Assembly: GCA_963738955.1 (NCBI GenBank)
Contig: CAVTYW010000015.1
Coordinates: 151,910 to 215,909 of the forward strand
Source: Pirellulales bacterium
Lineage (GTDB): Bacteria > Planctomycetota > Planctomycetia > Pirellulales > DATAWG01
DNA length: 64,000 nucleotides
Reading direction: 5' to 3'
Part shown: positions 1-64,000 of the stretch, piece after piece
Layout of the letters: each line of letters begins with the position of its first letter
Position numbering within the stretch: position 1 is the stretch's first letter
The notes under the pieces: model-generated
The model's input: only the letters and a program-made list of their open reading frames with translations
What the model was told of the DNA's origin: nothing
Databases searched by the model: none
Position numbers and translations under genes: made by a program

Positions 1-348
1 CACCGCTTCGACTCGCGCCAACAGTTCCTTCACGCTGAACGGCTTGACCACATAATCGTCGGCCCCAAGCCGCAGGCCGGCCACGCGATCGCTTTCGTCG
101 CCCCGAGCGGTCAGCAAAATCACCGGCTGCGTCGGCCGCAGCGCGCGAACGGCTTGCAAGATCTCCAGCCCATCGCGGCCGGGCAACACGAGGTCCAACA
201 GCAGCAAATCGTAACTCCGCTCCGTCGCCATGCGCAATCCGAGATCGCCATGTCCCGCTTCCAGCGGAGCATAGCCGGCGAACCGCAACGAATCGACGAT
301 CCCGCGGCGAATGGCGGGATCGTCTTCGATGGTGAGGATTTGGAGCAA
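1..348 (-). CDS. Response regulator receiver domain (OmpR/PhoB-type), C-terminal part cut by window edge
   Basis: Minus-strand translation from TTG at 348-346 reads LLQILTIEDDPAIRRG... and ends at the window edge with ...DDYVVKPFSVKELLARVEAV. Both stretches were checked by reverse-complementing 301-348 and 1-60. The DDYVxKPF motif is canonical for receiver domains. The ORF is absent from the track because it runs off the window. Confidence 0.8.
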   Translation of the reverse strand, partial: MLQILTIEDDPAIRRGIVDSLRFAGYAPLEAGHGDLGLRMATERSYDLLLLDLVLPGRDGLEILQAVRALRPTQPVILLTARGDESDRVAGLRLGADDYVVKPFSVKELLARVEAV

Positions 349-359
349 GGGCGGAGGAA

Positions 360-394
360 GGGGCTAGGGGTCAGGGGCTAGGGACTAGGGTACG
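360..394. repeat. Heptamer tandem array (GGGGCTA GGGGTCA GGGGCTA GGGACTA GGGTACG), G-tract array
   Basis: Read directly. G-runs start at 360, 367, 374, 381 and 388 with period 7. On the minus strand the array is CCCTAGN-type and ends 12 nt upstream of the response-regulator start codon. Confidence 0.85.
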
Positions 395-525
395 AAGAAC
401 GGACGAAGACGAAGGACGACAGCCGTTTGGGTGCAACTAAATCATAGCCGGGTAAGCGGCGCGGGGCGAGGTTTTTGGTTGCGGCGCGGCTTGCCTTCGC
501 GTTGCTCGTAGCTGGATTCGCCAGA

Positions 526-898
526 ACTGGGTATTTACTTGACTCCACCATCCACTAGGGGTTGTGGTTTGAGCTGGCGGTTGAACGGAACTGGGGCGAC
601 TTGCACCGCTTGTTGTGCCAATCGGTAGAAGAGCTTGCCGCGTGTGGCCGAATTGCGGCGATTGAAACGGAATGTGAACTCATCGAGGTAATAGTCCAGA
701 TGTTGTGCGCCTACAGCCCCTTGATGCGTGCCCAGCAGCCATCGCTTCAACAAGGATGCGACCCGATGCACTCTAGGCATGGCAACGATCGCCGCATCCG
801 GAGGTTGTCCCTTCAGGGTCGTCACGCGATGACCATAACCGTAGGCATCCAAGCCAACACTACATATTGGGGTCGGTGGAGTCAAGTAAATACCCAGT
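526..898 (-). mobile_element. IS1595-family-derived miniature element (MITE-like), copy 1
   Basis: Perfect 24-bp terminal inverted repeats: ACTGGGTATTTACTTGACTCCACC at 526-549 and its reverse complement at 875-898. Flanking 8-bp direct repeat TCGCCAGA at 518-525 and 899-906. The interior carries only a C-terminal transposase remnant. Region 505-910 is identical to 4649-5054. Confidence 0.75.
535..885 (-). pseudogene. IS1595-family (ISXO2-like) transposase, C-terminal fragment only
   Basis: Translation ...GLDAYGYGHRVTTLKG...VHRVASLLKRWLLGTHQGAVGAQHLDYYLDEFTFRFNRRNS... resembles the C-terminal tail of IS1595-type DDE transposases. The N-terminal zinc-ribbon and most of the DDE core are absent. 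The track ORF 535..924 starts outside the element. Confidence 0.6.
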
Positions 899-931
899 TC
901 GCCAGAATTCAGCCTTTGTCTCACGGCGCCG

Positions 932-2317
932 TTATTTCACCACGCCGTTGTTTTCTAGCGCGGTGTACGTGTCGGCGGGCATTAGGCCTAGCCAGGGATC
1001 GGAGCTTGGGGTGAGGAATAATTCGGAATAGACGCGTTCGTTCAATTTGTCGAGGTTGGTCGTCGAACCGGCGGCGAGCCATTGGTGAATCTGGCGGTGG
1101 AGCAGGTATTCATTTCGCACCGTGTCCAAGGCAATCGAGCCTTGAAACGTGCGAACCATTCGCACCAGCGGATTCTCGACAAGCGATTTCGAAATCGCGT
1201 AGCCGGCGGCGGCAGTCGCGGTCGGATGTTGGCTGGCGATCAGCGCCACGCTGGCGGCATCGAGCGTGCCATTTTCGGGATGCAGCGTCGCGATGCGATT
1301 CCAGACGGTGTCGGTCGTGACTTGCTCCAGCGTCGTGCCGGGGTTGACGGCCGCGACGATTGGCATCTCCACGAACCCCTTCGTGATGGCTACTCGACCG
1401 GCGACCGCGGCCGTTGGGGGATTCGCCGTGCTTGCGTACTCCTTCGACGCACCTGGACCGATACCAACAAGTTTGACTCCGAGCTTATTCAAATCCTCCT
1501 GCCAGGCCGTTTGAATCGCGGCGGCTCGCTCGCGGTGGTATGCCATGAGCAATCGCTCTTGCTCGGCCGGAGTCAACTTGGCCGCTTGTTGAACGATTTT
1601 TTCCGCTCGCTCGATCTCGCGCAGGAATGGCTTGGGTCCGTAGAGACCCGGCAGGGCGTCGATCACTCGGCCGTCGGCTGCGAGGATGTAGTGGATGCTA
1701 TTGCCGGTGAGTGTCCGTTCGAGTTTGCGGCCGTCGCCGAAATCGATGGTGACTTTCGGCACCGGCCGCACCGATTTCCAATGCAGGATGAATCGCGTTC
1801 GGAGAACCTCGCTGACTTCGTCGTTGGCATAGAGCGTCGTGCGGAAAAATCGGCTATTGGCACAGCTATATTCGTCGGTCAGTTTGCCGAGCAGACGGAG
1901 CGACAAGATCGGCTTATGCTCGCGAGCCGCGGCCGCTTTGGCTTGATCGAGATCGGTGTACCAAAACAATCGCGAGACATGGCAATCGCGCTGGCCGCTC
2001 ACCTGGTCCAAGGCCGTCTTGAGCCGATCCCAGGTCGGATCGTTGACTTTGACGGCTGCTTGGATTGCAGATTTTGAAATCTCGCGATGGTGGGCGATCA
2101 AATCGGCGTGGGTCGAAAGCAAGGCTTCCAAGCCTTCGGGGCCTTGGTCGCGAAGCGCGGCGATGGCATTCTGGGCGGTCGCGGTATCTTCGGAAATCGC
2201 CGAGCGTGCGAGCTCGCTCACGTTGACTGCTGGCTCGCAGTAATGATACGCTTCTTGGCCGAAACAAACTGCCGAGATTGCGAGCAATAAGGCCACCGGT
2301 AGCAGTTTCGATCGCAT
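932..2317 (-). CDS. Secreted hypothetical protein (signal peptide; possible thioredoxin-like region)
   Basis: Track ORF 932..2539. The internal ATG at 2317 is preceded by AAAGGAG and followed by MRSKLLPVALLLAISAVCFGQ, a signal-peptide-like N-terminus. No family recognised with certainty. Confidence 0.6.
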   Translation of the reverse strand: MRSKLLPVALLLAISAVCFGQEAYHYCEPAVNVSELARSAISEDTATAQNAIAALRDQGPEGLEALLSTHADLIAHHREISKSAIQAAVKVNDPTWDRLKTALDQVSGQRDCHVSRLFWYTDLDQAKAAAAREHKPILSLRLLGKLTDEYSCANSRFFRTTLYANDEVSEVLRTRFILHWKSVRPVPKVTIDFGDGRKLERTLTGNSIHYILAADGRVIDALPGLYGPKPFLREIERAEKIVQQAAKLTPAEQERLLMAYHRERAAAIQTAWQEDLNKLGVKLVGIGPGASKEYASTANPPTAAVAGRVAITKGFVEMPIVAAVNPGTTLEQVTTDTVWNRIATLHPENGTLDAASVALIASQHPTATAAAGYAISKSLVENPLVRMVRTFQGSIALDTVRNEYLLHRQIHQWLAAGSTTNLDKLNERVYSELFLTPSSDPWLGLMPADTYTALENNGVVK

Positions 2318-2565
2318 GGTTGGCTCCTTTACGAATTGAGAACGAGTCGCTGACATTCGACTCCCGTGCTCGAATTCTACTGGCGTATCGGCGTTTGCAG
2401 GGTAAAGGCTTTGTAACGAGGCCATCGGAGCCCGTAGCGCGAGCAAGGGAACGACAATCCTTGCCGGCGCTACGGGCTCCCGCCGCGGAACTCGTTGACG
2501 CGCCATTCCAACCCCCTTAGACTTTCGGCTAAAGGACATTCACCTCCGCTCTGGGAGCCAAACTC

Positions 2566-4647
2566 ATGTCTGTCTCATCCGAAGTCCAAATCGAACAGTT
2601 GTCGATCAACACCATCCGCACGCTGTCGATGGACGCCGTGCAGGCGGCCAAGAGCGGCCATCCGGGCACGCCGATGGCGCTGGCCCCGGTGGCCTATCAC
2701 ACTGTGGCAGCAATGTGCTGCGGTTACGATCCCGACGCTCCGCATTGGCCGGCGCGCGATCGATTCGTGCTGTCGTGCGGCCATGCCTCGATGCTGCTCT
2801 ATTCCATGCTGCACCTGGCCGGCGTGAAGCAGCTTGACGCCGACGGCAAGCCGACCGGCGAACTGGCCGTGCTCGCTCGATCAGATCAAGCAGTTTCGCC
2901 AACTGCACAGCCGCTGCCCCGGCCATCCGGAAGCGAACGACACGACGGGCGTCGAAACCACGACCGGCCCGCTGGGCCAAGGCTGCGGCAACAGCGTCGG
3001 CATGGCGATCGCCCAGCGCTGGCTGGCCGCTCATTTCAATCGGCCGGGCTTCGAGCTGTTCGACTACAATGTCTACGCTCTGTGCAGCGACGGCGACATG
3101 ATGGAAGGCATCTCGAACGAAGCCGCGTCGATCGCCGGGCATCTGAAGCTCTCGAACCTCTGCTGGATTTACGACGACAATCACATCACGATCGAAGGCA
3201 ACACGAAGCTGGCCTTCGACGAAGACGTCGGCCGCCGCTTCGAGGGGCTCGGCTGGCATGTGATGCACGTCGCCGACGCCAACGATCTCGACGCGCTCGC
3301 CGCCGCCTTCAAATCGTTCGAGGAAACCGACGACCGGCCGACGATGATCATCGTCCGCAGTCATATCGGCTACGGTTCGCCGAACAAGCAAGACACGAAC
3401 AAGGCGCACGGCGAAGCCGCTCGGCGAAGAAGAAGTCAAGCTGACCAAGAAGGTCTACGGCTGGCCGGAAGATGCCAAGTTTCTCGTGCCCGAGGAAGTG
3501 CGCGAGCATTTCCAAGCCGGCATCGCTGTTCGCGGGCGGAAGTTGCACGACGAGTGGCAAGCGGATTGGACGAAATATCGCCGCGAAATTCCCGAGTTGG
3601 CCGAAAGAATGGGAATTGATGGACGCTCGACAATTGCCGGCTGGTTGGGACGCCGATCTAACGCCGTTCCCGGCCGACGCCAAGGGCATGGCCAGCCGCA
3701 TTTCGTCCGGCAAGGTGCTCAACGTCGTGGCGAAGCACGTTCCCTGGCTGATCGGCGGCGCCGCCGACCTGGCCCCTTCGACGATGACTCTATTGACCGG
3801 CGACGGTTGCACCGATTTCGAGCCGGGCAACTACGCCGGCCGCAACTTCCACTTCGGCATTCGCGAGCATGGCATGGCCTCCGCGGCTCAACGGCATGGC
3901 GCTGTCGAACGTGCGGCCGTTCGTGGCGACGTTCTTCGTGTTCATCGATTATCTGCAAGCCGTCGTTGCGGTTGGCCGCGCTCGGCAAGCTGCCGGTGAT
4001 TTACATCTTCACGCACGATTCGATCGGCCTGGGCGAAGACGGGCCGACGCATCAGCCGATCGAGCATCTGGCGGCCATGCGGGCGATTCCGAATATCTTG
4101 GTGTTCCGGCCCGGCGATGCCAACGAAGTGGTCGAGACGTATCGCGTCGGTGATGCCGCTTACCGATCGGCCCGCGGCGCTAGTGCTCACTCGGCAGAAT
4201 CTGCCGACGCTCGATCGCACGAAGTACGCCGCCGCCAGCGGCGTGGCGAAGGGGGCGTATGTGCTGGCCGATGCGGCGAAGGGAAAGCCGGACGTGATCC
4301 TCATGGCCACCGGCAGCGAAGTCGGCTTGTGTATTGAGGCATACGAACAACTCACCAAAGAGGGAATCGCGGCGCGGGTGGTGAGCATGCCGTGTTGGGA
4401 GCTGTTCGAGGCGCAGGATGATGCATATCGCAACAGCGTGTTGCCGCCGGATGTGACAGTGCGCGTCGGTGTCGAAGCGGCCGCGAGCTTTGGCTGGGAC
4501 CGCTATTTGGGCCCCGCGGGCCGGTTCGTCGGCATGAAAACCTTCGGTGCATCGGCGCCAGGGCCAGCGGTGATGAAATACTTTGGTTTCACCACCGAGA
4601 ATGTCGTGGCAACGGCGAAAGCAGCATTGGCCGCGAAGAAGTCGTAA
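2566..4647 (+). pseudogene. tkt: Transketolase, reading frame broken at least 6 times as assembled
   Basis: Track fragments starting at 2566, 2834, 3486, 3472, 3869 and 4117 together spell a full transketolase. Recognisable stretches include [118 protein letters not shown] and GMKTFGASAP. Frame order is 1>2>0>1>2>0>1, with breaks near 2872, 3417, 3600, 3885, 3958 and 4150. Each break is equivalent to a +1 insertion. Confidence 0.85.
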
Positions 4648-4669
4648 CCTCGTAGCTGGATTCGCCAGA

Positions 4670-5042
4670 ACTGGGTATTTACTTGACTCCACCATCCACT
4701 AGGGGTTGTGGTTTGAGCTGGCGGTTGAACGGAACTGGGGCGACTTGCACCGCTTGTTGTGCCAATCGGTAGAAGAGCTTGCCGCGTGTGGCCGAATTGC
4801 GGCGATTGAAACGGAATGTGAACTCATCGAGGTAATAGTCCAGATGTTGTGCGCCTACAGCCCCTTGATGCGTGCCCAGCAGCCATCGCTTCAACAAGGA
4901 TGCGACCCGATGCACTCTAGGCATGGCAACGATCGCCGCATCCGGAGGTTGTCCCTTCAGGGTCGTCACGCGATGACCATAACCGTAGGCATCCAAGCCA
5001 ACACTACATATTGGGGTCGGTGGAGTCAAGTAAATACCCAGT
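4670..5042 (-). mobile_element. IS1595-family-derived miniature element (MITE-like), copy 2
   Basis: Region 4649-5054 is identical to 505-910 (offset 4144). It has the same 24-bp IRs and the same TCGCCAGA flanks at 4662-4669 and 5043-5050. Orientation is direct relative to copy 1. Confidence 0.75.
4679..5029 (-). pseudogene. IS1595-family transposase, C-terminal fragment only (copy 2)
   Basis: Track ORF 4679..5029 (116 aa) is identical to the copy-1 fragment and includes HLDYYLDEFTFRFNRR. Confidence 0.6.
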
Positions 5043-5073
5043 TCGCCAGAATTCGGATGTCGGCGACCTCAGT

Positions 5074-5331
5074 TTAGAGCCCGTCGCCGAGCCAACCGCT
5101 GAGATCGTCCATTTCATTGGCTCGTTGCTCGGCGATTTTCCGCTGTGCCTCGGCCAGGGCGATTTCGTAGATGTTCATCGGGCGCGGCTGCATTCCACCA
5201 GGCGCGGGCGTTCCGGGGGCGAGGCCCGTCGGGATCGCAATGAAGGCCGATGGGTTCGTCTGGGGCGGTTCGGCTTGCTCCTGCGACTCGGCCGGGGGAG
5301 CGAAGTATTTGCTGATCCGATTCTTGAGCAT
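5074..5331 (-). CDS. Small hypothetical protein (85 aa)
   Basis: Track ORF only. It has a Pro-rich middle and a helical-looking C-terminus (NIYEIALAEAQRKIAEQRANEMDD). It is divergent from the Cys-rich gene. No family recognised. Confidence 0.3.
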   Translation of the reverse strand: MLKNRISKYFAPPAESQEQAEPPQTNPSAFIAIPTGLAPGTPAPGGMQPRPMNIYEIALAEAQRKIAEQRANEMDDLSGWLGDGL

Positions 5332-5531
5332 GGGTTCACCGTGTGTAATAGCCCGCGCCTACGTCATCAATCCGATGACTTTAGTAACATCGAGACGCCA
5401 GCGAAGAAACTTGGAGCGAATGCGGCCGCAAGAGGGGGCGAATTGACACGCTTTTCGGCGGCGCGCCCACAAGCGGCAAACTTTACGCAGATTTACACGC
5501 TGCGCCGCTCGTAGCGCAATCCAAGCTCCTA

Positions 5532-5561
5532 TTGCATGTTTTTTCGCCGTAGGCATATATT
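5532..5561 (+). promoter_or_regulatory. Candidate sigma70-like promoter (TTGCAT-18 nt-TATATT) for the Cys-rich gene
   Basis: TTGCAT at 5532-5537 and TATATT at 5556-5561, read directly. This would give a ~210-nt leader. Promoter consensus in this lineage is not known to me, so confidence is low. Confidence 0.25.
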
Positions 5562-5776
5562 GAACCCAGCTTTGCGGCCGTTCCCCCGCGAACGGCCGCC
5601 GTGGAATGGGTTAGGAATTGGAGTCTGCCGCGCGGTTGGCCGGCGAATTCGGCGGCCGCGCAAGAACCAAGGAACGGGTCTTTCTGCCGTCGCGCGGTCT
5701 TTTCCTTGTCCGAGCTGTTCGGGCGATGCCGCACGCGCCTCTGGATCGATCCGTCGATTAAAAGGAGTGATGTACG

Positions 5777-6256
5777 ATGGCTAGCACTATTGTTGCGGAA
5801 CGTTCGACAATCGGCGGCCCTTGGGCCGGACCAGCCGCGCCTTGGCAATCGGCCTACGGACCGATTGCCGCGCCGACGACGGGCAATTTCTCCGTGATGC
5901 CGCGCTGCAAGCTCGAGTTCGAGAAGTGCAACGGCGGTTTCAAGATCAATTGCTCGTGTGAAGACGAAGTCGCCTGCGGCCAGTTGCAAAATCTTTGCAA
6001 CATGCTCTGCGACGGCACCTGCTCGTGCTCCGCTTGCTGCAACGGCATCCAGATTTGCCAATGCAATCTCGCTTTGGGCTTCTGCCATTGCGAAAATACC
6101 AAAGACGGCGTGTGCATCACCTGCACCAGCGCCGACAAGAAGTGCGCCGAGATGATCCAAGCCTGCTGCGATTGCATCGCCGCTTGCTCCTGCCAGCCGG
6201 GTTGCTGCTGCTACATTTCGTTCAAAGGCACCCCGGTGTGCTGCGGAACCTGCTAA
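5777..6256 (+). CDS. Cysteine-rich protein (29 Cys in the last 116 residues), unknown family; metal-binding or disulfide-rich candidate
   Basis: The ATG at 5777 follows AAAGGAG (5760s) at appropriate spacing. Residues 1-43 are Cys-free and rich in Pro/Gly/Ala. Residues 44-159 contain CxC, CC, CCC and CxxC clusters, for example CSCSACC, CQC, CHC, CCDCIAACSC and GCCC...VCCGTC. A strong intrinsic terminator follows. Confidence 0.7.
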   Translation: MASTIVAERSTIGGPWAGPAAPWQSAYGPIAAPTTGNFSVMPRCKLEFEKCNGGFKINCSCEDEVACGQLQNLCNMLCDGTCSCSACCNGIQICQCNLALGFCHCENTKDGVCITCTSADKKCAEMIQACCDCIAACSCQPGCCCYISFKGTPVCCGTC

Positions 6257-6291
6257 TCGAGTCGTCCAAGTTCCCGCCATTTCGACCCTCG

Positions 6292-6329
6292 ACAGCCCCG
6301 GAGCAAGCCGCTCGGGGCTGTCTTTTTTT
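6292..6329 (+). terminator. Rho-independent terminator of the Cys-rich gene
   Basis: ACAGCCCCG (6292-6300), a 12-nt loop, CGGGGCTGT (6313-6321), then CTTTTTTT. Confidence 0.85.
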
Positions 6330-6351
6330 ATGGTCGGACTGAAGACACTAA

Positions 6352-6413
6352 CCGGAAGCGTTAGCGAGGGCGAGCGTTGACTCGCCGCCGCTCGCCCTCG
6401 CTAACGCTTCGGG
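6352..6413. repeat. Palindromic repeat, GAAGCGTTAGCGAGG family, copy A
   Basis: 25-nt arms with 1 mismatch (6352-6376 and 6389-6413) around a 12-nt loop. It shares the core CCSGAAGCGTTAGCGAGGGCGA with 11344-11407. Confidence 0.8.
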
Positions 6414-6490
6414 TGAGTATTCTAAATGGAAAAGCCCGTCATTCCCGCTACGAGCCGCATATCCCGCACTCCGGCGATCTGCGCTTCCAC

Positions 6491-6552
6491 GTAGGTCAGG
6501 CTTTCCAGCCTGACAATTCTCGCGGAATGTCAGCCTGGAAAGGCTGACCTAC
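6491..6552. repeat. Compound palindrome (two 8-bp hairpins that can also pair as one 25-bp stem)
   Basis: GTAGGTCAGGCTTTCCAGCCTGACA (6491-6515) and TGTCAGCCTGGAAAGGCTGACCTAC (6528-6552). Each arm is itself a hairpin: GTCAGGCT-TTCC-AGCCTGAC and GTCAGCCT-GGAA-AGGCTGAC. Confidence 0.75.
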
Positions 6553-6644
6553 GGCGAAAACTTGACCCTGCCTTCCAAGCGTACCTATACTGAAACATAC
6601 AGTGGCTCATCGTTTTGTGCCGTTCTGGCTTGGGAGAGGCTCCG

Positions 6645-7732
6645 ATGGCGTTTCGTCTTAGTTTGCGGGCGAGTGGTTTTGCAATTGCTTTCGTGGGCGC
6701 GGCTTGGATACTGTTGGCGACCGCTGCGGCACAGCAGCCCGCGGCGCGCAGATCCGCTGCGCCGCCGGCCGGGTTTCGCAAATTGGCGCCGGGCGTGGAA
6801 ACGACCGTTCCGCGGCCGTTGGACCCGCACGACACGGTGACGTATCACGACATCGTCGAGTTGACGGCCCCCGGCGTTGTGCCCGATTTGAATTGGACGC
6901 CGACCTTCAGCGCGCCGACGAAGACGTTGCTGTCGCTGGCGAAAGACCGTCCGTTTTATCGCACGGCCTGGTATCTGCAATTCACGTTCAAGCCGCTACG
7001 GCTGATCGAAGTCGATTTGCCGGGCCCGACCGGCCGGCTCGAGCGAAAAGTCGTTTGGTATATGGTTTACCGGGTGAAAAACCTCGGCGGCCATCTCAAG
7101 CCGGTCGCCAAGGAACCGCAGGCCGCCGATGAATTGGCCGGCGCCCGGAAGTTCAATCGGTCGATGATCTGGGTCCGCCGGGCATTGTTTTCATTCCGAA
7201 GTTTTCGCTCGAAGCGACCATCGACGGCCAAAAGCAGGTCTATGCCGATCGTCTGATTCCGCTGGCCATCGACGCCATCCGCCATCGCGAAGACCCGAAC
7301 CGTAAGCTGCTCGATACGGTGCAGATCAGCGGCCATCCAATCCCGCTCAGCACGGCGACCGACGATCGTAGCGTGTGGGGCGTGGCGACGTGGGTCGGCA
7401 TCGATCCGCGGATTGATTTCTTTTCGATCTACATCAACGGTCTGACCAACGCCTATCGTTGGACCGATCCGCCTGGAGCGTTCAAGGCGGGCGATCCGCC
7501 GGGCACCGGCCGCCAATACAAGCACAAGACGCTGCAATTGAACTTCTGGCGGCCGGGCGATGAATTCGCGCTGCTCGAAGACGAAATCCACATCGGAGCC
7601 CCGGCCGACAAAGTTGTTAAACCGGTTGACCCCGACGCTCTGCTAGCGCCCGGCGAAAAACCCGCACAAGAGGGCTCGCCCGGCGGCAGGAACTGGGATA
7701 AGATCATTGACTACCGGTGGATTTTCCGCTAA
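6645..7732 (+). CDS. Secreted hypothetical protein, one frame break near 7160
   Basis: The ATG at 6645 gives MAFRLSLRASGFAIAFVGAAWILLATAAAQQ (signal peptide). Track ORFs 6615..7256 and 7319..7732 join if one base is corrected near 7155-7165. The sense frame then continues as ...DDLGPPGIVFIPKFSLEATIDGQKQVYADRLIPLAIDAIRH... Confidence 0.6.
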
Positions 7733-7766
7733 AAGAGGCGGCTTGCCTCTTTATTCCAGACCGTAA

Positions 7767-7792
7767 CTGGATTCGCCAGAATTCAGCCTTTG
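7767..7792. repeat. Unoccupied copy of the MITE target repeat (CTGGATTCGCCAGAATTCAGCCTTTG)
   Basis: It equals the left flank of MITE copy 1 (CTGGATTCGCCAGA) joined directly to its right flank (ATTCAGCCTTTG), with a single TCGCCAGA. Confidence 0.7.
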
Positions 7793-7840
7793 ATATTTGA
7801 CTGTCGCCGAGCCAATTTCGGCGCATGAGGGAGCATTTCG

Positions 7841-8104
7841 ATGGCACACAAGAAGGGCCAAGGCTCAAGCCGCAACGGCCGCGATTCCCAGCCGCAGAAG
7901 CGGGGCGTCAAGCGATTCGGCGGCGAGCAGGTCATTGCCGGCAATATCCTCGTCCGGCAAGTCGGCAATCGCTTCCATCCCGGCCGCAACGTCGGTCAGG
8001 GGAAAGACTTTACGCTCTACGCGCTCGTCGACGGCGTCGTGCAATTCGACCGCGAAGGCCGCCGTGTGAACATCGTCAACGTGCCATGTTCGTCGATCGC
8101 GTAA
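7841..8104 (+). CDS. rpmA: 50S ribosomal protein L27
   Basis: [52 protein letters not shown]... is the canonical L27 N-terminus, and the length is 87 aa. Confidence 0.92.
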
Positions 8105-9561
8105 GAATTCAGGTCGCCGCCGGCAAAGGGGGCAACGGTTGCCTCAGCTTCCGCCGCGAGAAGTTCATTCCGCGCGGCGGGCCCGACGGCGGCGATGGCG
8201 GCGACGGCGGCAGCGTCATTCTCGTGGCCGAGGCCGGCGTCGATAGCCTCGCCGCTTTGGCCCATCGCAAGCATTGGCGCGCCGAGAACGGCATGCCCGG
8301 TTCGGGCAGCGATTGCCACGGCCGCAGCGCCGAGGATCTGATCCTGCCGGTTCCGCCTGGCACCGTGATCTACGATGCCGACGGCAAGTTTCTCTTGAAA
8401 GACCTGACGCAGATCGGCGAGCAGGTCGTCGTCGCGCGCGGCGGCCGCGGCGGCAAAGGCAACGCACACTTCAAAACGTCGATCAACCGCGCCCCGCGCG
8501 AGCACACGCCCGGCGGCGAAGGCGAAGCGCGCAATCTGCTCTTGGAACTGAAAGTGATCGCCGACGTCGGCCTGGTCGGCAAACCGAACGCCGGCAAGAG
8601 CACGCTGTTCAGCCGCCTATCGCGCGCCCGGCCGGAGATCGCCGATTATCCGTTCACCACCAAGTATCCGAACCTTGGCCTGGTCGATAGCGACGCCGAC
8701 CGCTCGTTCGTGATGGCCGATCTGCCCGGCTTGATCGAAGGAGCCCATGAAGGCATCGGCCTGGGAAACGAATTCCTGCGGCACATCGAACGGGCCGGAA
8801 TCCTCGTCCATCTGGTCGAACCGACGCCGGTCGACGGCTCCGATCCGCTCGCGAATTATCATGCGATCCGTTTCGAGCTCGAGCAATACGCCGCCGAACT
8901 AGGCACGCGCCCGGAAATCGTCGTGCTGACGAAGTGCGAACTGCCCGGTTCGGAGGAAGTTCATCGCCGGCTGAGCGAAGCACTTGGCCGCCCGATTCTT
9001 TCGGCAAGTGCCGTGACGGGCCAGAATCTCGACAAACTCCTCTGGCAGATTTCCGCGGCGCTCGAAGAGAAAAAGCAGCTCACGCGGAGCAGCGGAGACG
9101 CGGAGGAAAGGGTAGGAGAACCCCCGGCGTCCCACCCGGCCGCAGGTCTCGCACGACCGGTTGTGCATCGTGCTGGAATGCAATTCGAACCATACGATCC
9201 CGCTTGGCTCGTCAGCCTTGCAAACCAGCAAAGGCCGGATTTGCCGTGGCTCGCGGCGTCACTCGCCCGGTGCGTCCGATGCCACAAGAAATTGCAAGGG
9301 AAGAAGGGGACGTGCATTTATGAGCATTTCGTCGATCCGAAGAATGCCAACCAAGCAGGAGCTGATTGGCAATACAAGGAATCCATCTCGCTACAACATC
9401 CAGATTTCGGCCACATAATGCTCGACGTTCTCCGGGACAACCGTGTTGGAGGCGTCGAATTCTACGACCGCCTTCTTTCGGGGAAGCCTAAGCCGCCGGT
9501 CAACGCGCCACTTGACGACCGAACGGCGTTGGGCCAACCCTCAACGGTTACTGATCAATAG
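8086..9561 (+). CDS. obg: GTPase Obg/CgtA with an unusual ~160-aa C-terminal extension
   Basis: The ATG at 8086 gives [42 protein letters not shown] (Obg fold). G-domain motifs are [18 protein letters not shown] and TKCE. The core ends near 9080, but the frame stays open to 9561. Confidence 0.85.
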
Positions 9562-9621
9562 GCCAGCGCGTCGGCTATAATCAGTTTGGGCTTCGGAAAC
9601 CATCGGCGAGGAGAGAACGTC

Positions 9622-10359
9622 ATGCCGATTCATGACTGGTCGCGCGTCGATGTTGGTGTTTTTCACGATTTTCATCAGGGTTGGACGGTCGGAATCTGCA
9701 ACGCTCTCAACGCTGGAGGTTTGCCGCAAGAATACTTTGCAATGGTCGAGCAAGCTGCCCAATGGCCGGTTCGGGACGTGATCCCACTTCGGCGGCAAGC
9801 GACGCTCGCGGAAGCTCCAATTTCGAGCGGTGGAATCAATATTTCCGATGCCCCACCGCGGGCCCGGTTTACCGCCTCGGCGGAACTCAGCATATATGCA
9901 GCCAAGGCGAACCGCATCGCGATCCGCGATCTGGATGGCAAAATTATCACGATGATCGAAGTCGTATCGCCGGGAAATAAGAGCAGGAGAAACGCGATAC
10001 GTTCTTTCGTCGCGAAAGCGCACGAGCTATTGTCGCAGGGAATCGACCTATTGGTCGTCGATCTATTCCCGCCAACGTCGCGCGATCCGCAAGGCATTCA
10101 CAAAGCGATTTGGGATGCGATTCAGGATGAGCCATTTGAACTACCGGCGGACAAGCCGTTGACCGTGGCCGCGTACTCCGCGGCCGAACCGCGCACCGCG
10201 TACGTCGAGCCGGTCGCTGTCGGCGATCCGCTGCCGGAACTGCCGATCTTTCTCGACCGGGGTACGTATATTCCAGCCCCGCTTGAGACGACGTATCAAA
10301 TCACCTGGGAAAAGCGCTCTGCCGTGGTGCGGGACTTGGTCGAGAATGGTGGGCCGTGA
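9622..10359 (+). CDS. DUF4058-like hypothetical protein
   Basis: The ATG at 9622 gives MPIHDWSRVDVGVFHDFHQGW..., followed by ...VVSPGNK... and ...LLVVDLFPP... This resembles the DUF4058 family from memory. GAGGAG lies upstream. Confidence 0.55.
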   Translation: MPIHDWSRVDVGVFHDFHQGWTVGICNALNAGGLPQEYFAMVEQAAQWPVRDVIPLRRQATLAEAPISSGGINISDAPPRARFTASAELSIYAAKANRIAIRDLDGKIITMIEVVSPGNKSRRNAIRSFVAKAHELLSQGIDLLVVDLFPPTSRDPQGIHKAIWDAIQDEPFELPADKPLTVAAYSAAEPRTAYVEPVAVGDPLPELPIFLDRGTYIPAPLETTYQITWEKRSAVVRDLVENGGP

Positions 10360-10453
10360 GCCTCTTCTTTTCGAGCGCGGTGTTCGCCATCATTCCGCCG
10401 CACGAATCGCCGTTTCTTGGTATACTTCCGCGCTTCGCCGTGGTCCGTTAGAG

Positions 10454-10507
10454 GCAGTTTCAAAGCCGCCGGGGACTGTCCCCTTTGCCTTGCGGTTTTG
10501 AAACTGC
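10454..10507. repeat. Nested palindrome (16-bp outer stem, GGGGAC-T-GTCCCC inner palindrome)
   Basis: GCAGTTTCAAAGCCGC (10454-10469) pairs with GCGGTTTTGAAACTGC (10492-10507) with one mismatch. The right half is about 85% identical to 19729-19765, next to the IS4-family element. Confidence 0.7.
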
Positions 10508-10534
10508 TTCTAGTAATCCTCCCGCGCGGTCGTT

Positions 10535-11338
10535 ATGTCTTCCGATCCCGTTACGCCACTGATCGCCGTCGATGTCGGCAATAGCCGGATCAAGCTGGGG
10601 CTGTTCGATCGGGCCGTCGAAGTGGATGGCGTCGTCGAGCCGCTGCGCATTTTGGAGCTGCCGGCTGAAGGCTGGGATTCGGCGCGATTGACGGCCTGGC
10701 TGCCGGCGGGACCGGCGTGGATCGATTGGTGGATCGCCAGCGTCAATCGGCCCGCGACGGCACACCTCACGGATTGGATCGTGCGGCAAGGTTCCACGCC
10801 GTCGGGCCATTCGGCGCCGATTCGGCTGTTGAACGCAAATGACCTCCCGCTGGAGGTGCGCGTCGAGCATCCCGAGCGCGTCGGAATGGATCGGCTGGCG
10901 GCGGCGGCGGCGGCGGCGCGGCTGCGCGATCCGCAGCGCGGCGCGCTGATCGTCGATTCGGGCAGCGCGATCACGGTCGATTTCGTCTCGTCCGACGGCG
11001 CTTTTTTGGGCGGAGCGATTCTACCCGGGATGGGCCTCGCGGCCCGCGCGCTGCACGAGTTCACCGATCTGTTGCCGCTCGTTCCACTCGGCGAACTTTC
11101 CGAACCGCCCGCGGCACTGGGAACGTTGACCGTCACGGCCATTCGCAGCGGTCTGTATTGGGGCGCGGTCGGCGCGGTGCGCGAACTGGCCGAGCAATTG
11201 TCGGCCGGGCATTCGCCGCCGCCGGAATTGTTTCTCACCGGCGGCGCGGGCCCGCATTTGGCCCGAGCGCTGTCGAACCCGGTGCGGATCGAGCCGCATC
11301 TCGTTCTCAGCGGAATCGCAATGGCACGGCGAGCGTAA
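10535..11338 (+). CDS. coaX: Type III pantothenate kinase
   Basis: LIAVDVGNSRIKLGLF near the N-terminus, ALIVDSGSAITVDF, and GGAILPG. Length (267 aa) and layout are typical of CoaX. Confidence 0.85.
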   Translation: MSSDPVTPLIAVDVGNSRIKLGLFDRAVEVDGVVEPLRILELPAEGWDSARLTAWLPAGPAWIDWWIASVNRPATAHLTDWIVRQGSTPSGHSAPIRLLNANDLPLEVRVEHPERVGMDRLAAAAAAARLRDPQRGALIVDSGSAITVDFVSSDGAFLGGAILPGMGLAARALHEFTDLLPLVPLGELSEPPAALGTLTVTAIRSGLYWGAVGAVRELAEQLSAGHSPPPELFLTGGAGPHLARALSNPVRIEPHLVLSGIAMARRA

Positions 11339-11343
11339 TACAC

Positions 11344-11407
11344 CAACCCGAAGCGTTAGCGAGGGCGAAGCGCCAATGCGGCCCGTCCTCGCTAACGCTT
11401 CGGGTTG
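11344..11407. repeat. Palindromic repeat, GAAGCGTTAGCGAGG family, copy B
   Basis: Perfect 21-bp arms CAACCCGAAGCGTTAGCGAGG (11344-11364) and its complement (11387-11407), immediately after the coaX stop. It may double as a terminator, although there is no T-run. Confidence 0.8.
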
Positions 11408-11439
11408 CTGTGGTGGGATGAACGTCGTCCGCCTAACGT

Positions 11440-12594
11440 ATGAACCAACTTCCGCCAAATCGCGCGATATTGCTAACGCCGGAAGGTCGCGGCGCCGTGG
11501 CTTCGTTGCGCGTCGAAGGCCCTCGGGCCGGCGAATGGATCGAGCGGTATTTCGTTGGAGCGAAACGTCCGTTTACGATCGGGCGAATTCACGTTGGCCA
11601 TTGGGGAACAACGCCATCAGAGGAAGTCGTTGTCTGCCGTCTCGAACCTGAAAAATTCGAGGTGCATTGCCACGGAGGCGCAGCCGCGTCGCAACGCATC
11701 ATCAACGATTTGACGCAAGAGGATTGCAGCGTTGTGCCGTGGCGTAGTTGGATCGGCGCAGAGGAATCGGATCCCGTTCGGGCCGCCGCCCGTGTGCTGT
11801 TGGCGGATACTCGCACCGAAAGAACCGCGGCGATTCTGCTCGATCAATATGGCGGCGCGTTGAATCGCGCGATCGACGACATTGTCGCGTCGATTGAATC
11901 CGGCGATGCGGCGGCCGCCACGGCGCGGCTGGATGGACTTCTTGGCCGCGCGGCGGTCGGCTTGCATCTGATCGAACCGTGGCGAGTCGTTTTGGCCGGC
12001 CCACCGAACGTCGGCAAGAGCAGCCTGATCAATGCGCTGGTCGGCTATCGCCGGTCGATTGTTCACGACGCTCCGGGCACGACGCGCGATGCCGTCAGTG
12101 TTTCCACGGCCTTTGATGGCTGGCCCGTCGATCTAATCGACACCGCCGGCCTGCGAACGAGCGACGATCCGTTGGAACTCGCCGGGATCGACCGCGCCCG
12201 GCAACAAATCGCGTCGGCCGATGCGGTGCTGCTGGTGTTCGACGCCGCGCAAGCGTGGACCGCCGAACTGGCCGCGATGGCGCGGCAATTCTCCGCGGCG
12301 ATTCTGGTTCACAACAAAGTGGATCTATTGCGTGATGGCACTGCGGTCGCGGACCATCCGCCGGGAGTTGCGACAAGCGCATTGGACGGCACTGGCGTTG
12401 AAACGTTGATTGCGAAGGTTGTTTCGCACTTGATTCTTGAAGAACCGACAGCCGGCGCGGCGGTTCCATTTACCGAAAGCCTGGTCGCAACTTTGCGCGA
12501 GGCGAGAAAGCAGATCGAGCAAAGCGAATGGAAGGCCGCAATCGCTGAGTTGCGCGGGTTGGGCGTGCAGGCCCGCGGTGCTATCGCCGGCTAA
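11440..12594 (+). CDS. MnmE/TrmE-like GTPase (short form, no C-terminal Cys motif)
   Basis: N-terminal RGAVASLRVEG (TrmE_N-like). G-domain motifs are GPPNVGKSSLINAL, GTTRD and DTAGL. At 384 aa it is shorter than typical MnmE (~450 aa), and it ends ...GVQARGAIAG. Confidence 0.7.
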   Translation: MNQLPPNRAILLTPEGRGAVASLRVEGPRAGEWIERYFVGAKRPFTIGRIHVGHWGTTPSEEVVVCRLEPEKFEVHCHGGAAASQRIINDLTQEDCSVVPWRSWIGAEESDPVRAAARVLLADTRTERTAAILLDQYGGALNRAIDDIVASIESGDAAAATARLDGLLGRAAVGLHLIEPWRVVLAGPPNVGKSSLINALVGYRRSIVHDAPGTTRDAVSVSTAFDGWPVDLIDTAGLRTSDDPLELAGIDRARQQIASADAVLLVFDAAQAWTAELAAMARQFSAAILVHNKVDLLRDGTAVADHPPGVATSALDGTGVETLIAKVVSHLILEEPTAGAAVPFTESLVATLREARKQIEQSEWKAAIAELRGLGVQARGAIAG

Positions 12595-12616
12595 TCCAGC
12601 GATCCGGCGATTTTTT
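12583..12616 (+). terminator. Candidate intrinsic terminator after the mnmE-like gene
   Basis: ATCGCCGG (12583-12590), a 13-nt loop, CCGGCGAT (12604-12611), then TTTTT. Confidence 0.45.
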
Positions 12617-12768
12617 CGCAACTGCTCTGGACTCGCTCGGCGGCGGCGGCTACTTTTCCCACCTCGACTAATATACCAGGACCAACTCGTTTCGCGGTTC
12701 ATCCGTCGGAAACGGATTGCCGTTGCGTGGTGCCTGGTGCTGACTTGCTGTTCAAGGAGGAACAGACA

Positions 12769-15135
12769 ATGTTCCATGATGCGCAGGAATGGAAACGACT
12801 GATACGTCGGTTGAAAATCAGCCGGAAACTGCTGCGAAGCGCGGCGCTGCTCACGGCGTTGCTTGTGCCGCTGGGCATCGTGGCGCTGCGGCCCTCGCAG
12901 GCAAACGATCATGCTGCGTCGACGGTGCCGCCTCCGCCCGTGCCGAGCGCTCCCGCCACGAACCAAACCGCGCCGGCCATTGTTCCGTTGCCGCCGCAAC
13001 TGATACCGAAGGCGCCGACCGATGCCGCGTCAACCACGGTCAGCGACGACAGCGCTCCCACGACAACGACCGACGCGAAGAGCGCGAAAACACCACCGCC
13101 GACGCCCGTGCCAACAGCGTCTCCAGCGATCACGCCGTTGCAATCCACGCCGCTACCATCGACCGATCTCCCCTCGATCACGCTGCCGCCGCCCGTTCAA
13201 CCCTCGATCCGGCAACCGACTTCCGATTCCTCCTCAGCGCCGAAGAATCCCGCGCAATCGTCGCTGCACGTCGAAGTGATGCCGGCCAGCGATTGGACGC
13301 CGCCGGCCGATGCCGCAGCCATTTCCAGCGCCGACACGAAATCCGAATCCGCCGCCGACCGCGTGACTCCAGCCAGCGCCGCGATTCCCGAAGCCACCGC
13401 CGTCGAACTCCCGCCCGACAAGGCAACTCAAACCGCCGACGACCTGCCCGACCTGCCGCCGCTGCAAGTCGAAGCGGCGCAATTCAAGGACATTCAGCCG
13501 GGCGTCACCACCGCCGATGAATTGATCCAACAATGGGGCGAAGGGAAATTGCTGAAGCAAAAAGACGGCACGCAGCAGCGCGTCTACAAGCAGGACCTTT
13601 ATCCGCGCGTCAGCGTCACCATCGAAAAGAAAAAAGTCTCCACCATCGACGCGCAATTGGACCAGCCGACCGAGACGGACGTGCTGGCGCAGCGGCTTCA
13701 TTTGGATCTCGACAGCAGCGTGCCGGTGCTCGACGACAACGGCCAGACGTTGGGCCAATCGTATCCCGACCGCGGTTTGCTGTTCAGCTACGATCCGGGC
13801 ACGAAATTGGTCTCGCAGATATTGCTGGAATCCATCGATCCGCAGCCGTTTCTCGTCCGAGCGACGACCGAGGCCGAACTTCACCCCGGCTGGTGCCTTC
13901 GCGATGTCAACTATGCGTTGCAGCTCGACCCCAAGCACGCCGAGACGCACGATATCCGCGCTCAAATGTTGCTGTCGATCGGCCGCCCCGGCGAGGCGCT
14001 GAAGTCGGAGCGGCGCTCCGTCGAACTCGCCCCGGAGAACGCGGCTTTCGTGCTGAGCAAGGCGGCCATTTTGGCGCGGCTCGATCAGCGCGAAGATGCG
14101 ATCAAGCTCACGCAAACCATCGTCGATCGCACCGACTTGCCGCGATTGCTCAAGGCTCATGCCTTGTGCCAGCTTGCCGATCTGACGGCCGCCGGTTCGC
14201 CGGAAAACGGCAAGCGAGCGATTGACCTTTACATGTCGGCGATCAAGACGGCCCAGCCGCTGGCATCGGACCAGCGTGTTAATGTTCGGCGATTGGCAAA
14301 ACGCGTATTACTCGACGCCCATCTCGGCGCGGCGACGGAAATCGCTTGGGGCGTGTGGCAGAAGAAATCGGTCACCGTCGAGCGCTGGATCAAGCAAGCC
14401 GATCAATTGGCGAAGGACCTGATCGAACACGAAGAGGCCGATCCGCAATTGCGATTGGAAGTAGCTCGCCGAGCCGTCTCCGCCGCCGCGGGAATCGACG
14501 GCAACTGGAACGCCAGCGAATGGACTCAACAGGCTCTCGACACCGGCCGCAAGCTCATCGAAGAAACCGATGATCCGCTGCGCCGCGAGCAACTCGAATG
14601 GGAACTCGGCACGGCCTTGGTCGATGCCCTCGAGTTGCAACGAACCGCCGGACTGGATCCGCAATCGCTTGCGCATGCCATGGCGGTGCTCAAATACTTG
14701 CAGTCGGGAATTCAATACCGCCAGCGCACGCCGGAGACCACGTACATCTTGGGCCGCGTTTATTTTCAAATCGGCGTGATCCATGCCGTCGTCAACCGCG
14801 ATCATGCGACGGCGGTGTTGTGGTTCGATCGGGCGAAACCGTTCTTGGATCGCCCGCTGCCCGCGTCGGCCGCGCCGCGAATCGGCCGCAACGGCGAACT
14901 GCTGGTAAGCATGGGAATCTCCTACTGGCAGACGGGCCGCAAAGAAGAGGGCCTGCGGCTGACGCAAAAAGGAACCGACCTGATGGCGAAAGCCGTTTCG
15001 CTGAAGCTGCTGAACGACGGCGCCTTGGCGGTTCCCTACGGCAATCTGGCCTCAATGCACAAGCAATTGGGCCATTCCGAACAAGCCCGATCGTTCTCCG
15101 AAATGGCCGCGCAGCACGATACGGTGCGTCGGTAA
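12769..15135 (+). CDS. Membrane-anchored Pro/Thr/Ser-rich protein with C-terminal TPR-like repeats
   Basis: The ATG at 12769 is preceded by AAGGAGG. An N-terminal TM segment (AALLTALLVPLGIVAL) is followed by a long low-complexity P/T/S/A region. The helical-repeat C-terminal half looks TPR-like. Confidence 0.7.
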   Translation: MFHDAQEWKRLIRRLKISRKLLRSAALLTALLVPLGIVALRPSQANDHAASTVPPPPVPSAPATNQTAPAIVPLPPQLIPKAPTDAASTTVSDDSAPTTTTDAKSAKTPPPTPVPTASPAITPLQSTPLPSTDLPSITLPPPVQPSIRQPTSDSSSAPKNPAQSSLHVEVMPASDWTPPADAAAISSADTKSESAADRVTPASAAIPEATAVELPPDKATQTADDLPDLPPLQVEAAQFKDIQPGVTTADELIQQWGEGKLLKQKDGTQQRVYKQDLYPRVSVTIEKKKVSTIDAQLDQPTETDVLAQRLHLDLDSSVPVLDDNGQTLGQSYPDRGLLFSYDPGTKLVSQILLESIDPQPFLVRATTEAELHPGWCLRDVNYALQLDPKHAETHDIRAQMLLSIGRPGEALKSERRSVELAPENAAFVLSKAAILARLDQREDAIKLTQTIVDRTDLPRLLKAHALCQLADLTAAGSPENGKRAIDLYMSAIKTAQPLASDQRVNVRRLAKRVLLDAHLGAATEIAWGVWQKKSVTVERWIKQADQLAKDLIEHEEADPQLRLEVARRAVSAAAGIDGNWNASEWTQQALDTGRKLIEETDDPLRREQLEWELGTALVDALELQRTAGLDPQSLAHAMAVLKYLQSGIQYRQRTPETTYILGRVYFQIGVIHAVVNRDHATAVLWFDRAKPFLDRPLPASAAPRIGRNGELLVSMGISYWQTGRKEEGLRLTQKGTDLMAKAVSLKLLNDGALAVPYGNLASMHKQLGHSEQARSFSEMAAQHDTVRR

Positions 15136-15290
15136 GCGGCACGCTCGCAAAGAGCAGCCTGAAGGCTGAACACCAACCGTTGGAGTTCACGCTTCAGCGT
15201 GCCGCCGAGCGTCGCTGTTCTATTGACCACAACGTAGCCGACTCCGCGTGCTATACTGGCAACTGGGCCTCTCCGACCTAGAATTGCCGT

Positions 15291-16843
15291 ATGAAGCAGC
15301 ACGCGCTATCGTTGATTATTTGGCGATCGGCCATCGCGGCTCGACGATGCGCTGCAATCCTTCTGGCGTTGTTCGCACTTTGGCATGCGACCGCCATCGC
15401 CGCATCGCCGACAGCCGCCTTGGTCGCCGAGCAGACCGCACTGGAGACCAAATACGGCGAGCAGTTGACCGCTTTGGCAACTTGGTGCGACGGACATCAT
15501 CTCACGTCGCAAGCGACGCTCGTCCGCCAGTGGCTGCCCCGCCGCGAGCCGAACAAGCTCTACGTCTTCGTGCTGCCGGATTCCTTTTCGCCGTCGGCAG
15601 TATCACCACCAGCATCGTCAAGCGGCACCGCGCCAACGGCGACAGCCGAACCAAAAAATCCCGCCGACGCCCAATGGTGGCAACAATTCGTCAAGCTCCG
15701 CCAGTCTCAGGCCGACGCTCTTTTCGCCTTGGCTCAAAAAGCCCTCGCGGCCCACGAGCCGGCGCTGGCTTATGAATTGGTTCGCGAAACCGTCCGCGAG
15801 AATCCCGACCATGAACGTGGCCGAATCATCTTGGGCTACGAGAAATACGATGGACGCTGGGTGTCGCCCTATGCGGCCCATCGGCTCGCGTCGGGCTATG
15901 TGTTTCACGACAAATTCGGCTGGGTCGCCGCCGCCGATCTGCCGCGCTACGAGCGTGGCGAACGAAAATCGCGCGGCAATTGGGTCGATCAGGCGATCGA
16001 CGCCAAACAACATGCCGACATCAAATCGGGCTGGCGCGTCGAGACGGAGCACTACATCGTCAACAGCAATCGCAGCCTCGAAGCCGGCGTCGCGCTGGCC
16101 GTGCAATTGGAGCGGCTGAACGAAATCTGGCGGCAGGTGTTCGTCACGTATTATCTGCCCGAGGCCGAATTGAAAAAGCGATTCGACGCCACGACCCCGG
16201 CCCATCCCGCGTCGCATCAATACCACGTCGTCTACTACCGCGATCGCGACGAATACAATGCGGCCCTGCGTCCGATGCAGCCGTTGATCGGCATGACGCA
16301 GGGGATTTACATGTTCGATTCGCACACCGCCTTTTTCTTTGCCGGCGAAGGGCAGAACGAGCAAGTCTTGTTTCACGAAGCGACGCATCAATTGTTTCAA
16401 GAGATTCGGCCATCGACCCGCGAACTCGGCCGGCGCAACAACTTTTGGGTCGTCGAAGCGATCGCCTGCTACATGGAATCGCTGGTCGCGCACGATTCCT
16501 ACTACACGCTCGGCGGCTTCGCCGAAGGCCGAGTCCCCGCGGCCAGCAAACGCCTGCTCGACGACCATTTCTACGTCCCGCTGGCCGAACTAGTCACGAT
16601 GAGCCGCGACGCCCTGCAACACGATTCCCGCCTGCCGATGCTCTACAGCCAATCCTCCGGCCTGGCGCTTTTTTCATGCACTATGGCGGCGGCCAATATC
16701 GCCAACCGCTGATCGAATACCTGCTCGCCGTCTACGCCAACAAAGCCGACGCCGACGCGTTGGCCCGCGCGACCGGCACGAAATACGATAAACTGGACGA
16801 GCAGTATTCCGATTTCATGAAGCAATCCGCCGCGGCGAATTAG
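15291..16843 (+). CDS. Secreted HExxH metallopeptidase-like protein (DUF1570-like), frame break in a T-run near 16670
   Basis: Signal-peptide-like N-terminus and LFHEATHQLF (HExxH). Track ORFs 15291..16712 and 15980..16843 join if the T6 run at 16669-16674 is T7, giving ...GLALFFMHYGGGQYRQPLIEYL... Confidence 0.65.
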
Positions 16844-16969
16844 GACCGAATTATGGGATGGCAAGCTGCTAGGTCAAAAAAATCTGCGTCCGGCTTCTGC
16901 CTTTCGCAAGGTGGTTGTTTGGAAGTTAGGTATGACCCCGCACTTGATTCGAACAGGCATCTCAGATTT

Positions 16970-17986
16970 ATGAAAACCACGATTCTGTTTTCGACGTTCA
17001 TCGCCGGATTGATGTTTTTGTTCTCAATCGGATCCACTGCCTCGGCTGCCGAGAAGATCGAATTCGCCATCGCCCTGCACGGCGGCGCGGGGATCGAGCC
17101 GGAAAAGCTTTCCGAGGAGAGAAAGAAGGAATATCGCGAGTCATTGGCGAAGGCCCTGGAGGTTGGTCGGAAGATTCTTGCTCGCGGCGGTACGGCTCTC
17201 GATGCGGTCGAAGAGACGATCCGCGCCTTGGAGGACGACCCGCTCTACAACGCCGGACTTGGTGCAGTTTTCAACGCTGAAGGAAAGCACGAACTCGACG
17301 CATCGATCATGGACGGCAAGGCTGGCGGGGCTGGCGCGGTGGGCAGCGTGACCACCGTGAAGAATCCGATCTCGCTGGCCCGGCTGGTCATGACCGAAAC
17401 GCCCCATGTACTCCTCGTTGGCGCCGGGGCGGAAAAGTTCGCCGACGAAATGAAAGCGAGTCCGCGAATTCAACGTGTGCCGAACAGCTATTTCGACACG
17501 GAATTGCAACGCAAGGAATGGCTCGAAGCCGTCGAGCAGGAAAAGCAGAAGCAATTGACACCGGCGAAAAGAGATTCTAACAAGGGAACCGTGGGGTGCG
17601 TTGCTTTGGACAAACAAGGCAATTTAGCTGCCGGCACTTCCACCGGTGGTCTCACGAACAAGAAGTGGGGACGCCTCGGGGACTCGCCGATCATCGGCGC
17701 CGGCACGTACGCCAACAACGCTTCCTGTGCCGTCAGTTGCACCGGAACGGGCGAATACTTCATTAAGCATAGCATCGCGTTTCATGTCTCGGCGCTGATC
17801 GTCTACAAGCGACTATCGCTGGACGAAGCCGTGCGAGAGATCGTCGGGCATATCCTCCCGCCAGACAGCGGTGGTTTGATAGCCATCGATCGCGACGGCC
17901 GAGTTTCCATGCAAATGAACACGCCCGGAATGTCCCGGGCAATGACCGATTCGACCGGCCGCCTCACCATCAAGTTGGGCAATTGA
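16970..17986 (+). CDS. Isoaspartyl peptidase / L-asparaginase (Ntn-hydrolase, plant-type asparaginase family), secreted
   Basis: The ATG at 16970 gives MKTTILFSTFIAGLMFLFSIGSTASA (signal peptide). AIALHGGAG is present, and GTVGCVALDKQGNLAAGTSTGG contains the autocleavage Thr. Confidence 0.85.
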   Translation: MKTTILFSTFIAGLMFLFSIGSTASAAEKIEFAIALHGGAGIEPEKLSEERKKEYRESLAKALEVGRKILARGGTALDAVEETIRALEDDPLYNAGLGAVFNAEGKHELDASIMDGKAGGAGAVGSVTTVKNPISLARLVMTETPHVLLVGAGAEKFADEMKASPRIQRVPNSYFDTELQRKEWLEAVEQEKQKQLTPAKRDSNKGTVGCVALDKQGNLAAGTSTGGLTNKKWGRLGDSPIIGAGTYANNASCAVSCTGTGEYFIKHSIAFHVSALIVYKRLSLDEAVREIVGHILPPDSGGLIAIDRDGRVSMQMNTPGMSRAMTDSTGRLTIKLGN

Positions 17987-18115
17987 CTCCGAAGTTGAGT
18001 AAACAAAGCCGGCCCAGATCTAGCGAGCCTGCGCCCTGGAATGCGATTCTTCGCGACGCCGGCTATAGTGACCGGCGGCAGCCATTCGATGTCAGCGATG
18101 CCCGGCCGGAAAGTT

Positions 18116-18160
18116 GACGAAGAAAAGGGGCGGACGAAGAAAAGGGACGAAGAAAAGGGG
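18116..18160. repeat. Tandem 14-15-mer array (GACGAAGAAAAGGGG x3)
   Basis: Units at 18116-18130, 18133-18146 and 18147-18160, read directly. The array abuts the left end of the IS4-family element. Confidence 0.8.
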
Positions 18161-18167
18161 ACGCGAG

Positions 18168-19729
18168 CAATACTGTTCGGCACGCTATTTGAGCAGTTGA
18201 ATTAGCACGGCGGCAAGTGGTTCTTGGAATTCTTTCGAGCGGAAGGCCTGCGGGATTGGCAGGCGAGATGCGTGGAGGTGGCAGACGCCGCCAAGCCGCA
18301 AACGGCATTTCAGCGCAGCGTGAAGCGACTCGCGACGCGCTTGCAAGAGGCGGCCGAGCTCAACCGAGTCAGATTTTTTTCGCAGCCGCGTCGTGGGCCT
18401 TAAGTTTGGCCAGATGTGCCAGCAATTCTCCCTCGCTGGCCAGCCCCGTGAAGTAGTAGCAAATCATTTCGTAGGTGCGAAGCGTTGGTTTACGCCCGGT
18501 CCACAAACTGATCAACATGCAGGCGATGATTGCGCAGTAGGTTTGAATCTCGATCCCCTGTTGACTGTGGCTGAGCAAGTGCCGGCAACCCAGCACATGT
18601 TTGAAGAACCGAAAAAACGTTTCAATCGTCCAGCGATTCAGAAAAATCAAGGCGATCACTTCCGCGGGCACGTCGAGCAGGTTGGTCGCGATTCGCAGGA
18701 TGCCGTCGCTGTCGGGGCCGGTCGAGCCGCTGCGGTTTTTGCCGCGGCTGGTATGTGGGCTGATGCGAACGGTCACCAGGCGGATCGGGTGATCGGGCCG
18801 AGTCTCGGCCTTGCCGCTCTGTCCAATGCTGACGATCTGATCGCCGAGCACATTCAAAGCACGATCGGCGTCGGTGAGCAGACGCTGTTCCAAGATTTCA
18901 TAAACGCTGTTGTCGCGCAAGCGGCACACGTAGCTGCTGCCCGCCTTCACGATCTGATTGAACAGCAAGAACTTGGCATAGCCGCGGTCCATCACGTAGG
19001 TGCGATCCGCTTCGACGGTGCGCTCGAGCACGGCGCGCTCGTCGTACTGCGCCGCCGCCGTTGGGCGTCACGTCGATCCGCGTGGGCACGTAGCGATCCA
19101 CCTCGAAATGCGTGTGCAGCCGCCATTTGACCAGACCGCTGCCGGTGGAACGTTTCAGAAACGAGGCCTGCATTAACTTCGGCAGCACCGTGAGCAGAGA
19201 GCCATCGACGGCCGTCAAGGCGCCGGGCACGTCGCGGAGTCGGGGGTCGCGACCGAGCGGCTGTAGCTCGGCGCCCAACTCGGCGACAATTTCCTTCAGC
19301 CGCTCGGGATCAAACACGCTGGCCGCCTCGGAGAGCGAGCCCAGCGACGCTCGTGGGCAGCCCAGTTTCTTCTGCACCTTGGCCAATTCGCTGGCCTGCT
19401 GCAAGCCGCGCAGCGAAGTCACGACCGGATTGAACAAATACAGCAGAATCAACAGGCAGTGTTGATCGTAGTGCAATTGCCGGTTGCCAGCGCGATCGCG
19501 CGCGCAACCGTCATCGTGAAGCCGCTCCAGCAAGGGCGCGAGCTTGTCGAAATACTTCAGCCCGGTGATCTGCCGCTCCGTAATATCCTCGCGCCTCTTG
19601 CCCGCCATGGCGGCCTCCTGCCAAAATGACCGAAACAATCCGTGTCATCGCGCAGGGCGCAAATCTCGTGCCAAGGGTGAATGAAGTCGTGAAAATTCGC
19701 TGGCGCAAATCGCGTGCCGAACAGTATTG
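18168..19729 (-). mobile_element. IS4-family insertion sequence (~1.56 kb), transposase frameshifted
   Basis: 18-bp perfect terminal IRs: CAATACTGTTCGGCACGC at 18168-18185 and its reverse complement at 19712-19729, extending imperfectly to about 24 bp. The interior is a DDE transposase gene. No clean target duplication was recognised. Confidence 0.75.
18369..19608 (-). pseudogene. IS4-family DDE transposase, one frame break near 19040
   Basis: Track ORFs 18898..19638 (probable start MAGKRREDITERQ at 19608) and 18369..19031. The C-terminal NRWTIETFFRFFKHVLGC matches the IS4-type RWxIExxF motif. Confidence 0.75.
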
Positions 19730-19768
19730 GGACTGTCCCCTTTCGCCAAGCGGTTTTGTGACGGGTTT

Positions 19769-20287
19769 TTAGATGCGGGGATAATTGAACGCCATGGGAG
19801 ATGGCACATCGAGCATTTCTCGGCGGCGAACGACCCGGCTCCAAACCAAAATCGCCCCGGCGATCAAAACCAACAAACCGCCAACGGCCAAAAGCACGAC
19901 GACAAACGCGGGCAGGCGATGCTCCTTCGTTCCTCCGGTCGCCTTTTCGACCAAAGAGCTGCCCGAGGGCCCGGCATCGTCGGTAAGTTGTTGAGCCAAA
20001 TGAGCATCGCCGACGATCTGTTGGGCACCGTAGGTGCCATCCGAGTGCGAATGCCAGCGGTCGAGTTGATTGGTGGTTGACTTGCTATTTAGCAATTCGT
20101 CGAAGCTCTGAGTTCGTCGGCCACCATCCAACGGGCCCTGGGCAAACGCCGGAAGGCGCGAACAACCCACTGAAATCGCAATTCCGACGGCGGCCAACCA
20201 CGTCAACCGGTTGCGCCGCAATCGATTTCTGACACAATGTTTCCGTCCCCAACCACGATGAAGGCCGAATCGCCGAGCACAAATCAC
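19769..20287 (-). CDS. Hypothetical protein with C-terminal transmembrane anchor
   Basis: Track ORF only. It has a signal-like LTWLAAVGIAISVGCS and a TM segment AFVVVLLAVGGLLVLIAGAILVW. No family recognised. Confidence 0.4.
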   Translation of the reverse strand: MICARRFGLHRGWGRKHCVRNRLRRNRLTWLAAVGIAISVGCSRLPAFAQGPLDGGRRTQSFDELLNSKSTTNQLDRWHSHSDGTYGAQQIVGDAHLAQQLTDDAGPSGSSLVEKATGGTKEHRLPAFVVVLLAVGGLLVLIAGAILVWSRVVRRREMLDVPSPMAFNYPRI

Positions 20288-20566
20288 AAGCAGGCTCCTG
20301 AACTGTCGAATCCGAGGCGTTCTTGCCGGCTTTTGGCCAAACCTCTCAAGTTAACGCAATCGCACCAATGTAAACCAAATCGCGTCTGTGTCAACAAAAC
20401 TGTGATCCGCGGGATTTCGGTTTCACCAAAACGGTGAAACACTCCCCTTTAGTGGGTGGGATCCCAGTTCGATCCATCGGCGTTGACTCTCGCGCGGCTG
20501 ACCCCTACGATTCGGCGGTCCGACCGTCCGTCGGATCGGAGCGGAGCGGGGAACGAGGGCGCCGGC

Positions 20567-21265
20567 ATGTTGCGAAGATTTCGCATTCCATTAATCGTGG
20601 TCGGCATCTTGTTTCTGTTGCTGGCAGGCGGCGGCGTCTGGTTCTGGCTGGCCGTGCGCCATGTGCCGCATTTCTACGTCGATGCCTTGGCCATCGATCC
20701 GGTCGAATTGAAGCAGGATAGCGACAAGATGGTTCGTCGCGCCACCGCATTAACTAGCGATGTGCGCAAAGAAGGCCATTGGGACGCAGTGTTCACCGCC
20801 GACCAAATCAATGGTTGGCTGGCCGTCGACCGCGAGGAGAACCATCCGCAATTGATTCCGCACGAGTTTCACGACCCTCGGGTGGCGATCCACGACGGCC
20901 AGATCATCGTCGGCTGCCGCTATGAAGGGCGGCAAATGAGCACCGTGCTATCGCTCACCGCCGATGCCTATCTGCAACTGCCCAACGTGGTGGCGTTGCG
21001 GATTGAACGAGCCCGCGCCGGAGCGCTTCCCTTGCCGCTGAAGGACGTGACGGGCCAGTTGGTCGCGGCGTGCGAGAAACTGGGCTGCAAAGTGGAATTG
21101 CGCGAGATCGGAGCCGACCCCTTGTTGCTGCTCACTTTGCCGCTTCCGACCAACTCCGGTCGCGACGGCACGATTCGCGTGGAGACCGTGGAGCTTCGCG
21201 AGGGGGAGATTCATTTGGCTGGCGAAACGGTGCGGTCGGGCCACACGCGCCGTGTTGCCCCATGA
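20567..21265 (+). CDS. Hypothetical N-terminally membrane-anchored protein
   Basis: The ATG at 20567 gives MLRRFRIPLIVVGILFLLLAGGGVWFWLAV. It lies within track ORF 20456..21265. Confidence 0.5.
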   Translation: MLRRFRIPLIVVGILFLLLAGGGVWFWLAVRHVPHFYVDALAIDPVELKQDSDKMVRRATALTSDVRKEGHWDAVFTADQINGWLAVDREENHPQLIPHEFHDPRVAIHDGQIIVGCRYEGRQMSTVLSLTADAYLQLPNVVALRIERARAGALPLPLKDVTGQLVAACEKLGCKVELREIGADPLLLLTLPLPTNSGRDGTIRVETVELREGEIHLAGETVRSGHTRRVAP

Positions 21266-21684
21266 GCAGACGCACAAGCGGTGAAATCGGACCGTCCGAA
21301 GCGATGGGCCCTTTCCCCAAAAGGGGTTATGAATCGCCGACACGCCGATTGAATCGCCGGCTGACGGTGGATTGGCGGATTTCGTGGCCTAAAAAAATCG
21401 CTTTGCTTGGCCGCAACGAACGGTTATTATGGAGAGGTTGCGTCTGTTTGGTCTAAACTCACTGCGTTCTGCGGTGGGCTGTCGGGGATGACATAGGCCC
21501 AAACAATTCCGCCACAGGGGCGATGCCAAAGTTCGTCCTATGCGCGGTGCCTATAGCGATCCCAATTTCCGCGCCTCTTGCCTTCGGCATTCCGCAAGGA
21601 ATTCCGGCTGATTGCCAGCGGGTCGATCCACCTTTGTTCCTCCTCATCGAAACTTGAAAGCTTGCGGTTCGGAGCGCTAATCTG

Positions 21685-24600
21685 GTGTACCATCCTCGTT
21701 GGCTAATCCGAATTGTCGTGGCTTTGGCAATCGCATCATTCGGCGATCGAGCGCAAGCCTTGGTCGTCGCCGGCGGTCCAACGGCCAATACCACGTCCAG
21801 CGGATTCAATAGCGTCTTTTACAACGTCGGATACATTGGCAATGGGGCCGCCGTCTATTTGGGCGACGGCTGGATGCTGACGGCAAGCCATGTCAATGTG
21901 CCGCTCGAATCCGGAATATCCGCGGGCTTCAATATTCCGGGCCTCGGCAGCCAGTATTATCAGGTCGTAAACTCGGTCCGCATCACGAGCCAATCGGGCA
22001 GCTATCCCGGCACTCCCGACTTGCAACTCGTGCAACTGGCCCAGGCGCCGCCGCTCCCCTCGATCTTTCAAACGATTCCGACATCCAGTCCGCAAACCGG
22101 GACCGTGGCGACATTGGTTGGCGGCGGCAGAGCGAATGGTGGTCCTCTCTATTGGAACAACGCCACGTCGTCCAGCAGCACGATCAACCTCGGAAATTCG
22201 TCGACCACGGCCTTCGTCGGCACACCGAATCCCATTATATCCGACACCGTTTGGACCAACGGCACCATGCCGTCGGGCACTTATCAAGACGCTGGTTTCG
22301 CTTGGAACGGCGGCAGTGGGATTCAATGGGGCGAAAGTGTAATTAGTTTCGTGAAGAATCCGGCAGCCAGCCAGGACATCTACAATTCAAACACCTTCCT
22401 GACGACGTTTTACAACTCGACCTACGATCCGCCTGCCAATTCGGCCTGGGCGCCGAGCGTGGCCGCGATCGGCTCGAACATGGCCGCGGTGGCAAGTGGT
22501 GATTCCGGCGGGGCTGCCTTTGTCAACACGGCGTCCGGATGGCGCCTGGCGGGAATGCTGGCCTACGTTGACCAATACAGCCGCAGTCAGTCGGGCTCGC
22601 CGTATCCGTCAACGGCCTATGGCGATCTTTCGTTTTCCGTGGATTTGTCCACGTATCGCAACTCGATTTTGAGTGTGATCAACTCGACGGCCACTTGGAC
22701 CGGCCAGGCCGGCAATACCTGGGACACGACTTCCGCAAGCTGGGCTGACGCTGGGCATAAGGCGGCCACGACATTCACTTCCACGGCTAGCACCGGAAAC
22801 GCCATCTTCGGAAACTCCAACCCATTGCTCGGCATTCCGCTCAATTCGTCGCTCCAGTCGATCGTCGTTCAGCCGGGAGGCGTGTCCGCGGCTTCGATCA
22901 CGTTTACGAACACCGGCAGCGCCAATGGCGGCACCGATTATTTGATCGGCGGCGGCTCGATTTCAGGCAGTCCACTTCTAAGCGGAGTCAGCGGCATCCC
23001 GAGCAACAACAGCATTGTTCTCAGCGGCAATGGCAATGGCACGGGTGGTGCGGTCTTTCTGTCAGGCGCTAACAGCTTTACGGGCGGCGTGTTGGTTGGA
23101 GTTGGCCGATTGAATTTGCAAAACAGCCTCGCGCTTGGCAACTCCTCCGGCGTTACGGTTGACGCCGGTGCCGCTCTGGAATTGCAAAATAGCGGAAGTG
23201 CGGCAACGTTCGGTCAGACCGCCACGGGATCGGTTGGAATTGGGCTCACGTTGAACGGCAGCGGCATCGGAGGAACCGGTGCCCTCGACAATCTCTCGGG
23301 CAACAACACGTATGCCGGTCCGATCACGCTCGGCTCGCCCGTCACCATCGATTCGTCTTCGGCGAGCGGCCAATTGTCGCTCACCGGCGGCATTGCCACG
23401 GCCGGCAACGCATTGACGTTCATCGGTTCCGGCAACACCTCGATCAGCGGAAGCGGCGGAATCACGGGCGGCGGCACGTTGACCAAAGCGGGCAGCGGCA
23501 CGTTGACCCTCAATTTCGCCGGCGCTGGCTCGCCGGCAAGCAATCTCCTGGCGACGAATACCGCGCTGGCTGTCGGCGGCGGGACATTGCAAGTTAACGG
23601 AGCCAACAGCGGCAGCACCAACCAAACGGTCGCCAGTCTATCAATCAATTCCGGTTCCTCGGCGATCGTCGATACATCCAACGGCGTCAGTTCGAATTTC
23701 ATCGTCACTTCTGGAACTATCGGACGCGCCGTCGGCGGCACCGTTGACTTCACGCTTCCGGCAGCCGGCAGCATCAGTTTCACAACACCACCAACACAGA
23801 CCGGCGGGATTCTCAGCGGCTGGGCCACCGTCGGCGGGGCCAGTTGGGCCACGCTCGGCGGCAATGCTTTAGCGGCCTACGGCGGCGCGACACTCGTCAG
23901 TTCCGGTTCGCAAGCGATTTCCGGCGGCACGAACTACGACATCACTGGCAGCTTCGCAGCCTCTGGGGCTGCGAATAGCCTTCGATTCGTCAATGGCGTG
24001 ACGCCGGCGATCGTTACGCTCACTGGGGCGCTTCCCATTACGACCGGTGGAATTCTCGTTCCCGCGTCGGTCAGTTCCGCCACGACAATAACCGGTGGCA
24101 CGCTGCAGGGTGCCGGCGGCGCCGATCTGGTCGTCATTCAAAACAGCGCCTCGCCGCTCACTATCTCCTCGGCCATTGCCGACAACGGCTCTCCCACGGG
24201 CCTGACCAAATCGGGCAGCGGTGCGCTTACATTGACAAGCTCCAACGGCTACACCGGCCCAACGACGTTGAACGCCGGAACGCTCAACATCAACAACTCC
24301 GCGGCCCTGGGAGTCGGAAGCTTCGTCATCAACGGCGGCACGATCGACAATACGTCCGGCAACAACTCGATCATTACCACGAACGCTGAAACGTGGAACG
24401 GCAGCTTTGCTTACCAAGGGACGAATTCTCTCGGCCAGTCGACCGGCGCAGTCACGCTGTCCACAAGCCCCACGATCACAATCAGCAACGGCGGCACTCT
24501 TAGTATCGGCGGCGCCATCGGCGGTAATTTCGGTTTGACGCTCGCCGGCTCCGGCACGCTTTCGCTCAACGGCGCGAACACGTTCACCGGCGGCGTAACG

Positions 24601-27128
24601 ATCAACGGCGGCATGTTCCGCATTGGCAATTCAGCGGCACTAAACAGCAGCACGCCGAATACAGTCACTTTCGGGCCCACGAGCGCCGGCACGCTGAATC
24701 TCAATGGCAACAGCGTCAGCGTCGGCGGCTTGAGCTCGACGTCGGCGAATGCGATCGTTGAAGCGTCGGCTCCGTTAACGGCGGCTTCGGCAATGTTGAC
24801 CATCAACGGCATCGGCAATTACGCCTTTGCCGGCAGTATCACCAACGGCGGATTGGGTCCGCTATCGCTCGCAAAGTCCGGCTCGGGAACGCAGATTCTC
24901 AGCGGCCTGAATACTTACACCGGCGGCACGACGATTAACGGCGGCGTCTTGCAGTTCAATGCCGACGCCGATCTTCCGCCAGGATTGGCCAACACCACGG
25001 TCAATAGCGGCGGCACGATCGCGGCAGGCTCGGCCATCGACCAGCCTTTTCTCACGGCTGCCCACATCACGAGCAATTCGAGCGGAACCATTGCTCTGGC
25101 CGCCAATAGCGGGAACGCCCTCAACTTCGGCGGCCTCAGCGCCAGCCTCGGTTCGACAGGCAACTACGTCTACAGCGGCGCGTTGACGCCCAACGGCTCG
25201 ACCTACATTCTCGGCGGCGGCGGCGGGTTGCTCACGTTCAGTGGAATGCTCGGCGGCGCAAATTCGCTGACGGTTCAGAATGGCGGCAATGTGGCGCTCA
25301 CCGCGTCGAATTCCTATACCGGCGGCACGACGATCAACAGCGGCACGTCGCTTTTGATTTCCGCCGACGGCAGCGCCGGCGCCAACGCCGAACTTGGCCT
25401 CGTCCCTTCGTCCGCCAGTGCGAACATCACGATCAACGGCGGCACGCTCGTCGCCACTTCCAGCTTCACGCTCAACCCGAATCGCGGCATCGTTCTGGGA
25501 GCAACGGGCGGCGCGATCGACGTTGACGGGATCGTCAACTTGAACACGCTTATCTACGGCGGCGTCGTCAGCGGAACGAGCGGCGGAAGTCTCACGCTGA
25601 CCGACACCGGAACTCTCGTCCTTAGCGGCCCCAATAGCTACAACGGCGCCACGAACATCAATTCCGGCACACTGCGTGCCGGCGCCGTCAACACGCTGCC
25701 GCAAATGTCGGCCGTCGCGCTCGGTCTCGGCGGCACGCTGCAGCTCAACGGCTTCTCGCAAAGCATCGGTTCGCTGACCGGCGGCGGCATCGTGACGAAC
25801 AATAGCTCGACTTCCGTGACGCTCACCGTCGGCAACGACGGAACCAGCCCGGCCGCGTTCTACGGCGTGCTCTCCGACACGACGGCCAGCAATACCGGCA
25901 CTTTGGCTCTGACCAAAGTCGGCGACGGCATCCTGGCCCTCAGCGGCCTGAACACTTACAGCGGCGGCACGACGGTCAGCGACGGCACCTTGGCAACCGT
26001 CGGCGGCGGCACGCTTGGCTCCGGCTCGTTGAGAATCTCCGCGACCGACGGGGTCTTTTCGAACGTAAGCATCGGCGCGACGCAGAGCGTCAGCAGCCTG
26101 ACGAATTCGGCCACCGCCAATGGATTGGCGCTATTGAGCGTGGCCTCGGGCACGACTCTCACCTCGACCGGCCCGCTAACCAACACCGGCACGCTCAATA
26201 TCGGCGCTTCTGGCTATGCCGGCATGTTGATTATCGACGGAGCGTTGACGTTCAATGCCAATAGCAAATTGCAACTGACGACCGGCACGCTGGAGTTCAA
26301 CGTCACGAGCGGCGCCGCGACGGTTCAATCAGGCGTCACCGCGACCGTGGCCGCCGGCGCTACGTTGCAACTGGCCGGCACGGTGTCGGACCTCTCCAAT
26401 GGTTCGTCGGTCGTAAACATCACCAACAACGGATCGACCGCCAGCGGCGGCGGTTTGCTCGTCACCGGCACGAAACAGACCGTCGGCACGGTCGCGGGCA
26501 ATGCCACGACTTCAAGCGGAGCGACGACCTACGCCGGCGATACAGTCGTCGCCGCCGGCGCCAGCCTGACCGCAACCCAAATCCTGCAAAACACGCTCAC
26601 CATCGGCGCAGGCGCACGGTGACGATCCAACCGTCGGGCTCGGGCGTCGTCGCCCAGCCGATCGGTGCGGCAGCGACGAGTTTGACATCGGCGTCTACAT
26701 CCGCATCGTCGCGGGAAATCGTGCAGCTACAGAATCGGATCGCAATTCTCGAACAACTCCAGGCGAATGAGTCCGCTTCAACTGCCAATCCGCTCGACGA
26801 AAGCTCGCCGTCGCTAATCGGCGCGACCATGACCGATCCGGCCGGCAGCGTCGATCCAACCATCCTGGCCAGCGAAATTGCCGTACTGCTCGAGGCTGAA
26901 AACCGGCTGCTGGCGGAAAACGACAGCCTGTCGTTGGGAACTCCGAGCGGTTCGGCCGCATTTTCTTCGCCGGATTCGCCGTCTGGGGGAAATGCCGTGC
27001 CGGAGCCCTCGGGCCTGATTTTGGGCTTGTTCGCAGCCGGTTTGGCCGCCGCCTGGGCCATTCGGCGACTTTATTCGCACCACAAGCTGGACCCGGCCCG
27101 CGAGATTTGCAACAATAGGCTTGGCTAG
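21685..27128 (+). CDS. Giant secreted protein: trypsin-like serine protease domain + autotransporter-associated beta-strand (PATR) repeats + PEP-CTERM anchor; one frame break at 26619-26622
   Basis: Signal peptide MYHPRWLIRIVVALAIASFGDRAQA. Trypsin-like motifs WMLTASHV and SGDSGGAAF. Many repeats of the type G-S-G-T-L-T-L-x-G-x-N-T-Y-T-G-G-T-T-I-N-x-G-T-L. ORFs 21685..26622 and 26619..27128 overlap at GTGA and read through as ...TLTIGAGAR|VTIQPSGSG... The C-terminus is VPEPSGLILGLFAAGLAAAWAIRR. Confidence 0.8.
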
Positions 27129-27271
27129 CGCAGCCGCAACGGGACACCGAGCCACATGGCCGGCATTCGTCGGTGAAGCGACTCGGTTGCGGGTGTTGAG
27201 CGAGCCGGGCAAGGGCGGTTGACGGTCGGCCGATCTTATCTTTCCGACCCCAGCAAAGAGGAGAGACTGCG

Positions 27272-28240
27272 ATGACACGTTCAAGACTGGTTGGCTCGCG
27301 AACGACTCGTTCACGACGCGCGGCGTTTACGCTGGTGGAATTGCTGGTGGTGATCACGATCATCGGCATGTTGATGGCGCTGTTGCTGCCCGCGGTGAAC
27401 TCGGCTCGTGAAGCGGCTCGGCGCGTCGATTGTGCAAATCGCGAACGGCAAGTCGCCCAAGCGGCGCAGCTCTATCAAGCCGATCTCGGATCGTTCCCGG
27501 GCTATTGGATGGCCACCTCGGCCAGCAACGCCACTGGGGTCACCTGGCCGTTGATGCTTTCGAAATACATGGGCCGCCAAGATATTTGGAACACCTGGGT
27601 GAACGCGTCGAACGGCTCGAGCACCGCCAATCCAGCGACAGTATTCGGAACGATGTACTACGATCAGATGGTTTGCCCCAGCAATCCGCCGCTGACCAAT
27701 CAAGGACAATGGCAATCGTACGTCGTCAATTGTGGCCTCGCGACGAACAATACCAAGCCGGGCGACGGCGTTTGTTTCAATCAGCTAGCCAATCAGAATC
27801 CCGCGCCGCCGAAAACGTCGACCGACTCGTTGCAAGTCGGCAAGGGTGATTCGTACACCCTGTTTAATTCGGAGAATACGCTCGGAATCGTCTCCAATAA
27901 TTCCAGCGGATGGGCACAAACCACCGCCGCGGGCGCCCTGCAATACACCGGCTTCTGCTGGGTGGCGACGACCTCGCCCAATGCGGCTCAGCAGGTCAAC
28001 GGCGACAAAGCGAACGCCAGCCCGCCGATGTCCGGAGCGCAGTTGACCGACTACGCCCGGCCGGCGAGCAATCATCCGGGCGGAGCGAACGTCACGTTCT
28101 GCGACACGCACTATCATTTCCTCCGCCAGGATGTGCCCTACTACGTCTACCAGATGCTGATGTGCGCCAACCCGGCGATTTCCGACATCCCGTCGGGAGC
28201 GATCCCCAACGGGTATGTGCTGAGCGACGGCGATTATTGA
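27272..28240 (+). CDS. DUF1559 protein with prepilin-type N-terminal methylation motif (paralog 1)
   Basis: [37 protein letters not shown]. The C-terminal [16 protein letters not shown] has D-T where the family motif has D-G. AGAGGAG lies upstream. Confidence 0.85.
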
Positions 28241-28320
28241 AATCGGGCGCGGTCGATCAAGCGATTCCATGTGCCGGTCGAGCATCCGCGGGCCGGCGCG
28301 CTCTGGCGTAAGAGGACGCT

Positions 28321-29229
28321 GTGATGCCATCTTCACGTCGTGCCGCGTTTACTTTCGTCGATTTGCTGATGGTGGTCTGCGTCATTGTCGTATTGCTGGC
28401 TCTGCTCTTGCCGGACTTGGCGAGCATCATGGATCGCGGCCGGCGGCTCGATTGCGAGAATCGCATGCGGCAAATCGGTGTCGCTACGAGCCTCTTTCAG
28501 ACCAATTTCCATTCGTTCCCCGGCTATTGGATGCCGACAAGCGCGACGAAACCGACCGGATCGACTTGGCCTCTGACGCTTGCCAAACAACTGGGGCGCG
28601 ACGATCTTTGGCATGCCTGGACCGAAGGAAACGGTCTCCCCGCGACCCTCTATTGGGACAACATGGTCTGCCCAAGTAATGCGCCAAAAAAGCTCGACGC
28701 CCATTGGCTTTCCTATGTCGTCAATTGCGGACTGTACAAGAACAATAAGAACATTGCCGACGGTGTCTGCTTCGATCAGCTTGCCAAGCCCGCGGGCCCG
28801 AAGACAACAAGCGACTCCTTGCGAGCCGGAAAAGGCAGCGCCAAGACGCTGTTCGCCACGGAGAACACTCTGGACATCGTCTCCGCGAACACCGACGGCT
28901 GGCTGCAAAAAACGTCGGCCGGCGCTCTGCAATTCACGGGCTTTTGCTGGCAAGCGGTGAACACACCGAACGCGGCCCAGCAGATCAACGTCGACAAGGC
29001 GAATCCAAAGCCGCCGCTGCCGAAGACGGCGCTAACCGACTATGCCCGTCCGGCGAGCAATCATCCCGGCGGAGTGAACGTCGTATTTTGCGACGGCCAC
29101 GTGCAGTTTCTTCGCGACGATGTGAAGTACAGCGTCTACCAATTGCTGATGGCCACCGATCCCAAGAAGGCCGATTTCCCGGCTGGGTCGGCGGCGATCG
29201 GATATACGTTGAAAGAGGGCGATTACTGA
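28321..29229 (+). CDS. DUF1559 protein with degenerate prepilin-type N-terminus (paralog 2, tandem duplicate)
   Basis: RRAAFTFVDLLMVVCVIVVLLALLLP. The C-terminal ASNHPGGVNVVFCDGHVQF carries H-X9-DG. It is collinear with paralog 1, for example in [15 protein letters not shown](Y/F)TGFCW, TPNAAQQ and [14 protein letters not shown]. Confidence 0.85.
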   Translation: MMPSSRRAAFTFVDLLMVVCVIVVLLALLLPDLASIMDRGRRLDCENRMRQIGVATSLFQTNFHSFPGYWMPTSATKPTGSTWPLTLAKQLGRDDLWHAWTEGNGLPATLYWDNMVCPSNAPKKLDAHWLSYVVNCGLYKNNKNIADGVCFDQLAKPAGPKTTSDSLRAGKGSAKTLFATENTLDIVSANTDGWLQKTSAGALQFTGFCWQAVNTPNAAQQINVDKANPKPPLPKTALTDYARPASNHPGGVNVVFCDGHVQFLRDDVKYSVYQLLMATDPKKADFPAGSAAIGYTLKEGDY

Positions 29230-29237
29230 CTAGCGGC

Positions 29238-29690
29238 CTACTTCTTGCCGAGCTGCCGCTGCTCGTGGAAGAATTGCGTGAGGATTTCTCCGCAATCCTT
29301 GACCAAGATTCCGCCGATCACGTCGGCTTGATGGTTGAGACGTCGATCGCCAAGTAATTGATAGAGCGTTTGCACTGCGCCGGCTTTCGGATCGGTCGCT
29401 CCGTAAACGACCAGCGGAATTCTCGCCTGCAAGATCGCGCCGGCGCACATGGCGCACGGCTCGAGCGTGACGTACAACGTGCAACCTTCCAATCGCCAAT
29501 CGCCCAACGCGCTGGCGGCTTGCGTGATGGCGATCATCTCGGCATGGGCCGTCGGATCGTGCAGCGTCTCGCGCTGATTGTGCGCCGCGGCAATGATCCG
29601 GCCGTCATGCACGATCACGGCCCCGACCGGCACTTCGTCGGCGGCCATGGCGCGGCGGGCCTGGTCGAGCGCAGCGCATGAAGAAATCAT
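29238..29690 (-). CDS. tadA: tRNA adenosine(34) deaminase
   Basis: [16 protein letters not shown] and [15 protein letters not shown] (the CDA zinc motifs HAE and PCxxC). The start is taken at ATG 29690. Track ORF 29238..29735 extends through the heptamer array. Confidence 0.85.
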
Positions 29691-29698
29691 GCGAAGCG

Positions 29699-29727
29699 GC
29701 GAGGGGCGAGGGGCGAGGGGCGAGGGG
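29699..29727. repeat. Heptamer tandem array CGAGGGG x4 (G4-type motif; CCCCTCG x4 on the tadA strand, ending 9 nt before its ATG)
   Basis: GGGG runs at 29703, 29710, 29717 and 29724, separated by CGA. Read directly. Confidence 0.9.
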
Positions 29728-29765
29728 ACGCGCAAGCGCGTCGCCCAGTCGGTCGTCGTTCATCG

Positions 29766-31573
29766 TCACTGCCCCCTGCCCCCTGCCCCCTGCCCCCTGC
29801 CTTCGATCTCTACCGTAATCGGCTTCGCGACGACGTAGCCTTTCGCCTTGTCGGTCGCTTTGGCGACGGCTCGGAGCAGGACGGGGCCGGTGCCCAGATT
29901 GTCGGACTCGATCATCAGGTCGCCGTCGGAGCCGCTCAGGCGGCCGATCTGCCGGCTGTCGTGGAAAAACGTGATCCATTCCGTGCCGGGAGCTTTGGCC
30001 GCGATGTGAAGCCGCATTCCCGATCGCAGCTTCATCGGAGAAGCATGCCAATCGCAACTTAATCCATGATTGTCAACCGTGACGTTAAAAATCACTTCGC
30101 CTTGCGATTCGATCGGGCCCGACTCGATGCCGACGACGCGAAGCTCGAGATTGCCGTCGGCCAGTTGCGCCGTGTCGATTTCCAACGTGCCGCCGGTGCC
30201 GCAGCGGGCAACGCGCAAGCCTCCGGCGAATAGCTCGAAGCGATCGACGGCCGGTTCTTTGGTCGGTTCTTTAACAGCCGATCCGGCGGCGGCACGTTTC
30301 CCGGCCGTCGGTTTGAGAATCAGCCGTCCATGCACCGTCGCACGGCTTCGACGCCCGAAACATGGATCACTGGAATCCGCCGCCCACGGCCGGCAGAGCG
30401 GATCGCCGACGATCAGCAATTGATACGGTCCCCACACCGATTGATAAAACGCCTCGGCCAGCGAGCAACCGCGGGCGTAATGGACTTGAATCGCCGGGAC
30501 GGGGAATTTGTTTTGTATCGCGAACGGTTCGCAGACAGTGCCGCTCGATCCGGCAGCGCCGTAGCGAAGGAAGTCGGTCAACGGAGTTTGGCCGGCGCCG
30601 GCGCTGAGCGCGCCGCCGAAGCTGGTGAGATTGTCGACAATTGCGCCGGGCAGGATCGTGCTTTTCGTGTCGGGCCAGCGAATGTCGGCGGAGCCGAGCA
30701 TGGCGCCTTGCACGTCGGACTTTCCTTGCGGAGCCGTGGCATCGAGAATCTCCGCGGCCACGCCCAATTTGCGCAGGTCGGCCACGGCCGCGGCAAAACC
30801 AGGCTGCCGGGTCGTCGAGCGCACGTCGCCGTGCCGCATGTAGTACATCGTTCCCTTGGGCTGCGTGCCGTCGGCGGCGGCGCTGCGATTCAAGTAGCTG
30901 ATCACTTCCGGAATCGAATTCCCCCGTCCGCTGGTCACGGCCAGCATCGTCGAAAGTAAGTAGCTGCTTCCGCCCGATTCGAGCAGTTGGCCCTGCGGTC
31001 CCCAGCCATACCATCCGCGGAAGCCATGCGGTCGAGCCGACGTCCGCCGGAGCGTCGGGCTGCGCGCATGTAGTTGTTCGACTTCAAATTCACGTACTGC
31101 GCCGAGCGGCGCATGACCGGCTGATGGAGATACGTCAGCGCGGTGATCGCGGCGGAAAGAAGCGGTTCCTTGCGTTGCTCCGGCGGCAAGTCGGATGCGA
31201 AATCGATCCGCGTGGGAAAGTCGCTGGAATAAATCACGTAGTCGATTTGCTCGCCGAGCCCGCGCTCGACGGCCGTTTGCAACGCGGGCTCGAGAATCTT
31301 TTGGCGGAACGTGTCGATATCGATCGAGTCGGTGCTGCCGTTCCAATCGAGGTGCAACACATTGCCGGGCGGAACGTGCCGGAGTTGGCAATAGTGATTC
31401 GCGACGGTCAGCGACGCATCGCTGTGGGCATTGACCACCAGCAGCACATTTTCCGGCCCGCCGCCGGCTTCGAGGCGCGACGGAAACGCCGAGTAGACAA
31501 GCGCGAAGGCGGCAACGGCCCAGGAAACCGCCCAAAGCGGAAGCGAACGGTTGCGCGGAGCCGATGCCCGCAT
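29766..31573 (-). CDS. Secreted hypothetical protein, one frame break near 31060
   Basis: The ATG at 31573 gives [31 protein letters not shown] (signal peptide), then [35 protein letters not shown]. Track ORFs 30935..33082 (tail) and 29766..31535 join near NNYMRA|SPTLRR. It possibly belongs to a conserved uncharacterised family (TIGR03790-like, from memory, low confidence). Confidence 0.6.
29769..29801. repeat. Heptamer tandem array CTGCCCC x4 (GGGGGCA x4 on the minus strand, forming the last codons of the upstream gene)
   Basis: CCCCC runs at 29772, 29779, 29786 and 29793. On the minus strand the array encodes ...[12 protein letters not shown] of the 29766..31573 gene. Confidence 0.9.
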
Positions 31574-31637
31574 GGCGATCGTTGCGTGCAGGACAGTGCT
31601 GATTTTCGGCCTGTCTTGTTCGGGTAGAGTTGGCTTG

Positions 31638-32818
31638 CTACTGAGGAACCGAGATATTCTCGTGCCCGGCGCGGGTCGCCATTCCGGCCCAAACGGTCGG
31701 GTCGATGGAATCGTTGAATTTATGCGTCGAGCCATCGGCAAAACCGACGGTGACGAAGTTCGCCGAATGATTGCTCGCGCCGCGGCGATCCAGTTGTTGG
31801 CGGTGCCGTCTTGGGTTGCCTGCAACTGACTCTGTGGCAGAAGCTGGCTGTTGTCGACGCTGGGAAGATCGTCTTTCAGGCTCGTATTTGGGATATGCAC
31901 CGTGGCCGGGTTGACGACGCCATTGGAAACCGTCGCGCCGACGGAAAATGCCGAGGCGCCCATCGCGGCCCAAGTCCAAGCGCCGCGCATATCAGTTTTC
32001 GAATCCACGCCGACGATTTCACTGATCATCATCGTGTTCGATTGGCCGTCGAGCACGTCCTCGGCTCGCACGCCGAACCGGGAGCCGAGCTTGCCGCGGC
32101 CGGTTTGCTGCCCGCCCGAGGAGGTGAACGGCAGGGCGGCGACGTCGAACATGCCGCCGCTCGTGCCGACATACGCGCTTTGTGCGATCGGGTTCCAAGT
32201 GCCGAGACCCCAATTGCCGGCGTAATTTCCTTTGGCGATTCCACCCGTCATTCCGGCCCCGGTGAACGGAGCCAGATTGTCGCCGCCGTCGGGGCACTTG
32301 TAAGTTTCCGGCACGATCGGGTGACTTTGTGCATCCAGACCGATGCCGGTCCAAGAAACGCCGTTGCCGCTATTCGTGCCGTTGACGCCGCAGCTCGAGC
32401 AGGCGTTCGAGGGATTATTCGTGTCGAGGCACGTGAGCAGATTGTTATACATCGCCGAATTGTCCATTTGAGGCAAGATAGCCACCGCCCAATTCGGTCC
32501 GCAGCATGTGCAAGCCTGGGGCGTGCTGCTCGAAGCGCCGCCGACGTAGGCATAAAGTTGCGTTTGCGAAATTGGGCTGGATTGCGACGGCGATTGGCAA
32601 GACGGAAGCCCGGGCGGGTAGCAATTGTTGGCCGCGTGAAAGCTCTGCAGCGCGGTGCAGATCTGTCGATTGTTGTTCAAGCATTGCGTCAGCCGCGCAG
32701 CCTCGCGCACCGCTTGAACGGCCGGCAGCAGCAACGACATCAAGATGCCGATGATCGAAATCACCACCAGCAGTTCCACCAACGTAAACCCGCTCGAATT
32801 CAATTTCGCCTTGCGCAT
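31638..32818 (-). CDS. DUF1559 protein with prepilin-type N-terminus (Cys-rich paralog 3), one frame break near 31778
   Basis: The ATG at 32818 gives [46 protein letters not shown]. The C-terminus ...[28 protein letters not shown]... is recovered in track ORF 31638..31979. Confidence 0.75.
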
Positions 32819-33395
32819 TGCTCGAATCCCCCAAGATTTCGGTGCTTCCGCAGCCCTGATGCTCGCACCGTCAAAGACCAACTTGCGAACCGGCCAAGCC
32901 GGCCGCTTCCGCCGATCCAACGTTCGTTCCCAGCAGGTTCCATGGCCGAGCGGGCGCGGCGAATGCCGGACCGTCGTCCAATATGCTTCAACATAAGGCC
33001 CCGCGACAAGCAATACAAGAGTTTCTCTTTTCGATCCGCCGTTTACAAAACGCATCGACCGAGAATCGTCGCCCGGGGGCATTCCTCACCGATAATCGCA
33101 GCCGACGCTTGCACGATCGTTATAATTACTAGGATTCGCGGGAAACTGCGTTAAATCCGCCCAAGGAATACTATTTGCGGACCTAGACTTACCAATCGGC
33201 CGCACCATAGATTGAAGGTTGAACGGATTCAAGCGCAGGGGACAGACTTGTCACCCAGGGGGACGGAGTTCGCGCCGGGGGCGCGCGAGTAGCTGAAAGC
33301 CCAAGGAAGGCGGCCGACGATTTCTCAATTGAGTAAGATCGTTCGACCGTCTTCCCTGGGCTTGGACTTGAAACCGTTGCAAGCGAAGCTGATTT

Positions 33396-33956
33396 ATGCC
33401 GATTCTTGCCCGAGAAACCGATATTTTTCCAGAGCATTTGCTCGATCCGGCCGACGGAATCGCGACGAATCCCGGGCCCTGGTGGGCCCTTTACACGCTG
33501 CCGCGGCGCGAAAAGGAGTTGATGCGCAGGCTGCGCGCCTGGGAAGTGCCGTTTTATTCGCCGATCATCGAGAGGCGCAAACAATCGCCCCAGGGCCGAA
33601 TTCGGAAGTCGTATGTGCCGCTGTTCGGCAGTTACGTCTTCCTCTGCGGCGGGGAAGAGCAACGCCATCGCGCGTTGACGACCAACTGCGTGTCGCGATG
33701 CCTTGTCGTGCCCGACAGCAGCCGGCTGGTGGAAGACCTGCGGCAAATTCGCCGGCTGATTCTCGCCGACGTGCCGCTTTCGCCGGAGTCGAGAATCCAA
33801 CCGGGAACGCCGGTTCGAGTGCGGTCGGGATCGCTGATGGGCGTCGAAGGCGTCGTCGTGCGCCGGCAGAACAAAGAACGGCTTCTGGTTGCAGTCCGGT
33901 TCTTGCAACAAGGGGCATCGCTATTGCTTGAGGATTTTCAGGTCGAGCCGATTTGA
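33396..33956 (+). CDS. NusG-family specialised paralog (UpxY/RfaH-like antiterminator candidate)
   Basis: The NGN-like WWALYTLPRREKELMRRLRAWEVPFYSPII... and SYVFLCG are followed by the KOW-like PGTPVRVRSGSLMGVEGVVVRR. The gene is 186 aa and sits at the head of the glycan locus. Confidence 0.75.
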   Translation: MPILARETDIFPEHLLDPADGIATNPGPWWALYTLPRREKELMRRLRAWEVPFYSPIIERRKQSPQGRIRKSYVPLFGSYVFLCGGEEQRHRALTTNCVSRCLVVPDSSRLVEDLRQIRRLILADVPLSPESRIQPGTPVRVRSGSLMGVEGVVVRRQNKERLLVAVRFLQQGASLLLEDFQVEPI

Positions 33957-34235
33957 GTGAATCGCATCAACTTCGAACGCTCGGCAAACCGAGCGACGCT
34001 AGCATGACGATTGCAGTATGGCGCGTTTGTCCAGGTGGACCTTTTCACCCCCTGAAAGATAAGCGTGGCGAGTCTACTTGGTTCGTTGACTCGCCGTCGA
34101 GTGCCATTATGCTGAAAGTTACGGTTCGCGGCCTACGGCCGGCGCGGCAACGGATTTGGTTGCAGTCGGCGTATCGCGCGGGGACAATGAAAGCTGCCAT
34201 GATTCAAGTCGGCCTCGTCTGCTTGCTCGGAACGA

Positions 34236-36196
34236 ATGATTAAAGGCCGAATCACGCCCCGTTGGTACATCTGGCGATCGATTCTCGTCGTCGGTGTTCA
34301 CTTATTGGCTTTCACCGCCGCCTATCTGTTGGCGTTCGCGCTGAAGTTCAATTTTCCACTAGAACCCCGAGAAGCCATTGCCCTGGGTCTGACGTTGCCG
34401 GGCGTGCTGATGATCAAGGCCCTGGTGTTTTATCTGACGGGCCAATATCGGCTGTCGTGGCAAAGCGTCACGTTTTCCGATCTGGCGTCGCTGATAAAAG
34501 CGGCCACCTTGTCGCTGCTGGCGATCTTCGTGCTGTATTACCTCGTCGAGCCGAATCGCACGCTCGGCCGGGCGATCCCGCTGCTCGACTGGATGATGAC
34601 GATTTTGATTCTCGGCGCGTTGCGGGCGTTTCATCGCATGTCGCGTGAGGAGATACGGTTTTTCTACCGGCCTTCCGACGCGCGCAAAGCACTGATCGTC
34701 GGCGCGAATCAATCGGGCCACAATTTGGCCCGGCATCTGTACACCGCCGAGCCGCCGCAATACCTGGTCCTCGGGTTCCTCGATACGGATGTCAAGCGAT
34801 TTGGATCGCTTCATGCCGGATTGCCGGTGCTCGGCTCTCCCGAACAGGGGCCGAAAATCGCCGTGCGGTTGGACGTGCAGGAAGTTCTCGTGATGTCGGG
34901 CAGTCTGACGGGCAAGGAGTTGCGGCAATTGATGGAAGGCTGCGCGCAGGTCGATGTGACGCTGAAGGTCATCCCGGCGTTGGAAGACCTCGTGGCGGGC
35001 GACTTTTCGGTGCAGATTCGCGACGTCGATATCAACGACCTGCTGCGCCGCGAGCCGGTGCAACTGAACAGCGATGCGATCAGCACGCTGCTGGAAGGAC
35101 GAACCGTGCTGGTGACCGGCGCCGGCGGCAGCATCGGCTCGGAAATTTGCCGGCAGGTGCTCGAGTTCCGTCCGAGCCGACTGGTGCTGGTCGAACGGGC
35201 CGAAAACAGTCTGTTTCTCATCGAGCAGGAATTGCTCCGATCGAAGACCGAGACGGCGATCATTCGCTTGCATCGCCGACATCACCGACGCGGCGCGGAT
35301 CGACCAGATTTTCGCGGAGCATCAGCCGGCCGTCGTGTTCCACGCCGCGGCGCACAAGCACGTGCCGATGATGGAATCGAATCCCGGCGAGGCGATCAAG
35401 AACAACGTGCTCGGCACGCAGCAACTGGCCGAGTTGGCCGACGCATCACGGCGTGCAGGAGTTCGTCATGATCTCGACCGACAAGGCGGTCAATCCGACG
35501 AGCGTGATGGGCGTGTCGAAGCAAATTGCCGAGCGGTTCGTGCATGCGTTTTCCGAAGTGGCGACGACGAAGTTCGTCGTCGTGCGGTTCGGCAACGTGC
35601 TGGCCTCGACCGGCAGCGTCGTGCCGATCTTCCAGGAGCAGATCCGCCGCGGCGGTCCGATCACCGTCACGCATCCGGAGATCGAACGCTTCTTCATGAC
35701 GATTCCCGAGGCCTCGCAGTTGGTGCTGCAGGCGGCCGCGATGGGCAAGGGAGGCGAGATCTTCGTGCTCGACATGGGCGAATCGGTGCGAATCGTCGAT
35801 CTGGCCCACGACCTGATCCGCCTGTCGGGCCTGGAGCCCGACGACATCGAGATCGTTTTCACCGGCCTGCGTCCGGGCGAGAAGCTCTACGAGGAATTGT
35901 ATTTCGACGACGAAGAAATGCTTCCGACGCCGCATCCCAAACTGTTCGTGGCTTATCATCGACCTTATCATTTGGCGGAAGTCAATGGCTTGATCGAAGG
36001 CCTGGCGGCGACTGTTCACGAGCCGTCGGAAGTCGTTTGCCGGCGCTTGCGCGAATTGGTTCCCGAATATGTCCCGCCGGCGGACGAGCAATCGGCGGAG
36101 CTGCAAGCGGCTCATTCGCGGCCGATCGTCGAATCGGCCAACGGCAGCGGCCACGCGGCGGAATCGACGACTTCGGATTCTGGCCGCCAATCGTGA
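34236..36196 (+). CDS. Membrane-bound polysaccharide biosynthesis protein CapD/PglF/WbpM-type (NDP-sugar 4,6-dehydratase family), two frame breaks (~35271, ~35446)
   Basis: N-terminal TM helices, then [58 protein letters not shown] and FFMTIPEA. The parts lie in track ORFs 34236.., 35335.. and 35453..36196. Confidence 0.8.
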
Positions 36197-36231
36197 CCCA
36201 ACCGTCGATCTTGTCCGGTGCGATTGAAGAA

Positions 36232-37275
36232 ATGTCGCGGCGAGTATTGATCGCCGGATACGGATCCGTCGGCCGGAGGCACGTGCGAAATCTACAGTCG
36301 CTCGGCTACTCCCAACTGATGTTTTTTAGAACTCGTCGCGGCACGATGCCGGACGACAATGCGTCGCAGAATGGCAAGTCGGCATGGCCCGAGGTTGACG
36401 AATTGGAGGCCGCGTGGTCGCAACGGCCGCGAATCGCCGTGATCTCGAATCCGAGTGCGTCGCATATTGGAGTTGCGTTGGCCGCGGCTCGGAATGGCTG
36501 CGATTTGTTCATCGAGAAACCGTTGTCCGATTCGCTTAACGGCTGCGAGGAGCTGGCCGAAATCGTTCGGCAAAAAAATCTCGTGGCGATGATCGGTTGC
36601 CAATACCGATTTCATCCGCTGCTCGTTCGCTTGCGCCAGCGATTGGCGGCCGGCGAACTGGGGCCGATCGTGGGGGCGCGAGCCGAGTGGGGCGAGTATT
36701 TGCCCGACTGGCATCCTTGGGAGGATCATCGGAAAAGTTATAGCGCCCGAGCCGACATGGGGGGCGGCGTCGTGCTGACGCTCATCCATCCGCTCGATTA
36801 TTTGTATTGGCTGTTCGGCCCAGCCGATCGGGTACATGCCTCGACGCGCGCGATCGCTTCGCTGCAAACTCCGGCCGGCGAGGATTGGGCCGAGATTACG
36901 ATCGATTTTCGCTCGGGCGTCGTCGGGCAAGTTCACCTCGACTATTTGCAACGTCCCGCGGTCCATCGTCTGACGGTTTGGGGCGAGCGCGGTCGAGTGG
37001 AATGGGACTATCATGCCGGCACGCTTCGTTGGGAGACCGTCGCCGCGACAGGTCCGAATAGTGCATCGGCGATCGACGGGGATTCAACCGTCACAATCGA
37101 ACACGTTCCGGCCGGTTTCGAACGCAATACGATATTCCTCGACGAAATGCGACATTTCCTGAACTGCGTCGAGAGCCGCGAAACCCCCGCCGTTCCGTTG
37201 GCCGACGGCATCGCCGTGTTGGAAATGGCGTTGGCAGCGAAGCAAAGTGCCCGGGAAGCGACTCGACATGCCTAA
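36232..37275 (+). CDS. Gfo/Idh/MocA-family oxidoreductase
   Basis: The ATG at 36232 gives MSRRVLIAGYGSVGRRHVRNL (Rossmann fold). CDLFIEKPL is the family EKP motif. Confidence 0.8.
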   Translation: MSRRVLIAGYGSVGRRHVRNLQSLGYSQLMFFRTRRGTMPDDNASQNGKSAWPEVDELEAAWSQRPRIAVISNPSASHIGVALAAARNGCDLFIEKPLSDSLNGCEELAEIVRQKNLVAMIGCQYRFHPLLVRLRQRLAAGELGPIVGARAEWGEYLPDWHPWEDHRKSYSARADMGGGVVLTLIHPLDYLYWLFGPADRVHASTRAIASLQTPAGEDWAEITIDFRSGVVGQVHLDYLQRPAVHRLTVWGERGRVEWDYHAGTLRWETVAATGPNSASAIDGDSTVTIEHVPAGFERNTIFLDEMRHFLNCVESRETPAVPLADGIAVLEMALAAKQSAREATRHA

Positions 37276-38114
37276 TCCGCCCTCGAATTCGCTGCCGTCG
37301 CTCTTCGATCTGACCGGCCGCGTCGTGATCCTGACCGGCGGCGCCGGCCTGCTGGGCAAGCAGTATACGCGGGCCCTGCTCAGCGCCGGGGCGCGAGTTG
37401 TCGTCGCCGATTTGCAAGCCGAGGCGGCAATCGCGGCGGCTCGTGCGGCCGCTGATGAAATGGGGGGCGAGTCGCTGGGCATCGGTGTCGATGTCACGCG
37501 GAACGACGACGTCGAGCGGATGGTTGCCGCGGTGCTCGACCGCTGGGGGCGCATCGACATCCTGGTGAACAACGCCGCCATCGATCCGAAATTCGACGCC
37601 GGTGTCGCCCAGCAGCAAGCCAACACGTTCGAGGAATATCCGCTCGCGCTGTGGCAGCAATCTCTGGATGTCAACTTGACGGGCGCATTTCTCTGCTGCC
37701 AGGCCGTCGGCCGGGCGATGGTGCGACAAAAGCGTGGAGTGATCGTGAACGTGAGCTCCACGTATGGCGTCGTCGCGCCCGATCAACGGCTTTATCAACG
37801 CGACGACGAAGCGGAGCAAACGCTGTTCAAGCCGGCCGCGTATGCCGTGACCAAAGCCGGCATCGCTCATTTCACCCGTTACCTGGCAACGTATTGGGCT
37901 GCCGACGGAATTCGCGTGAACACATTGACGCCGCATGGAATTTACAACGCCCAAGACGAGCAATTCGTTCGCCGCTACAACGAGCGCTGCCCGATGGGAC
38001 GCATGGCGACGGGTTGACGAAATGAACGGCCCGCTGCTGTTCTTGGCATCCGATGCTTCGTCGTACATGACCGGTTCCAATCTGGTTGTCGATGGAGGTT
38101 GGACCGCGTGGTAG
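37268..38114 (+). CDS. Short-chain dehydrogenase/reductase (SDR), frame break near 38012
   Basis: [18 protein letters not shown] and [16 protein letters not shown] (YxxxK). The C-terminus [27 protein letters not shown] is recovered in the next frame. Confidence 0.75.
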
Positions 38115-39410
38115 ATCGGCCGGAAGTGTTGGCGATCGTGCAAGCTCGCGGGGGCTCGAAGGGGCTGCCGCGCAAGAACGTGTTGCCGCTCGGCGGTCAT
38201 CCGCTGGTGGCATACAGCATTGCCAGCGGTCTCGCCTCCGAATCGATCACGCGCTTGATCGTGTCGACCGACGACGACGAGATCGCGGCGGTCGCTGAGC
38301 GATATGGCGCGGAGATTCCGTTTCGCCGGCCCGCGGATTTGGCGGCCGACGATACGCCCGACTATCCGTTGTTCGTCCATGCGCTGGATTGGCTCGAACG
38401 CGAGGAAAACTACCGGCCCGACGTGGTTGTGCAACTGCGGCCGACGACTCCGCTTCGTCCGCATGGATTGTTGGACGAGGCAGTGCGGATGTTGTTGAAC
38501 GACCCGCGGGCGGATTGCGTCCGCGGAGTGACGATCCCCAAGCAGACGCCCTACAAAATGTGGCGCGACGCGGCCGATGGCTATCTGGCTGCCGTTGATG
38601 GACACCGGTTTTCCAGAGCCCTACAACATGCCGCGGCAAAAACTGCCGGCCGCGTATTGGCAGACGGGCCACGTCGACGCCATCCGCGCCACCTCCATTC
38701 GTCAAAAGCATTCCCTTACCGGCGATCATGTTCGACCGGTGTTAATTGAGCTAAGTTACTGCGTCGATATCGATACTTTGGCCGATTTCGAATTGGCCCA
38801 GCAAGTGATCGATCGCAAGCATTTGCAAATCGACATGCCTTGCCCGCTCGATGGCCGACAGCGACGGCAATGGCCCGCGTTGGTCGATTTGGTTGTGTTC
38901 GATTTCGACGGCGTGATGACCGACAACCGGGTGTTGGTGTTCGACGACGGCGGCGAGGCGGTGCTCTGCGATCGCAGCGACGGCCTGGGCGTGTCGATGC
39001 TCCGCAAGCGAGGCCTGGAGATGGCGGTGCTGTCGACGGAGACGCATCCGGTCGTCGAAGCACGGTGCCGTAAACTCGGCATCGCTTGCCGCCAAGGTCT
39101 GGCCGACAAGCAAGCGGCGCTCGTGGCTTTGGTTCGCGAACGAAAGGTCGGCCTGGAAAACACGATTTACGTCGGCAACGACGTGAACGATCTTGGCTGT
39201 TTTGAATCGGCGGGGTTTGCGATTGCCGTCGCCGACGCGCATCCAAGCGCCTTGGCGCGAGCCGATTTCGTGTTGTCGCGGCCGGGGGGCCAAGGGGCCG
39301 TGCGCGAGTTGTGTGATTTGTTGTTGAAAATGTGCCTGCGGAAAGAAGCGGCATGTGTCCATCCTGCAAACTGTGAAAACGGAAAAAGCGAGAACGGCAA
39401 CAATGCCTAG
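38099..39410 (+). CDS. Fusion: acylneuraminate (nonulosonate) cytidylyltransferase + KdsC-type HAD phosphatase; frame break near 38580
   Basis: The N-terminal [31 protein letters not shown] is CMP-NulO synthetase type. The C-terminal half has [12 protein letters not shown]..., VGNDVNDL and [34 protein letters not shown]. That half is collinear with E. coli KdsC as I recall it. Confidence 0.8.
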
Positions 39411-40299
39411 AACGATCGAACTCGGGGGCCGGCCGGTCGGCGCCGGAGAGCCCGTCTATGTGATCGCCGAAATCGGCATCAACCATAACGGCAGCCTGGA
39501 GATCGCGCAAGCGGCTGATCGACCTGGCCAAGGCGAGCGGCTGCGACGCGGTCAAGTTCCAGAAACGAACGCCGGAGAAGTGCGTGCCCGCGGAAATGCG
39601 CGACAAGATGCGCGACACACCCTGGGGCTACATTTCCTACATGGATTATCGCTACAAGATCGAATTCGGCCGCGACGAATTCCAGCAAATCGACAACTAT
39701 TGCCGGGCCCAGAAGATCGCCTGGTTCGTGTCGTGCTGGGATACCGATTCGGTTGCGTTTCATCGAAGCAATTCAATACGCCCTGTCTGAAGATTCCGTC
39801 GGCGTCGCTGACCGATCGGGAATTGCTGGAAGCGGTTCGCGCGACCGGCCGGCCGATGATGCTTTCGACCGGCATGTCGTCGATGGAGCAAATCGAGACG
39901 GCCGTCGGTGTGTTGGGCACTGATCGGCTGCTGTTGGCTCATGCCACAAGCACGTATCCGTGCCCAAAGGAAGAATTGAACCTGCGAATGATCACCACGT
40001 TGCTGAACCGCTACGATTGCCCGATCGGATATTCGGGCCACGAAGTCGGACTGGCGACGACCGTCGCGGCGATTGCCTTGGGCGCGTCGTTCATCGAGCG
40101 CCATATCACGCTCGATCGAGCGATGTGGGGCAGCGATCAGGCGGCTTCAATCGAGCCGCAAGGCTTGAAGCGATTGGTGAAAGACATCCGCAACGTGGAG
40201 AGCGCGTTCGGTGACGGCCGCAAACAGGTTTATCCCAGCGAAGTCATCGCCGCCAGCCGCCTGCGATTGAAAGATACGCTCGGGGCAAAAAAGAAGTAA
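39403..40299 (+). CDS. NeuB-family nonulosonate (sialic-acid-type) synthase; central ~260 nt out of frame (breaks ~39510 and ~39770)
   Basis: The ATG at 39403 gives [35 protein letters not shown]... The middle segment is recovered in track ORF 39584..39790 (RDTPWGYISYMDYRYKIEF...AWFVSCWD). Further on come CLKIPSASLTD, MLSTGMS and GYSGHE. No SAF-type C-terminal domain is evident. Confidence 0.8.
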   Translation: MPRTIELGGRPVGAGEPVYVIAEIGINHNGSLEIAQAADRPGQGERLRRGQVPETNAGEVRARGNARQDARHTLGLHFLHGLSLQDRIRPRRIPANRQLLPGPEDRLVRVVLGYRFGCVSSKQFNTPCLKIPSASLTDRELLEAVRATGRPMMLSTGMSSMEQIETAVGVLGTDRLLLAHATSTYPCPKEELNLRMITTLLNRYDCPIGYSGHEVGLATTVAAIALGASFIERHITLDRAMWGSDQAASIEPQGLKRLVKDIRNVESAFGDGRKQVYPSEVIAASRLRLKDTLGAKKK

Positions 40300-40320
40300 C
40301 GCGCCGAGCGGCGCCGGCTC

Positions 40321-41316
40321 TTGCAAGAAAAACGCCCATTTCGGAATCTCACGGTGAACGACAAGTTCTGGAAAAACAAACGCGTCTTGGTGACCGGCGG
40401 ATCGGGGTTCGTCGGCCGCTGGGTTGGCCGTGCGCTGTGCGGCGCCGGCGCCGAATTTCACATCCTCGACATTGTGCCTCCGCAGGGCTTTTCCGAACCG
40501 TTCACGCTGCATCGTGCCGATTTGCGCAATTTGGACGCCGTCGTCCAACTGCTCGAACAGACGCGGCCGGCGGTCATCATTCATCTGGCCGGGCAGCCGG
40601 GAGTGTCGGTGTCGCACGATCAGCCGGTGTCCGCTTACGAGAGCAATGTGCTGGCGACGTTCAATTTGCTGGAGGCGGCAAGGCAAAAGAGAGCCGATCG
40701 AGAACTGCTGGCGATCGTTGCCGTCTCGAGCAATCATGTCTACGGCCATCAAGATCATCGGCCGACGGTCGAATCCGCGGCACTGAACGGCGCCGGCATG
40801 TACGCCGCGTCGAAGCTTTGCGGCGACGTGTTGGCCCGCTCGTATGGAAAGAGTTATGGCCTTCCGGTCGGCATCGCGCGGATGACCAATTCCTACGGCG
40901 GCGACGATCATCATGTCGCTCATATCATAACGGGCTCGATTCTTTCGACATTGCGGGGCGAACGGCCGGTGATCAAGCAAAGTGGCCGCGACCTCAAAGG
41001 GTATCTGTATATCGAAGACACGGTCGCCGGATTGCTGGCCGTTGCCGAAGGCGTTGCCGGCTCGGCGGACCTGGCAGGCGAGGCGTTCAACCTCGTTCCC
41101 GACGAGGCGATCACGACGCTGGAACTTGTTCGAGCGATCGTCGCGGCGGCCGACGCCAATCTGGAGCCGATCGTTCAGAATCCTGGCGCGGCGCACGAAG
41201 AAGAGTTCTTGGACAACGCAAAAGCCCGGCGGCTGCTGGCCTGGAGGCCGCGACACGATTTGGGCGCCGGCCTGCGCAAGACAATCGATTGGTATCGACG
41301 ATCTAGCGGCGCGTGA
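40321..41316 (+). CDS. NAD-dependent epimerase/dehydratase (CDP-/NDP-hexose 4,6-dehydratase-like)
   Basis: FWKNKRVLVTGGSGFVGRWV and YAASKLCGD (YxxxK). Intact 331-aa ORF. Confidence 0.8.
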   Translation: MQEKRPFRNLTVNDKFWKNKRVLVTGGSGFVGRWVGRALCGAGAEFHILDIVPPQGFSEPFTLHRADLRNLDAVVQLLEQTRPAVIIHLAGQPGVSVSHDQPVSAYESNVLATFNLLEAARQKRADRELLAIVAVSSNHVYGHQDHRPTVESAALNGAGMYAASKLCGDVLARSYGKSYGLPVGIARMTNSYGGDDHHVAHIITGSILSTLRGERPVIKQSGRDLKGYLYIEDTVAGLLAVAEGVAGSADLAGEAFNLVPDEAITTLELVRAIVAAADANLEPIVQNPGAAHEEEFLDNAKARRLLAWRPRHDLGAGLRKTIDWYRRSSGA

Positions 41317-42995
41317 GGCGCCGTACATGCAAGCAACGAATGGAACAGAGCGAACAACAGCCAGCGCCAGCCGCGCCGGTTCCGCCCGACGTGCTTTCGC
41401 CAAGGGACCAATTCGCCGACGCGACGCTGCCGGAGGTGTCGCTGCCCGACATGCGGTCGCCCGAGGCGCTGCCGACGGACGCGCCACTAGAGACAGTTCC
41501 CTCGCCGGAGTCGCCGCTACCGATCGGCTCGTCGCGCAATCAGGGCTACTTCCGCCGCGTCGTCGGCGGAACGTTCAACTATGGGTTGGGACAGAGCCTG
41601 CCCAAAGTACTGCGATTCGTTTTGAATTTCACGTTGTTCGTGAGAATCCTCAGTCCGAGGGACTTTGGGCTCATCGATTTGGCCACTGCGCTCACTGCGT
41701 TCCTCATGACTCCGATGCGGATGGGAGTTACCGGAGCCGTGACGCGGTTTTACTACGAGTACCCGGAAGGTCCGTCGCTCAAGGATTATGTGACGACCGT
41801 GGCCTGGTTTCTGGCGGTTTCCGGCCTGACCGTCGGTTTAGCGGCGTTTGCAATTGGGCCGTGGTTGCTGAGACACTTCATTCCCGAGTTGCCGTTCGTT
41901 CCGTTCGCGGTTTTGGCAATTCTCTCCGGGTTGCTCTACTGCAATATGGAATTGCAGGATCGGCTGGTGCAAGCTCGCGAACAATCGGGCTATGCGGCTC
42001 GCTTGAGCATTGGGCGAGCCAGCATCGCGATCTTGCTGGCCGTGCTGTTCGTGGCTGGGCTGCATTGGGGTGCCGCGGGGCTTCTGTCTTCCGAAGCCGC
42101 GTCGTACGGCGCGCTCGCGCTCGTGGCGGCTTATTATTTGCGAACGGAGCTAAAGGGCCGATTTCGCTGGCCGATGTTGCGGTCGTCGCTGGCCTATGGC
42201 ATGGCATTGGTGCCGGGCGATTTTGCCGGAAGCCTGACGCCGCTGGTGACACGAGGGATTCTAACGGTCTCCAAATCGGTGGCCGACACGGGTATTTTGG
42301 GGATCGCCACGAGATTGACCCAGCCCCTGACGATACTGGGATTCGCCTTCCAGACCGCTTTCAATCCGATCTATTTTTCGCTGCGCAAACAGTCGACAGC
42401 GTCGGGCATGCAACGACTGGCCGTAACGGCGCGCAATGTTTGGGCGTTGGCGATCTTCGGCGCCCTTGGCGTGGCGCTGGTGGGACCATCGGCAGTTCTC
42501 TTGTTGCCGAGCGATTATCACCCGGCGGCAAGGTTGCTACCGATCGTGGTCGTGGGTTTTTTGGGAATGGTCATCGGTTGTTTGTTCAATCCCGAGATTT
42601 ATTACAGCAAGCAAACATGGTGGGTGCCGGTCGCGGTTTACAGTTCCGCGGCGGTCGATATTACGATCTCCTCGCTAACCGTCGGTCGCTATGGGGCGGC
42701 TGGCGTGGCCTGGGGAACTGCACGCGCAGCGCTCGTGAGCTCCATCGTGCTCGCAATCGTCTCCCTGCGGTTGGTCAAGATTCCACACCAATGGTTCAGC
42801 CTGCTGCGGATCACCTTATGCGGAGCAGCAGCCGGCTCCGTCCCGCTTTGGATGTCGCACGAGGGCGGTCTTGCGGAATTTGGGATCGGCGTGGCGGGCG
42901 TCGCACTGTTTCCGATCTTGCTTTGGGTGACCGGCGACTCGAGTGTCCGCGAAGGACTGCATCTGCTGCGACGGCAGGTGGCGAAAGTATTCTAG
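41313..42995 (+). CDS. Polysaccharide flippase (Wzx/MOP-family-like) with Pro/Ser-rich N-terminal extension
   Basis: Multiple predicted TM helices after residue ~75. GLGQSLPKVLRFVLNFTLFVRILSPRDFGLIDLA is typical of O-unit flippases. An alternative ATG lies at 41340. Confidence 0.7.
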   Translation: MRRRTCKQRMEQSEQQPAPAAPVPPDVLSPRDQFADATLPEVSLPDMRSPEALPTDAPLETVPSPESPLPIGSSRNQGYFRRVVGGTFNYGLGQSLPKVLRFVLNFTLFVRILSPRDFGLIDLATALTAFLMTPMRMGVTGAVTRFYYEYPEGPSLKDYVTTVAWFLAVSGLTVGLAAFAIGPWLLRHFIPELPFVPFAVLAILSGLLYCNMELQDRLVQAREQSGYAARLSIGRASIAILLAVLFVAGLHWGAAGLLSSEAASYGALALVAAYYLRTELKGRFRWPMLRSSLAYGMALVPGDFAGSLTPLVTRGILTVSKSVADTGILGIATRLTQPLTILGFAFQTAFNPIYFSLRKQSTASGMQRLAVTARNVWALAIFGALGVALVGPSAVLLLPSDYHPAARLLPIVVVGFLGMVIGCLFNPEIYYSKQTWWVPVAVYSSAAVDITISSLTVGRYGAAGVAWGTARAALVSSIVLAIVSLRLVKIPHQWFSLLRITLCGAAAGSVPLWMSHEGGLAEFGIGVAGVALFPILLWVTGDSSVREGLHLLRRQVAKVF

Positions 42996-43016
42996 CATAG
43001 ACGACAAAGCCGCTTC

Positions 43017-44914
43017 ATGAAGCTAATCGTTCTTTCCGTGGGAAAGCTTCCGCCTGGGAGGCTGTCGCGCTGGTCGCGAGACCCGGATTGCATCGTTATC
43101 GCAATACGGCCGATGCACGAAGGCGGCGAGGATTGGATTCGGCCGCCGATCAGCATGACGTCGAAAGTGTCGCTGAGCCGGCGGAATACGCAATTGTTCG
43201 AGCCCTGGTTCGACGCGAAATTGGAAAACACGGATGTTCGTTTGCCGGGCGCCAGGATCGGCTTCCTCGAGGCGGCAAATTGCCAGCTCTTTTTCCAAGT
43301 ATGGAATTGCCTTGGACTGTTGTTGGATCTCGAGCAAGTCGTCCAGCAGCAGCAAATTGATCGGATCGAATTCGTGACGGACAACGCACACAATGGACGG
43401 TGGCCGATCGTGGTTCGCGCCTTTGCCGAGGCGCATCGATTGTCCTGGCGGGCGATCGCTCTGTCTCGGACCGGCGAGAATCTTGGACTCGGCGGCTTCG
43501 AGCGACTTCGCGGTTGGTTGGCTCAATCGCCGGCGCGGATTCCTTCGATCATCCGACTGCTCCGCGAGCAAGTCGTTCGACGCGATCGAACCGCCGGCGA
43601 TTCATCGCCTCAAAGGCCGGCAATGGCGACTGCGAACGCGACTGGCATGGATGGCAACTCGAAGCGCTTGCATGCGGCGATGCTCGTATACGTCCCCAAG
43701 TCGTGGCGGTACTTGCTTCCGATCCGCTCGGCTTTGCTCGAGTCGGGGCATGAAGTCTCGATGCTCAGTCCTCGCAAGGCGACCGACGTTGCCTTGGAAG
43801 AAGTGAATTGCCCCTACACTTCACTCCGATTGCGCCGAGATGGAACGCGATTTCACCGAGTGGTCGAAGAATGCTTGACGCGCTGTCCGCTCAATCCGCC
43901 CGACGCGGAATTAGCGAAATTGGCCCGCGCGGATGGGCCGTTGCGTCGGCTGCTGGGGCAGCTCGGCCGCGGACTCTTCGAGGACTATGCGAATGTAGCC
44001 GTCCGATTGCCGGCCTTGTTTTTCGATCGCCACGTCAACGTGGCGCTTGGCACCGATTGTGGCTCCGTGGCGGGCCGGAGTTTCTTTCGGACCGCGGAGC
44101 GCCTCGGAATCGCATCGGTCTTCATTCAACACGGGGCCTTGCACGGCGGAATGGGAACGCCCGAATACTTCACCGATGCCAAGCGTTTGGTGTGGGGCGA
44201 TTCGCGCGCGATCTGCTGCTGACGGCGGGCCTGCCGAATCCGGAAGCAACGGTGGTGATCGGGTCGCCTCGTCAAGAGGAGATATTGTTGCCGCAACGAA
44301 CGACCGCAATGCGGAGCGACCGGCCGCGGAAGGCGGATTCCGCCGACATGATTCTCGTCACCTTCGGAGTTCCCGGCAATTTCATCGCGGAAGCGTCCTT
44401 TGCCAGGGCGGCGAGCGAGGTGTTCGCGGCAGCCGCCGAATTGCCGAATGTCCGCTTCATGATCCGGCCTCATCCGAGCGATCGCGGGTTGGTTTGGAAG
44501 GAGCTGATCTCGGACTGCCGATTGCCGAATGTCATGCTGTGCAGCGACGGCGACACGTATGCCCTGATCCATGAATGTCGAATGCTGGTGACGATGGCTT
44601 CGACCACGGGCGCCGAGGCGATCTTTTTAGGTAAGCCGGTGGTGGCCGTCAATCTGGAGCAGCAGGAAACCGAACTCGATTACATCGGGTCGGGCGCTGC
44701 TTACCTCGCCAGTGCGCCGGGCGAATTGAGCACGATGCTGAAAACGGTGTTGGCCGTCCCGCAAGGGACCGACGCTTTGGCCGACGCTCGCCGGGCGTTT
44801 GCGGAGCAGTTCTTGCACGTCGAGCCGCGGCCGGCCGCCGAGCGGATCGTCGATTATCTCCGCGAACTTGTTTTCCCAATCCCGCGCGAAACATCTCGCC
44901 AGATGAAATCCTGA
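43017..44914 (+). CDS. Hypothetical GT-B-like transferase (TagF/Capsule_synth-like C-terminal half), frame break near 44200
   Basis: Track ORFs 43017..44222 and 43808..44914 join at ...[18 protein letters not shown]... The C-terminal half has a nucleotide-sugar-binding-like layout: [11 protein letters not shown]...[20 protein letters not shown]. The family assignment is only by eye. Confidence 0.4.
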
Positions 44915-44927
44915 TTTCGGAATCGGT

Positions 44928-45907
44928 ATGAAAATCCTCGTCACGGGTGGAGCGGGATATATCGGGAGCGTCGTCGTTGCGCAACTGGTGGATGCAGGAC
45001 ATTCGGTTGTCGTGTTCGACAATCTCTCGCAAGGACATCGGGCCGCGGTTAATCCCGATGCCCTGTTTTTCGAAGCGGATCTCGCCGACCGTGCGAGCAT
45101 CGACCGAGCCTTCTCGGAACATCGCCCGGATGTCGTCATGCATTTTGCCGGGCCCACGTTGGTCGGCGAGTCGATGCAAAAGCCATTTGTCTACCTGGGA
45201 CAAGGGGTTCGATGCGGGCTGAACCTCTTGGAAAGCATGATCGAATACGATGTGAAACGATTGATTCTTTCGTTGACGGCGAACCTGTTCGGCGAGCCGG
45301 AGCGAATTCCGATCAGGGAAGAGGAACGAATCGTTCCCGGCAGCCCGTACGGAGAGATGAAAAATATCCTGGAGCGGATGCTGCATTGGCTTGATCGCAC
45401 TTGTGGGATGCGCTACGTCGCACTGCGATACTTCAACGCCGCCGGAGCGACCGAGCGACTCGGAGAAGATCACTTTCCCGAGACGCACTTGATCCCGGTT
45501 GTATTGCAAGTGGCGCTCGACCAGCGTCCGGAAATCGTCGTCTTCGGCAGCGACTATCCAACTCCGGATGGCACCTGCGTTCGCGACTATATCCATGTGT
45601 CGGACCTGGCGCAGGCGACGTCCGGGCTTTGGGGGCGTTGGAGCGCGGAAGTTGCCAATACAACCTCGGCAATGGCGCCGGTTGGAGCGTGCAACAAGTG
45701 ATCGACGGAGCCCGGCGAATCACCGGCCATTCCATACCGGCGCGGCTTGCCCCGCGGCGCGCCGGCGATCCGGCCACGTTGGTCGCGGGCAGCGAAAAAA
45801 TACGCCGCGAACTGGGTTGGCAGCCGCGACATTCCGATCTAAACGACATTTTGGAATCCGCCTGGCGATGGCATCAACGTCATCCCAAGGGGTACGACGA
45901 TCGTTGA
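44928..45907 (+). CDS. galE: UDP-glucose 4-epimerase, frame break near 45615
   Basis: [28 protein letters not shown] and [10 protein letters not shown]. The tail ...[15 protein letters not shown]... is recovered in track ORF 45401..45907. Confidence 0.85.
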
Positions 45908-45984
45908 GGAAAAATGCGGACATCGCACTTTGGGATAGGCAACTGCTGAAACGCTGCTCGGATTCCTAACGCAATTTACCGTCA

Positions 45985-46881
45985 ATGTCGAAATTCGCAA
46001 TCATTGTTCCGATGTACAACGCCGCGGAAACGATCGCCGCGACGGTGAATTCGGTGCGCGCTCAAACTTCGACCGATTGGGAACTCCACCTGGCCGACGA
46101 CGGATCCAGCGACGCCACGATCGACGTGGCGGCTGCCGCGGCGGCGAACGATCCGCGCGTGAAAATCGTCGAATGTGGACGGCTGGCGCACATGGGCAGG
46201 GTGCGCAATCGAATCTTGCCGAGCATTTCCGCGCCGCTGGTGTGCATGCTCGACGCCGACGACATTCTCCGTCCAAATTACCTTGAAAGCCAAGACCGAC
46301 TGCGCCAGGAGACAGGCGCCGCGGTTGTTCATTCAGCCGCGGACCATTTGGTGGGCGAGCAGATTGTAAGCGTGCCACCGACCTATCGTGGACCGCTGGT
46401 TTGTGAACCGCCGTGGATGATTGCCCAGTTGTGCCCGCGAAATCCGCTGTATGCTCCGTCGGCAATGATCAGCCGCGACGCGCTGGAGGCCGTCGGCAGT
46501 TTCAGCGAATGCCCCGAGCACTTTTCCGTCGGCGATGGGGATTTGTGGTTGCGAATGGCGCCGCGCTATCGTTTTGCCTACAATCCCGAGCCGCTCTTGC
46601 TCTATCGAATTCGCCCGGAAAGCCTCTGCCGCAACCCGGCGAATTTCATTCGTAATCGCAAGGGCGAGATCATTTCGCTGGAGCAAGCAATCGCGCGCGG
46701 CGGGGATTTGCCGGCTCCGTTGTTGCGGAGCTTGCGAAGGCGCTTGAGTAAAGTGCATAGCAACTGTGCTCGCCTATTGTTGGACGAGAAGCCGCCGCGT
46801 CGCGAAGAGGCGCGCGAGCATTTTGCGCGGCCTTTCGACAGGCTCCGTTCGCATTTCCCTATTTCCCATTTCACTTATTGA
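45985..46881 (+). CDS. Family 2 glycosyltransferase
   Basis: FAIIVPMYNAAETIAATVNSVRAQT, LADDGSSD and LDADD (DxD). Confidence 0.8.
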   Translation: MSKFAIIVPMYNAAETIAATVNSVRAQTSTDWELHLADDGSSDATIDVAAAAAANDPRVKIVECGRLAHMGRVRNRILPSISAPLVCMLDADDILRPNYLESQDRLRQETGAAVVHSAADHLVGEQIVSVPPTYRGPLVCEPPWMIAQLCPRNPLYAPSAMISRDALEAVGSFSECPEHFSVGDGDLWLRMAPRYRFAYNPEPLLLYRIRPESLCRNPANFIRNRKGEIISLEQAIARGGDLPAPLLRSLRRRLSKVHSNCARLLLDEKPPRREEAREHFARPFDRLRSHFPISHFTY

Positions 46882-47043
46882 GCATTGTCGGCGCGATGCC
46901 TCCCTATTGCTTGCACCGCTTGCTGCGCAGTCTGCGGCCAGCGCAATTATCGTGATGCGACTCGACAACCTGCCAGCCCCTTTTAGGCGCCTTCAATTGC
47001 GGACCATTCCTGTGCCGGCCCGCGGACGATTTCGGGTGACTCG

Positions 47044-48995
47044 ATGTGCGGAATAGCCGGAATCTGGAACTGCCGACCCGGCTTTGACGCCGAATCGGCC
47101 GTCTCGGCGATGTTGGACGCGATGCAACATCGCGGGCCCGACGGCCGAGGCGCTCGCCTTCGACGGCGGCGCCGCCGGAATGGTTCGACTGGCGCTGGTC
47201 GATTTGTCGCCGCGCGGGATGCAGCCGATTTGGTCGGCCGATCGCCGGGTGGCCGTGCTGTTCAACGGCGAGATTTACAACTTCCGCGCAGCGCAAGCGC
47301 CTCAGCCGTTCGGGAGTCGCGTTCCACACCGGCACCGACACGGAAGTGATTCTTCAACTGTATTTGGAGGACGAAGAGCAATTCGTCGATCGGTTGCGCG
47401 GCATGTTTGCAATCGCTGTGTTCGATTGGCGCGGCGCATCGGCCGGCGCCTTGCCGGTGCTGACGCTCGCTCGCGGTCCGCTGGGAATCAAGCCGCTCTA
47501 TATCGCCGCGCCGGACAACGATCCGCGGGCCGTGGCATTCGCCTCGGAAGTGCGCGGATTGCTGGCGGGTGGAGTCGTCGCTCGGCGCAGTCGATCCGGA
47601 AGGATTGGCCGACTTCCTGTCGTGCGGGTTCATCCTGCAGCCGCGGACGATCATCTCCGGCGTGCGAATGCTCGAGGCGGGATGGCTGGAGAGATATGCG
47701 CCGGGGCAACCGGTTTATCGCCGGCAATTTTGGCAAACGCCCTCCTACCAGCCGCGCCGTGAATCGCTCGATCAATCGGCCGCGCGGCTGCGTGGCGTGT
47801 TGGAAGAGAGCATTGCGCTGCATGCGTTCGCGGACGCGCCGGTCGGGGCTTTTTTGAGCGGCGGCGTCGATTCCACCGGGATCGTCGGTTTGATGCGCAA
47901 GCACGTCGCCGATCTGCGTACCTATACGCTCACCTACCCGGATGCTCCACAGCGCGACGAATCCGAGTATGCCATCGAAACCGCGGCGCGATTCGACTGC
48001 CGAAACACGGTCGTGGAGGTGCGCGGCAGCGAGATGCCCGAGGTCTTGCCGGAGTTCGCTCGAGCGATGGATCAGCCGAGCTCCGACGGGCTGAACACCT
48101 GGCTGATTTCGCGCCGGCGGCCCGCGACGTCAAGGCCGTGCTCTCGGGCGTCGGCGGCGACGAATGGTTTTCCGGCTATCCCGTCACCCGCCGCATGGCC
48201 TACTATGCCGTGCATCCGCTGGGGCGCGCGAAAGCGATGGCCGGAAATGTCGCCGCGATGCTGACCGACTTGCTACCGGAAGGAAGGATTCGTCAGCGAG
48301 CTTATAATCTGGCGACGCGCCGCTCGTCGATGTCAACTTGGATGCACGCGCATTCCGTGTTCCGCCACGATCAGGCGCTGCGGATGATCGGCCGGCGCTC
48401 GGGCAATTCCGGACAGGTTGAACAGTTCAACGACCAATTATCCAAACTCCGGTGCGATTTTTTTCGAGAGACTCCGATCGGCCTGGCCTGCCTTTTGGAC
48501 TTCGGCTTCTACATGGGGAGCCAATTGCTTCGCGATGCCGATGCCACGAGCATGTGGCATTCGCTGGAACTGCGCACTCCGTTTGTCGATCTGGAAGTGG
48601 TCAAATTCTCGCGCACTTGCCGGGACGATTACAAGCTTCGTTACGACGGCGGCTTAGGCGGCCGTTACTCGCACAGCGGAGCGAAGCGGGTGCTGATTCA
48701 TGCTCTGCGCGACGTTCTGCCGTCGGACATCGCGCAGCGTCCGAAGCGGGGGTTCGCATTGCCGATGGTCCATTGGATGCGAAACGAGCTACGTCCGCTG
48801 CTCATGGAAACTTGCAACCTGGAAACAATTGCTCGTCGCGGATTGGTCGACCCGGCGACGGTGGCCCCGCTCGTCCATGGCTCGGAGGCGATTTCGGCCA
48901 ACCTTTATCCGCGGCTGTGGACGCTGATGATGCTGGAATTATGGTGCCGGGCGACATTGGACGCTCCCGCTGCCGCGCCGGTTGCCACTCGATGA
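47044..48995 (+). pseudogene. Asparagine synthase (glutamine-hydrolysing) family amidotransferase, at least 4 frame breaks as assembled
   Basis: MCGIAGIW (Ntn Cys2), FNGEIYNF, TDTEVILQLY, GMFAIAVFD and FLSGGVDST (PP-loop SGGxDS), then LSGVGGDEWFSGYP. Frame order is 1>2>0>1>0, with breaks near 47150, 47280, 47570 and 48115. Confidence 0.8.
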
Positions 48996-49134
48996 CGATG
49001 CTTCTCGACAGCCGGATTCCACGCGCGGCCGTGCCGATTGTTCCGAGTTTACCGGGCGCGTTGCGCCGACGGGTTTCGAATCGTTGTATCGACGATGCCG
49101 GGATTTGGCAATCGCCGGCGCGAATTGGGATAGA

Positions 49135-50960
49135 ATGGTAGGGATGGCAGGACCGATCAGTAGCCACGAAGCGAATTTGCGTCCGTCGCTGCGTCCGCAC
49201 GCGCATCGGATCGCGAATCCGGTCGACGAGGAAGAGGTTCGCGCGGTTGCCGGCCCTGTCGGCGCCAAAGTGTTGGTGCTGGGCGACGGAACGACTCATT
49301 TTCTCTCGGTCGTTCGATCGTTCGGGCGCAAGCGTATCGCGGTGCATACGGGTTGGTGCTCGGCGGATTGTCCGGCACTGCGGTCTCGATATATCGTGGC
49401 GCGGCATGATTTGCCGCGGCCCGACCTCGCGGGAGCTTGGAAACCGGCGCTCTTGGATTTGTTGCGCCGAGAGCACTTCGATCTCGTGATTCCGACCAAC
49501 GAACAGTCGATGCGCCCGTTGCAATTGCATCGCGACGAGTTGTCGGCGGCCGGATCGATCTACTTGCTCGAGGATCGGGCGTTCGAAGTGCTGTTCGACA
49601 AATGCAAAAGCGTGGAATTGGCTCGGTCGGTCGGAATGTTCGTGCCACGCGGCGAATTGGCAGCCGACTTGGCGTCGTGCCGTCGGCTCGCGTTCGAATT
49701 TGGTTGGCCCGTGGTGCTCAAGCCATTGTCGAGCTTCACCGACGACGATCTGGTGCATCGGCGCGGAGTTGTCAAGGCCTACAACGAGGACGAATTGGAC
49801 GGTGGCGCTCGGCGGCTGCTTTCCAAGGGACCGGTGTTGGTGCAAGAGTGTTTCGTCGGCAAGGGCGTGGGAATCGAGCTGCTGGCCTGCGAGGGGGAAG
49901 TTCTGGTCGAGTTTCAACACGAGCGAGTGCATCTTCCGCCGCGCGGCGGCGCGAGCACCTACCGCAAAAGTGTTCCACTTTCGCCCGACCTGCTCGAGGC
50001 GTCGCGACGATTGGTGGCGGCGCTGAACTACACGGGCGTCTTGATGGTCGAATTCTTGGTGAATTCCGAGATTCATCAATGGCGGTTCGTCGAAACCAAT
50101 GCCCGATTCTGGGGTTCATTGCCCTTGGCGGTCGCGGCGGGAGTCGATTTTCCTTTTTATCTGTATCAGATGCTCGTTCACGGATCACGGCAGTTTCCGC
50201 GCGAGTATCGCCGCGGTCTCTATTGTCGCAACCTGACCGCCGATTTGCACTGGGCCCACGACAACTTTCGGGCGAGTCGCGGCGATCCGACGTTGATCAC
50301 CGTAACTCCGAGCCGCATGTTGCTCGAAGGGGGCAATCTGTTGCTGCTGCGCGAGCGATTCGATTCGTTGGTATGCGACGATCCGTGGCCCGGCATCGTG
50401 GAACTGGCTCAGTTTGCTCGCCAGAATTCAGTCAAAATAGCGGATCGCGCTCGGGCGAAAATCGCCGGCGCGGTCTTGAAGGCGCCGGCCGTGCGGCGAA
50501 GGGCCACCGCCCAAGCGCGCTGGCGCTGCGACGAGCCGACTCGGCGCTGTTCGTTTGCCTCGGCAATATCTGCCGTAGCCCGTTTGCGGAGCACTACGCT
50601 CGCCGTGTTTTGCCGGCAGCGGTGGAGCTTCGCTCGAGCGGATTGTATCCCCGGCCGAATCGGCCCAGCCCCGAGACGGCGATCGCGGCGGCGCAAGAAT
50701 TCGATATCGATTTGTCGAGACATCGAGCCGACGTGCTGACCCGTGAAACAGTGGCCAAGTCCGACGTGATCTTTAGTTTCGACGAATCGGTTCACCAAGA
50801 AATTCGGCGGCGATTCCCCGCCGTGCGCCGCAAACTGCACCGCTTTGCGCTGCTTGCGCACGACGGACCGCGTGAGATTGTTGACCCGTTCGGCGGATCG
50901 CCCGACCGATTTCGCGAGGTTTACCGCCGCATTGCCGCGGTGTTGGATTCAACCAGATAA
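49135..50960 (+). CDS. ATP-grasp enzyme (paralog 1), apparently fused to an LMW protein-tyrosine-phosphatase/ArsC-like domain; frame break near 50510
   Basis: ATP-grasp body: WPVVLKP, LVQECFVGKGVGIELLA, PPRGGASTYRKS, MVEFLV and FVETNARFWGSLPLAVAAGVDFP. Next frame: LFVCLGNICRSPFAEHYARRV...IVDPFGG (CX5R P-loop plus DP). No start codon was seen for an independent phosphatase gene. Confidence 0.7.
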
Positions 50961-52627
50961 TGCTCGGCTTGTTTTCTTATCTTGATGTCAGTTCGGCCGG
51001 GTTGAACCCGAGTTGGCTGTGGCACATGCTGGCATTTGCCGGGCTGTGGGCGGGCGAACTGTTTTTCGTCCAAAAGACCACTTTGGTTTCGGTGCAGGAT
51101 AGCAGCCAAAGATTTCTGCGCTGGGCTCCGCGGCTGCGCTTGATGTTGGACGTTTGCTTCGTGGTCGCGATGTCGATGTTCTTGCCGCGAATGTGGTTGC
51201 TCGGTTTGACGCCGATCGTGTTTCTAGTTCACATGGGGCTGGTCAGCCATTATCAATACTTCTTGCGACCGCTCTCCGCGCTTTCGCTGTTTCACAATTG
51301 GCGCGAAGGCGTGCAGACGGGCGGCTATACCTTTGGGGTCCGGCTGACAAGATTGACCTGGGTTTTGGTGCTCATCATGGTGCTGAAGTGGGCCGTGCTG
51401 CTCACCATGCCCGCGGAGTCTGGCGTTAGCAACTGGTGGATCTATGGAATCGGGCTTGTTGCCTTGCTGGGCTATTTGGCGCTTGTGGCGGCAGCCAGCT
51501 ACGTCGATCCGTTGGAGAAGATTCGCACGACTCGCGGTTTCGGCCGTTTGGGCGTTATTCGCGGCTATTTCATCACTTGGCTTGCTGAATGTTGCTATTT
51601 GGGGCGACATGAGGTGCTGGCCGGCGCGAAACGGCAACGAGAGATCGTGCATGATCGTCTGACCCCAATCGAAACCCCCATTTCGATTCATCGCCGCTTG
51701 ATTCTCCTTCAAGCGGAAAGCCTTGATTTCAACGTGCTGGGATACGAGGTGGACGGTCGGCAAGTAACCCCGTTTTTGAATCGGCTGCGGGAGCAGTCGC
51801 TCTTCTATCGGATCGCCGCGGCTCGCTATATCGGCTCGGCCGATGCCGACTTCGTCATGCTCAGCGGCGTGATGCCGTTCACGCGCATCATTACCTACAA
51901 CATTCCCAATTATCCCTACGAAAACACCCTGCCCCAATTTCTGGCTCGCCACGGTTATCGAACCGCGGCTTTTCACGGTAACACGGGGAACTTCTACAAC
52001 CGCCGCAATGCCTTCAAGAAGATGAATTTCTCCGAAATTCACTTTCTGGAGGAATTGGCTGCACGAGATGGGTTGCCGACTCGCAGTTGGGGAGTCGATG
52101 ATCGCGACTTGTTGGAGTTTTCCACCCGGTGCTTGCAAGAGACGCCGGAGCCCATTTGCCACTTCATCATCACATTGACGACCCATACCCCCTACACGCT
52201 CACGCCGACGACCGAACGGGAAGTTTTCGCCAAGCCGCAGTCCATGGCGCAGAACTATCTCAACAACATGCGATACCTGGATAATCTGCTCCGCGACTAC
52301 GTCGGATCGCTGAAATCGGCCACCGTGGTGATCTACTCCGACCATTCCGCCGATCCGGCCATGGCTCCGGAGTTCACGCCGCATTGGGATGGCTTGCAAG
52401 AGTTCGTTCCCTGCTTCATTTTCAACACCGATGAAGACCTCGGAGCGCAGCAACGCACGCGCGGCCAGCCGATCGCCACCGACGGAACATTGACGTTGCT
52501 CGATATTACTAGTTTCTTGCGAGGCCAGGTCGCGGCCGCGAATGGCGTGGCGCTCGCCACGTTGACGTCCGAATTGAATCCGATCTCGTCGCCCTCCGTT
52601 GCGCCGCCCGAAGTCGGCAAATCGTAA
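50960..52627 (+). CDS. LTA-synthase/sulfatase-family membrane transferase (phosphoglycerol/phosphoethanolamine-transferase-like)
   Basis: N-terminal TM helices followed by an alkaline-phosphatase-superfamily domain, with LLQAESLD, HGNTGNFYNRRNAF, THTPY and VVIYSDHS. Intact 555-aa ORF. Confidence 0.7.
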   Translation: MLGLFSYLDVSSAGLNPSWLWHMLAFAGLWAGELFFVQKTTLVSVQDSSQRFLRWAPRLRLMLDVCFVVAMSMFLPRMWLLGLTPIVFLVHMGLVSHYQYFLRPLSALSLFHNWREGVQTGGYTFGVRLTRLTWVLVLIMVLKWAVLLTMPAESGVSNWWIYGIGLVALLGYLALVAAASYVDPLEKIRTTRGFGRLGVIRGYFITWLAECCYLGRHEVLAGAKRQREIVHDRLTPIETPISIHRRLILLQAESLDFNVLGYEVDGRQVTPFLNRLREQSLFYRIAAARYIGSADADFVMLSGVMPFTRIITYNIPNYPYENTLPQFLARHGYRTAAFHGNTGNFYNRRNAFKKMNFSEIHFLEELAARDGLPTRSWGVDDRDLLEFSTRCLQETPEPICHFIITLTTHTPYTLTPTTEREVFAKPQSMAQNYLNNMRYLDNLLRDYVGSLKSATVVIYSDHSADPAMAPEFTPHWDGLQEFVPCFIFNTDEDLGAQQRTRGQPIATDGTLTLLDITSFLRGQVAAANGVALATLTSELNPISSPSVAPPEVGKS

Positions 52628-54343
52628 ATGCCCGAAGTTTCACTAGCCGATTGCTCGGCCGATCCGTTGGCCCAGACGACGGTCTTGATTCCCGCCGCCG
52701 GGCGCGTGCCGGAAGGAATTCTCGCGCTTGGCAATATCAGTTGTCCGGCGATGATTCCCGTGGCGGGCAGGCCGGTGATCCATTGGACGTTGCGCTACTT
52801 GCGCTCGCTTGGATTGCGGCGGTTCTCGATCGCCGTCGCGCGTCGTGGGATGTTCGTCGAGGATTTCGTCGAATGCACTTTCGGTAGCGATTGCGAAGTG
52901 GCGTTTCACGTTCCCACGGCGGATCGCGGAGTCGGACACACGGTTCTCGAATTGGCCGAGCGGGCCGTCGGGACGTCGGCGCTCGTCGTGTTGGGCGACA
53001 CGTATTTCCGATTCGCCGACCCGAATTTGCTCTGTCGCGGCGAAGCGGCGGTGCTCGTGGAAACTGTCAACGACCCCTATCGCTGGTGTACCGTCGAAGC
53101 CGAGCCGAACGGTGTTGTCACGACGTGGCGCGACAAAGAACCAGGGCTGCAAGGACCGATGGCGGCGCTGATCGGCGTGTATTATTTTCCCGATCTCGAG
53201 CAACTGCGAACTGCGGCCTGTGCGGCCGACCGGCAGGCAGGAATCGAAAACCGCCGCACGGAAATGGCCGACATTCTCACGCGAGTTGCCGCGGTAACCG
53301 CGGTGCATGCCGTTGCCGCCGGTGATTGGCTTGATTGCGGCAATCCGGATCGCCGCGAAAGTTCGCATCGGACGTTGCTGCAAGAGCGCGAATTCAACGA
53401 GTTGTCGATCGACAATGTGTTCGGCGTCGTTACGAAGCGCAGCCGGCATGTCGAGAAATTCCTCGATGAGATCAACTATCTGCGGTTATTGCCGCCCGAT
53501 TTGTCGATCCTCTTTCCGCGCGTGGTCGGCTATTCGACCGATTACGACGACCCATGGCTGGCGATGGAGTACTACGGCTACCCGACGCTCGCGGAGGTGT
53601 TCGTATTCGAGAACGTCGATCCGGCGATTTGGGAGCAAGTGTTCTTGCACTTGCGGCAGATCGTCGAGCAAGGATTCATGCGCAAGCGATTTCCGTTGCC
53701 CCAAGGTGTCTTGCAAGGAATGTATTTGGAAAAGACGAAGCAACGGCTTGCCGGGCTGCAAAGGCCGGATGAACTCGTGCGACTCGTGCGACATGCCGGT
53801 CCACTTTCGATCAATGGCCGTCGCGTGCAAAACCTGCCGACGCTTTGGGACCGCATTACTACCGAGGTCGAACGGCTGGCGGAAAACGTTCAAGGGAGCA
53901 TCGTGCATGGCGATCTCTGTCTGTCGAATATCCTCTACGACCTGCGCAGCCGAGTTTGCAAGCTGTTGGACCCGCGCGGGAGTTTCGGCGTGGCCGGAAT
54001 CCACGGCGATCCGCGATACGACGTCGCCAAGCTCTATCACTCCGTCTACGGGCTTTATGATTTTCTCACCAACGATTTGTTCCACGTCTCGGTGGCGGGT
54101 GACGAGATTCGGCTCGACATTCGAGCGCGGCCGTATCATCGGCAAATCCGCGAACGGTTCGAGAAAGTGTTCTTCCCGCTGTTCGATCGGCGTGAGATTC
54201 TGTTGATCACCGGGCTGTTGTTTGCCAGCATGCCGGCATTGCACTACGACGCGCCGGCTCGGCAATTGGCGATGTACGTGCGGGCGCTGGAGTTGTTCGA
54301 CGAAGTGTTCGCGTCACACCGTGAAGCTGAAAAGGCGCCATGA
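52628..54343 (+). CDS. Fusion: nucleotidyltransferase (N-terminal) + APH/choline-kinase-type kinase (C-terminal), LicC-LicA-like
   Basis: N-terminal VLIPAAGRV...MIPVAGRPVIHWTLRYL (NTP-transferase fold). The C-terminal IVHGDLCLSNILYD...LLDPRG is the kinase catalytic loop HGDxxxxN plus D. Intact 571-aa ORF. Confidence 0.7.
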   Translation: MPEVSLADCSADPLAQTTVLIPAAGRVPEGILALGNISCPAMIPVAGRPVIHWTLRYLRSLGLRRFSIAVARRGMFVEDFVECTFGSDCEVAFHVPTADRGVGHTVLELAERAVGTSALVVLGDTYFRFADPNLLCRGEAAVLVETVNDPYRWCTVEAEPNGVVTTWRDKEPGLQGPMAALIGVYYFPDLEQLRTAACAADRQAGIENRRTEMADILTRVAAVTAVHAVAAGDWLDCGNPDRRESSHRTLLQEREFNELSIDNVFGVVTKRSRHVEKFLDEINYLRLLPPDLSILFPRVVGYSTDYDDPWLAMEYYGYPTLAEVFVFENVDPAIWEQVFLHLRQIVEQGFMRKRFPLPQGVLQGMYLEKTKQRLAGLQRPDELVRLVRHAGPLSINGRRVQNLPTLWDRITTEVERLAENVQGSIVHGDLCLSNILYDLRSRVCKLLDPRGSFGVAGIHGDPRYDVAKLYHSVYGLYDFLTNDLFHVSVAGDEIRLDIRARPYHRQIRERFEKVFFPLFDRREILLITGLLFASMPALHYDAPARQLAMYVRALELFDEVFASHREAEKAP

Positions 54344-54741
54344 GAATCTGCATCGATCTCGACGGAGTCGTTTGCCGGCTGCGCGAGCCCGGCGAGACGT
54401 ATGCCGAATTGCAGCCGGTGCCGGGGGCCGTCGAAAAGCTTCGTTCCTTGCGCGCCGCGGGCCACTATCTAATCCTGTATACCGCTCGGCACATGAAAAC
54501 CTGCGGCGGGAATGTCGGGCAAGTCGTCGCGCGGCAGGGCGCAACGACGATGGACTGGCTCAAGAGGCACGGCATCGAATTCGACGAATTTCATTTCGGC
54601 AAACCTCATGCCGACGTCTATATCGACGACAATGCCGTTCGCTTCGAAAGCTGGAATCAGATCACCGCGGATGGGTCGTCGCTGCCGGCGAGCAACGAAC
54701 GTCGGCTCGCAATTCGAAATCAGGGCGACTCGCTGCCATGA
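54340..54741 (+). CDS. Small HAD-superfamily phosphatase (capsule-locus type)
   Basis: MRICIDLDGVVC (DxDG motif I), ILYTAR and GKPHADVYIDDN (motifs III/IV). 133 aa. The start overlaps the upstream stop (ATGA). Confidence 0.7.
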   Translation: MRICIDLDGVVCRLREPGETYAELQPVPGAVEKLRSLRAAGHYLILYTARHMKTCGGNVGQVVARQGATTMDWLKRHGIEFDEFHFGKPHADVYIDDNAVRFESWNQITADGSSLPASNERRLAIRNQGDSLP

Positions 54742-55489
54742 ATATCGTCATGCCGATGGCGGGGGCGGAAGTCGATTCGCCCAAATCGGCATCGCCACGC
54801 CCAAGCCGCTGATCGATGTCTTCGGGCGTCCGATGTACGCCTGGGCGATGGACAGTTTGCCGCTGGATTTGGCTCGGCGGGTGATCTTTATTTGCTTGGA
54901 GGAACACCTCCGCGAGCCTGAATTGGAGCGAGATATTTGCAATCGCTACGGGGCCCTCGATCCGGAGATCGTGCGGCTGCAGGAAGTCACCGAGGGCCAG
55001 GCATGCACCGTGCTAATGGCCCGGCGGTGGATCGACAACGACGAGCCGTTGCTGATCTACAACGCCGATACGTATTGCCGCACCTCGCTTGCGAAGCGAC
55101 TGCCTGAGTTGCCGCCGCAAGTGGACGGCTTGCTCGGCGTGTTTCGTGCCCCAGGCGATAAATGGAGCTTCGCTCGCGCGGATTCCGAGGGGCGAGTGCT
55201 CGAGACTGCCGAAAAATCGCGGATTTCCGATTGGGCAAGCACGGGGCTTTATTATTTCCGGCGGGGCCGCGATTTCGTCGCCCATGCCGAGGCGATGATC
55301 GGCGCCGGCGAGCGAGTCAACGGTGAATTCTACGTCGCACCGGTTTACAATCGAATGATCTCCGCGGGGGCACGGATTTACATCGATGCGGCCGAGGAAG
55401 TTTGGGTCTTGGGCACGCCGGAAGATTTGCGCGGTTTTCAAGAGCATTTTGAGAACTCACTTTCCCTCAAGCAAGAGGGAAACGACTGA
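54738..55489 (+). CDS. Nucleotidyltransferase-fold protein (sugar-/alditol-phosphate nucleotidylyltransferase-like), frame break near 54765
   Basis: MNIVMPMAGA|GSRFAQIGIATPKPLIDVFGRPM is restored by adding one G to the G-run at about 54760-54768. The remainder is in track ORF 54512..55489. Confidence 0.7.
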
Positions 55490-56780
55490 TGGCACTTCCG
55501 ACGTGTTCCGCCGTCAACGCGGTCGATCGGCCGGCCGGCATGGCGTTGCGACCGAAAAAAGTCTTGCATCTGCTCAACGGCGCCGGCGGCGGAGCCGCTT
55601 TGAGCACGCTGGGGCTGATCGATGCGTTTCAAAAGATGGGAATCGAAGCTTGCGCGGTTTGCGACGATGCCGGTTCACCTGGCGAGCGACAACGGCTGCA
55701 CGACGCGACCCGCGGCGCCGTGCTGTTTACGTCTCTTTATTGGTGGAATCGCAAAATCCGCGCGGCGACGTGGAAGCGTCCGCTCATTGAATTGCGACAA
55801 CTCATTCGGACCGGCTGGATTCGCCGCTCGACGGATCAAGTGGTTCGTTTCGCCGAAGAGCAACAAATCGACTTGATTCACACCAACACGATCCTGACGC
55901 CGGAAGGCGGACTCGCGGCCCGGCGGCTCGGCTTGCCGCACGTGTGGCATCTGCGCGAGATGTTGGGGCCGACGCGGCCGTTCCGTCTCTCCATGCATGG
56001 TTCGAAGTTGCGCGAGTATTTCAAGCGCCACGCTTCGCTGATTGTCGCCAACTCGCACGTTGCGGCGGCCGCGGCCGGCGATGCGATGGCTCCCGAGATG
56101 TTGCGAATCGTGCCCAACGGAATTGATTTGCGGGCATTCACGCCCCGCGCCAGGCGCCGGCAATTGGCCGTCGGCGAGTGGTTGCGATGGTCGGTGCTCT
56201 GACTTCGCGGTGGAAGAAGCACTCGCTGTTTGTTGAAGCCGCGGCGCGATTCTTGGATGCGCAGGATTTGGAATTTCGAGTTTACGGCCACGATCCGCTC
56301 GCCGGCGGCGCTCAAGGCAATGATCCGTATGCGGAGCAGATTCATGCTCTCGCTGCTCGTTATTTCGGATCGAGCGATCGCTTTTGCTTTTGCGGTCAGG
56401 TTTCCGAACCGGCTCGGATCATGTCGGAAATCGACATCTTGGTGCATCCGGCCGATCACGAATCGTTCGGCCGCGTGGCGGTCGAGGCGATGGCGGCCGG
56501 CTTGCCGGTGATCGGAGTGCGCGAGGGAGGAATCGCGGAAATTGTCGTTGACGGCGTCACCGGCCTGCTTGCCTCGCCGAATGATCCCGATGATCTGGCC
56601 GCAAAGCTGCGTCAGTTGATTGACGATCCGGCATTATGTGCCCAATTCGGAATTGCCGGACGAGCGCGAGCTGAAACGAATTACTCGATCGAAGCCTGCG
56701 CAAAGGGCGTTTTGAACGCCTACGAAGAGGCCATGCAACGGCCCGTCGGCTCGACGCGACACGGAGTTCGCCGGCAATGA
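55489..56780 (+). CDS. GT4-family (GT-B) glycosyltransferase, frame break near 56175
   Basis: The C-terminal HPADHESFGRVAVEAMAAGLPVIGVREGGIAEIVVDGVTGLL carries the EX7E-type motif. The parts are in track ORFs 55489..56202 and 56178..56780. Confidence 0.75.
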
Positions 56781-57867
56781 AGTTTTCGATCTGCATCCCG
56801 AACTACAACTATGAAAGGTATCTGGGTCGAACGATCCAAAGCGTGCTGGACCAGACCGAGGCTGATTTCGAGATCTTGGTTTCGGACAATGCCAGCACGG
56901 ATGGTTCGCGGGAGATCGTCCTCGCTTTCAACGACCCACGAATTCACCTGCACACGAACGCTTGCAACGTCGGCTTCGCGGCCAATCTCGATCGCGCCGC
57001 TCGCATGGCGAGTGGCGAGCGGATGTTGATGCTCTCGTCGGACGATTTGTTGCGGCCCGGCACGCTGTCGATGTATCAGGAATTGTTCGCGGCTCTCGGC
57101 TCGGCCGGCGAAAGCGCCGTGGCGAGTGCCGCGGTGGAAGTGATCGACGCGGAAGACCGGACGATCGGCCGCGTAGGGCTGCCTGCGAACAACGTGTGGC
57201 TGCCAGGCGATCGAGCGCGGGAGCTCGACGCGATTGCCGGCGGCCCGGTGTATTGCGTCGCCGGACGCGAATTGCTTCGGCGCTGCCTTCTGGTGATGCA
57301 GAATCCATTTCAGTTCGCGGCGACGACGTATCCCCGATCACTTTATGAAGCGGTCGAGGGCTACGGCGGCGGGCGACAATTGAATCCCGACAAATGGTTT
57401 CACTGGAAACTGCTTGCGCTGCTGAGAAGGCTTATTTCATCGATCGGCCCGTGTCGGCTTACCGCTGGCACTCCTCGAACCAAACCGCCCAGCAGTCGGG
57501 CAGCGGAGCGCTGAAGTACCTGGTTGACGAATACGTCTCGACGTTCGAGATCGACGCTCGCGTGCTTCAGGAAATTGGCATGCAGCGCGCCGAGCTTGAA
57601 CGGGCTTTCATCGAATACGACGTGGGGCGCTACGGCCTGGCCTCGCTTGCCCGAGGCCAACGTCGCCAAGCGCGGCGGATATTCCACTACGGCAAGGCGG
57701 TTTATCCGCAACACGCCGGCAAGGATCGCTATGTTCGAATGCTCGCGGTGTTGCTTCGGCTCGGCCCGCTCGGCCAGGCGATTGCGCGAGCCGCGTATCG
57801 CTACCGCACTCGCGCAAGCCGCGAGCGGCCGGAGAACGCTTGGGAGCTTGAGGGAGCCTACCGTTGA
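56777..57867 (+). CDS. Family 2 glycosyltransferase, frame break near 57415
   Basis: MKFSICIPNYNYERYLGRTIQSVLDQT, VSDNASTDGS and LSSDD. The parts are in track ORFs 56777..57514 and 57394..57867. Confidence 0.75.
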
Positions 57868-59153
57868 ACCTCGACGCGACTCTGGCGGCGTCCACCACCA
57901 TTCGAAGCGCGTCTTCGCATCTCGTGGCTAACGGCAAAGTGCTCGTGCTGGGACAGGGCACCAGCAGTTTTTTGACGGTCGTTCGTTCGCTGGGGAGACA
58001 AGGAATCAAAGTTCACGTCGGCTGGTGTCCGCCCGATTGCCCTGCCCTGAAGTCGCGGTATGTTGCTCGATTCCATGCGATTCCGCCGTACACGTCCGAT
58101 GGTGAATGGAAACGCCGCCTGATCGAGCTCATGGAGCAGGAGCATTTCGATTCTGGTGCTGCCGACGAATGAACAATGCCTTCGACCTCTTCAACAGAAT
58201 CGAATCGAATTGAACCGCGTGGGGCGAGTTCATGGGATGGAGGATCACGCGTTCGAAGTGGTGTTCGATAAGTCGCAAAGCCTGTCGCTCGCCGAATCGC
58301 TTGGCTTGCGAGTGCCGCGGTCGCGGATCGTGCATGATTCGACGGAATGCGCGGCTTTGGCCGGCGAGTTTGGCTGGCCGGTTGTGCTCAAGCCGTTATC
58401 GTCGTACAGCCCGGCCGACCTTGGCCGCCGGCGCGAGGTGGTGAGAGCCTACGATTCCGATGAATTGGAATCGGAAGGCTGCCGGCTGTTAGCCGAGGGC
58501 GCCGTGTTGCGCAAGAATGTTTCGTGGGGGTCGGAGTGGGAGTCGAATTGTTGGCCGAGCATGGCGAAGTGCTCGTCGCCTTTCAACATCAGCGCGTGCA
58601 TCAGCCGCCGCGGGGTGGGGCAAGCAGCTACCGCAAGAGCACGGCGTTGCGGTCCGATCTCCTGCAAGCAGCCTCGCAATTGATCGAATCGCTGGATTTC
58701 ACGGGCGTGATCATGGTCGAGTTTCTCGTCGATCCGCGAAGTGACGACTGGCGATTTGTGGAGATGAACGGCCGATTCTGGGGTTCATTGCCGTTGGCCG
58801 TGGCCGCGGGCGTCGATTTTCCGGATGACCTTTACCGATTATTGGTCCACGGCACTCGGCAGTTTCCCGCCAAGTATCGAGAAGGATTGTATTGCCGCAA
58901 TCTGATCGGCGATTTGGCTTGGGCCTTCGACAATTTGCGGGCGAACCATCGGGACCCAACTTTGGCGACGGTGCCGTGGTGGCAAGCGGTTCGTGAGTTA
59001 GGCCGGTTGCTGATGTTGCGAGAGAAGTCCGACACGTTTGTCATCGACGATCTCCGTCCGGGATTCGCGGAGGTGGCTTACTATGGGCGGCGATCGCTGA
59101 GCAGAATCGGCCGGAGACTACTTTCGATCGTGCGACCAAGGCGCACGGCGTAG
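57864..59153 (+). CDS. ATP-grasp enzyme (paralog 2), frame breaks near 58155 and 58510
   Basis: Collinear with 49135-50500. Matching pairs: KVLVLGQGTSSFLTVVRSLGRQGIKVHVGWCPPDCPALKSRY versus KVLVLGDGTTHFLSVVRSFGRKRIAVHTGWCSADCPALRSRY; WPVVLKP in both; PPRGGASSYRKS versus PPRGGASTYRKS; FVEMNGRFWGSLPLAVAAGVDFP versus FVETNARFWGSLPLAVAAGVDFP. There is no phosphatase domain. Confidence 0.7.
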
Positions 59154-59174
59154 AGGTATCGAGCGACAGACGCG

Positions 59175-60122
59175 ATGCGACCGACCGTGCTTTTTTATCA
59201 TCAGGTGTTACGGCGCCCGCGACCGGAGCATTATTTCTTCCGGCAATCGCCGACGGTCGATCAATTTCGCGAATCGATGAAGTATGTGCGGCAACGCTAC
59301 CATCCAATATCCGCCGATCAAATGTTGCGGTTGCCGCGAGACGGGGGGAATTTTCCTCGGCGATCTGTTTTGATCACTTTCGACGATGGATTCCGGAACA
59401 ATCTCCTCGCGGCCGAGATTCTGCGCGAACTCGACATGACGGCCTTGTTTTTCGTTCTTTCCGACTCGATCGACACGAACTTCAAACCGTGGTATTTGCG
59501 ATTCGCTCATATTCTCACGACGCGCCAAAAGCCCTCGTGCACGGCCGCTTGGGGCACGGTGAGCTTCGACGATGCGCTGGCTCGCCGTCGCTGGCTCGCC
59601 GCGGCGAAGGAGCATTTGCTCGCTTCGACGCCCCTCGAACGGGACCGCCATTTGGAGCAATTGTCGGATGAACTCAAGTGTCCACCCATGGACTTGACGG
59701 ACGTGGATTGCGGATTCCTGGGGGCCGAGGATTTACGCCGCATGATCGCTCTCGGGATGACGATCGGCGGCCATAGCGCCTCGCACGACAATCTGTCCCG
59801 GTGCGACGACGCCGAGTTGCATCGCGAAATGGTGACGAGTCGTGAGCAACTGGCAAAAGCGAGCGGCCGACCGATTGAGTTCTTCAGTTATCCCGACGGC
59901 CGGTACGATCGGCGCGTTTTGGACATCGCAAGGCGGCAATATCGGATGGCGTTTGCCGCCAGTTGCCATCTACCCAAAACCGACTTGTGGCGCTATCCGC
60001 GTCGCGCGGCCGATGATTGCACGGTGTCGAGCGTCCTAAGCCGCTGGTATCCATTGCGGCGCCGCGCGGCGGAAACGGCGAAACGGTTGCTGCGCGTGCC
60101 CGGAGCACCGAAACCCGCATGA
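59175..60122 (+). CDS. Polysaccharide deacetylase (NodB-homology, CE4-like)
   Basis: VLITFDDGFRNN (the TFDDG motif) and IGGHSASH. Intact 315-aa ORF. Confidence 0.8.
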   Translation: MRPTVLFYHQVLRRPRPEHYFFRQSPTVDQFRESMKYVRQRYHPISADQMLRLPRDGGNFPRRSVLITFDDGFRNNLLAAEILRELDMTALFFVLSDSIDTNFKPWYLRFAHILTTRQKPSCTAAWGTVSFDDALARRRWLAAAKEHLLASTPLERDRHLEQLSDELKCPPMDLTDVDCGFLGAEDLRRMIALGMTIGGHSASHDNLSRCDDAELHREMVTSREQLAKASGRPIEFFSYPDGRYDRRVLDIARRQYRMAFAASCHLPKTDLWRYPRRAADDCTVSSVLSRWYPLRRRAAETAKRLLRVPGAPKPA

Positions 60123-60324
60123 ATGGTGCAACCCCCGAGCTTGCGGGGATTCAACGAGAGATCCGGTCCGACAGAGAACGCGAGTCTCCGACGGTGGCTA
60201 ATCGGGATATCCGGCATTATCGCTCCCGCGACGCCGGCGGAAAACGCGTGAATGGCCACATCAGGTCCGTTTACGAAAATCGGCTCCCTTCGCGCCACTG
60301 GCCGTGCGCTGGTAACGACTTAGA

Positions 60325-61731
60325 ATGATAGGTGGGGAATTTCATGCGGAAATGGGGATCGTCGAAACCATGAATCCGAACCAGGTCATGCATCCGAGCC
60401 CACAGTGGCTGGCGGCGATGTCGGCCCGAGGCTACCCATCGGCGGAAAGGCAAGCCAACCGAGTTACGATCGGCGGCGTTTCGCTATTCTTGATCGGATT
60501 TACGATTTTCCTCTCCGGACTGGCCGTTTTCCGCGGGCACGTATTCAATCTTCGCGTCCAGCCGTTCCTGATTCCCGTAGCTGCGGCACTACCACTCGTG
60601 CTAGTGCGCTTTGCGAAATTTCCGATCAAAGTCCTCCTGGGATTTCTGATATTCTGGAGCCTATACGCCATTTCGCTGATTGGTCCAAGCGTGCAAACGG
60701 TCAGTCCGTTGGAGGACGCGATCAAGTTGGCTTCCGCCGTCGCCGTGGTAGTGACCGTGGCGTTGTTGGTGTCGAGCCGTGCGGACTTCATTCTCGGGTC
60801 GTTGGGGTTTTGCTTGGCCATTGGCGCGCTGGCGATTCGTGGTTTGGAAGAAGAGCAAGAGAACATTATCGAGGTGGCGAACAAGAATTCCTACTCGATG
60901 TACGCGTTGCCGGCGGTCCTATTGGCTGTCTTTATCGCGGTGCAAGTCGATTGGAAGAAAGTTTCGTTTCGCAAGTTGGCGACGCCGATCATGCTTCTGT
61001 GCTCGTTGGCGGCCGCGGTTGCGATCATCACCGGCGGCAATCGATCGGGATACCTCGGTCTGGCATTGATCGTTTTGATGATGGGATTCTATTTGGTTTT
61101 CAGCCCAAGACTGCGTCTGGGACGGAAATCGAGAGGTGCAATCCTATTGACCTGCTTGATTGTGGCCGTGGTTGCCGGATTGGCCTACAAGGGAGCGCAA
61201 GTATTCGAGCGTCGCATCGTGCAAACCGAGGAAGGAACCGATTCCGACCGTTTGCGAGTCAACCTATTTCTGACTTCGCTGGAGATCGGACTGGAACATC
61301 CGATTCGAGGAGTCTCGCCGCAGTATCTGCCGGTGATGCTGGCCGAGCGATTGTTTCCCGGTCGTGCGCCAGGGCATGGTTATGAAACGCACAATGTTTT
61401 TGCCCATATCATCGGCGGCTGCGGATTCTTGGCGATGTTCGCCTTGATTTATGTGGCTTGGACCCTGTTCTTTTGGCGCCCGCGGAATTCTCGACGGCCG
61501 GAGGCCAATACCGACTTTTACGATGCCCGAACTCTCATGCGGATGATGATCGTCCTATGGGGCGTGCGAGGATTATTCAGCCAGGAGATTCTCTACAACC
61601 CGGGTTTTTGCATGGGTCTGGGATTGGCAATCGGACTTTGCATGGTCGAGCTCGATTTGATCAAAAGATCGGCCCCTTTCGGCTATCCCACGACGGGCCA
61701 ATTGACGTCGTCGTATCCGTCGCGATCGTAG
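60325..61731 (+). CDS. O-antigen ligase/polymerase-like polytopic membrane protein
   Basis: About 10 or more hydrophobic segments, a central loop containing ...GNRSGYLGLALIVL..., and a later ...HNVFAHIIGGCGFLAMF typical of the Wzy_C/O-antigen-ligase family. The start is uncertain (ATGs at 60325, 60352 and 60370). Confidence 0.6.
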   Translation: MIGGEFHAEMGIVETMNPNQVMHPSPQWLAAMSARGYPSAERQANRVTIGGVSLFLIGFTIFLSGLAVFRGHVFNLRVQPFLIPVAAALPLVLVRFAKFPIKVLLGFLIFWSLYAISLIGPSVQTVSPLEDAIKLASAVAVVVTVALLVSSRADFILGSLGFCLAIGALAIRGLEEEQENIIEVANKNSYSMYALPAVLLAVFIAVQVDWKKVSFRKLATPIMLLCSLAAAVAIITGGNRSGYLGLALIVLMMGFYLVFSPRLRLGRKSRGAILLTCLIVAVVAGLAYKGAQVFERRIVQTEEGTDSDRLRVNLFLTSLEIGLEHPIRGVSPQYLPVMLAERLFPGRAPGHGYETHNVFAHIIGGCGFLAMFALIYVAWTLFFWRPRNSRRPEANTDFYDARTLMRMMIVLWGVRGLFSQEILYNPGFCMGLGLAIGLCMVELDLIKRSAPFGYPTTGQLTSSYPSRS

Positions 61732-61885
61732 GCAAGCGAGACACCGCGCTCGCGCGGTCATTTGATCGGCATGGATTTGGTTGAAAACTCGCCCTGCTTG
61801 CCGCGCAACGCGGCTGGGCCGTTGCCCGTTGCGGGGCCCACGCCAGCAGAATCCGACCTGTTGTTCGACGAACACTCGAGATCGA

Positions 61886-63095
61886 TTGGAGAAGCTACGC
61901 ATAGGCTTCGTCAGCGGCCGGACGTATTTTGCTGGCGATGGACTTTGGGCCGACGCCGGTTTGGGACGACTGCTCGATGCGATGTATCCCTGGTGCGGCC
62001 GGCTTACCGCCGCGCTTTGTCAGTCGGTTGCACCGCAACCGCTGTTGGATCACCGCTTGCAAATGCCGCGCGACGACGTGCTTCGCTTGCCGGACCTGCC
62101 GAGCATCGGTCGCGGTTTTGGAAAGATCGCGTCGTGCCGGCGAGTAATTCGCGAGGTCGAACGGCGGTCGGATGTCGTCATTGTTCAGCTGCCGTTTGCG
62201 GCGACGTTGGCGCTGCTCGGCGCACGGCGGCCGCGGGTCTATCAGGTTTGTGCCGACATTTGGGCTTTTGCGCCGATCTTCCCGATTTGCCGGCTGGAAG
62301 CGGCCGCCGGCGCTATTGGCGGGTGGATTGATCGATCGGGTGCAGGCGGCGTTGTTTCGCCGTGGCGACGTGCGGGTGGTGACCAACGGCGCGGCGCTGC
62401 GAACGCATTATCGCGAACCGCCGGGAAGAGCGATTGTTTCGTCGACCATTCTTGAACGTGAGATTCGCAGCGCCTCGCGCCGTCGTCCGGCCGATGCGCC
62501 GTGGCGCGTGCTCTACGTGGGTTACGTTCGCCATGAAAAGGGAACGGATCTCTTGATCGAAGCTTTCAGTCGCGTGCTGAATACGATGCCAGATGCCGAA
62601 CTGGAGGTCGTGGCGGGACGCGACGAAGCCGGGCGCGGAATGGCCGCGGGCTTCGCGAACGCACTTGCTGCCTTGGAGCGAAAGGGAACGGTGCGGTTTC
62701 TGGGCCATCGAAATTTCGGGCCCGATTTGTTTCAGTGCTTCGCGGATGCCGACGTGCTGGTGGTGCCGAGCCGCACGGAAGGAACGCCGCGCGTGTTGGT
62801 CGAAGCCCGCGCGTTCGGTTGCCCGGTGATCGGCGCCGCGGTCGGTGGCATTCCGACTTCGATCACCGACGGAGTCGATGGCCTGCTGGTTCCTCCGGAA
62901 GACCCGGCGGGGCTCGCCGACGCCATTCTTCGATTGGCCCGCGATCAGCAATTGCGAGAACGACTGATCACCGCCGGCTATGCCACGGCCCATCGATCGA
63001 CCGTCGAAGCGTTTGCCGCAGCGCTCGCGGAAGAAGTTGCCTCGATAGCGCCAAGCCTCAAGCCTCAAACCTCAAGCCTCAAGCCTTCTTCCTAA
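61886..63095 (+). CDS. GT4-family (GT-B) glycosyltransferase, frame break near 62285
   Basis: Probable TTG start at 61886 (EKLRIGFVSGRTYFAG). The C-terminal VVPSRTEGTPRVLVEARAFGCPVIGAAVGGIPTSITDGVDGLLV carries the EX7E motif. The last 13 codons are encoded by a heptamer array. Confidence 0.7.
63053..63087. repeat. Heptamer tandem array AAGCCTC x5 (one AAACCTC, one AAGCCTT)
   Basis: Units at 63053, 63060, 63067, 63074 and 63081, read directly. The array ends 7 nt before the ATG at 63095 and encodes SLKPQTSSLKPSS* of the upstream GT4. Confidence 0.9.
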
Positions 63096-64000
63096 TGCCG
63101 CCGCGATTCATCCTTGGTTTGCATTCGGGCCACAATGCCAGCGCCTGCATCGGCGATGCGTCGGGCTTGATCTATGCGGTTCAAGAAGAACGGCTGACGC
63201 GGCGAAAAGAACTATTGGGGCACGCCGACGCAAGCGATCCACGCATGTTTGCGGCACATCGGCGCTAACGTGGCCGACGTGCATGTCGTCGCCCACGGAA
63301 GCACGCAAGCCCATTGCCGATACCACAGTCGCGACGACGTGTTGCGCCTATCGACGGCAAAAATCGGTGCTGGGCAAACTGCGGCAGCGAATTGCCGTGC
63401 CGCTGTTCATCGCGCTGCGGCCCACGTGGGGGCGGGACCGTCTGAAGGCCGACTTGGACAGAGCCGGATTCGGCAGCACCCCGATATCGTACCACGATCA
63501 TCATCAAACGCATGCGGCAACCGCGTACTACGGCCTGCGGGCCAATTCGGCGGAGAAGTATCTGGTGCTCACGTGCGACGGCGACGGCGACGGTCTTGTG
63601 CCACCGTGCGCGTCATGGGGGGCGGCGAGGATCGACTGGTTGCGTCGACTCCCTGGGACAATTCGCTCGGCGCCTTGTATTCCTGGGTCACTTTTGGAAT
63701 GGGCTTTGTGCCGCTGGAACATGAATACAAGTTGATGGGCATGGCTCCCTACGCGTCGGATCACGCCGCCGCGGATATGGCCCAAATCTTTGCCTCCTAT
63801 CTGCAACTGGATTCCAACGGATTGGAGTTCCGTCGGCGCACGTTTCGACGCACCAATGATTTGTCGGAAAGCCTCGCACGGGACCTGAAGGGGAAGCGTT
63901 TTGACCACATTTGCGCCGGTTTGCAACGTTTCACCGAAGACTTGCTCTGCCAATGGTCGGCTGCCGCGGTGAAGGCCACGGGAGTGCGGCGCGTGTTGGC
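63095..64000 (+). CDS. Carbamoyltransferase (NodU/CmcH family), 3' end beyond window, at least 3 frame breaks (~63205, ~63300, ~63595)
   Basis: MPPRFILGLHSGHNASACIGDASGLIYAVQEERLTRRK, then in other frames YHDHHQTHAATAYYGL...LVLTCDGDGDGL, then WDNSLGALYSWVTFGMGFVPLEHEYKLMGMAPYA. The start overlaps the upstream stop (TAATG). Confidence 0.7.

Follow-up and report, generated by a model that had tools for sequence, protein, structure and literature searches.

Within the window, by which we refer to the whole 64,000-nucleotide stretch of DNA analysed, we identified a gene encoding a Cys-rich protein that, judged from sequence comparisons, belongs to an unannotated family of the Planctomycetota and together with a divergently transcribed partner gene forms a two-gene module specific to this phylum. 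In relatives of the window copy, the family is linked to sulfate-uptake clusters by genome context and by a cis-RNA, and we tentatively propose that the protein serves as a Cys/Met reserve or overflow sink linked to sulfur status, possibly metal-stabilised. The locus comprises the following features:

5074–5331, minus strand: partner gene for an 85-aa protein (MLKNRISKYF...NIYEIALAEAQRKIAE...GWLGDGL), found by iterated HMM and database homologues.
5332–5776, no strand assigned: divergent intergenic/leader region common to both genes, ~95% identical to the related locus L087 and conserved only in close relatives.
5532–5561, plus strand: weak, putative promoter (TTGCAT, 18 nt, TATATT), read from the sequence and identical in L087.
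5762–5767, plus strand: Shine-Dalgarno sequence AAGGAG, 9 nt upstream of the ATG.
5777–6256, plus strand: coding sequence of the Cys-rich protein (159 aa and stop), supported by its ORF, composition, purifying selection in frame and conserved family.
5777–5905, plus strand: N-terminal region (residues 1–43), Cys-free and predicted to be disordered (AlphaFold pLDDT <50 for residues 1–38).
5906–6076, plus strand: predicted core repeat 1 (residues 44–100), ββαββ (AlphaFold pLDDT 80–89).
6077–6253, plus strand: predicted core repeat 2 (residues 101–159), ββαββ (AlphaFold; duplication by hhalign).
6293–6329, plus strand: intrinsic terminator with an 8-bp GC stem, a 12-nt loop and a T-run; in L087 it is conserved as far as the T-run.

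The translated protein contains 29 Cys, all located within residues 44–159, where they account for 25% of the 116-residue core, as well as a single His. These features, the Cys-free first 43 residues and the individual Cys motifs had been described from the sequence in an earlier note and were all present in the translation. Likewise, the strong Shine-Dalgarno sequence and the terminator of that note were recovered: the terminator stem CAGCCCCG (6293–6300) pairs with CGGGGCTG (6313–6320), followed by TCTTTTTTT up to position 6329, and had been skipped by the terminator scanner solely because of its 12-nt loop. Of the 84 family members inspected, nearly all have an AAAGGAG-like site 6–9 nt ahead of the start. 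TGC is used for 28 of the 29 Cys codons of the window gene. The substitutions relative to one close relative were distributed as 2/4/28 over the codon positions 1/2/3, affecting 25 codons synonymously and 6 non-synonymously, and as 11/14/42 relative to another. The window ORF is under purifying selection and represents a real gene. A spurious ORF, a reading the earlier note had tied to missing homologues and missing transcription or translation signals, is unlikely in view of 230 genomic loci, the Shine-Dalgarno sequence and the purifying selection. Two antisense ORFs of 265 and 107 aa were rejected as shadow ORFs, as the substitutions land on their first codon position. In the related locus L211 an antisense ORF was called in place of the Cys-rich one; gene callers miss or mis-call this ORF, and the family is probably under-annotated. 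A collection of 15 billion proteins contains no exact copy of the window protein. Synteny between the window and L087 stops after the terminator T-run.

The earlier note had proposed profile searches, a structure prediction of residues 44–159 and a test of conservation and neighbourhood: the first matched neither a Pfam or NCBIfam family nor a characterised Cys-rich family, the second yielded a confident duplicated ββαββ model, and the third revealed 230 loci, with the partner gene and sulfate-uptake genes recurring near relatives. A first homologue search had returned 40 homologues, and the Planctomycetota family amounts to 230 genome loci in total. Screening the protein against Pfam and NCBIfam (hmmscan, E ≤ 10), PADLOC and PHROGs gave 0 families, and neither PDB sequences nor PDB folds matched (best fold TM-score 0.28, best E 0.04), in line with the proposed novelty relative to SmtA, MymT and Csp/DUF326. 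The partner and the two downstream ORFs also matched nothing in Pfam, NCBIfam, PADLOC and PHROGs, and our literature search found no described planctomycete Cys-rich protein of relevance, metallothionein or bacterial sulfur-reserve protein. According to their record titles, the named isolates and MAGs carrying the family derive from peat, soil, groundwater and freshwater, habitats that may be sulfur-limiting, which would suit a sulfur reserve.

The AlphaFold model confidently predicts the core to be a duplicated ββαββ domain. Repeat 1 comprises the strands 43–51, 54–61, 82–88 and 91–97 and a helix at 64–77, and repeat 2 the strands 102–107, 111–117, 143–149 and 152–158 and a helix at 121–138; hhalign aligned the two halves with a probability of 92.4% (E = 5e-7). 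In four Cys-poor relatives (P0091, P0092, P0108, P0148) retaining the same domain, the Cys columns are filled by L/V/I/A/S. The fold does not require the cysteines, which occupy normally hydrophobic interior positions. In the family alignment, conservation reaches 90% or more in about 25 Cys columns, and several columns hold either Cys or Met across the family, e.g. residues 100, 137, 139 and 144. Cys and Met together make up 23–44% of the core across 79 family members, whereas long ORFs nearby contain ~1.1% Cys and 1.5% Met. Other lineages of the family add Met throughout the protein, up to 21%. The more Met the folded core contains, the more is found in the disordered N-terminus (Spearman rho = 0.84), so that the enrichment does not depend on structure.

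Within the N-terminus, residues 6–9 form the short conserved motif h-h-E-R. The best 10-residue Kyte–Doolittle mean within the first 40 residues is 0.47 (family median 0.83), and neither the window protein nor 35 of 38 homologues showed a signal peptide by hydropathy. Together with the predicted disorder, this bears out the earlier view that the protein does not begin with a Sec signal. Residues 8–9 are E-R, with no RR motif, and no lipobox was found, as the conserved P-R-C does not qualify.

The gene had been described as stand-alone, which holds for the transcription unit only, since a conserved partner gene lies at 5074–5331 in divergent orientation. Iterated HMM searches placed the partner, typically ~80 aa long, beside its Cys-rich counterpart at 68 of the 87 loci, and a database search returned 40 homologues, all annotated as 'hypothetical', among them the exact window partner (P0194). 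AlphaFold predicts a mostly disordered protein with one helix at residues 54–80. Neither an HTH domain nor conserved metal ligands were found, the single Cys common to the partner family is missing from the window copy, and the partner carries short terminal motifs, with M-x-x-N-R-I at its N-terminus. In Singulisphaera acidiphila DSM 18658 the partner is Sinac_7187, next to the Cys-rich gene, and in Limnoglobus roseus PX52 it is PX52LOC_01935. The partner probably binds the Cys-rich protein. A fusion of the partner to the longer Cys-poor relatives was considered and rejected, because the partner HMM gave no match there. For the ancestral context, the Cys-poor relatives offer a single, uninformative contig (L209), where P0091 adjoins a SpoIIE phosphatase and no sulfur genes were found.

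Besides the partner, the only recurrent neighbours in the 87 loci were sulfate-uptake genes and an OscA-like gene. The sbp-cysT-cysW-cysA genes and the OscA-like DUF2292 gene lie within 6 kb in ~15 of these loci, in at least five arrangements; in two (L041, L080) the two-gene module is embedded inside the sulfate-uptake cluster, and in Singulisphaera acidiphila (L071) and L003 the module has only the OscA-like gene next to it. This gene matches the NCBIfam family NF033785 (sulfur-starvation response protein) below the cut-off. Furthermore, ~40 of 85 family leaders contain a covarying 5′-leader RNA, termed R1, with an architecture of two similar hairpins with GA/A internal loops. Searches against Rfam 15 gave no gathering-score match for R1 in eight loci and nothing relevant at E ≤ 10 for one leader. 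A metagenome scan for R1, blind to the downstream genes, gave 19 loci with matches confirmed by the covariance model; in 13 of them R1 immediately follows cysA-oscA, and a porin, receptor or lipoprotein gene begins ~20 nt downstream of it. The R1-associated porins (469–492 aa) contain 0 Cys and 0–2 Met, and Sbp contains none of either. Such near-sulfur-free envelope proteins and Sbp bear the signature of synthesis under sulfur starvation, and the Cys-rich family is the opposite. Neither R1 nor a sulfate transporter within 64 kb was found for the window copy or for L087, L210 and L001, which are closely related to it; the sulfur link of the window gene is by homology only.

We also inspected the window leader. 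Apart from a 58-nt palindromic insert in L087, the intergenic regions of the two loci are ~95% identical. The promoter candidate of the earlier note is present and identical in L087, but its −35 hexamer matches only 3 of 6 consensus positions and a consensus promoter scan did not call it. The 'structured-looking leader' of the same note did not hold up, with a minimum free energy no better than that of shuffled sequence (z = −0.5). An Rfam search of the leader gave no credible family match, and a filters-off covariance-model search for R1 reached scores of at most 7 bits. An AT-rich palindromic operator (ATTAGTAAT-like), suspected to be common to sbp promoters and the intergenic region, was dropped because the site occurs in only 3 of 73 upstream regions. 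A second motif search among leaders devoid of R1 yielded Gemmataceae-specific elements, none of which is common to the window.

As relatives adjoin sulfate-uptake genes, the protein may be a store for sulfur and not a metal binder of the classical type. In the scheme we infer, which extends to storage and mobilisation, partner role, metal stabilisation and direction of regulation, the Cys-rich protein would be abundant and cytoplasmic, with the N-terminal motif and a ~40-residue disordered linker preceding the duplicated domain. Its message would be made along with the sulfate-uptake machinery. An ORF with 25% Cys would be translated efficiently only when cysteine is plentiful, so that the protein would soak up cysteine when sulfur arrives, avoiding free-cysteine toxicity, and would keep it in a compact form, possibly stabilised as zinc- or copper-thiolate. 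Upon falling sulfur supply, proteolysis would return the sulfur, with the partner potentially acting as an adaptor or chaperone for mobilisation. In favour of a reserve, the Cys/Met composition appears to be selected as such, and the family-wide strong Shine-Dalgarno sequence and the terminator are possible signs of high expression. Against it, R1 and a sulfate transporter are missing from the window locus and its close relatives, the conservation of the Cys columns exceeds the needs of a store based on composition alone and fits specific metal-thiolate or disulfide chemistry, and the Cys-poor relative P0091 lies outside a sulfur context. Moreover, if R1 were a starvation on-switch, co-inducing a protein with 25% Cys would be paradoxical unless the polarity is reversed or the overflow model applies. 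The prior for a protein-based sulfur reserve is also low, since none was found in the literature. The full scheme, in which a planctomycete protein sulfur reserve is mobilised by a small disordered adaptor and joined by a sulfur-responsive R1 to the regulon of the near-sulfur-free uptake proteins, is open to considerable doubt.

The main rival is a high-capacity store or detoxifier of soft metals (Cu(I), Zn, Cd) with a Csp-like thiolate-lined interior, extended by thioethers in the Met-rich forms, with the partner as metallochaperone or regulator. It would account for the 29 Cys and their highly conserved columns, for the interchange of Cys and Met, both soft-metal ligands, at residues 100, 137, 139 and 144, and for the predicted placement of Cys in alternation on the β-strands (CxCxC) and on one helix face (i, i+7, i+11), which suggests a Cys-lined interior. 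Cytoplasmic proteins with many free thiols are usually metal-bound, and the divergent small partner recalls the smtB–smtA arrangement. However, P-type ATPases, RND/CDF efflux systems and ArsR/MerR/CsoR regulators do not recur among the neighbours in the 87 loci, the protein resembles no metallothionein or Csp in sequence or fold and contains only one His, and the partner has neither an HTH nor conserved metal ligands, with even its common Cys missing from the window copy. A defined metal cluster needs no correlation between N-terminal and core Met, and a metal store predicts neither the sulfate-uptake context nor the shared RNA. The high-capacity metal store put forward in the earlier note therefore stands as a serious though somewhat unlikely possibility, since no metal genes recur and the sole recurrent functional context is sulfur acquisition.

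Less probable still is a thiol, sulfane-sulfur or redox buffer acting as a sink for oxidants and electrophiles or as a persulfide/polysulfide carrier in sulfur assimilation. The extreme Cys and Met content, the linkage to sulfur-assimilation clusters and the annotation of the oscA family as sulfur-starvation response protein (NF033785, below cut-off here) agree with such a role, but genes for thioredoxin, Msr, peroxiredoxin, rhodanese and sulfurtransferase do not recur in the 87 loci, and the Cys appear buried in the predicted compact fold rather than exposed. We consider improbable a regulatory device in which translation of the Cys-dense ORF reports cysteine and the protein and its disordered partner constitute a titration pair for the sulfur regulon. 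The tight two-gene linkage, the short terminal motifs of the partner, the module inside the clusters of L041 and L080 and the shared R1 leader would be expected of such a device, whereas a conserved duplicated fold of 116 residues and a strong Shine-Dalgarno sequence exceed the needs of a translational sensor, neither protein has a detected DNA- or RNA-binding domain, and the selection for Met content is left unexplained.

Planctomycete envelopes contain Cys-rich proteins and other R1-controlled genes encode envelope proteins, but a secreted, disulfide-knotted structural or cell-envelope protein, as the earlier note had considered, is very unlikely given the lack of an export signal in the window protein and 35 of 38 homologues, the conserved E-R at residues 8–9, the missing lipobox and the absence of YTV or other envelope domains from the Pfam results. 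The leader-plus-core RiPP precursor of the same note, suggested by a Cys-free segment preceding a Cys-dense one, has next to no likelihood, because the predicted 116-residue duplicated globular core also occurs in Cys-poor relatives and no maturase accompanies it: neighbour clustering of the 87 loci found no LanB/C/M, YcaO, cyclodehydratase or radical-SAM enzyme and no conserved protease or exporter, the kind of genes that would accompany, for example, a SCIFF/ranthipeptide or lanthipeptide precursor, which extends to these loci the note's remark that no maturase is nearby.

Known bacterial stores include polyphosphate for phosphorus, cyanophycin for nitrogen, PHA and glycogen for carbon, ferritin for iron, Csp for copper, and globules and encapsulins for elemental sulfur; in the literature we found no description of a bacterial protein reserve of sulfur amino acids. 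The proposed Cys/Met reserve would, if true, fill this gap as the sulfur counterpart of polyphosphate/cyanophycin 'overplus' storage, and is directly testable in cultivated planctomycetes. Should the protein bind metal instead, both its fold and its family would still be new among high-capacity, Cys-lined binders, and the obligate partner would still need explaining. R1 makes a strong new candidate for cis-regulation of sulfate acquisition, also outside Planctomycetota, and we know of no riboswitch established for a signal relevant to it.

Among known systems, Csp1/Csp3 (DUF326, PF03860) resemble the protein as small, regular folds in which many Cys replace interior residues, giving a high potential ligand capacity without similarity to classical metallothioneins. 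In contrast to the four-helix bundle of Csp with Cys on helical heptads, the protein is predicted to adopt an α/β (ββαββ)x2 fold, has no Pfam match at E ≤ 10, no PDB fold match and no copper-gene context, and comes with an obligate small partner and a sulfate-uptake link. With SmtA/BmtA (PF02069) and MymT it shares small size and Cys richness, and with smtA the divergent orientation towards a small partner gene, smtB in that system. SmtA/BmtA have about 55 aa with 9 Cys plus His in a zinc-finger-like fold. The protein differs from SmtA, BmtA and MymT in being three times larger, with 29 Cys, 1 His and no family match, and in a fold that is predicted to be stable and common to Cys-poor relatives; its partner, disordered and lacking an HTH, is unlike the ArsR/SmtB-type HTH repressor SmtB.

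Plant seed storage proteins such as 2S albumins and delta/beta-zeins, whose expression is coupled to sulfur supply, offer a functional analogy as sulfur reserves with selection for Cys/Met content as such. They are eukaryotic, secreted to storage vacuoles and of unrelated folds, whereas the protein described here is bacterial, would only by inference have a storage role, and reaches a higher sulfur density, with up to 44% of core residues. The Family 2A encapsulin of SrpI type with its cysteine desulfurase cargo, which has a disordered N-terminus with a short targeting motif, is linked to sulfur starvation and stores elemental sulfur inside its shell; it shares the idea of a bacterial, sulfur-starvation-linked store, and no encapsulin or desulfurase gene recurred near the Cys-rich family in the 87 loci. 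Finally, R1 resembles the sul1 RNA motif (Weinberg et al. 2017, PMC5737381), a putative cis-regulator located in the 5′ UTRs of genes for sulfur transport or metabolism; both are candidate regulatory leaders of sulfur-linked genes with no ligand assigned. Unlike sul1, R1 is located after cysA-oscA, before porins and before Cys-rich genes, and is composed of two hairpins with GA/A internal loops.

The Cys-rich gene lies on the forward strand, between a divergent partner ORF and a hairpin terminator:

5074-5331, minus strand: partner ORF, 85 aa, divergent from the Cys-rich gene
5532-5561, plus strand: candidate promoter TTGCAT-18-TATATT, matching 3/6 positions at the -35 hexamer
5762-5767, plus strand: Shine-Dalgarno sequence AAGGAG, 9 nt 5' of the start codon
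5777-6256, plus strand: Cys-rich coding sequence, ATG start, 159 codons
6293-6320, plus strand: terminator hairpin with an 8-bp GC-rich stem, then TCTTTTTTT to 6329

Translation of the coding sequence bore out the composition described in the earlier note, with 29 Cys residues all located within residues 44-159 (25% of this 116-residue segment), none in residues 1-43 and a single His; TGC is the codon for 28 of these 29 Cys. The strong Shine-Dalgarno sequence and textbook terminator it had reported are likewise in place, the latter being missed by the consensus scanner only because its loop comprises 12 nt. The proposed promoter stood in part, as both hexamers are present but the -35 match is poor and a consensus scan of the window did not call it. 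The description as a stand-alone gene did not hold, given the conserved partner ORF adjoining it.

Directly 3' of the terminator we observed a 30-nt inverted repeat (6347-6418; 93% complementary, 12-nt spacer), exactly where synteny with the close relative L087 stops. The L087 intergenic region carries a different, 58-nt palindromic insert, and both are possibly small hairpin elements of a REP- or MITE-like kind. Two further ORFs, 6615-7256 (+) and 7319-7732 (+), show coding-like GC3 without matches in Pfam, NCBIfam, PADLOC or PHROGs; downstream of them lie obg (7825-9561), a DUF4058 gene and a gene for type III pantothenate kinase.

Comparison with two close relatives of the same length, L087 and L210, revealed substitutions at codon positions 1/2/3 of 2/4/28 and 11/14/42, respectively, with synonymous to non-synonymous codon ratios of 25:6 and 33:20. 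This codon-position bias indicates a real gene, and a spurious ORF is effectively excluded. For the antisense ORFs 5483-6280 (-) and 5854-6177 (-) the changes would land on the first codon position, marking them as shadow ORFs of a GC3-rich gene. In the relative L211 (1245-1938), gene calling produced an antisense ORF of 107 aa and fragments in place of the Cys-rich gene. Within a 15-billion-protein collection the product of the neighbouring partner gene was found (P0194) and the exact Cys-rich protein was not. This gene misleads gene callers, and the family is probably under-annotated.

An initial homology search yielded 40 homologues of 145-182 aa, all termed 'hypothetical' and devoid of Pfam domains. 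Scanning one genome per species gave 230 family loci. The 80 loci retrieved all belong to Planctomycetota (Pirellulales, Gemmatales, Isosphaerales), except for one short contig binned as Roseiflexaceae. Carriers include Singulisphaera acidiphila DSM 18658, Limnoglobus roseus PX52, Anatilimnocola sp. NA78 and Planctomicrobium sp. SH664, and several genomes contain two copies. Among 1.84 billion representative proteins, an exhaustive search with the family profile returned only 203 matches, many of them fragments; the family is narrow. The profile searches proposed in the earlier note matched no family in Pfam or NCBIfam, nor did PADLOC, PHROGs or a PDB sequence-profile search.

Structure prediction of the core, also suggested there, was performed with AlphaFold on a 39-sequence alignment. 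Residues 1-38 were predicted to be disordered (pLDDT < 50), and residues 43-159 to adopt a confident fold (pLDDT 80-89) comprising a ββαββ topology twice. Profile-to-profile alignment of the two halves (92.4% probability, E = 5e-7) indicates that the core is an internal duplication. A Foldseek search against the PDB gave no match (best E 0.04, best TM-score 0.28). Conservation reaches ≥90% in about 25 Cys columns of the family alignment, and in the predicted fold the cysteines take alternate positions in the strands and repeatedly occupy the same face of a helix, suggesting that the interior is lined with them. The N-terminus, correctly judged not to be a Sec signal, carries a conserved short hydrophobic-hydrophobic-E-R motif at residues 6-9. 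In addition to its predicted disorder, it lacks signal-peptide character (best 10-residue hydropathy mean 0.47), effectively excluding an exported protein.

Exhaustive searching also recovered distant relatives (P0091, P0092, P0108, P0148) with the same domain bearing L/V/I/A/S at most Cys columns; of the conserved Cys they retain just the first and the last, in P-R-C and P-V-C motifs. The fold is thus older than its cysteines and independent of them. These relatives have C-terminal extensions without a Pfam match, P0108 contains the ββαββ domain twice, and at L209 3541-4365 a Cys-poor relative adjoins a SpoIIE-type phosphatase.

The family splits into Met-poor forms, including the window protein, and Met-rich forms. 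The combined Cys and Met content is 20-41% over the full protein length and 23-44% within the core, compared to means of 1.5% Met and 1.1% Cys in long neighbouring ORFs. Met reaches 35% in the disordered N-terminus and 21% in the core, and its fractions in the two segments are correlated (Spearman rho = 0.84, p = 5e-22; 79 distinct members). As this enrichment ignores the boundary between disordered and folded parts, it suggests that composition itself is under selection.

When ORFs from 87 loci were clustered all against all, a single notable set of neighbours recurred besides the partner, namely a sulfate ABC transporter with a small DUF2292 protein. DUF1559 and Gfo/Idh/MocA-like proteins recur as well, but these genomes contain many copies of both large families; some DUF1559 copies proved to be linked to the leader RNA R1 described below. 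No metal-homeostasis gene recurred among the neighbours of the 87 loci. NCBIfam assigned Sbp (TIGR00971), CysT and CysW as equivalogs and CysA at subfamily level, all above cut-off; the DUF2292 protein is related, below cut-off, to OscA, a protein of the sulfur-starvation response (NF033785). In ~15/87 loci this set is no further than 6 kb from the Cys-rich gene, and its layout varies: immediately downstream (L082), upstream in the same orientation, giving the order sbp-cysTWA-oscA-partner-Cys (L041), surrounding the partner/Cys-rich module (L080), convergent at 2-5 kb (L010, L018, L024, L030, L032 and others), or with the gene beside cysK-sbp (L014). In L071 (S. acidiphila) and L003 (Planctomicrobium) an OscA-like gene alone adjoins. 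We estimate the chance expectation for a 12-kb window in a 7-Mb genome at far below 1 locus in 87, for loci that are not phylogenetically independent. The 64-kb window itself contains no sulfate transporter or oscA-like gene.

Motif sampling of the family upstream regions revealed a conserved element at a fixed distance 5' of the start codon. This element, R1, spans ~75 nt and consists of two similar hairpins, GCC-GA-CCCG...CGGG-A-GGC and GCGU..GCU-GA-CUGG...CCAG-A-GG..ACGC, with inner stem variants such as CUGG/CCAG, CCGG/CCGG, CCAG/CUGG and CCGA/UCGG. In 20 seed sequences 91.8% of cells pair, versus ~45% with partners slid. For 48 covariance-model matches, whose alignment is fitted to the model, the value was 94.6%, with compensatory changes in 16/17 pairs. 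None of 500 shuffles reached these pairing and covariation values. R1 matched no Rfam family and is distinct from the sul1 motif (PMC5737381). It precedes ~40/85 Cys-rich genes and, in the same loci, also directly follows the sbp-cysTWA-oscA operon, ahead of DUF1559, lipoprotein or BON genes. Copies are located, for example, at:

L013, 5067-5141, plus strand
L030, 5825-5899, plus strand
L024, 2421-2493, plus strand, and 4769-4842, minus strand
L091, 2175-2243, plus strand
L101, 3543-3611, minus strand

A metagenome scan that used a degenerate form of the R1 pattern and took no account of the genes downstream gave 80 loci, and the model confirmed 20 matches in 19 of them. In 13 of these 19, in sulfate-uptake clusters of other bacteria, R1 directly follows cysA-DUF2292, ~20 nt before envelope genes encoding Porin_O_P, Porin_5, a TonB-receptor-like protein or a lipoprotein; two confirmed matches precede Cys-rich family members. 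The R1-linked porins (469-492 aa; e.g. L134, L140, L091, L132, L146) contain no Cys and 0-2 internal Met, one of 485 aa having neither, and BON proteins (L028, L030, L032, L034) and Sbp (L024 8062-9048) lack both residues. Near-absence of sulfur amino acids is a known signature of proteins made during sulfur starvation. A single cis-element hence lies ahead of proteins almost devoid of sulfur and also of the family with the highest sulfur density in these genomes. R1 is a candidate for a new cis-regulator or riboswitch related to sulfur.

R1 is missing from the window leader (best score 7 bits in a covariance search with filters off). This leader has no credible Rfam match, is conserved only among close relatives and folds no better than shuffled sequence (z = -0.5), at odds with the structured-looking leader reported earlier. 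The window gene is linked to sulfur by homology to those members having that link. Gemmataceae-type members (L048, L053, L062, L066, L072, L086) also lack R1; their leaders have different elements in common, TAAAATCGTTGCAA and a hairpin GCCCGA..GGACGGGC, at about -50 to -140 from the start.

In the loci inspected first, partner homologues could be recognised 5' of the Cys-rich gene, and an iterated HMM over six-frame ORFs placed the partner next to 68/87 Cys-rich genes: divergent and upstream in 57 loci, tandem downstream in 5, tail-to-tail in 5 (including two divergent pairs that overlap in ORF calls) and tandem upstream in 1. Constant adjacency at varying geometry argues for functional coupling. 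Its consensus comprises an N-terminal M-x-x-N-R-I, a Pro-rich linker, a-F-V-x-x-P and a helix Q-x-x-L-Y-R-x-A-Y-E-x-A, usually ending in W-N. All 40 database homologues, among them Sinac_7187 and PX52LOC_01935, are unnamed, and family-library searches gave no match. AlphaFold predicted disorder except for one helix (residues 54-80), a profile suggestive of a binding partner (adaptor, chaperone or inhibitor) rather than an enzyme or classical DNA-binding regulator.

The order transketolase-partner-Cys-rich is kept in the window's own clade (L087, L210, L211), and the genes beyond differ. The window transketolase gene (2566-4647, +), intact at 690 aa in these relatives, is split over frames 1, 2, 3 and 1 by at least 3 frameshifts, reflecting either a pseudogene or assembly indel errors; the Cys-rich ORF is unaffected. 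A ~400-bp element occurs at 505-913 and 4649-5057 (300 nt 100% identical), each copy bounded by inverted repeats of 43-56 nt and encoding a C-terminal fragment of an IS1595/ISXO2-type transposase. The copy inserted between the transketolase and partner genes is absent in L087.

Together, these data fit best with a reserve of sulfur amino acids, or an overflow sink for them, that is linked to sulfur status: composition seems selected as such, Cys and hydrophobic residues are interchangeable in the fold, the signals for expression are strong, the family has context and cis-regulation in common with sulfate uptake, and the partner appears suited to control stability or mobilisation. Co-regulation with starvation genes could be reconciled simply by an 'overplus' logic, in which the message would be present while sulfate uptake is de-repressed, the 25%-Cys ORF would be translated efficiently only once cysteine becomes available, and the protein would then take up and store the cysteine surge. 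A Csp-like soft-metal store remains a serious rival in view of the strongly conserved Cys positions and the chemistry of many cytoplasmic thiols. The two are not mutually exclusive, as a metal-thiolate core could stabilise a sulfur store. A redox or sulfane-sulfur buffer, or a regulatory titration pair formed with the partner, is less likely, and the RiPP (leader-plus-core) precursor considered in the earlier note is effectively excluded by the tests run. Literature searches retrieved no prior description of the family, and we found no described family, fold or system matching the protein, which we regard conservatively as a variant of 'Cys-lined storage protein', a kind already known. Were the reading as a sulfur reserve true, it would constitute a new kind of bacterial storage system.

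Follow-up and report, generated by a model that had tools for sequence, protein, structure and literature searches.

The region analysed here comprises the third and fourth genes of a conserved cassette, which is made up of a Gfo/Idh/MocA oxidoreductase, a PtmA-like SDR, a synthetase-phosphatase fusion and a SAF-less NeuB-family synthase. Judging from the sequences, this cassette probably produces an acidic nine-carbon sugar for the cell surface, in activated form, via a phosphorylated intermediate. We consider it reasonably likely that CMP-Kdn or a close relative, possibly an epimer, is formed by the phosphorylated route, and that the breaks in the reading frames are assembly errors. This joint explanation is the one preferred below.

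Gene layout of the window

The window, i.e. the whole stretch of 64,000 nucleotides analysed, corresponds to positions 151,910 to 215,909 of the forward strand of contig CAVTYW010000015.1 from a Pirellulales bacterium (assembly GCA_963738955.1, genome G000, 36 contigs, completeness 60.7%). The genes discussed are listed below, together with the evidence for each; L013 is a related locus, and P0001 and P0122 are intact relatives of the fusion and of the synthase, respectively.

34236..36196, + strand, PglF/CapD-like membrane UDP-sugar 4,6-dehydratase (Polysacc_synt_2); Pfam pieces, three-frame alignment to the intact L013 orthologue
36226..37275, + strand, Gfo/Idh/MocA oxidoreductase, cassette gene 1, intact; both Pfam GFO_IDH_MocA domains (N and C), single-frame alignment to L013 at 59% identity
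37247..38111, + strand, PtmA-like SDR, cassette gene 2; adh_short E 1e-42, two-frame alignment to L013
38108..38593, + strand, CMP-nonulosonate synthetase (CTP_transf_3), N-terminal two thirds of the domain; PF02348, 92% identity to P0001 residues 1-169
38595..39410, + strand, rest of the synthetase domain, linker and C0-type KdsC-like HAD phosphatase in a single open frame; 87% identity to P0001 residues 144-433
39403..40299, + strand, SAF-less NeuB-family synthase, about 297 aa with the frame followed; two-frame Pfam NeuB match, segments 92-97% identical to P0122
40321..41316, + strand, NAD-dependent epimerase/dehydratase (NDP-hexose 4,6-dehydratase-like); Pfam and NCBIfam
41313..42995, + strand, Wzx-type flippase (Polysacc_synt); Pfam
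43017..44914, + strand, GT-B-like "surface carbohydrate biosynthesis protein", two ORFs; TIGR04396 77.6 bits (cut-off 125), BFO_1060 glycosyltransferase domain

The PglF/CapD-like gene is the first of a + strand polysaccharide cluster. Among 80 genome loci of the fusion, it is kept upstream of the cassette in planctomycete loci only. The epimerase/dehydratase gene lies within 6 kb of the fusion in 4 of these 80 loci, and its link with the cassette is likewise confined to planctomycete relatives. The GT-B-like gene, which has weak Pfam matches to both Capsule_synth and Epimerase_2 and an intact 598-aa counterpart in L013, encodes a candidate transferase for the CMP-activated sugar. The cluster (34-88 kb) runs beyond the end of the window. 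A non-hydrolysing WecB is found about 6.5 kb past this end, and a DegT-type aminotransferase adjoining a priming transferase about 12.4 kb past it, i.e. some 37 kb downstream of NeuB.

A synthetase-phosphatase fusion adjoins a NeuB-family gene

The original prediction described a NeuB-family gene beside a single frame joining a CMP-nonulosonate synthetase to a KdsC-like HAD phosphatase. Pfam domains, alignment to P0001 and the overlap of the two genes all bore this out, and the HAD signature quoted at the time was found in the translation. The fusion gene occupies 38108-39410, with a probable GTG start at 38108 and a stop at 39408-39410. Pfam placed CTP_transf_3 within 38099-38749 (E 4.6e-20), Hydrolase_3/HAD within 38577-39410 and NeuB within 39355-40299 (E 6.5e-55); the NeuB ATG overlaps the end of the fusion gene by 8 bases. 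In tblastn, the 433-aa P0001 aligned in two frames, residues 1-169 in +2 and approximately 163-433 in +3. A single open frame (38532-39407) spans the last third of the synthetase domain (its C-terminal part), the linker and the complete HAD domain. Therefore, the fusion is independent of the indel correction that had been applied.

The synthetase domain was compared with NCBIfam models and PDB structures. It reached 137 bits with PseF and 29-37 bits with the KdsB models, none of which attained the cut-off. PDB matches were 6IFD (125 bits), 9FTB, 1EYR and 1QWJ, and no KdsB structure was matched at E 1e-5. By these scores, the N-terminal domain appears nearer to NeuA-type than to KdsB-type cytidylyltransferases.

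Frame breaks most likely reflect assembly noise

Three frame switches affect the fusion and the synthase:

38588..38592, + strand, one surplus letter in the fusion gene (frame switch); tblastn frames, DNA ctggct-g-ccgttg
39505..39510, + strand, first NeuB frame switch, one surplus letter; loose contig ends read GCC AAG CGG where the window has GCG C AAG CGG
39762..39769, + strand, second frame switch of NeuB, letters 39762 and 39769 in surplus; comparison with P0122 and a short-read contig (run X2, record 9)

The single indel originally proposed was indeed located, as one surplus letter at about 38588-38592. It is, however, one of many in a noisy assembly and not a feature of the gene. In NeuB, the net gain of three letters leaves the ORF open, with 84 codons misread. 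The short-read contig lacks exactly letters 39762 and 39769, and the frame then reads F-L-E-E-F as in P0122. This contig comes from a relative rather than from the same strain, with 11 other differences in 151 letters. Comparison with the intact L013 orthologues revealed further breaks in neighbouring genes: two switches in the PglF-like gene, four in AsnB and one in the SDR, near 37968-38071 (the overlap of two matches), where the called ORF halts early at 38017. Altogether, at least 10 frame switches were counted in 15 kb.

Real pseudogenes, with the pathway lost through frameshifts, would account for the four surplus letters in the fusion and NeuB, and the indel of the fusion gene lies outside all independent contigs. 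Nevertheless, many unrelated genes of the cluster contain switches, roughly one every 1.5 kb, and the segments in between show no other decay, with 87-97% identity to intact relatives. Moreover, completeness is 60.7% for this assembly versus 96-99% for G001 (same genus) and G002 (same family), both of which carry the fusion and NeuB intact. Loss of the pathway is thus quite improbable. Because the genes are intact in these two genomes, and because the short-read contig lacks the two surplus letters, the frame breaks are most likely errors of a noisy assembly rather than signs of pseudogenes. The matching reads came from three soil runs of one study, with small word shares (0.05-0.10) that support neither a habitat nor a strain claim. 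Their contigs covered 8, 10 and 4 of 30 bins, with 38590 outside and 39505-39510 unbridged. Choosing frames by GC3 gave too weak a signal to be of use.

The HAD domain combines KdsC-like scores with putative specificity residues of BT1713

The nucleophile Asp of the HAD domain is encoded at 38901-38903. The DxDGVxTD motif, the Ser, the Lys and the N-D-x-N-D motif are all present in the window and invariant in 107/107 full-length homologues (106 for motif IV). The phosphatase therefore carries HAD motifs I-IV and is predicted to be catalytically competent. Vertebrate CMP-sialic acid synthetase has the same architecture, and its C-terminal domain is reported to be a non-catalytic oligomerisation module. 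If the bacterial HAD played that role, the synthase would take a free sugar. PMC8636478 describes the role of the vertebrate C-domain as unknown. The invariance of the catalytic residues stands against this idea, as do the many loci in which a free-standing HAD gene, unattached to the synthetase, lies beside the synthase. We give it very little credence.

Over its whole length, the HAD domain scored best with the NCBIfam KdsC model (NF007019, 118.5 bits), short of the cut-off of 208. On TIGR01670 it reached 101.0 bits (102.6 in the whole-genome search), below the cut-off of 106.95, which one relative (P0005, 113.9 bits) exceeds. The Kdn-9-P phosphatase model NF058599 gave 72.1 bits versus a cut-off of 180, and three intact relatives gave 66-84 bits. 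BT1713, the Kdn-9-P phosphatase of Bacteroides thetaiotaomicron, was merely 13th among the PDB matches of the domain, and was absent from those of a 46-residue HAD piece. By whole-domain score, the HAD is thus nearer to KdsC (118 bits) than to the Kdn-9-P phosphatase model (72 bits).

Individual residues were also compared, as the original prediction had recommended. A Glu, an Arg and a Lys of the HAD domain match Glu56, Arg64 and Lys67 of BT1713 and are invariant in 107/107 homologues; these are said to be the specificity residues of BT1713 identified by Lu et al. in 2009. The sequence of BT1713 was read by eye (PMC6200933, supplement file 3), and the register was taken from PDB alignment offsets. 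The Glu stands two residues after the motif II Thr in the window and in all 107 homologues, whereas the KdsC sequences compared have Arg there. The genome's own KdsC and the aligned structures (2R8E/3I6B, 7T35, 4UM5 and 3N07) have Arg at the Glu56 position and, where read, Glu or Thr at the Lys67 position.

These data also bear on a second Kdo route, in which the NeuB homologue would join arabinose 5-phosphate to PEP and the HAD would remove the 8-phosphate, yielding CMP-Kdo or a similar eight-carbon sugar. The overall HAD score, closest to KdsC models and structures, speaks for it. Against it stand the Glu at the KdsC Arg position, the higher score of the synthetase domain on PseF than on the KdsB models, and a separate, true, full-score KdsC elsewhere in the genome (C11, 157 bits). 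Furthermore, the cassette is common in Anaerolineae, which are not known to have lipopolysaccharide. An eight-carbon product is therefore highly improbable.

The synthase belongs to a SAF-less group

All 119 NeuB homologues listed were 228-304 aa long, with PF03102 only and no SAF domain. Intact relatives scored 256-264 bits on the NeuB model TIGR03569 (cut-off 399.65) and 208-210 bits on the PseI model TIGR03586 (cut-off 340.25). An S-G-H motif is present in 119/119 of these short homologues, where three aligned enzymes (6NCS, PseI and SpsE) have S-D-H instead. Read by eye, 46 residues follow the SLEP motif in the window, versus 47 in the Kdn-9-P synthetase of Prymnesium, which is likewise SAF-less. 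The SAF-less build, the S-G-H motif and the constant phosphatase neighbour are indirect hints that the synthase may use Man-6-P rather than a free sugar.

The cassette is conserved across phyla

At least 428 species genomes contain the fusion. Some belong to cultured bacteria, in which it is already annotated; Longilinea arvoryzae and Thermanaerothrix daxensis are examples of cultured carriers. Of the 80 genome loci of the fusion, 76 had an SDR within 6 kb, in most cases about 0.8 kb upstream of the fusion start, 71 a short NeuB and 47 a Gfo. A WecB/NeuC-like gene was present in 0/80 and a DegT gene in 2/80; neither kinase, epimerase nor acetyltransferase was found in eight annotated cassette loci. 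Bare cassettes amid unrelated genes were seen in Hyphomicrobium (L016) and Poribacteria (L073). Longest-ORF gene calling took some wrong-strand ORFs in high-GC loci, so that the Pfam view of L013, L027 and L033 is partial.

The reverse test was performed on the 55 metagenome loci with at least 1400 nt upstream of the short NeuB. A KdsC-like HAD was located at most 2.5 kb upstream in 49 of them, elsewhere in the locus in four, and not found in two. The synthetase domain was upstream in only 30/55. With a HAD near the synthase in 53/55 loci and a synthetase in 30/55, the phosphatase follows the synthase, whether fused or free.

The two oxidoreductases had been proposed as tailoring enzymes for the precursor. 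Conserved synteny (SDR 76/80, Gfo 47/80) supports their belonging to the pathway, and both are joined in one ORF in two genomes; the best NCBIfam model for the SDR (NF006619) gave 148 bits versus a cut-off of 255. As the known Kdn pathway consists of three enzymes and gives no place to a near-universal SDR and a frequent Gfo, the sugar made may be other than Kdn. Tentatively, then, the oxidoreductase pair could remodel the hexose 6-phosphate ahead of the condensation, or the nine-carbon sugar afterwards, to give an undescribed CMP-nonulosonate isomer. A suitable chemistry would be an oxidation-reduction step, for example epimerisation or reductive amination. If true, the cassette would lead by itself from central metabolism to this isomer, which would be widespread among bacteria of soil and sediment belonging to at least six phyla.

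Proposed pathway and identity of the sugar

For the preferred product, CMP-Kdn or a close relative, four steps can be proposed. The short NeuB would condense PEP with a hexose 6-phosphate, most likely mannose 6-phosphate or a derivative of it produced by the two oxidoreductases, to give a nonulosonate 9-phosphate. The C-terminal HAD domain of the fusion would then take off the phosphate, and the N-terminal domain of the same protein would couple the free sugar to CMP. Finally, the sugar would be placed on a surface polysaccharide by the GT-B protein encoded downstream, together with the Wzx/Wzy machinery of the cluster (34-88 kb). The original assignment to a 9-phosphate route of the Bacteroides Kdn or animal type gains comparative support from the HAD-NeuB pairing, the invariant motifs, the motif matches to BT1713 and Prymnesium, and the 0/80 count for NeuC, all of which are consistent with such a route. 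The absence of NeuC, aminotransferase and N-acetyltransferase from the window, noted earlier, held for the scanned part (34.2-64 kb). In the whole genome, no NeuC/LegG-type gene was found with PF02350, the only full match being the non-hydrolysing WecB.

The same phosphorylated route could instead lead to N-acetylneuraminic acid, as in animals: ManNAc-6-P and PEP would give Neu5Ac-9-P, which would be dephosphorylated and CMP-activated. Vertebrate CMP-sialic acid synthetase has this fused architecture, and the C-domain of the mouse enzyme (3EWI) is matched with 62.7 bits. In Marinovum algicola, a related fusion adjoins a CST-I sialyltransferase and an N-acyl-D-glucosamine 2-epimerase, a neighbourhood that points to Neu5Ac in some lineages. 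For Leptospira, too, an animal-like route involving a fused synthase-phosphatase has been proposed, according to part of PMC3438082. However, no source of ManNAc-6-P can be seen: G000 (a noisy assembly) gave no NanE match, the AGE match is marginal (22.5 bits), the sole Epimerase_2 gene is the non-hydrolysing WecB, and the eight annotated cassette loci lack the kinase, epimerase and acetyltransferase. In addition, SAF-less synthases are without the domain bearing the conserved Arg314, which in N. meningitidis NeuB is located within the substrate cavity, according to part of PMC8208679. Neu5Ac is therefore an unlikely product here.

Significance

A sialic-acid-like sugar on a planctomycete surface had been presented as notable. 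This claim is weakened, since nonulosonic acids have already been shown chemically on a surface protein of Ca. Kuenenia, as stated in part of 10.1101/2020.12.03.409086. With the present analysis, a Pirellulales-type planctomycete joins the many environmental bacteria apparently making such a sugar by a route once thought typical of animals, and the phosphatase and the tail-less synthase emerge as a tightly linked pair across phyla. Its practical value is modest, the module being widespread and already annotated. The role of the oxidoreductases, solved in a cultured carrier, would define a sugar displayed by thousands of environmental genomes. The window also carries a caution: frame breaks in this assembly are to be read as noise, not biology.

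Comparison with known systems

Outside the cassette, the pair of Gfo/Idh/MocA and SDR is known only from legionaminic acid clusters, next to the synthetase. There, according to part of PMC4481668, the oxidoreductases (PtmA SDR and PtmF Gfo/Idh/MocA) flank the CMP-nonulosonate synthetase (LegF), as they do here; the pair thus accompanies the synthetase in both settings. A Legionella adelaidensis locus likewise contains a Gfo-like fragment, a synthetase and an SDR 32% identical to that of the cassette; the rest of the legionaminic cluster was not found on this "plasmid". Unlike legionaminic clusters, the window cassette is without LegG/NeuC, LegC, LegH and nucleotidyltransferase, its synthase is SAF-less and is not flanked by the LegB/LegC/LegH/LegG set (dehydratase, aminotransferase, acetyltransferase and hydrolysing 2-epimerase), and a phosphatase is present.

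KdsC shares the C0 HAD fold family with the window phosphatase and gives the best whole-domain scores. The window HAD differs in reaching neither the equivalog nor the subfamily cut-off, and in having Glu for Arg, Lys for Glu/Thr at the 67-equivalent, and N-D-x-N-D for D-D-x-x-D.

Rhizobial capsule modules offer a further parallel. On pSymB of Sinorhizobium meliloti ml28, for example, a short NeuB-family gene adjoins a fused cytidylyltransferase-HAD gene (389 aa), as in the window. Both are annotated by PGAP, in a capsule locus with sialyltransferase-like genes. This locus differs by an identity of about 34%, a reversed order (synthase first) and the absence of Gfo and SDR.

Vertebrate CMAS has the same domain order, the synthetase at the N-terminus being followed by a KdsC-like HAD at the C-terminus, and the mouse structures 1QWJ and 3EWI match. 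The similarity is distant (56-63 bits), and the bacterial HAD retains every catalytic residue.

The closest parallel in chemistry would be the Kdn pathway of Bacteroides thetaiotaomicron (BT1714 synthase, BT1713 phosphatase and CMP-Kdn synthetase) and of Prymnesium parvum. Unlike these, the window has its phosphatase fused to the cytidylyltransferase and two oxidoreductases conserved in the cassette, and its HAD fails the curated model that represents BT1713 (72 bits versus 180). Nevertheless, the window HAD and BT1713 are both C0 phosphatases of the YrbI/KdsC family with Glu/Arg/Lys at 56/64/67, and the Man-6-P-specific Prymnesium Kdn-9-P synthetase shares the SAF-less build and, by eye, the S-G-H motif. 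Neither the Kdn pathways nor the window cassette needs NeuC or an aminotransferase, and all would proceed through the same three chemical steps.

A fused synthetase-phosphatase gene overlaps a short NeuB gene

The module is built around two overlapping genes:

38108-39410, + strand: synthetase-phosphatase gene, with an N-terminal PF02348 cytidylyltransferase domain and a C-terminal KdsC/YrbI-type HAD domain (Pfam, NCBIfam)
39403-40299, + strand: NeuB-family synthase (Pfam)

The NeuB ATG lies inside the end of the fusion gene, with an overlap of 8 bases. The presence of this fusion next to NeuB, as described in the original prediction, was confirmed, and the HAD signature quoted there was found in the window translation. 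The two domains had been joined by means of one indel correction. The fusion is real independently of this correction, since the open frame 38532-39407 already runs from the last part of the cytidylyltransferase domain through the linker and across the entire HAD domain. The gene was 87-92% identical to P0001, an intact metagenome relative of 433 aa, with the match spread over two frames. NeuB segments were 92-97% identical to the intact 297-aa relative P0122.

Alignment to P0001 located one surplus letter at about 38588-38592, where the frame of the fusion gene switches. In NeuB, one surplus letter was detected near 39505-39510 and two more at 39762 and 39769; as these sum to three, the reading frame remains open, but 84 codons are misread. 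The NeuB breaks had been missed in the earlier sequence-only reading. Compared with intact orthologues in locus L013, frame switches also affect the PglF-like gene (2), the SDR gene (1) and AsnB (4), and broken genes continue past the window end. The window covers G000:C15:151910-215909, and its source assembly (G000; 6.97 Mb, 36 contigs) displays about one frame switch per 1.5 kb of coding sequence, mostly single surplus letters outside homopolymer runs. Its completeness is 60.7%, against 96-99% for G001 (same genus) and G002 (same family), where the fusion and NeuB are each encoded in one uninterrupted frame. Moreover, precisely letters 39762 and 39769 are missing from a close relative's short-read soil contig. 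The breaks are thus very probably assembly noise, the independent contig support applying to the two NeuB letters 39762 and 39769 and not to the fusion-gene indel. Any frameshift, split gene or pseudogene in G000 should first be suspected of being an assembly error.

The fusion is widespread and belongs to a conserved cassette

Among 8000 candidates scored, 5806 matched as relatives of the fused protein; they are about 410 aa long and share both Pfam domains with it. In the species-representative genome collection, a relative is encoded in at least 428 of the 600 matched stretches listed. Carriers include Planctomycetia, Gemmataceae, Hyphomicrobium and other Alphaproteobacteria, Vicinamibacterales, Gemmatimonadales and Poribacteria, as well as many Anaerolineae, the cultured Thermanaerothrix daxensis and Longilinea arvoryzae among them. 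Cultured rhizobia and roseobacters carry on their replicons more distant fusions (32-37% identity), annotated as acylneuraminate cytidylyltransferase; on pSymB of S. meliloti ml28, a short NeuB-family gene and sialyltransferase-like genes adjoin the fusion. On the 52-kb plasmid pMaD10 of Marinovum algicola (L173, 6980-10151), a CST-I-type sialyltransferase and an N-acyl-D-glucosamine 2-epimerase come after the fused cytidylyltransferase-HAD gene, an arrangement hinting at a Neu5Ac-type sugar for some of the fusions. A match over both domains was obtained in only 2 of 30 G000 relatives, G001 and G002, both from the family of G000. Hence, the glycan locus is variable and the cassette an accessory part of it.

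Neighboring genes were compared in 80 genome loci, including some truncated contigs. The short NeuB, which lacks a SAF domain, is directly downstream of the fusion in 71 of the 80, and an SDR gene lies within 6 kb of the fusion start in 76, mostly about 0.8 kb upstream. A Gfo/Idh/MocA oxidoreductase was detected within 6 kb in 47/80. The four cassette genes are surrounded by unrelated genes in Hyphomicrobium (L016) and Poribacteria (L073). Single ORFs of 608-630 aa joining Gfo/Idh/MocA and SDR were observed in a Gemmataceae MAG (L012, 8115-10004) and an alphaproteobacterial MAG (L017, 8181-10004); these may be natural fusions, which would argue for joint action of the two oxidoreductases.

The phosphatase accompanies the synthase

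The cassette had been interpreted as a route through phosphorylated intermediates. This interpretation is supported in large part, with corrections such as the broken frame of NeuB. The strongest argument comes from the reverse test, in which 80 metagenome loci were found with the short NeuB as starting point; in 55 of them, the sequence upstream of NeuB is 1400 nt or longer. Of these 55, 49 had a KdsC-like HAD no more than 2.5 kb upstream, four had one at another place in the locus and in two it was not found; a cytidylyltransferase domain was upstream in only 30. The phosphatase thus accompanies the synthase, whether fused or free-standing. A second architecture was common in the metagenome loci (L114, L115, L117, L119, L120, L131, L143, L148, L153, L154, L159 and others), consisting, in this order, of SDR, a free-standing KdsC-like HAD and short NeuB; a cytidylyltransferase immediately upstream is absent. 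Identity between the free-standing and the fused HAD is about 30-36%.

The HAD catalytic motifs are invariant in all 107 full-length homologues (106 for motif IV), which argues against a merely structural domain. The domain was also compared with BT1713, the Kdn-9-P phosphatase of Bacteroides thetaiotaomicron, whose sequence was read by eye from the DNA in supplement file 3 of PMC6200933, and which contains Asp10, Asp12, Thr54-Gly55-Glu56, Arg64 and Lys67. With the register taken from the PDB match (query 12-164 to chain 4-157), the window HAD carries Glu, Arg and Lys at BT1713 positions 56, 64 and 67, as do 107/107 homologues. In the KdsC encoded by G000 itself and in the KdsC structures aligned, the first of these places is occupied by Arg and, where read, the third by Glu or Thr. 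Work by Lu et al. from 2009 is said to name Glu56, Arg64 and Lys67 as the specificity residues of BT1713.

The Kdn-9-P synthetase of the alga Prymnesium uses Man-6-P but not Man (PMC6200933). Counted by eye, 47 residues follow its SLEP motif, and 46 follow that of the window NeuB; the algal enzyme thus also lacks a SAF domain. Both it and all 119 short-NeuB homologues display S-G-H, the aligned 6NCS, PseI and SpsE having S-D-H. SAF-less NeuB homologues were previously noted as an environmental group (PMC8208679). Both the BT1713 and the Prymnesium comparisons fit the phosphorylated route.

Nature of the sugar

Kdn is the simplest answer for the product, because Man-6-P is a central metabolite and the cassette lacks genes that would supply an N-acetylated or aminated precursor. 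In G000, whose noisy assembly limits such searches, NanE was not found and an AGE-like match was marginal. Using the WecB and DegT of G000 itself as tblastn queries, no WecB/NeuC-like gene was detected in the 80 loci, although distant NeuC forms could escape this search, and DegT was detected in 2/80. No NeuC-like gene turned up either when eight loci were scanned with Pfam, the only exception being L013 with its GT-B-like protein. Against Kdn, the HAD scored 118 bits with KdsC models versus 72 with the BT1713 model, both below cut-off, and its best solved relative is 3MMZ, an uncharacterised HAD (137 bits).

The known Kdn pathway also has no place for SDR or Gfo enzymes, both of which are conserved in the cassette. 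Thus, the product may be a modified isomer. In legionaminic-acid clusters, PtmA (an SDR) and PtmF (Gfo/Idh/MocA) flank the synthetase (PMC4481668, Table 5). The Legionella adelaidensis locus has the same flanking arrangement, and its SDR is 32% identical to that of the cassette. An eight-carbon, Kdo-like product is unlikely, since the synthetase domain is of NeuA type and G000 has its own KdsC.

Two further NeuB-family matches in the genome (G000:C17:594372-594938 and G000:C27:179323-179907) are weak, at 34-36 bits, barely above the Pfam cut-off.

The surrounding polysaccharide cluster

The cassette lies in a + strand surface-polysaccharide cluster extending from about 34.2 kb to the window end and at least 20 kb further, at least 50 kb in total. 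One of its genes needs separate mention:

43017-44914, + strand: GT-B-like protein (TIGR04396, BFO_1060 domain)

This protein is a candidate transferase for the CMP-sugar. Between window position 34200 and the end of the adjoining stretch (34200-64000, then L011 1-20000, i.e. G000:C15:215910-235909), the cluster also encodes two AsnB-like amidotransferases, two ATP-grasp proteins, an LMW phosphotyrosine phosphatase, a sulfatase-family protein, two nucleotidyltransferases, a polysaccharide deacetylase, a Wzy-like protein and a carbamoyltransferase. Past the window end are WecB, a WecC-like dehydrogenase, an MBOAT (DltB-like) protein adjoining a fatty acyl-AMP ligase, GDP-fucose synthase and, 12-15 kb beyond, a DegT aminotransferase and a priming phosphotransferase. 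These contents point to a glycan with heavy decoration by amidation, acylation and carbamoylation. The PglF-like dehydratase at the cluster head, DegT, the priming phosphotransferase and the WecB and WecC-like pair are best assigned to other repeat-unit sugars. Upstream of the cluster, a 1654-codon open frame was observed at 21658-26619 (+).

Comparison with known systems

The module did not reach the curated equivalog cut-offs for NeuB, PseI, KdsC or the BT1713 phosphatase; it is therefore assigned to a pathway type already known, rather than to any of these exact families. In the literature on nonulosonate and Kdn pathways, mostly outside subscription papers, no description of the cassette or of the oxidoreductase pair was found. 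Nonulosonic acids on a planctomycete S-layer protein, together with a CMP-activated form, have already been reported for Ca. Kuenenia (10.1101/2020.12.03.409086). The domain order of the window fusion is that of vertebrate CMP-sialic acid synthetase. The module would work like the Kdn pathways of Bacteroides and Prymnesium.
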